A stretch of DNA of 21,147 nt, from assembly GCA_034667725.1 (NCBI GenBank), contig JAXDQS010000009.1, forward strand, positions 1 to 21,147. Direction: 5' to 3'. The notes below the pieces were generated by a model. That model ran no database searches and was not told the DNA's origin. It saw only the letters and a list, made by a program, of their open reading frames with translations. The stretch is from Thermoplasmata archaeon. GTDB taxonomy: Archaea > Thermoplasmatota > E2 > JACPAO01 > JAHFTW01. The translations under genes and the position numbers were made by a program. This document shows positions 1 to 21,147 of the stretch, piece by piece (position 1 is the first letter of the stretch; each line of letters starts with the position of its first letter).

Positions 1-134
1 TCCGTTTGGCAATCTGGAGCGTGGCGCCGGCAAGTGGCCGGCCCGCAGGCGTGCTGGAGGCACGGCAAGGGCCGGCCGCGCCGCCGGCGTTCGGCTCCAG
101 GCAGCCAAACGCCAGACGACTTCTGCGGAAGACG

Positions 135-551
135 CTAGGCCGCCGACTCGGGGACCGCGCCCGATGCGTCCGGCACGGGGTCGCCCGGCACGTCGCAGAA
201 CGCGGCCTCCTTGTCCTCGCAGTAGACCTCGAGGCGGCCGTACTCGATCGTCACGACGGTGATGTGGATGCGGTTGCCGCCCCGCATGAGGTGGCCCTTG
301 AGGTGGAGCGTCACGTGCGCGCCCTTGGCGAACACGAACGGCTTGTCCTGGGAGATTTCCTGGAGCCGGACGCGGCCGGCGGAGATGGAGGCAGGTGGGT
401 GCAGGATGCCGTTGACGACCACCTTCGGCGGGGCCACCAGCGTGGCGTTGCGCAGGGTGTTCTGCAGCGTGAACGCGAAGCGGCCCTCCCCGGTCTCCCG
501 CAGCGATCCGCGGCGGTAGAGTTTCCGGAGGACGAAATCCGGAATCTGCAC
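135..551 (-). CDS. Hypothetical protein resembling the stand-alone domain also found N-terminal to some HMG-CoA reductases (DUF6379-like)
   Basis: Probable GTG start at 551 (MQIPDFVLRKLYRRGSLRE...FAFTLQNTLRNATL), with a TATA-like GCTATTT about 26 nt upstream. The 'IPxFxLxxLYxxGSL' start is recalled as typical of this family. The ORF track start is 614. Confidence 0.6.
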   Translation of the reverse strand: MQIPDFVLRKLYRRGSLRETGEGRFAFTLQNTLRNATLVAPPKVVVNGILHPPASISAGRVRLQEISQDKPFVFAKGAHVTLHLKGHLMRGGNRIHITVVTIEYGRLEVYCEDKEAAFCDVPGDPVPDASGAVPESAA

Positions 552-690
552 GCAGATGATTGGCCCAGAGGGACAGAAATAGCCTTGCAATCGCACCGAG
601 CGGAGGGTTTTCATGGCGCCCCGAGGAAAGCACGGGCTTCCGCGGCTTGGAGGCCCGGCGGTTCGGGCGGTTTCAAGGTCTTCCCGGAAC

Positions 691-733
691 CTAGCCGCCC
701 ATCTCGCCAGCGGTCTCCGGCGACTGGAAGCCT
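691..733 (-). repeat. Diverged duplicate of the DP1 3' end (FQSPETAGEMGG*)
   Basis: 691-729 matches 804-842 at 35/39 nt: three synonymous third-position changes plus CAG->TAG. Confidence 0.85.
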
Positions 734-738
734 GACCC

Positions 739-799
739 GGGGGCTGCGCCCCGCGGGTCGCCCGCGCTAGGGCCCCCGCTCGCTACGCTCGGGGGGGCC
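739..799. repeat. REP-like GC-rich palindromic unit
   Basis: Three stacked hairpins: GGGGCTGCGCCCC, CGCGGGTCGCCCGCG and GGCCCCC-GCTCGCTACGCTC-GG-GGGGGCC. Confidence 0.55.
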
Positions 800-800
800 A

Positions 801-2534
801 TCACTGCCCGCCCATCTCGCCCGCCGTCTCCGGCGACTGGAAGTCCACCAGCGTCCCCCGCAGCGTCTGAAGGTCCACCAGCGGCATCCGGGCCGGGTCC
901 GGCGTGAAGTTGAGCATCTTCTGGTAGCCCGTCTGGCTCTGCCAAGTGCCGCAGTTGACCATGTGGACGCCGCGGTAGGTGTCCATGCCCGGGACGTGGA
1001 CGTGGCCGGTCACGAACAGGTCGGGCACCTCGCTGATCACCAGGTAGTCGTGGTGCTCCGGCGCGATCGGCGTGCGCGAGTGTTCGCCGTAGAGCGGCGC
1101 GAGGTGGCGGCTCTGGAGCATCTGCTTCATGATCGGCAGCGGCTTGGCGACCTCCAGGTTGGCGCCCGAGGTGGCGAAGTCGATCAGGCTCGTGCCGTGG
1201 TACCCGAGGGTCGTGACGCCGTGCAGCCGGAAGGTGGCGGGGTTGGCGATGAAGCGGGCGTGGTGGTGGTCGAAGCGGGCGCGGATTTCCTTCGAGAAGC
1301 CCGGCTGCGGCTCGGCGGGGCGGGCGGCGTCGTGGTTGCCGGGCTGGACGACGACCTCGACGTGGTCGGGGACGCTCTTGAGCCAGTCGCCGAACGCGGT
1401 GTACTGGTCGTAGATGTCGGGGATCGACAGCTCGTTCTGCTGGCCGGGGAAGATGCCGACGCCGTCCACCAGGTCGCCGGGGATCACGAGGTACTTGACG
1501 CGCCCCGCGGCGTCGCGCTCCCGCTTCGAGTGGCCGTGGCCCGCGAGCCAGCGCAGCATCCGCTTCCAGTTCTCGTTCAGGAACGTGTGCGAGCCAACGT
1601 GGATGTCTGACAGGAACGCCGCCATCACGGGCGCGTCGGCGCCGCGCTTGCGGTTCGTGTCCGGCAACGGCACGTCCGGCCGCACGATCGACTCCAAGAA
1701 CAGCAGGTCGCCCTTGCTGGACGCCTTGCCGACGACGCCGACGACCTCGTCGGGGATGAGCGTGTCCGCGAACGCCAGCAGCGGGCGGTCGTCCGCGCGC
1801 ACCAACGCCGTGATAGCGCCGCTCTCGTCCTCCAGCTCGATGCGGCGGTGGCCGTTCTTGGTGGTCTCGACCTCGATCACCATGCCGATGGCCTGGACCT
1901 CCTGCGCCCCCGCCTTGATGCGCTCGATGGGCGCCGCGTTCCGCAGCTCGCGCCGCTGCCGCAGCATCTTGGAAATCTGGCGGTAGCGGTCCTGGAAATA
2001 GGTCACGAAGTCGGCGGTCGTGCCCTCGCAGGTCGAGTTGCCGGTCATGTCGGCCACGACCTCGAGCCGCCCCGCGTGCTCGGCGGCCACCGGCCGCCAC
2101 TCGCCCCGCGGCGCGACCCGGAACGCGCGCGCCTCGACGGCGGCATCGTGCGCCTCCGCCTCGACGGCGCCGGCGGCCTCGGCCTCCTCGGCGTCCTCCT
2201 CCTTCGGCGCGCTGTCGTACACCAGCTCGGCCGCGCGCCGCAGCGCCTCGCGGCGGGCGCGCTCGGCCTCCGGGTCCCGCCCGGCGGGGGCGGGCGGCGG
2301 GGCCGGCGGGCCGGCGCGCTCCAGCGCCTGCTGCTCCAGCCGCTGCCAGAGGTCCGTGGTGAAGTGGAACGGGACCTCCTGCAAGGCGCCGAGGATGGCC
2401 TGGACGCGCGGCGGGCCGTCGGGCGAGGAGGCCAGCTCGGCCAGCAGGGCGGGGTCCGCGAGGGCGCCATGCGACCCGAACAGCGCCACGAGCTCGGCGC
2501 GGCGGTCGGTGCCCTCCAGCACGGCCTCTGGCAT
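801..2534 (-). CDS. polB: DNA polymerase D (Pol II) small subunit DP1, proofreading exonuclease
   Basis: OB-fold segment (IGMVIEVETTKNGHRRIELEDESG) and calcineurin-like phosphoesterase motifs SDIHVGS, GDLVDG, GNHD, YHG, GHVH and NCGTWQSQT. Start ATG at 2534 (MPEAVLE); the longer ORF overlaps the hydrolase gene. Confidence 0.95.
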   Translation of the reverse strand: MPEAVLEGTDRRAELVALFGSHGALADPALLAELASSPDGPPRVQAILGALQEVPFHFTTDLWQRLEQQALERAGPPAPPPAPAGRDPEAERARREALRRAAELVYDSAPKEEDAEEAEAAGAVEAEAHDAAVEARAFRVAPRGEWRPVAAEHAGRLEVVADMTGNSTCEGTTADFVTYFQDRYRQISKMLRQRRELRNAAPIERIKAGAQEVQAIGMVIEVETTKNGHRRIELEDESGAITALVRADDRPLLAFADTLIPDEVVGVVGKASSKGDLLFLESIVRPDVPLPDTNRKRGADAPVMAAFLSDIHVGSHTFLNENWKRMLRWLAGHGHSKRERDAAGRVKYLVIPGDLVDGVGIFPGQQNELSIPDIYDQYTAFGDWLKSVPDHVEVVVQPGNHDAARPAEPQPGFSKEIRARFDHHHARFIANPATFRLHGVTTLGYHGTSLIDFATSGANLEVAKPLPIMKQMLQSRHLAPLYGEHSRTPIAPEHHDYLVISEVPDLFVTGHVHVPGMDTYRGVHMVNCGTWQSQTGYQKMLNFTPDPARMPLVDLQTLRGTLVDFQSPETAGEMGGQ

Positions 2535-2578
2535 CCCGTCCGTTTGGACTCCGGCGCGGGGGAAAAGGCCTCCCCCGG

Positions 2579-3199
2579 CTACCCGAGAACGGGCAAGACG
2601 TCCGCCAGCACCTCGGGGTTGCGCGCCGGCTCCAGGAAGTGGCCGCCGCCCGGGATCAGCGAGAGGCTGGCGGGCCGCGGGAAGGCGGCGGCGAGGCGGC
2701 GCGCGTCCTCGAACGGCACCAGCGGGTCGCCCTCGCCGGCCACCAGGTGGACCCGGCCGGCCGTGCAGCGCCGCGCGTCGTCGAGCGGCGCCAGCCGCGA
2801 CTCCATGACGTCGACGGGGGCCGCGACGCCCACGAGCGTCGGCACCGCGGCCTCGGCCGCCAGCCGGCACGCGACGGCGCCGCCGAACGAGTAGCCGACG
2901 ACGGCGGGCGCCTGCCCGGTCGCCGCGCGCAGGTGGTCCCACGCGGCGCGCGCGTCGGCCGCCTCGCCGACGCCGTGCGCGTAGCGGCCCTCGCTGCGGC
3001 CGACGCCGCGGAAGTCGAACCGCAGCGCCCGGAAGCCGGCGGCGCCAAGCCCCGCCGCAAGGTCGTAGACCAGCCGCGAGCCCATCGTGCCGCCGAACAA
3101 CGGATGCGGGTGCAGCAGCAGCACCGGCCGCCCCGCGGCGGGGCCGTGCAGGCGGGCGTCCAGCCGGCCGGCGGGCCCCTGGAGGAACAGCGACTCCAA
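2579..3199 (-). CDS. Alpha/beta-fold hydrolase (HPHP..GGTM family)
   Basis: Motifs GPAGRL, HPHPLFGGTM, RFDFRGVGRSEG, nucleophile elbow GYSFGG, Asp in GEGDPLV and His in GGGHF. Probable TTG start at 3199 with CTTATG about 25 nt upstream. Confidence 0.9.
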   Translation of the reverse strand: MESLFLQGPAGRLDARLHGPAAGRPVLLLHPHPLFGGTMGSRLVYDLAAGLGAAGFRALRFDFRGVGRSEGRYAHGVGEAADARAAWDHLRAATGQAPAVVGYSFGGAVACRLAAEAAVPTLVGVAAPVDVMESRLAPLDDARRCTAGRVHLVAGEGDPLVPFEDARRLAAAFPRPASLSLIPGGGHFLEPARNPEVLADVLPVLG

Positions 3200-3304
3200 C
3201 GGGGCCGTCCAGGACCCGCACGGCCATAAGCGAGGCGGGGCATCCTTCGCCTGCGATGCGCCCCCAAGGCCCGCCCAGAAGACGGCAGTGAGCACTGCAT
3301 CCCT

Positions 3305-3379
3305 GGGCGCGTGGCCAAGCTTGGATACGGCGCCGGCCTTCTAAGCCGGAGAACGCGGGTTCGAATCCCGCCGCGCCCG
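3305..3379 (+). tRNA. tRNA-Arg (anticodon TCT)
   Basis: Acceptor stem GGGCGCG/CGCGCCC, anticodon arm CCGGC-CTTCTAA-GCCGG, T arm GCGGG-TTCGAAT-CCCGC. CCA is not encoded. Confidence 0.96.
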
Positions 3380-3400
3380 TGCGAAGCGAGCCGGGCAGGA

Positions 3401-3423
3401 GCGGGTTCGATCCCCGCGCCCCC
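3401..3423 (+). repeat. Degenerate copy of the tRNA T-arm/3' end (att-like scar)
   Basis: GCGGGTTCGATCCCCGCGCCCCC versus tRNA 3355-3378 GCGGGTTCGAATCCCGCCGCGCCC. Confidence 0.65.
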
Positions 3424-4653
3424 TCAATGCCGCGTGTACGGCGCCGACGTCACCCGCGCGTAGTAGTACTTCGCGTCCTGCACTTGGCTGTGGATCTCGA
3501 CTTCCTTGCCGAACGGCACGGTGCGCAGGTCGAGGTGCAGGGTGCATTGGGCGCTGTCGCCGGGGACCATGGCGCCGACGGGGCATTTGTCGGAGTCGAG
3601 GTAGCGGCCGTCGGCGGCGGCGATGCCGGCGAACATCTCGATGCCGGTGGCGTCCGCGGAGCCGACGGCGTGCGCGGTCAGGGTCAGCGCCTGGATGCCG
3701 CCCTCGACGGCGCCGTACTCGACGTCGAGCGTGAACAGCGGCTGCGGGACCAGGTCGAACACCTCCATCTCGGTGCCGGCGTACTCGTCGGGGACCTCGC
3801 CGATGCGCCAGCCGTGGCCGGTGGTCTCGGCGTAGAGGTAGGGCTGGGAGCCGACCATGATGGTGCGGCCGTCGGAGACCTGGGCGGCAACGCCGACGCC
3901 CATGTGCGCCGGGGGCGACAGCAGCACGGCGCCGTAGCCCAGCGCCTGCACGAGGCTGGCGTAGAGGATGCTGGTGTCCTCGCAGTCGCCGCCTTCGTCC
4001 ACCAAGGTCTCTAGCGGATAGCGGGGGTATTCGTCGTAGCCGGCGGTGACGGCGTCCTGGGTGTAGGTGAGGCTCTGCACGAACGCGAGCGCGAACGACA
4101 GGGTCTCGTCGGTGCTCCAGCCCTCCTCGTCGGCGGCCTCCTGCAGCCGGGCGGCCAGCTCGTCGATGTAGGCGTCGTCGTCGGGGGTGGTCACGAAGAT
4201 GTCGTAGGCCATCTGGCGGACCCGGACGCCGTCCTCGTCGAAGTTGCGCACCGGCCGCTCCGCGCCGTGGAACCGCGCGTACACCTCGTCGGGGATGCGC
4301 AGCTCGAACGTCCAGGTCAGGCCGCCGTAGTCCCAGGCGTAGCTGCGCAGGTAGGCGCCGTCCACGGCGGGGGCCGGGTCATGGGGCGGCGCCGTGTCGG
4401 GGCCGAGGCTGCGGAAGCCCGGCAGCTGCTCGTCGGAGACGTAGCCGAACGCCATCATGCCGGCCACCGCCGCCAGCCCCGCCAGCGACAGCACCAAAAG
4501 CAGCGCCACGGCGGTGCGCAGCCCGCCTGGGGGCGCGCGCCGGGGGCCGGGCGGGCGGCCGCGGTTGCGGCAGCGCGGGCAGCCGAGGAGGCCGTTGGCC
4601 TGGCGCACCGGCACGACGGCGGCGTGGCAGAACGGGCAGGTGCGCTCCTGCAA
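3424..4653 (-). CDS. Membrane-anchored transglutaminase-like (cysteine protease fold) protein with N-terminal zinc ribbon
   Basis: CPFC...CPRC zinc ribbon, one TM helix, then FVQSLTY, YPRYPLETL, GDCEDTSILYASL (Cys), HMGVGV (His) and YLYAETT. Confidence 0.85.
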   Translation of the reverse strand: MQERTCPFCHAAVVPVRQANGLLGCPRCRNRGRPPGPRRAPPGGLRTAVALLLVLSLAGLAAVAGMMAFGYVSDEQLPGFRSLGPDTAPPHDPAPAVDGAYLRSYAWDYGGLTWTFELRIPDEVYARFHGAERPVRNFDEDGVRVRQMAYDIFVTTPDDDAYIDELAARLQEAADEEGWSTDETLSFALAFVQSLTYTQDAVTAGYDEYPRYPLETLVDEGGDCEDTSILYASLVQALGYGAVLLSPPAHMGVGVAAQVSDGRTIMVGSQPYLYAETTGHGWRIGEVPDEYAGTEMEVFDLVPQPLFTLDVEYGAVEGGIQALTLTAHAVGSADATGIEMFAGIAAADGRYLDSDKCPVGAMVPGDSAQCTLHLDLRTVPFGKEVEIHSQVQDAKYYYARVTSAPYTRH

Positions 4654-4742
4654 GGCAGGCGAAGACCTTCGGGCGGCCGGTTAAGCATTGGCCACGGGTC
4701 CATGTGGGCAAGGTGATGAACGGGGGCGCCGTTGCCGCGGCC

Positions 4743-4937
4743 ATGCAAGCCAACGTGCTGCTGGACGGCCTGTTCGGCGTCATTCCATGGTCCATCGTGG
4801 CCATCCTTGTGGTGGTCGCCATCGGCCTGCTGTTGATCCGGGCGGCCTTCACGTTGGTCAAGGTGCTGGTCATCGTCGCCATCGGCGTCGGCATCTACCT
4901 CATCGTCAAGTTCCTGCTCAACGACTTCGCGATGTGA
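4743..4937 (+). CDS. Small integral membrane protein (2 TM)
   Basis: MQANVLLDGLFGVIPWSIVAILVVVAIGLLLIRAAFTLVKVLVIVAIGVGIYLIVKFLL, with GC3-rich codons. The start could be 4704, 4716 or 4743. Confidence 0.75.
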   Translation: MQANVLLDGLFGVIPWSIVAILVVVAIGLLLIRAAFTLVKVLVIVAIGVGIYLIVKFLLNDFAM

Positions 4938-5496
4938 GGGGCAGGCCCGCCAGGATGGCGCGGGCCACCGGGTCGTCGGCCGCCAGGTCGCCGGCCACCC
5001 ACGCGGACACCTCGGGCATGGGCAGCCCCGCGGCGCGCACGGCGTCCAGCGCCGGCCCTGCCGCCTCGAGGGCGTCGCCGGGGTCGCGGTTGGTGAGGGC
5101 GGCCACCCGCACCGGCGCCTCCGGGGCGTTCGGGTCGTCGTCGGGGTGGCGCCACAGCACCAGCCGCGTGACGCCCGCCGGCCACAGGTAGGCGCGCGCC
5201 ACCGTCGCCGCCACCGCCTGCCGCAGGTCCGGCACCACCAGGCAGTCGAGCCACGCCCCCGCCGGCGTGCCGGGCAGGAAGCGGGCGGCCAGGTCGCGGC
5301 CCGGCCGCACCGCCTCGACGGCGCCGAGGGCGGCCAGCTCGCGCACGGCGCGGCTGGCGACCGTCGGCGCGACGTCGGCGAAGCGGGCCAGCTCGCGCAC
5401 CGTCCAGGCGCGGCGCGGGTTGCGTCGCAGCGCCTCGACGACGGCGCCGCGGCCGCGCCGGCCCAGCAGGGCCAGCAGTGGGTTCTCTTCCAGCAC
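4918..5496 (-). CDS. Winged-helix HTH protein with degenerate nucleotidyltransferase-like C-terminal domain
   Basis: wHTH: AVVEALRRNPRRAWTVRELARFADVAPTVASRAVRELAALGAVE. The C-terminal topology resembles archaeal HTH-MNT fusions. GTG start inferred at 5496. Confidence 0.7.
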   Translation of the reverse strand: MLEENPLLALLGRRGRGAVVEALRRNPRRAWTVRELARFADVAPTVASRAVRELAALGAVEAVRPGRDLAARFLPGTPAGAWLDCLVVPDLRQAVAATVARAYLWPAGVTRLVLWRHPDDDPNAPEAPVRVAALTNRDPGDALEAAGPALDAVRAAGLPMPEVSAWVAGDLAADDPVARAILAGLPLTSRSR

Positions 5497-5577
5497 AGGC
5501 TTTGCACCAAATCTGGCACAAAAGCCATTCCCTCCTGGGCTGGCGGCGCGTGGTGGTTTGCCTTGCCCCCGCTCCCT

Positions 5578-5586
5578 CTTATACGA
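5578..5586 (+). promoter_or_regulatory. TATA box of rps3ae (leaderless)
   Basis: CTTATACG about 25 nt before ATG 5607, in otherwise GC-rich DNA. Confidence 0.65.
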
Positions 5587-5606
5587 CCTGTTTGTCGCCC
5601 GCGACC

Positions 5607-6347
5607 ATGGCACTCGCCCGCGCCCGCCAGGCCGCCCGCCGCACCAAGGACCGCTGGAAGTCGAAGCAGTGGTTCAAGGTCACCGCCCCCGCCAGCTTCA
5701 ACAACACCGTGCTCGCCGAGACCCTCGCCGACGAGGCCCCCAAGCTCCAAGGCCGCACCGTCGAGGTCACCCTCACCGAGCTCACCGGCGACATGAAGCA
5801 GATGCACATCAAGCTCAGCTTCCAGGTCACCGACGTGCAGGACCTCAACGCCCGCACCCAGTTCGTCGGCCACACCATGACCAGCGACTACATCCGCCGC
5901 CTCACCCGCCGCGGCAACTCGAAGATCCCCGCGGTCTTCGACCTCCAGACCAAGGACGGCAGCCGCGTCCGCGTCAAGCCGTTCGCGGTCACCGACCGCC
6001 GCTGCCAGACCACCCAGGCGCAGGAGATCCGCCGCATCATGGGCGCCCTCTTGACCGAGTCCGCCGAGAAGAACAACCTCTCCGGCTTCCTCGCGGACGT
6101 CCTCATGGGCGACCTCACCAACCGGATGTTCAAGGAGGCCCGCAAGGTCCACCCCGTGCGCCGCATCGAGATCGCCAAGAGCGAGATGATGTCGGCCCCC
6201 ACCATCGAGGTCGACGAGACCCCCGTCATCAAGCTCGCCGCCCCCGAGGCGCCCGCCGCCGAGGGCGAGGGCGTCGCCCCGATGGACGCCGGCGAAGAAG
6301 GCGAGAAGGTCGTCGAGGACCTCGCCGCCGGCGACGAAGAGGAGTAA
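5607..6347 (+). CDS. rps3ae: 30S ribosomal protein S3Ae (eS1)
   Basis: KDRWKSKQWFKVTAPASF, GRTVEVTLTELTGD, DYIRRLTRRGNSKI and KVHPVRRIEIAKSE, with an acidic tail and strongly biased codon usage. Confidence 0.97.
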   Translation: MALARARQAARRTKDRWKSKQWFKVTAPASFNNTVLAETLADEAPKLQGRTVEVTLTELTGDMKQMHIKLSFQVTDVQDLNARTQFVGHTMTSDYIRRLTRRGNSKIPAVFDLQTKDGSRVRVKPFAVTDRRCQTTQAQEIRRIMGALLTESAEKNNLSGFLADVLMGDLTNRMFKEARKVHPVRRIEIAKSEMMSAPTIEVDETPVIKLAAPEAPAAEGEGVAPMDAGEEGEKVVEDLAAGDEEE

Positions 6348-6350
6348 GGC

Positions 6351-6390
6351 TCCCCTTCCGTCCCTTTTCCCCTCCTCCTCCCGTTTCTTC
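6351..6390 (+). terminator. Pyrimidine-rich archaeal-type terminator region after rps3ae
   Basis: CCCCTTCCGTCCCTTTTCCCCTCCTCCTCCCGTTTCTT lies between convergent genes. Confidence 0.45.
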
Positions 6391-6392
6391 GG

Positions 6393-7502
6393 CTACGCCT
6401 TGGGCTTGCGCGCCCGCGGCGCCGGCTTGCCGTGCCCGCACGCGGCGCACACCGGCTTCTGCCCCGCCTGCACCGCCACCGTGGCCGAGCACTTCGGGCA
6501 CACCAGCACGCGGGTCGCGACCTGGAAGCCGTCCTCGTCGGGCTGGGCCTGCGCCTGCGTCGGCACCGCGACCAGGCCGGCCGCCGCCACCGTCGCAAGC
6601 GGGCCGTGCGCGGCCAGGCGCGGCAGGTCGTTGCCGTCGAAGCCCTCCGGCACCTCGCCGGTGGTGGCGTACCAGTAGAGCACGGCGCGCATCGCGGCCG
6701 CGGTGCTGGAGGCGAGCGCGAACAGGATGGCGCCCGACACCAGCACGATGCTGACCGACACCCACTCGTCGGCGCCCATCATGCCGCGCAGGATGCTCTG
6801 GGCGAACATGTTGAACAGGAACCAGGTGGCGCCGAACGCCAGGCCGGTCCCGACCAGGAGGCCGCTCCAGGTCTTGCGGACGTTGCGCCACGCCGACTTG
6901 AAGGCCCCCACCGCGCCGGCGCGCTCGTAGATGATGATGGGCAGCATGAGGTACGTCACGGCGGTCAGCACGAGGCGGACGGCGCCCCGGATGAAGCGGC
7001 CCAGGAGCGGGATGCGGCCGAGGACGAAGGTGAGGCGGTGCACCAGCGCCAGCACGAAGGCGTTGAACATCGCCAGCAGGAAGATGCGGTGCAGGTTGCG
7101 GCCGGCCAGCCTGAACGCCGCCCCGAAGTCCACTTGCCGGGTGCGGATCTGCTGGGTGGCGACGTCCATGCCGACCGTCGTGAAGAACAGCGTCGCGGTG
7201 AGGGCGAAGGTCATCCAGACGCCCCAGAGGATGTAGCCCTCGGTGATGAACGCCCACACGGCCGCCTCCTGGTTGCCGTCGTTCCACATCCCAAGCGGCA
7301 CGGCCCACAGCCACTCCATGAACGCCTGGAACTGCGCCGGGTTGTTCTCCGCCTGCCACACCAGGAACTGGATGGGCGCCACGATCAGCGCCGCGACCGT
7401 CACCAAGGTCAAGAGCGGCAGCAGCAGGACCACGGGGTTGCGGAACACCAGGCGGAACGACGCCCCGGTCAGGCGGAGGCTGGTCGAGACCGACTCGAAC
7501 AT
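6393..7502 (-). CDS. DUF6159-like multi-pass membrane protein with C-terminal zinc ribbon
   Basis: N-terminus SLRLTGASFRLVFRNPVVLLLPLL; motifs TYLMLPIIIYE, AFKSAWRNVRKTW and AVLYWYATTGEVPEGF; tail CPKC...CAAC. Confidence 0.8.
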   Translation of the reverse strand: MFESVSTSLRLTGASFRLVFRNPVVLLLPLLTLVTVAALIVAPIQFLVWQAENNPAQFQAFMEWLWAVPLGMWNDGNQEAAVWAFITEGYILWGVWMTFALTATLFFTTVGMDVATQQIRTRQVDFGAAFRLAGRNLHRIFLLAMFNAFVLALVHRLTFVLGRIPLLGRFIRGAVRLVLTAVTYLMLPIIIYERAGAVGAFKSAWRNVRKTWSGLLVGTGLAFGATWFLFNMFAQSILRGMMGADEWVSVSIVLVSGAILFALASSTAAAMRAVLYWYATTGEVPEGFDGNDLPRLAAHGPLATVAAAGLVAVPTQAQAQPDEDGFQVATRVLVCPKCSATVAVQAGQKPVCAACGHGKPAPRARKPKA

Positions 7503-7549
7503 GCCCTGCGACCTGGATTCCCGCTAGAAGAACGTTGGCAACGTCGCCA

Positions 7550-7774
7550 TCAGGCGCGGCGCCGCTGCATCTCTTGGATGGTCTCGACGATGTCCGTGAG
7601 GTAGGTCAGCGCCTGCTGGGCGTGCTGCGCCTTCTCCCCCAACGAGTCCGCCTCCTGGGCCCACAACAGGAGGATGCGGATGTCCTCGATGTTCTTGTTG
7701 ACCGTGAGCTTGAGGGAGTCCTCGTAGAGCTGGTTGTCGCGGGGCGGGGCGGGGAAGCCCGGCGGCATGGCCAT
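7550..7774 (-). CDS. Small hypothetical helical protein
   Basis: MAMPPGFPAPPRDNQLYEDSLKLTVNKNIEDIRILLLWAQE...; protein-like composition and typical codon bias. Confidence 0.7.
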   Translation of the reverse strand: MAMPPGFPAPPRDNQLYEDSLKLTVNKNIEDIRILLLWAQEADSLGEKAQHAQQALTYLTDIVETIQEMQRRRA

Positions 7775-7818
7775 GGCCCCGTCCACACCGCTGTACCTCT
7801 TGAAGTGGCTGGAACGCG

Positions 7819-8082
7819 TCAACCTGAGGGCGCAGCCGCCGGCGGCCCGTAGGTCCCGCCCGTGCCGGACGTCGCGCCGCCCGTCGACGACGGCTGCGAC
7901 GACGAGCCGGAGCCCGTGCCGGTCGGCCCGCCCCCGCCGTCGTAGCCCCCGCCGCCGTCGCCGCCCCGCCCGTAGACGAAGAACAACGCCAGCAGCACCA
8001 GCGCCACCACCACGACAGCCAGCACGACCCACATCATGTTGCCGCCGCCCGCCGGCTCCCCGCGATCCTCCTCGATGGCCAT
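7819..8082 (-). CDS. Small single-pass membrane protein with Gly/Ser/Thr-rich tail
   Basis: MAIEEDRGEPAGGGNMMWVVLAVVVVALVLLALFFVYG followed by a low-complexity G/S/T tail. Confidence 0.7.
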   Translation of the reverse strand: MAIEEDRGEPAGGGNMMWVVLAVVVVALVLLALFFVYGRGGDGGGGYDGGGGPTGTGSGSSSQPSSTGGATSGTGGTYGPPAAAPSG

Positions 8083-8176
8083 GGGTCGGCAACGCCGCGC
8101 GCCACGTAAGCAGGAGCGATGGCGGCAGCCGCGCGGGAGGAGCCCTTTTTCCGCAAAGGGGCGTCCCGCCGGACAA

Positions 8177-8250
8177 GGACCCATGGGCTAGCTAGGATAG
8201 ACTTCCGGCCTTCGAAGCCGGAGACGAGGGTTCGAATCCCTCTGGGTCCG
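8177..8250 (+). tRNA. tRNA-Arg (anticodon TCG)
   Basis: Acceptor stem GGACCCA/TGGGTCC, anticodon arm CCGGC-CTTCGAA-GCCGG, T arm GAGGG-TTCGAAT-CCCTC. Confidence 0.95.
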
Positions 8251-8321
8251 CTGCCATTTCGCCCGGTCGCCTGGCGCAGGCGGTCTCATCCGCGACACGC
8301 TTAACATCCCCCTCTTGCCCT

Positions 8322-8410
8322 GGGGTTCCTACTCCGGGAGCGGGCCCGCAGGCTCCGCACTTCGCCTCAAGGCGGAGCTTCTCGGAGCAAAAGGAGGCCA
8401 GGAGAACCCC
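8322..8410 (+). promoter_or_regulatory. Structured 5' leader predicted to sequester SD-like sequences of the small ORF
   Basis: Helices 8322-8328/8404-8410, 8332-8339/8380-8387 and 8351-8358/8372-8379. It begins about 22 nt after TATA-like CTTAACAT (8300-8307). Confidence 0.5.
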
Positions 8411-8417
8411 CCAAAAA

Positions 8418-8540
8418 ATGAGCAGACAGACCCACGCAAGAATGCTAGTCGCGCAGATCGTCCTGGTCCCCCTGTGGTGGGCCGTTTGGAGCCTGCTCGA
8501 CTACGCCCAGGGAACAGTAGTGAAAGTGGTCTGCGGGTAG
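8418..8540 (+). CDS. 40-aa hydrophobic peptide, candidate type I toxin
   Basis: MSRQTHARMLVAQIVLVPLWWAVWSLLDYAQGTVVKVVCG*, preceded by AAGGAGG (8391-8397) and GGAGA (8401-8405). One TM-length hydrophobic segment. Below the ORF-track size cutoff. Confidence 0.55.
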   Translation: MSRQTHARMLVAQIVLVPLWWAVWSLLDYAQGTVVKVVCG

Positions 8541-8595
8541 GCAGGCCGCGAAACCCGTGCGCAGGACCCAAGGGTCCTTGCGGGTGAGCACCCCA

Positions 8596-8641
8596 CCGGG
8601 GACCGGGTCTTGGCGCCAAGCAACCGGTCCCCGGGGTTTTT
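8596..8641 (+). terminator. Strong hairpin plus T-tract terminator
   Basis: 11-bp stem CCGGGGACCGG/CCGGTCCCCGG around the palindrome CTTGGCGCCAAG, followed by GGTTTTT. Confidence 0.7.
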
Positions 8642-8661
8642 AACAGGTGCGCACGCGGTTG

Positions 8662-8692
8662 GGGCCGTTTGGCCCTTTTTGTTTTTCTTTTT
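8662..8692 (+). terminator. Second hairpin plus long T-tract terminator
   Basis: GGGCC-GTTT-GGCCC followed by TTTTTGTTTTTCTTTTT. Confidence 0.65.
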
Positions 8693-8785
8693 CGCCAAGA
8701 CAGTTGCCTGCGAGAGCCAAGGCTCGGCCAAAAAAGCGCAGAAGGAAAAGGAAAGAGAAGGAAAGGAGGAGGGGCTCGCGTCGCC

Positions 8786-9937
8786 TTACGCCGTGACCAC
8801 GGTGGCGTCCACCGTGACGTCGTTCTGGAACGCCAGCAGGTGCAGCATGTGCGCCGCGACCTCGGTGGCCGACTGGAAGCCCTTCACGAGGTTGGCCTCG
8901 CCGCCGGCCATCGCCGTCATGGTCTCGACGGTGTCCTCGAGGTGCCAGAAGGGGTACACGCCGGCCGGGGCGGGGGTGTGCACGTCCTGGGGCGAGTCGC
9001 CGGGGGCGGCGACCTCCTCGAAGGCGCTGATGAAGAACACGGTGGGGATGGGGCCGCCCTCGTCCTTGCCGACCTCCCAGAAGCGGGCGTAGTCGCTGGA
9101 GCCGAGCTGGAGGCCGTCCTTGCGCACGACCTGGCCGTCGGGGAAGCCGAGGGCGCCGGTCTTGTTCTGGACTTCCTTCCACAGCAGTTCCGAGTTGGTC
9201 ATGACGTTGATCGGGTTCCAGGTGCCGGGCCAGTTGATGCCGATCATGTCGAGGTCGACGTCGCCGACGATGTCGACGTGGCCGTAGGGCGTCGCGAAGG
9301 TGCCGTCGTCGTGCTCGGCCTCGGTCATGAAGTCGCGCACGAAGGCCGCGGCGCCCTGGGTGCCCAGCTCCTCGCCGTCGAACAGGACGTAGGCGATGGT
9401 GTAGTAGGGCGTGGCGTTGGCGAACTGGCGGGCCAGGTGGACCGTCATCATGGTGCCGGAGCCGTCGTCGTAGGCGCCCTGGCTGAGGGCGCGGAGGGCG
9501 CAGGGGTTCTCGGCCGGGGGCAGCGGGTCGGGGGTGCCGCCCACAAGGCAGTCGTCGGTGACGGTGTCGTAGTGCCCGCCGACGACGACCCACTGGTCGC
9601 GCTGGACGCCCCACTGGATGCCGACGATGTTGGCCTGGTTGGCCAGGGCGCCGGTGGTGAAGTTGTGGCGGTAGCTCTCGAGGCCGAAGCTGTCGAAGGC
9701 GGCCAGCAGGTCCTTGCGGGCCGACTCGTGGGTGGGCAGGTTGTCGGCGCGCTCGCCGTTGGCGGTCACGAACTTGGCGTGGTCGGCCAGGAGCTGGACG
9801 GCGTCCACGGCGGGGACGGCGGGAACGTGGTAGGCGTTGTCCACGGGGTCGGCGGGCGGGGTGGGCTCGTCGGCGGGCTGCGTGCAGCCGGCCAGCACGG
9901 CCATCGCAGCAAGGGCGAGGCCAAGGAAAGCGCGCAT
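8786..9937 (-). CDS. M28 family zinc metallopeptidase, lipoprotein
   Basis: Lipobox LAGC; motifs GGHYD, GAYDDGSG, DGEELG, DLDMIG, SSDY and WHLEDT. ATG at 9937 with CTTTAC about 25 nt upstream. Confidence 0.92.
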   Translation of the reverse strand: MRAFLGLALAAMAVLAGCTQPADEPTPPADPVDNAYHVPAVPAVDAVQLLADHAKFVTANGERADNLPTHESARKDLLAAFDSFGLESYRHNFTTGALANQANIVGIQWGVQRDQWVVVGGHYDTVTDDCLVGGTPDPLPPAENPCALRALSQGAYDDGSGTMMTVHLARQFANATPYYTIAYVLFDGEELGTQGAAAFVRDFMTEAEHDDGTFATPYGHVDIVGDVDLDMIGINWPGTWNPINVMTNSELLWKEVQNKTGALGFPDGQVVRKDGLQLGSSDYARFWEVGKDEGGPIPTVFFISAFEEVAAPGDSPQDVHTPAPAGVYPFWHLEDTVETMTAMAGGEANLVKGFQSATEVAAHMLHLLAFQNDVTVDATVVTA

Positions 9938-9999
9938 GGGCGGGGCCGACCCGTCCATTGGTAAAGCGGTTGTGGTGGGCGCCGTTTTCCCTGGCGGCC

Positions 10000-10797
10000 C
10001 TAGCTGAACCCTTGCACGGAGAACCCGACGCGCTCCGGCGTGCCCGTCGCGGTCGGCACCGTCGTCGGCTTCGGGAGCCGGCCGGCGCGCACCGCCTCCA
10101 GCCGGTAGACGGTCGGGTGCAGGCCCGCCAGCCGCCCGGCCATGCCGCCGACGTGGCCGTCACCCAGCACCGCCAGGCCGTGCCGGGTCCCCGGCATCAG
10201 CCTGAGGATGCGGTCGGCCATCTTGCGGTCGCGGTCGATGATGACGACCCGGTGGATGGTCGGGAACTGGCGCGCCAGCTCGCCCATCATGGCGTTCGGG
10301 TCGCCCTGGTAGCGCGCCAGCTCGGCCTCCAGCTTGGCCTTGGCGCGCTTGCGGCCGCCGGGCCAGAGGGAGCGCAGCGCGCCGCCGAGCAGCATGCCGA
10401 GGCCGCGCATCCGCTCGCGGAAGGTCAGTTCCTTGAGCGCGCGGCGCAGCGTGACGTCGGCCGGGTCGTCGATCAAGGCCAGGCGCGCGCCGACGGCCTG
10501 GGCGGCCTCGACGGCGGCCAGCATCTCGCCGCCGACGTCGGCGCCGTACATGCCGGCGACCGATTCCTGGAACTTGGCGAGCTTGCGCTGCACCAGCGTG
10601 CCCTGCGGCGCCGGCGGCTTGCCGTCCTTGCTGCCCTTGCGGCGCTCCAAGAGCGCCATGAGGCGGGCGCGGTCGAGCTCGACGAACACGACGTCGGGCC
10701 GGAGGGCGAGGATGGCGTCGCGGATGGTGTCCTCGATCCGGAAGACGTGGCCGGCGCCGATCAAGGTCAGGGCGCCGGGGGGTGCCGCGTCGGCCAC
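10000..10797 (-). CDS. TraB/PrgY (Tiki/TraB) family protein
   Basis: LIGAGHV, RPDVVFVELDRAR, GGEMLAAVEAA, ALIDD, VVIIDRDRKMA and AVLGDGHVGGM. GTG start at 10797. Confidence 0.9.
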   Translation of the reverse strand: MADAAPPGALTLIGAGHVFRIEDTIRDAILALRPDVVFVELDRARLMALLERRKGSKDGKPPAPQGTLVQRKLAKFQESVAGMYGADVGGEMLAAVEAAQAVGARLALIDDPADVTLRRALKELTFRERMRGLGMLLGGALRSLWPGGRKRAKAKLEAELARYQGDPNAMMGELARQFPTIHRVVIIDRDRKMADRILRLMPGTRHGLAVLGDGHVGGMAGRLAGLHPTVYRLEAVRAGRLPKPTTVPTATGTPERVGFSVQGFS

Positions 10798-10817
10798 GTT
10801 GCGCCGACAGCCGGGCT

Positions 10818-10825
10818 CCTTAAGG
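10818..10825. promoter_or_regulatory. Palindromic bidirectional TATA element (CCTTAAGG)
   Basis: Its centre is 24.5 nt from the TraB GTG (10797, -) and 25.5 nt from the reductase ATG (10847, +). Confidence 0.6.
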
Positions 10826-10846
10826 AAGCCACCCATGCCGGGCCGC

Positions 10847-11485
10847 ATGGAACGCCCCCGGGTGGTGATGAACTGCGCCAGCAGCCTGGACGGCAAGATC
10901 GCGGCGCCCGACGGGCAGGCGATGCCGCTGTCGGACGAGCTGGACTGGCGCCGCGTCCACCTGCTGCGGGCGAGCGTGGACGCCATCCTGGTGGGCGTCG
11001 GCACGGTGCTGCAGGACGACCCGAGCCTCAAGGTCAAGGAGGACCTTGCGCCGACGTCGCCCCACCGCAAGCTGCTGCGGGTCGTGATGGACACCAAGGG
11101 CCGCACGCCGCCGGGCGCCCGCGTCAACGACGGCTCCGCGCCCAGCCTCATCGTGCACGGGCCCAACGCCCGCCCCGCCGTGCGGAGGGCCGAGACCATG
11201 GAGTGCCCCGTCGACGCGGCGGGCCGCCTGCAGATCCCGGCCATGCTGGAGCGGCTGCACGCGCGCGGCGTCCGCGACCTCCTGGTGGAGGGCGGCGGCC
11301 AGGTGCTGCGGGCGTTCTTGCAGGCCAGCGTGGTGGACGAGTGGACGCTCTACATGGCGCCCGTACTGGTGGGCGGGTCCGGGCCGAGCATCTTCGACGG
11401 CCGGCCCAGCATGATCGGCCGGCGGATGCACGTCGAGAACGTCGAGCCGCGCGGCAAGGGCGTCCTCTGGACCCTGCGGCCCTGA
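10847..11485 (+). CDS. arfC: 2,5-diamino-6-ribosylamino-4(3H)-pyrimidinone 5'-phosphate reductase (archaeal ArfC/Rib7, RibD C-terminal domain)
   Basis: RPRVVMNCASSLDGKIA, VHLLRASVDAILVGVGTVLQDDPSL, LRVVMD, LLVEGGG and VDEWTLYMAPVLVGG. No deaminase domain. Confidence 0.88.
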   Translation: MERPRVVMNCASSLDGKIAAPDGQAMPLSDELDWRRVHLLRASVDAILVGVGTVLQDDPSLKVKEDLAPTSPHRKLLRVVMDTKGRTPPGARVNDGSAPSLIVHGPNARPAVRRAETMECPVDAAGRLQIPAMLERLHARGVRDLLVEGGGQVLRAFLQASVVDEWTLYMAPVLVGGSGPSIFDGRPSMIGRRMHVENVEPRGKGVLWTLRP

Positions 11486-11649
11486 CGCCGCGACAAATCG
11501 GGGCGTTGGCCCCAAGTTTTCACGGCCGGCCCTCAAACTTCAAAGAGGGCCAACGCCACCTTGGGATTCGCGTGCGGCCCCTTCTCCACGGAATCAAGCG
11601 TCTTGTTAGCAAACCCTATCTAGCATCGCCTTTGGTCGAACGCCCGACC

Positions 11650-13269
11650 ATGGGACCCCGAGGCCTGCTCCTGCTCACCGCGCTCCTGCTGCTGGGGCTG
11701 CCCGCCCTGGCGGCCGAGCCGGCCGAGGCGAGCACCTTGCCCGGCGGCCTGGAGCGCGCCGCCGCGGTCTGGGTCGGCAACGACGCCTACCTGTTCGGCG
11801 GCGACGACCCCGCCGCCCGCGACCAGATCGTCCGGTTCTCGCCCGCCACCGGCGCCGCCCTCGTGGTCGGCACCCTGCCCGCCCCCGCCAGCGCCCCGAG
11901 CGCCGTGTACGACGGCACCGCCATCTACCTGTTCGGCGGCTTCGATGGCGCCTGGTCCGACGCCATCGTGCGCTACGTCCCCGGCGGCGCCGCCACGGTC
12001 CTGTCCGCGAAGCTGCCGACCCCGCGCGACGGCACCAGCGCCGTCTGGGACGGCACCCACGCCTACGTCTTCGGCGGCCACTCCGCGGCGGGCCGCCTCG
12101 CCGAGGTCGTCCGCTTCGACCCCGCCACCGGCGCCGTCGTCTCGCTCGGCCCCGTGCTGCCGTTCGGCCGCGCCGAGACCAGCGCCGTCTGGGACGGCAC
12201 CCACGCCTACGTCTTCGGCGGCTACTCCGGCGCCTTGCGCCTCGACGAGGTCGTCCGCTTCACGCCCGGCACCGGCGCCGCGACCGTCGTGGCCCACCTG
12301 CCCGACCAGGTCACCTGGACCGCCGCCGCCTGGAACGGCGACACCGCCTACGTCTTCGGCGGCCAGCTCGGCAGCACCGCGTCCAGCACCGCCTCGGTCT
12401 TCACCTACACGCCGTGCAGCGGCGCCGTCGGCACCGCGGCGCCCCTTGCGGGCCCGGACCGCCAGCGCGCCGCCGCGGCCTACAACGGCGCCGGCACCGC
12501 CTACGTCTTCGGCGGCCGCCAAGGCGCCAGCACCCTGCTGGACGACGTGACGCCGTACCAGACGCCGAGCCACGCCTGCGCCACCGCGCCGCCGCCCACC
12601 AAGGACGACGCCACCGGCACCCGGCCCGCGCCGGCCTCGACGGCCCCCGAACCTGCGCCCCCGGCCAACAACCGCACCCAAGGCGCCGCGCCCGCCTCGG
12701 CCGACGCCGACGGCGACGGCGTCCAGGACGGCGCCGACAACTGCCCCAACCTCCAGAACCGCGACCAGGCCGACTGGGACCGCGACGGCGCCGGCGACGC
12801 CTGCGACCCCGACGCGCAGCCCACCGAGGCCGCCGACGCGCAGGCCGCCACCGCCGAGGCCGCGCAGGCCGACGCGGACGGCGACGGCGTGCCCGACCCG
12901 CACGACGGCTGCCCCGACCTTGCCGACCCGGACCAGCGCGACTTCGACCAGGACGGCACCGGCGACGCCTGCGACCTCGACGTGGACGGCGACGGGGTCG
13001 CGGAGGGCATCGCGGCCCGCCACGGCGACAACTGCCCCGCCATGGCCAACCCGAGCCAGGCGGACGACGACGGCGACGGCCTCGGCGACGCCTGCGACCT
13101 GCCGCCGCCCCGCCCGGCCTTCGTGCGCGAGCTGCGCCGCGGCGCGGCACCCGCCAGCGCCGGCAAGTCGGGCGGCGCCGCCATCGCGTTCGGCGTCTTC
13201 GGCGGGCTGGCCGCGGCCGGCGCGGTCGCGCTGGCCTGCCTCGTGGTGCGCGCACGGCGCGCCGCGTAG
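11650..13269 (+). CDS. Secreted, membrane-anchored Kelch-repeat beta-propeller protein with thrombospondin type 3 (Ca-binding) repeats
   Basis: Signal peptide; six Kelch blades (YLFGG/YVFGG); a Pro/Thr/Ala linker; TSP3 repeats (DADGDGVQDGADNCP, DRDGAGDACD); C-terminal TM plus RARR. A 45-nt perfect internal repeat lies at 12034-12078/12178-12222. Confidence 0.9.
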   Translation: MGPRGLLLLTALLLLGLPALAAEPAEASTLPGGLERAAAVWVGNDAYLFGGDDPAARDQIVRFSPATGAALVVGTLPAPASAPSAVYDGTAIYLFGGFDGAWSDAIVRYVPGGAATVLSAKLPTPRDGTSAVWDGTHAYVFGGHSAAGRLAEVVRFDPATGAVVSLGPVLPFGRAETSAVWDGTHAYVFGGYSGALRLDEVVRFTPGTGAATVVAHLPDQVTWTAAAWNGDTAYVFGGQLGSTASSTASVFTYTPCSGAVGTAAPLAGPDRQRAAAAYNGAGTAYVFGGRQGASTLLDDVTPYQTPSHACATAPPPTKDDATGTRPAPASTAPEPAPPANNRTQGAAPASADADGDGVQDGADNCPNLQNRDQADWDRDGAGDACDPDAQPTEAADAQAATAEAAQADADGDGVPDPHDGCPDLADPDQRDFDQDGTGDACDLDVDGDGVAEGIAARHGDNCPAMANPSQADDDGDGLGDACDLPPPRPAFVRELRRGAAPASAGKSGGAAIAFGVFGGLAAAGAVALACLVVRARRAA

Positions 13270-13270
13270 G

Positions 13271-13945
13271 CTATTCTTCCGAGTCGTCCGTCGCGGCGAC
13301 CGCCTCGTCCTCGCCGTCGGCCGCGGCACCCTTGAAGCCCTTGGCCACCAGGTAGATCTCGCTGCTGGAGCGGCGGCTGGCCGGCGGGTGGAACTGGTAC
13401 ACGCTGCGGAAGTGGCGCCGCACCTCGTTGCGGAACTGCTGGAAGTCCGCGCCCTCGAACACCTTGCAGACGAACCGGCCGCCCTCGGCGAGGTGCTGGG
13501 TCGCGAAGTCGAGCGCCATCTCGCCCAGCTGGATGCTGCGGACCTGGTCGAGCTCGTAGTTGCCGCTCATGTCCGGCGCCATGTCGGACACGACGGCGTC
13601 GAGCTGCTTGCGGCCTTGGTCGGCGAGCGCCGCGGCCAGCCGCTCATGGGTCTCGCGCTTGGTGAAGTCGCCCTGGATCAGTTTGGCGCCGGCGATGGGC
13701 TTGACGCGCTGCAGGTCGACGCCGACGACGGTGCCCTCCTTGCCCACGGCCTCCACCAGCACCTGGCTCCAGCCGCCCGGCGCGCAGCCCAGGTCGGCCA
13801 CCGCCTCGCCGCGCTTGACCACGCCGTACTTGGCGTTGATCTGCTGGATCTTGTAGGCGGAGCGGGCGCGGTAGCCCTCCTTCTTGGCGAGCCGGTAGTA
13901 GCCCTCCTTCATCCGCTCCTGGTACCAGCGGGTCTTCGTGCTCAA
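13271..13945 (-). CDS. rlmE: 23S rRNA (uridine2552-2'-O)-methyltransferase RlmE/FtsJ
   Basis: YYRLAKKEGYRARSAYKIQQIN, DLGCAPGGWSQV, VSDMAP, CKVFEG and ASRRSSSEIY (K-D-K-E tetrad). TTG start. Confidence 0.96.
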   Translation of the reverse strand: MSTKTRWYQERMKEGYYRLAKKEGYRARSAYKIQQINAKYGVVKRGEAVADLGCAPGGWSQVLVEAVGKEGTVVGVDLQRVKPIAGAKLIQGDFTKRETHERLAAALADQGRKQLDAVVSDMAPDMSGNYELDQVRSIQLGEMALDFATQHLAEGGRFVCKVFEGADFQQFRNEVRRHFRSVYQFHPPASRRSSSEIYLVAKGFKGAAADGEDEAVAATDDSEE

Positions 13946-13989
13946 CGCCGGCTCCAGCCGCCGCGGTGGCTTAGGCTTTCGGAGCCGGC

Positions 13990-15057
13990 CTACCGGCGGC
14001 GGCGCGCCGCCAGCAGGGCCACCGCGAGGCCCAGCGCCGCCATGCTGAGGGCGGGTGCGGGCTCGGTCGTGGTGCCCGTGGGCGGGGCCGTGCCGGTGCC
14101 GGTCCCGGTGGCCGTCCCTGCCGGTCCCGTCGAGGTGCCGCTGGGGGTCCCGGAGGCGCCGGTCGCCGTGCCCGTCGTGGCCGGGCGGGCGTGCAGGAAC
14201 AGCTCATAGCTTCCGGTGAAGCCCTCGCTCGTCAGGGTGACCGTCCAGTTGCCCGGCTTGCCCGTGAGGACCTTCTCGGTGGTGGCGTTGCCCGTGAACA
14301 GGGTCGTGCCGGCGCCGTCCTGGACGCGGGCCTGGAGGGTGCCGTTGGTGGCGGTGACGGCGAAGTCGAAGTCGGCGGACGCGGTGGTGGCGGTCCAGTT
14401 GTAGATATCCACCCGGCTGGCGCGCGTCAGGTTGCCGGCGGCGGGCGTCGCGCCCAAGGCATGGTAGGCGATGCGGGTCGGCCCGGACTGGACCTGGTAG
14501 TCGCGGCCGACGTTGGCGTCGGGGGCGCGGTCGTCGAGCACGAAGTCGCCGGCGGCGGCCTCGCCGTGCGCCGTCACGAACAAGCCGGTCAGCAGGTCGC
14601 CGCGGTGGGCGCCGACGGCCGCCTTCGGGACGGTCCACAAGAGGGCGTTCGCGGTGGCCACGGCGCTGGTGGCGTTGCCGCCCGCCGTGATGGCGCCGGC
14701 CGAGTCCATGGCCGCGGTCGCCGTGTAGGTGGCGCCCTCGAGCTGGAAGGTGAGGACGTAGTCGAACGAGAAGCCCTGGGTCCCCTTGAACCCGGACGTG
14801 GACTTCAGCACCAGGTGCAGGAGCAGGTTGGCGGCGTCCTCGTCGACGAAGCCGGCCTGGATGTCCACGTTCGGCCACAGGAAGTCCATTGAGGGGCAGG
14901 GCGGGACGCTGCCAAAGCCGCCGGAGCAGGCGCCGTTGACGTCCACGTCGTCGACGCCGTCCCCCATCTCGGGGTCCTCGGCGGTGCCGGCGGTGGCGGC
15001 GAGGGCGATGGCCAGCACGAGGCTGGCGGCAAGCAGGGCGGGCAGGGTGGGCTTCAT
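13990..15057 (-). CDS. Secreted cell-surface protein with PGF-CTERM-like sorting signal
   Basis: Signal peptide MKPTLPALLAASLVLAIALAATAG; beta-rich body; T/G/S linker; C-terminus EPAPALSMAALGLAVALLAARRRR. Confidence 0.85.
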   Translation of the reverse strand: MKPTLPALLAASLVLAIALAATAGTAEDPEMGDGVDDVDVNGACSGGFGSVPPCPSMDFLWPNVDIQAGFVDEDAANLLLHLVLKSTSGFKGTQGFSFDYVLTFQLEGATYTATAAMDSAGAITAGGNATSAVATANALLWTVPKAAVGAHRGDLLTGLFVTAHGEAAAGDFVLDDRAPDANVGRDYQVQSGPTRIAYHALGATPAAGNLTRASRVDIYNWTATTASADFDFAVTATNGTLQARVQDGAGTTLFTGNATTEKVLTGKPGNWTVTLTSEGFTGSYELFLHARPATTGTATGASGTPSGTSTGPAGTATGTGTGTAPPTGTTTEPAPALSMAALGLAVALLAARRRR

Positions 15058-15061
15058 GGGT

Positions 15062-16582
15062 TCAGCTCTCGATGGAAAGGCGGCGGGACAGGATCTGGTT
15101 GCGGCCGTCGGCGTCATGCTCGACCCACAGGTCGGCGACCCCGCCGGGCACGGGCGCGATGCCGAAGTACTCGCCGCCGTCGCGGTGGAACACCGGCCAG
15201 GTGAGGGAGTCGGCGCGGGCGGTGGCGGCGGACTGGGCCGCGGCCGGGTCGGCGGCGACGTCCCGCGCCTGCTGCACGACGCCTTCGGGCGTCGGCACCG
15301 CGTTGCCGGGCAGCAGATAGGAGCGGTCGGGCCCGGTTTCGGACAGCATCAGCGCCTGGGGCCAGGTGGCGCCGTCGTCGCCGGAGACCGCGACCCAGGC
15401 CTGCTTGCGCAGGCTGGTGCCGTCGCTCAGGACGAACTGGAAGGCGAGGTGGCCGAGCGCGTCGCACGCCAAGGTCGGGTGGACCTGGTTGCATGGCGCC
15501 TCGAGCTGCTCGCTGGTGCCGCACGCCGCCGAGACCACCTGCGGGACCGCCACCTCCTCGAACGTGCGGCCGCGGTCGGTGCTGCGCCACAGCTTCGACA
15601 GCGCGCGGCTCTCGGTGCCGAACGGGCCGGCGGCCTCCGCGTTCTGGTACTGCTGCGCGGCCACGAACACGGCGCCCGTCACCGGGCTGATTGCGAGGGA
15701 GGGCGCGGCCGCCTGCGGGGCGCTTTGCATGTTGGCGGGCGCCGCGCCCAGCTCGTCCTGCAGGTGCACCACGGCCCAGGTGCGCGCGCCGTCGTTGGAG
15801 TAGAGGATGCCGACGCCGGGCGGGGCCGGGTTCAGGTTGTCGGCCTCGAGCGCGCCGCCGCTTTGCCACAGCACGTAGGTGGTGCCGGCGGCGTCGCGCT
15901 GCACGCCGTTGCAGCCCGCGGACATGCCGGGGAACACGGTGGCGGTCCAGTTGCCGCCGCGGTCCAGGCTGTGCAGCACCTGGAACGCGCCGCCTTGCTG
16001 GTAGCAGACCACCAGCTCGCCGGCGCCGAACGCGCCGATGGCCCCTTTGATGGGGGAGCCGCCGGTCGGGACCAGCCGGGCCTCCTCCCAGGTGCGGCCG
16101 CCGTCGGCGCTCTGGCCCAGGAGCATCCCGACGCCGCTTTCGCTGCACGTGAGGTAGGCGCGGCCGGTGGCGTCGAACGCGACCCACGGGTCGGTGTCCT
16201 CGCGCACGGCGGCGTGGCCGGGCAGCGCCGGCACGGCCGTCCAGTTGCCGCCGGCGTCCGCGGACCAGTAGGCCGCGCACTGCACGGTGGCGTCGCCGGA
16301 GTCCCAGTCCATCGCCGTGGCCAGGAGGCCGCCGGGGTGGACGGGGTCGGCGGCGACCGTGAACTCGCTGGTGCGGTGGCCGGCAACGCTCACCAGCACC
16401 GCGGGCGCCGCCGCCAGGCCGAGCACGGCCGGCGGGCGGGCCGGCGGGGCGGTGGCGTTGGCCGGCGGGCCCTCGGGGTTGCTGGGGGCGGTGCCGGTCG
16501 TGGCTGCGGGCTCGTCCAGCGGCTGGCCGCAGCCGGCCAGCAGCAGCAAGGCCAGCACGAGGGCGACGGCGACGGCACGCAC
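15062..16582 (-). CDS. Asp-box (BNR)/sialidase-like beta-propeller lipoprotein
   Basis: Lipobox LAGC; Asp-boxes SADAGGNW, SADGGRTW, SLDRGGNW, SNDGARTW, STDRGRTF and SGDDGATW. Confidence 0.88.
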   Translation of the reverse strand: MRAVAVALVLALLLLAGCGQPLDEPAATTGTAPSNPEGPPANATAPPARPPAVLGLAAAPAVLVSVAGHRTSEFTVAADPVHPGGLLATAMDWDSGDATVQCAAYWSADAGGNWTAVPALPGHAAVREDTDPWVAFDATGRAYLTCSESGVGMLLGQSADGGRTWEEARLVPTGGSPIKGAIGAFGAGELVVCYQQGGAFQVLHSLDRGGNWTATVFPGMSAGCNGVQRDAAGTTYVLWQSGGALEADNLNPAPPGVGILYSNDGARTWAVVHLQDELGAAPANMQSAPQAAAPSLAISPVTGAVFVAAQQYQNAEAAGPFGTESRALSKLWRSTDRGRTFEEVAVPQVVSAACGTSEQLEAPCNQVHPTLACDALGHLAFQFVLSDGTSLRKQAWVAVSGDDGATWPQALMLSETGPDRSYLLPGNAVPTPEGVVQQARDVAADPAAAQSAATARADSLTWPVFHRDGGEYFGIAPVPGGVADLWVEHDADGRNQILSRRLSIES

Positions 16583-16634
16583 GACCCGAGGTTTGGCCTG
16601 GCCGCTATAACGGTTTCCGCATTGTTCGAACGGA

Positions 16635-18221
16635 TCATTCCGCCGGCGCCGGCGCCGACCCGTCGGTCCAGACTTTGGTGGGCGCGTCGGTCACCAGGCC
16701 GCGGACGGTCCAGCCGACCTCCGTGAACAGCGCCGCGCCCACGGCCCGCTCGGCCCCCGTCACCTGGTTGTCCTCCAGGGTGACGTTGCCGCGCGACAGC
16801 TGCCGCAGCCAGATGCCGGTCGGCGCGGCCAGGCCCCAGTCGAACGGGCAGGCGGCCTTCACGAGCGCCGCCGCGGCGCCGAGCGGGTCGCCCACCACGT
16901 CCGCGTGGTAGGGCGTGTACTCGACGACGTTGCGGCGCAGCGCCAGCGTCATGCTGTCGGCGGAGTCCACGTGCAGGGCGCTGCGCGGGTCGTGGCCGCC
17001 GCCGAACGAGACCAGGCACAGGTCGTCGTCCATGCGCTCCTGGTACTGGACGAGGTTGTCCTCGATCGCCATCGTGACGAAGGTGCCCTTGTGCAGGCCG
17101 TCGGGCGCCCCCAGCATGTCCACCCAGATCTTGCCGCCATCGACGTGGTTGCGCGCGATCACGAAGTCCTCGTGGTGGACGTGGCTGTAGTCCAGCGCCT
17201 CTGTCGTCTCGGAGGTGGCGGTGCGGTCGTCGCCGGCGTGGTTCTGGTCCTCGTAGCGCAGGCCGTAGCCCTCGGGGTCGATGATGCGGTTGTCGGTGAA
17301 GCGCACCGAGGTCCAGCGGTCGGCGTGGTCCTCCGCGGCGTGGGCCTTCGCGGCCGCGTCGCCGTGGTAGTGGCTGTGCGGCGCGAAGAAGCCGGAGCCG
17401 TGGTGGTGGCCGTGGAAGTCCAGGTCCACCGAGCCGTGGAAGGTGTTGTGATGGATGTCGCCTTGGTTGAAGCCGTCGATGTTCGCCACCCGCGGGTCCC
17501 AGAACAGCCCGTACGGCGTGGTCTCCAGCACCTGGTCGAACACGTCGGAGGCGGTGTGCGGGCCGACCACGTTGTCGCGGAACTCGCCGTCGTAGTGCCG
17601 CAGCTGTCCCACGAACGCGATCTTGTTCATCTCCATGAGGCCGCCCGTGGCGTAGCCGGTGCGCGCGACGTTCTCGTTGACCCGCAGGTCGCGCACGAAG
17701 TTGTGGTGCACGTGCAGGCACTGGCCGTTCCAGTTGAGCGCGAGCTGGCCGTCGATGTAGTTCTCCGCCACCACGACGCAGGCGTCGGTGTCCGAGAGCT
17801 CCAGCGTCCCCGTGACGTGGAGGCCGCGCAGCACGTACGGGTCGGCAAGCGTGCCGCTGCCCGTCAGGTTGGCGTCCGCGAGCGCCCGGTCGCCGTCCAG
17901 GAACAGGCTGCCGACGCTCTTGAGGCCGGACCCGCTGGCCGGAACCTTGCCTTGCGCGGGCGGGAACGCGGGCCGCTGCATCCCGGTCTGCTCGTGGCCG
18001 TGGACGTCGCCGGCGGTGCCATGCTCCAAGTGCTCCTCGTCCGCGCCCGCCTCGTGGTCGTGCGCCTCCTCCATGGGCGGATGCTCGTGCGCCGCTTCGG
18101 GGTGCACGTGGGCTTGCGGTTCGGAGACGGGCGTGCCAGGGCCGGCCATCGGGTTCGTCCCCGTGCAGCCGGCAAGCAGGCTGGCGGCCAACAGGACGCC
18201 AAGCAGGAGCGCAGTGCGCAT
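16635..18221 (-). CDS. His-rich right-handed beta-helix (NosD/CASH-like) lipoprotein, paralog A
   Basis: MRTALLLGVLLAASLLAGC lipobox; His/Glu-rich N-terminal segment; GSGTLADPYVL motif; Asn-ladder repeats; HGHHHG...HSHYHG. TGAAATA lies about 25 nt upstream. Confidence 0.82.
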   Translation of the reverse strand: MRTALLLGVLLAASLLAGCTGTNPMAGPGTPVSEPQAHVHPEAAHEHPPMEEAHDHEAGADEEHLEHGTAGDVHGHEQTGMQRPAFPPAQGKVPASGSGLKSVGSLFLDGDRALADANLTGSGTLADPYVLRGLHVTGTLELSDTDACVVVAENYIDGQLALNWNGQCLHVHHNFVRDLRVNENVARTGYATGGLMEMNKIAFVGQLRHYDGEFRDNVVGPHTASDVFDQVLETTPYGLFWDPRVANIDGFNQGDIHHNTFHGSVDLDFHGHHHGSGFFAPHSHYHGDAAAKAHAAEDHADRWTSVRFTDNRIIDPEGYGLRYEDQNHAGDDRTATSETTEALDYSHVHHEDFVIARNHVDGGKIWVDMLGAPDGLHKGTFVTMAIEDNLVQYQERMDDDLCLVSFGGGHDPRSALHVDSADSMTLALRRNVVEYTPYHADVVGDPLGAAAALVKAACPFDWGLAAPTGIWLRQLSRGNVTLEDNQVTGAERAVGAALFTEVGWTVRGLVTDAPTKVWTDGSAPAPAE

Positions 18222-18328
18222 GACGGAAGCCATCGGCCAGGCGTATTTCACGAACCTAGTCGCCTGGCGAAAACTTGCAGGCGGAGAAACGGGAGGAAAA
18301 AGAGGGGAAAGGATCGACAACGGAGGAA

Positions 18329-19948
18329 TCAGCCGTGGACGTGGCCCTCGTGCGTGCCGTGCGCGTCGCCCTGGTCCGCCATGGTGGGGTCCTCGACGGC
18401 CGCGGGCTCCTGCTCCGACGGCTGGTTGACGACCGAGTCGTCCCAGTAGACGGGGTGGGCGCCGTCCATGGCGTTGCTCCACACGATCCAGTAGGCGTCC
18501 TCCGCCATGTCGCGGGCCGCGACGCCGTACTCGAAGCCGGTGGCCTTGTTGCCGGCCACGGTGACGTTGGCCAGCGCCAGCCGGTCGAGGTGGATGGCCG
18601 TCGGCGCCGTCTGGTCGGCGGCGAAGAACGGTGCCGCCTGGTTGATCATGTCCGACAGGGTGGCGACCGGGTCGTCGGTGGCGGGCGCCGACTGGAACGA
18701 CAGCGTGTTGCCGCGGACGTCGATGCGCGCCTCCTTGGCGGCCCAGACCCGGATGCCGGTGTTCTGGTCGTAGAGCGGGCCGAAGAACACGTTGCCCAGC
18801 AGGCCGGGCTTGCGCTCCACCATGGTCACGGCGTTGTCGAGGATGGACAGCCAGCCGGGGTTGCGGCTGGTGTGCAGCTCGTCGTCCGCGTTGAAGATGT
18901 CCACCAGGATGCCGGCGCCGTCGACCTTGTTGCGCAGGATCTGGGCCCAGGTGTGGTGGACATGCTCCTTCTCCAGCATCTCGGTGGACTCCGAGCTGGC
19001 GGTGCGGTCGTCGCCGGCGTGGTTCTCGTCGGTGTACCGCAGGCCGTAGCCCTTGGGGTCCACGATGTCGTTGTCGGCGAACACGACGGACTGCCAGCGG
19101 TCGGTGTGGTCCTCCTCATGGGTCATGCGGGCCTCGTCGTCGCCGTGGTAGTGGCTGTGGGTGGCGAGGAAGCCGGTGCCGTGGTGGTGGCCGTGGATCT
19201 GGAGGTCGATGGAGCCGACGAACCGGTTGTGGTGGAACAGCGCCTGGTTCCAGCCGTCGATGTTCATGACCCGGGTGTTCTCCTCGAAGGGGAACGGGTT
19301 CTCTTCGAACACCTTCTGCAGGCCGTCGAAGATGTCGCGCGGCGTGAAGGGGCCGACCTCGTTGTGCCGGAACTCGCCGTCGTAGTGGCGGATCTGGCCG
19401 ACGAAGGCGATCTTGTTGAGCTCGATGAGGCCGCCCGTCGGCTGCCCGAGGCGGGGGATGTTCTCGTTGACCCGCAGGTCGCGGATGAAGTTGTGGTGGA
19501 CGAACACGCACTGGCTGTTCCAGTTGAGGCTGAGCTGCCCGTCCAGGTAGTTCTCGCGCACCTCGAAGCAGGCGTCGGTGTCGGCGATGTAGAGGTCGCC
19601 CGTCACGTGGTAGCCCGAGATGACGTAGGGGTCCGCCAAGGTGCCCGTGCCGCCGCGGACGCCGTTTGAGGGGTTGAAGCCCTTGTCCGAGTCGATCTGG
19701 AGGAAGCTGGCCTCCTCCAGGGACTTGGCGGCGTCGGCGGTCGGGATGGTGCCGGCGCGCTCGGGGAAGCGGGGGCGCTCCATGCCAAGCTGGGCATGGG
19801 GGCCGTCGCCGGCATGGCCGTCGTGCAGCCCTGCGGCATTGGTTTCAGGGTCGGGTGCCGCGAACGGCGCGACCCGGACGACGACGAGGCCGGCGGCGGA
19901 GGCCGCCAGGAGACCGGCCAGGATGGTTGCGAGGATGGGTGCTTTCAT
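18329..19948 (-). CDS. His-rich right-handed beta-helix secreted/anchored protein, paralog B
   Basis: SD GGAG before ATG 19948; hydrophobic N-terminus without a lipobox Cys; GTGTLADPYVI; HGHHHG...HSHYHG; His-rich C-terminal tail. Confidence 0.82.
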   Translation of the reverse strand: MKAPILATILAGLLAASAAGLVVVRVAPFAAPDPETNAAGLHDGHAGDGPHAQLGMERPRFPERAGTIPTADAAKSLEEASFLQIDSDKGFNPSNGVRGGTGTLADPYVISGYHVTGDLYIADTDACFEVRENYLDGQLSLNWNSQCVFVHHNFIRDLRVNENIPRLGQPTGGLIELNKIAFVGQIRHYDGEFRHNEVGPFTPRDIFDGLQKVFEENPFPFEENTRVMNIDGWNQALFHHNRFVGSIDLQIHGHHHGTGFLATHSHYHGDDEARMTHEEDHTDRWQSVVFADNDIVDPKGYGLRYTDENHAGDDRTASSESTEMLEKEHVHHTWAQILRNKVDGAGILVDIFNADDELHTSRNPGWLSILDNAVTMVERKPGLLGNVFFGPLYDQNTGIRVWAAKEARIDVRGNTLSFQSAPATDDPVATLSDMINQAAPFFAADQTAPTAIHLDRLALANVTVAGNKATGFEYGVAARDMAEDAYWIVWSNAMDGAHPVYWDDSVVNQPSEQEPAAVEDPTMADQGDAHGTHEGHVHG

Positions 19949-20102
19949 GCTTGTCTCCTGCCCGAGAACAGACCCGCTGGGAACCTTACTTAACCTCGTT
20001 GGTGAGGCCGGGAGCTTTCCAAAGCCCCGCCGCCGTTCCAAAACGGGGGAGGGTCCATAAGGGAAGATAAGCCGATGCCGCCCCGCGTGGAGGGGACGGC
20101 TG

Positions 20103-20294
20103 CTAGACCCAGAGAGGGGCGGGGGGAGCGAGGAAGAACGGGCAAGGGCAGCCCTTGACTTTGCAAGGTCCAGTCCCACGCTGGCCGGAGGGTCCCCGGA
20201 AATGCCCGTTGCGTGGGTCGCCGTGGCCTGCCACCACCTCCGGGTGTCCGCAGCCCGGCTGCTGGCAGAACAGGTGGGGCATTTTGCTTCCCAT
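20103..20294 (-). CDS. Small Cys/His-rich putative zinc-binding protein
   Basis: CQQPGCGH...H...H...GPCKVKGCPCPFF pattern. Start at 20294 or 20282. Confidence 0.55.
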   Translation of the reverse strand: MGSKMPHLFCQQPGCGHPEVVAGHGDPRNGHFRGPSGQRGTGPCKVKGCPCPFFLAPPAPLWV

Positions 20295-20323
20295 TGCGGC
20301 GCGGGCCATGCTGGCGGCTTCAC

Positions 20324-21145
20324 CTAGGCGGGGAGAGCATCGAACCCGAAGATGACGACCCTGAAGTCGTTGGAGTCGGGAGCCGTGCTGTTCAGGTCGA
20401 ACCGGAGGCGTCCCCCAGGGCCGTCCAGCACTTCATAGGGGCGTCCCACGAGCAGGTAGCTGGCTTGGATGGCGCCGGAGATGTCCAACGTCCCGTATTG
20501 GGTCGCCCCGTAGCTGTCCACCACGAGAACGAGGCGGTCGGACGCATAGGTCGCCTCATAGGAGCCTGATACGGTGGTGGCTGCGTCCTTGATGCCGGTG
20601 GTCGCGGAGAAGCCCGCCCCCCCTTGCATGGAATCGTGCATCACGAGGTCCAGTTCGTGCCCCAAGCCCTGCAAGGCAACGGTGGCAGATTCGGGGCAGG
20701 CCACGGCGAAGCTGAAGGGGGCGTCCGCGAGGCCGCCCATCCCCACCGCGTAATGTCCCGACGACCTTAGCGGGTTGCTAGGTGCGGTGACGGTCACGAC
20801 CTCGCCGTCCTCCCAAGTCGGCCGGGTGTCCACTCCGGCGGGCGTGGCGTGGGCATGGCTTTGCCATTGGGAATATTTGCCCCCTACTTGATAGCCGGAT
20901 TCGCCCGGCTCCGAGTCCAGCGTGACGAACCAGGAGGATACCCGGACACCGGCGTGCTGGGAGTAGCGGTAGCTCATGGTGCAGTTGTCGCTGGGCGGCA
21001 GGTCGCGAATCTCCAGCAGGAACGTCATGTTCCGGTCGGGGTGGTCGGTGCCGAAGGAGTAGAGGTTAGGGGGAGGGGGGAGAGGGGTGGTGGTCGTGTC
21101 CGTGGTCGGGCCAGCGCAACCGGTGAACAGGGCGGCGAGGATGAG
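20324..21145 (-). CDS. Hypothetical lipoprotein, 5' end truncated by window edge
   Basis: The frame is open to the window end: LILAALFTGC lipobox, then a T/P linker and a beta-rich domain. Codon bias is weaker than in neighbouring genes. Confidence 0.75.
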   Translation of the reverse strand, partial: LILAALFTGCAGPTTDTTTTPLPPPPNLYSFGTDHPDRNMTFLLEIRDLPPSDNCTMSYRYSQHAGVRVSSWFVTLDSEPGESGYQVGGKYSQWQSHAHATPAGVDTRPTWEDGEVVTVTAPSNPLRSSGHYAVGMGGLADAPFSFAVACPESATVALQGLGHELDLVMHDSMQGGAGFSATTGIKDAATTVSGSYEATYASDRLVLVVDSYGATQYGTLDISGAIQASYLLVGRPYEVLDGPGGRLRFDLNSTAPDSNDFRVVIFGFDALPA

Positions 21146-21147
21146 GA

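Follow-up and report, generated by a model that had tools for sequence, protein, structure and literature searches.

The locus examined here raises the question of whether a short hydrophobic open reading frame (ORF), set in a folded RNA behind an archaeal tRNA gene, encodes a type I toxin or, as the original prediction also allowed, another tightly regulated membrane peptide. Within the window (the whole 21,147-nt stretch that was analyzed), within-genome statistics support a promoter-to-terminator unit with a short hydrophobic ORF, and this orphan unit is probably real. As to its nature, we tentatively favor, with somewhat less than even confidence, a stand-alone, species-specific, low-expression mRNA for a small single-pass membrane peptide, lodged behind tRNA-Arg(UCG) in a slot of high turnover. 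The type I half of the earlier proposal has no family match, second copy, or homologue behind it, and the membrane-peptide fallback fits better. The promoter score, strand-biased structure, ORF hydrophobicity, and single-copy status were computed for the unit; its transcription, translation, fold-back, antisense RNA, and function we infer.

Genomic setting of the unit

The window covers the opening 21 kb of contig C9 in a 2.3-Mb genome of roughly 70% GC and 90% completeness. Genes for ribosomal protein S3Ae and a DP1-like polymerase subunit lie within it, and the genome contains archaeal SRP and RNase P RNAs (at loci other than the 8331-8690 unit), so the host is an archaeon. The unit occupies the 534-nt gap between tRNA-Arg(UCG) and an M28 peptidase gene that converges on it, with the following boundaries.

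8177 to 8251, + strand: tRNA-Arg(UCG), the upstream neighbor, whose 3' flank is variable across the genus
8729 to 8775, - strand: pyrimidine-rich terminator of the convergent M28 peptidase gene (8786 to 9958), outside the unit

The tRNA ends 49 nt upstream of the TATA element, in line with the spacing of about 50 nt first reported. Its 3' flank is different in every relative examined. In two of these (G004 and G005), the gene order is rps3ae, the tRNA, variable cargo, a gene for a 74-residue protein, and then the convergent M28 gene; this block is rearranged in the present genome, and the unit sits at the junction. Comparison of the unit with the matching syntenic spacers of relatives gave no similarity except in the M28 terminator, and the M28 orthologue in another relative (G011) is also backed by a similar pyrimidine-rich tract. 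An integrated element was considered and rejected, since no duplicated tRNA end was found at the locus.

Several observations on the neighborhood are recorded here in their own right. The 74-residue gene (7550 to 7774, - strand) is kept in all five congeners tested at 62 to 72% identity and belongs to no Pfam family; it is usually convergent with the M28 peptidase gene, from which it has been rearranged away in this genome. Divergent from the tRNA lies a gene for a membrane protein of 87 residues that has one helix and a Gly/Ser-rich tail (7819 to 8082, - strand). A similar-looking small membrane gene occurs just 3' of the same tRNA in G005 (L158:1303-1533), and tblastn gave no link between the two. 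In several relatives (L054, L055, L056, and L061), duplicated tRNA 3' ends alternate with CTCGCTTCGCTCG-like palindromic repeats directly 3' of tRNA-Arg(UCG).

Promoter, predicted transcript, and RNA structure

The sense-strand features of the unit are as follows.

8291 to 8310, + strand: BRE/TATA promoter with TTAA at 8301 to 8304; predicted start at 8329 to 8331, A8331 being the likeliest
8322 to 8328, + strand: GGGGTTC, the proposed anti-SD arm, 5' of the predicted start and probably present only in RNA reading through from the tRNA
8332 to 8387, + strand: Y-shaped (three-way) 5' hairpin domain, beginning at +2 of the predicted RNA
8388 to 8417, + strand: purine-rich linker with GGAGG (at -25), GGAG (at -17), C6, and an A-run; 8388 to 8402 is predicted to pair with 8668 to 8681
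8418 to 8540, + strand: ORF for a 40-residue peptide, with a 19-residue hydrophobic segment (residues 9 to 27) between Arg8 and Asp28
8546 to 8676, + strand: structured 3' untranslated region (UTR) with hairpins at 8560 to 8582, 8596 to 8634, and 8661 to 8676
8637 to 8641, + strand: first T5, a possible early terminator, overlapping the TTAA of the candidate antisense promoter
8676 to 8692, + strand: main terminator-like tract of three T5 runs (U-tract)

The TATA-like CTTAACAT at 8300 to 8307 is present as first described. With a BRE/TATA matrix derived from 472 of the genome's own genes (the gene calls under the promoter, SD, and codon statistics come from a simple model of our own, with imperfect starts), the promoter at 8301 scores 11.0, in the top third of the training set (median, 9.3; upper quartile, 11.3), and in convergent spacers the background of promoters with this score is about 0.1 per kb. 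Measured from the TT, leaderless ATGs of this genome lie most often 28 to 30 nt away, which agrees with the centering of the haloarchaeal TATA box at -27/-28 (PMC2151090). Given this spacing and the TATA element at 8301, the start is therefore placed at 8329 to 8331 rather than near 8322, where it had been put before. Strong promoters that run to a T5 without a called gene between number only eight in the genome, and the one at 8301 is the sole one with a short hydrophobic ORF. Two strong orphan promoters elsewhere (G000:C10:79927 [+] and G000:C2:34038 [-]) lead into about 300 to 330 nt rich in hairpins and then a T5; as both lack a hydrophobic ORF, they are candidates for non-coding RNAs. A bacterial sigma-70 promoter was sought at the locus and rejected, none being found.

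From the corrected start, the predicted RNA (8331 to 8690; about 360 nt) folds at a z score of -3.21, compared with -2.14 for the span originally delimited. Its two structured domains are both strand biased: the 5' domain (8331 to 8392), which begins 1 nt past the independently predicted start, has z scores of -4.04 on the + strand and -1.74 on the - strand, and the 3' domain (8546 to 8676) has z scores of -4.05 and -2.87, respectively. Relative to 70 sampled long spacers, the 3' domain ranks in the top 4% for structure, although 24% of these spacers contain a window at a z score of -3 or lower; the ORF region between the domains is not unusually structured (z = +0.36). The hairpin-rich 3' UTR with two hairpin-plus-T terminators proceeds as foreseen, with the hairpin at 8596 to 8634 followed by a T5 and that at 8661 to 8676 followed by the T-tract to 8692; penta-U termination is known in haloarchaea (PMC2151090). 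One further 3' UTR hairpin (8560 to 8582; 8563 to 8580) resembles the tRNA 5' leader and acceptor strand (8174 to 8187), with 13 of 14 positions complementary, probably by chance through a palindromic core.

The leader had been described as an atypical one of about 95 nt in which an SD element is masked by a helix at the 5' end. The prediction of a leadered mRNA, with a promoter lacking a leaderless ATG, does hold up; the start has moved to 8329 to 8331, and the SD motifs lie too far from the ATG. Both SD-like elements, AAGGAGG at 8391 to 8397 and AGGAGA at 8400 to 8405, are there, but at -25 and -17 they fall outside the band in which GGAG begins in operon-internal genes of this genome (-15 to -9, with a peak at -12; n = 397), SD use being taken from these genes because the assembly is without 16S rRNA. 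Likewise, GGGGTTC (8322 to 8328) and GAACCCC (8404 to 8410) are complementary as claimed, but the helix is mostly untranscribed from this promoter, because the predicted start is downstream of its 5' arm, and it adds no significance (8322 to 8440; z = -1.27). Inclusion of 8322 to 8328 weakens the folding (z = -1.86 for 8322 to 8412 versus -4.04 for 8331 to 8392). An SD-sequestering helix at the 5' end is thus unlikely in RNA made from this promoter.

An Rfam covariance-model search, which covered SRP, RNase P, tmRNA, riboswitches, and type I antitoxins and in which a hit would have told against the original proposal, returned no match for the unit. SRP RNA and RNase P RNA were rejected as identities because both are encoded elsewhere in the genome; tmRNA was also rejected, and a C/D guide RNA was rejected for lack of C or D boxes. 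The unit also showed no similarity to the genome's repeat families, and REP/MITE-like dispersed copies were not found.

The ORF and its peptide

The 40-codon ORF is present as predicted, and its hydrophobicity exceeds chance: in 3,000 dinucleotide shuffles of the RNA, not one ATG-initiated ORF reached a 19-residue hydropathy mean of at least 1.6, against 1.96 for the real ORF. In the peptide, 11 of 15 residues are hydrophobic. The segment, bounded by Arg and Asp and containing Gln and Pro, is moderately hydrophobic, and on a membrane-insertion scale it is plausibly a marginal membrane helix. A single-sequence AlphaFold model likewise gives one helix, which is weak evidence. The C-terminal end has one Lys in its last 10 residues and no charged cluster.

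The codons AGA, CTA, GTA, and AAA, pointed out earlier as atypical, are indeed rare in this genome (relative weights of 0.00 to 0.04). Rare codons occupy both ends of the ORF, and codons 11 to 31 are host-like (best-segment P = 0.008 to 0.03). Taken whole, the ORF has a synonymous codon use that fits the intergenic background (P = 0.36), the host coding model is rejected, and its CAI of 0.27 is below that of 99.6% of gene starts. Directly before the ATG lies an A5, which no called gene has; since an A-run followed by TG is often the reverse side of a T-tract terminator, the ATG could be incidental. A frameshifted second helix was rejected, as the other frames after codon 31 give none.

Searches for homologues

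The proposed checks for multicopy loci and a conserved homologous ORF gave a unit that is single copy in the genome and without a homologue in the genomes and collections searched. For the peptide, none was found in a word-indexed protein search, in an ESM Atlas search (best score, 0.80), or in peptide-pattern scans of viral, metagenome, and genome contigs. A phmmer search of 1.84 billion protein representatives also recovered none; its one match (P0001) was rejected because the score is summed over alignments to internal repeats. Translated searches of 60 relatives, 196 genomes of the class, and 400 of the phylum yielded chance-level matches only, and blastn of relatives, plasmids, and phages gave no match to the unit. 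At the RNA level, hairpin-pattern searches found no match, and single-sequence covariance models, of low sensitivity, recovered nothing for both domains in the genome itself and its family and for the 5' domain alone in the class. These empty searches hold for the sets covered, short queries and single-sequence models being insensitive. Profile searches of Pfam (E values up to 1), NCBIfam, PHROGs, and PADLOC (E values up to 10) likewise gave no match to a toxin model, whether of the Hok, Ldr/Fst, TisB, Ibs, AapA, or TxpA family or another, although short peptides can be missed in this way.

A degenerate scan for WWAVW-x-LLD turned up a phage ORF of 37 residues and, on eukaryote-like contigs, a family of two-helix proteins. 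The WWAVWSLLD family (P0002-P0022, L100, L106, L109, L110, and L119) comprises proteins of 67 to 123 residues with two helices, an invariant WW-x-x-WSL-x-D and P-x-x-E, and no Pfam match beyond a faint Fuseless-like one (PF15993; E = 0.035). The peptide has the identical nine-residue motif, placed about as far from its first Met as in the family, but it is without the P-x-x-E and the second helix, and the profile match ends at residue 28. It scores 25 bits on a family profile built without it, which is not significant at database scale. Because the family was picked by the motif itself, which is circular, we regard the likeness as resemblance and not membership.

Two small ORFs that came up in these scans are noted as separate observations. 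The phage ORF (L114:1353-1463, - strand), on a phage-like metagenome contig, has its own SD, overlaps the next gene, and has no family; it shares the LV-x-x-(I/L)-x-L and WWAVW-x-LLD-x-x-x-G spacing of the peptide and is a lead only. In Burkholderiaceae, a 39-residue hydrophobic ORF (L082:2992-3111, + strand) absent from the protein collection lies between genes for a Fur/Zur-like protein and a metal ABC-transporter-like ATPase; with 11 identical residues, it was rejected as a homologue and treated as convergence, being pattern selected and without a family.

Fold-back helix and candidate antisense RNA

In the full-length RNA with the corrected start, 8388 to 8402, directly beside the 5' domain, is predicted to pair with 8668 to 8681 at a probability of 0.92. 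In the folding model, trimming of the 3' end to 8665 abolishes this fold-back, and the unpaired fraction of 8388 to 8404 rises from 0.14 to 0.68. Compared with composition-matched dinucleotide shuffles, the fold-back is not significant (P = 0.08 to 0.19), and 52% of linker shuffles yield at least 10 such pairs; it is within chance because a purine-rich linker pairs readily with a U-rich tail. The AUG stays unpaired (0.8 to 0.9) throughout, and with the AUG open and the SD motifs misplaced, a fold-back lock may therefore not block initiation. In haloarchaea, leadered mRNAs are translated without an SD (PMC2151090).

On the opposite strand, two candidate features face the unit.

8634 to 8653, - strand: candidate antisense promoter, TTAAAA from 8643, with a predicted start at about 8614
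8413 to 8614, - strand: candidate antisense RNA of about 200 nt that would cover the whole ORF and end at a T6 (8418 to 8413)

The antisense promoter scores 7.7, a weak to middling value with a background of about 1 per kb in convergent spacers, and the candidate RNA is without unusual structure (z = -0.9). Two of the 186 intergenic TTAA sites of the genome face each other across the ORF, and T6 runs number only 87 in the genome; this coincidence of facing sites and a T6 at the antisense end, noticed post hoc, is suggestive. The same T6 also weakens the ATG, because an A-run followed by TG is often the back of a terminator.

Alternative explanations

Unlikely, though the most substantial of the competing accounts, is a decaying cargo or chance mosaic at the rearranged tRNA flank, not selected as a unit, in which a leftover promoter, a small membrane-gene fragment, hairpins of a REP/MITE-like kind, and terminators from two units that converge happen to adjoin. 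The variable tRNA flank and the junction position relative to G004 and G005 point this way, as do the frequency of well-folded windows in long spacers, the host-like codon core with ragged ends, which resembles erosion, and the likeness of the purine-rich "SD" stretch to the back of this genus's terminators. Against it, the promoter, the start of the 5' hairpin, an intact ATG-to-stop ORF, and the U-tract are all aligned on one strand, and neither likeness to repeat families or syntenic spacers nor a second copy or tRNA-end duplication was found.

Improbable is a structured non-coding RNA of about 310 to 360 nt with an incidental internal ORF, for which a strong promoter without a leaderless ATG, the strand bias of both domains, the lack of a well-placed SD, and an overall codon use like that of non-coding DNA can be cited. 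However, the shuffles produced no ORF so hydrophobic, the ORF region is not unusually structured, the Rfam search gave no match, the SRP and RNase P RNAs are encoded elsewhere, and C and D boxes are missing.

A shade more improbable still is a true type I toxin-antitoxin pair, in which the 40-mer would depolarize the membrane, the mRNA would stay locked by the 3'-to-SD fold-back until 3' trimming activated it, and the antisense RNA of 200 nt would neutralize it, with TATA/BRE promoters on both strands. The size and hydrophobicity of the peptide agree with the first two search criteria of Fozo (it has 11 of 15 residues hydrophobic and, with its membrane segment, is below the limit of 70 residues for a type I toxin), the predicted fold-back and its release by trimming parallel aapA (PMC6733600), and the facing TTAA sites and rare T6 are as such a pair would have them. 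The criteria of Fozo 2010 also include charged or polar residues clustered within the C-terminal 10 positions and flanking gaps of >400 and >250 nt; here, the single Lys makes no such cluster (judged without a numeric score), and the gaps are 167 nt (to the tRNA) and 246 nt. Moreover, neither the fold-back nor the antisense promoter exceeds chance, and with an open AUG and misplaced SD motifs, a lock may fail to block initiation. The RNA may act in the manner of a type I toxin mRNA, but we do not file the unit as type I, because the toxin profiles, copy number, C-terminal charge, and flanking distances all speak against it.

Proposed mode of action

If the unit is the species-specific membrane-peptide mRNA that we favor, the promoter at 8301 would direct an RNA that starts near 8331 and ends in the U-tract at 8676 to 8692, probably stabilized by the 5' Y-shaped hairpin and the 3' hairpins. 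Its translation would probably be low, with a leadered mRNA, badly spaced SD-like motifs, rare codons at both ends, and the 3' fold-back on 8388 to 8402, which 3' trimming would free. The antisense RNA, running from 8614 to 8413, may act as a second brake. The peptide would most likely be a membrane or stress modulator resembling sP24 of Methanosarcina mazei, and not a killer.

Comparison with known systems

In hok/Sok, a short hydrophobic ORF lies in a folded mRNA whose 3' end pairs with the SD region until 3' trimming, and the unit is like it in having a folded mRNA, a short hydrophobic ORF, and a predicted 3'-to-SD pairing. The ibs/Sib loci of Escherichia coli encode Ibs peptides of about 19 residues in repeats. 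The likeness to them is that the candidate antisense RNA would span the entire ORF from a convergent promoter; in contrast to the short, repeated Ibs peptides, the peptide here has 40 residues and no model match. The aapA/IsoA loci of Helicobacter pylori occur in multiple copies and are toxic, and an antisense RNA of 80 nt masks their SD region (PMC6733600). They share with the unit a short hydrophobic ORF in a folded mRNA and a 3' end that is predicted to pair with the SD region until it is trimmed, whereas the unit is single copy, has a misplaced SD and a pairing that is not significant, and carries its candidate antisense RNA over the ORF.

A 2025 paper gives type I systems from bacterial phyla only (PMC12390103), and we found no archaeal case in the literature searched. 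If the peptide proved toxic and antisense controlled, type I toxin-antitoxin systems would be extended to archaea, and fold-back control of translation would be shown to operate in an organism in which first genes frequently lack a leader.

Closer in description is the spRNA24/asRNA94 pair of M. mazei, in which a species-restricted, membrane-located, non-toxic peptide, sP24, is accompanied by an antisense RNA; the two RNAs were demonstrated there along with insertion into the membrane, and sP24 is of benefit in salt stress (bioRxiv 10.1101/2025.10.28.685009). The unit resembles it as an archaeal small RNA for a single-helix membrane peptide of narrow range, opposed by a candidate cis antisense RNA. 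The likeness is one of description, and the RNAs and insertion demonstrated there are all predicted here, the antisense RNA being uncertain. As a regulated orphan membrane peptide, the unit would be of modest importance, adding another unannotated small gene to a kind for which Methanosarcina already provides an example.
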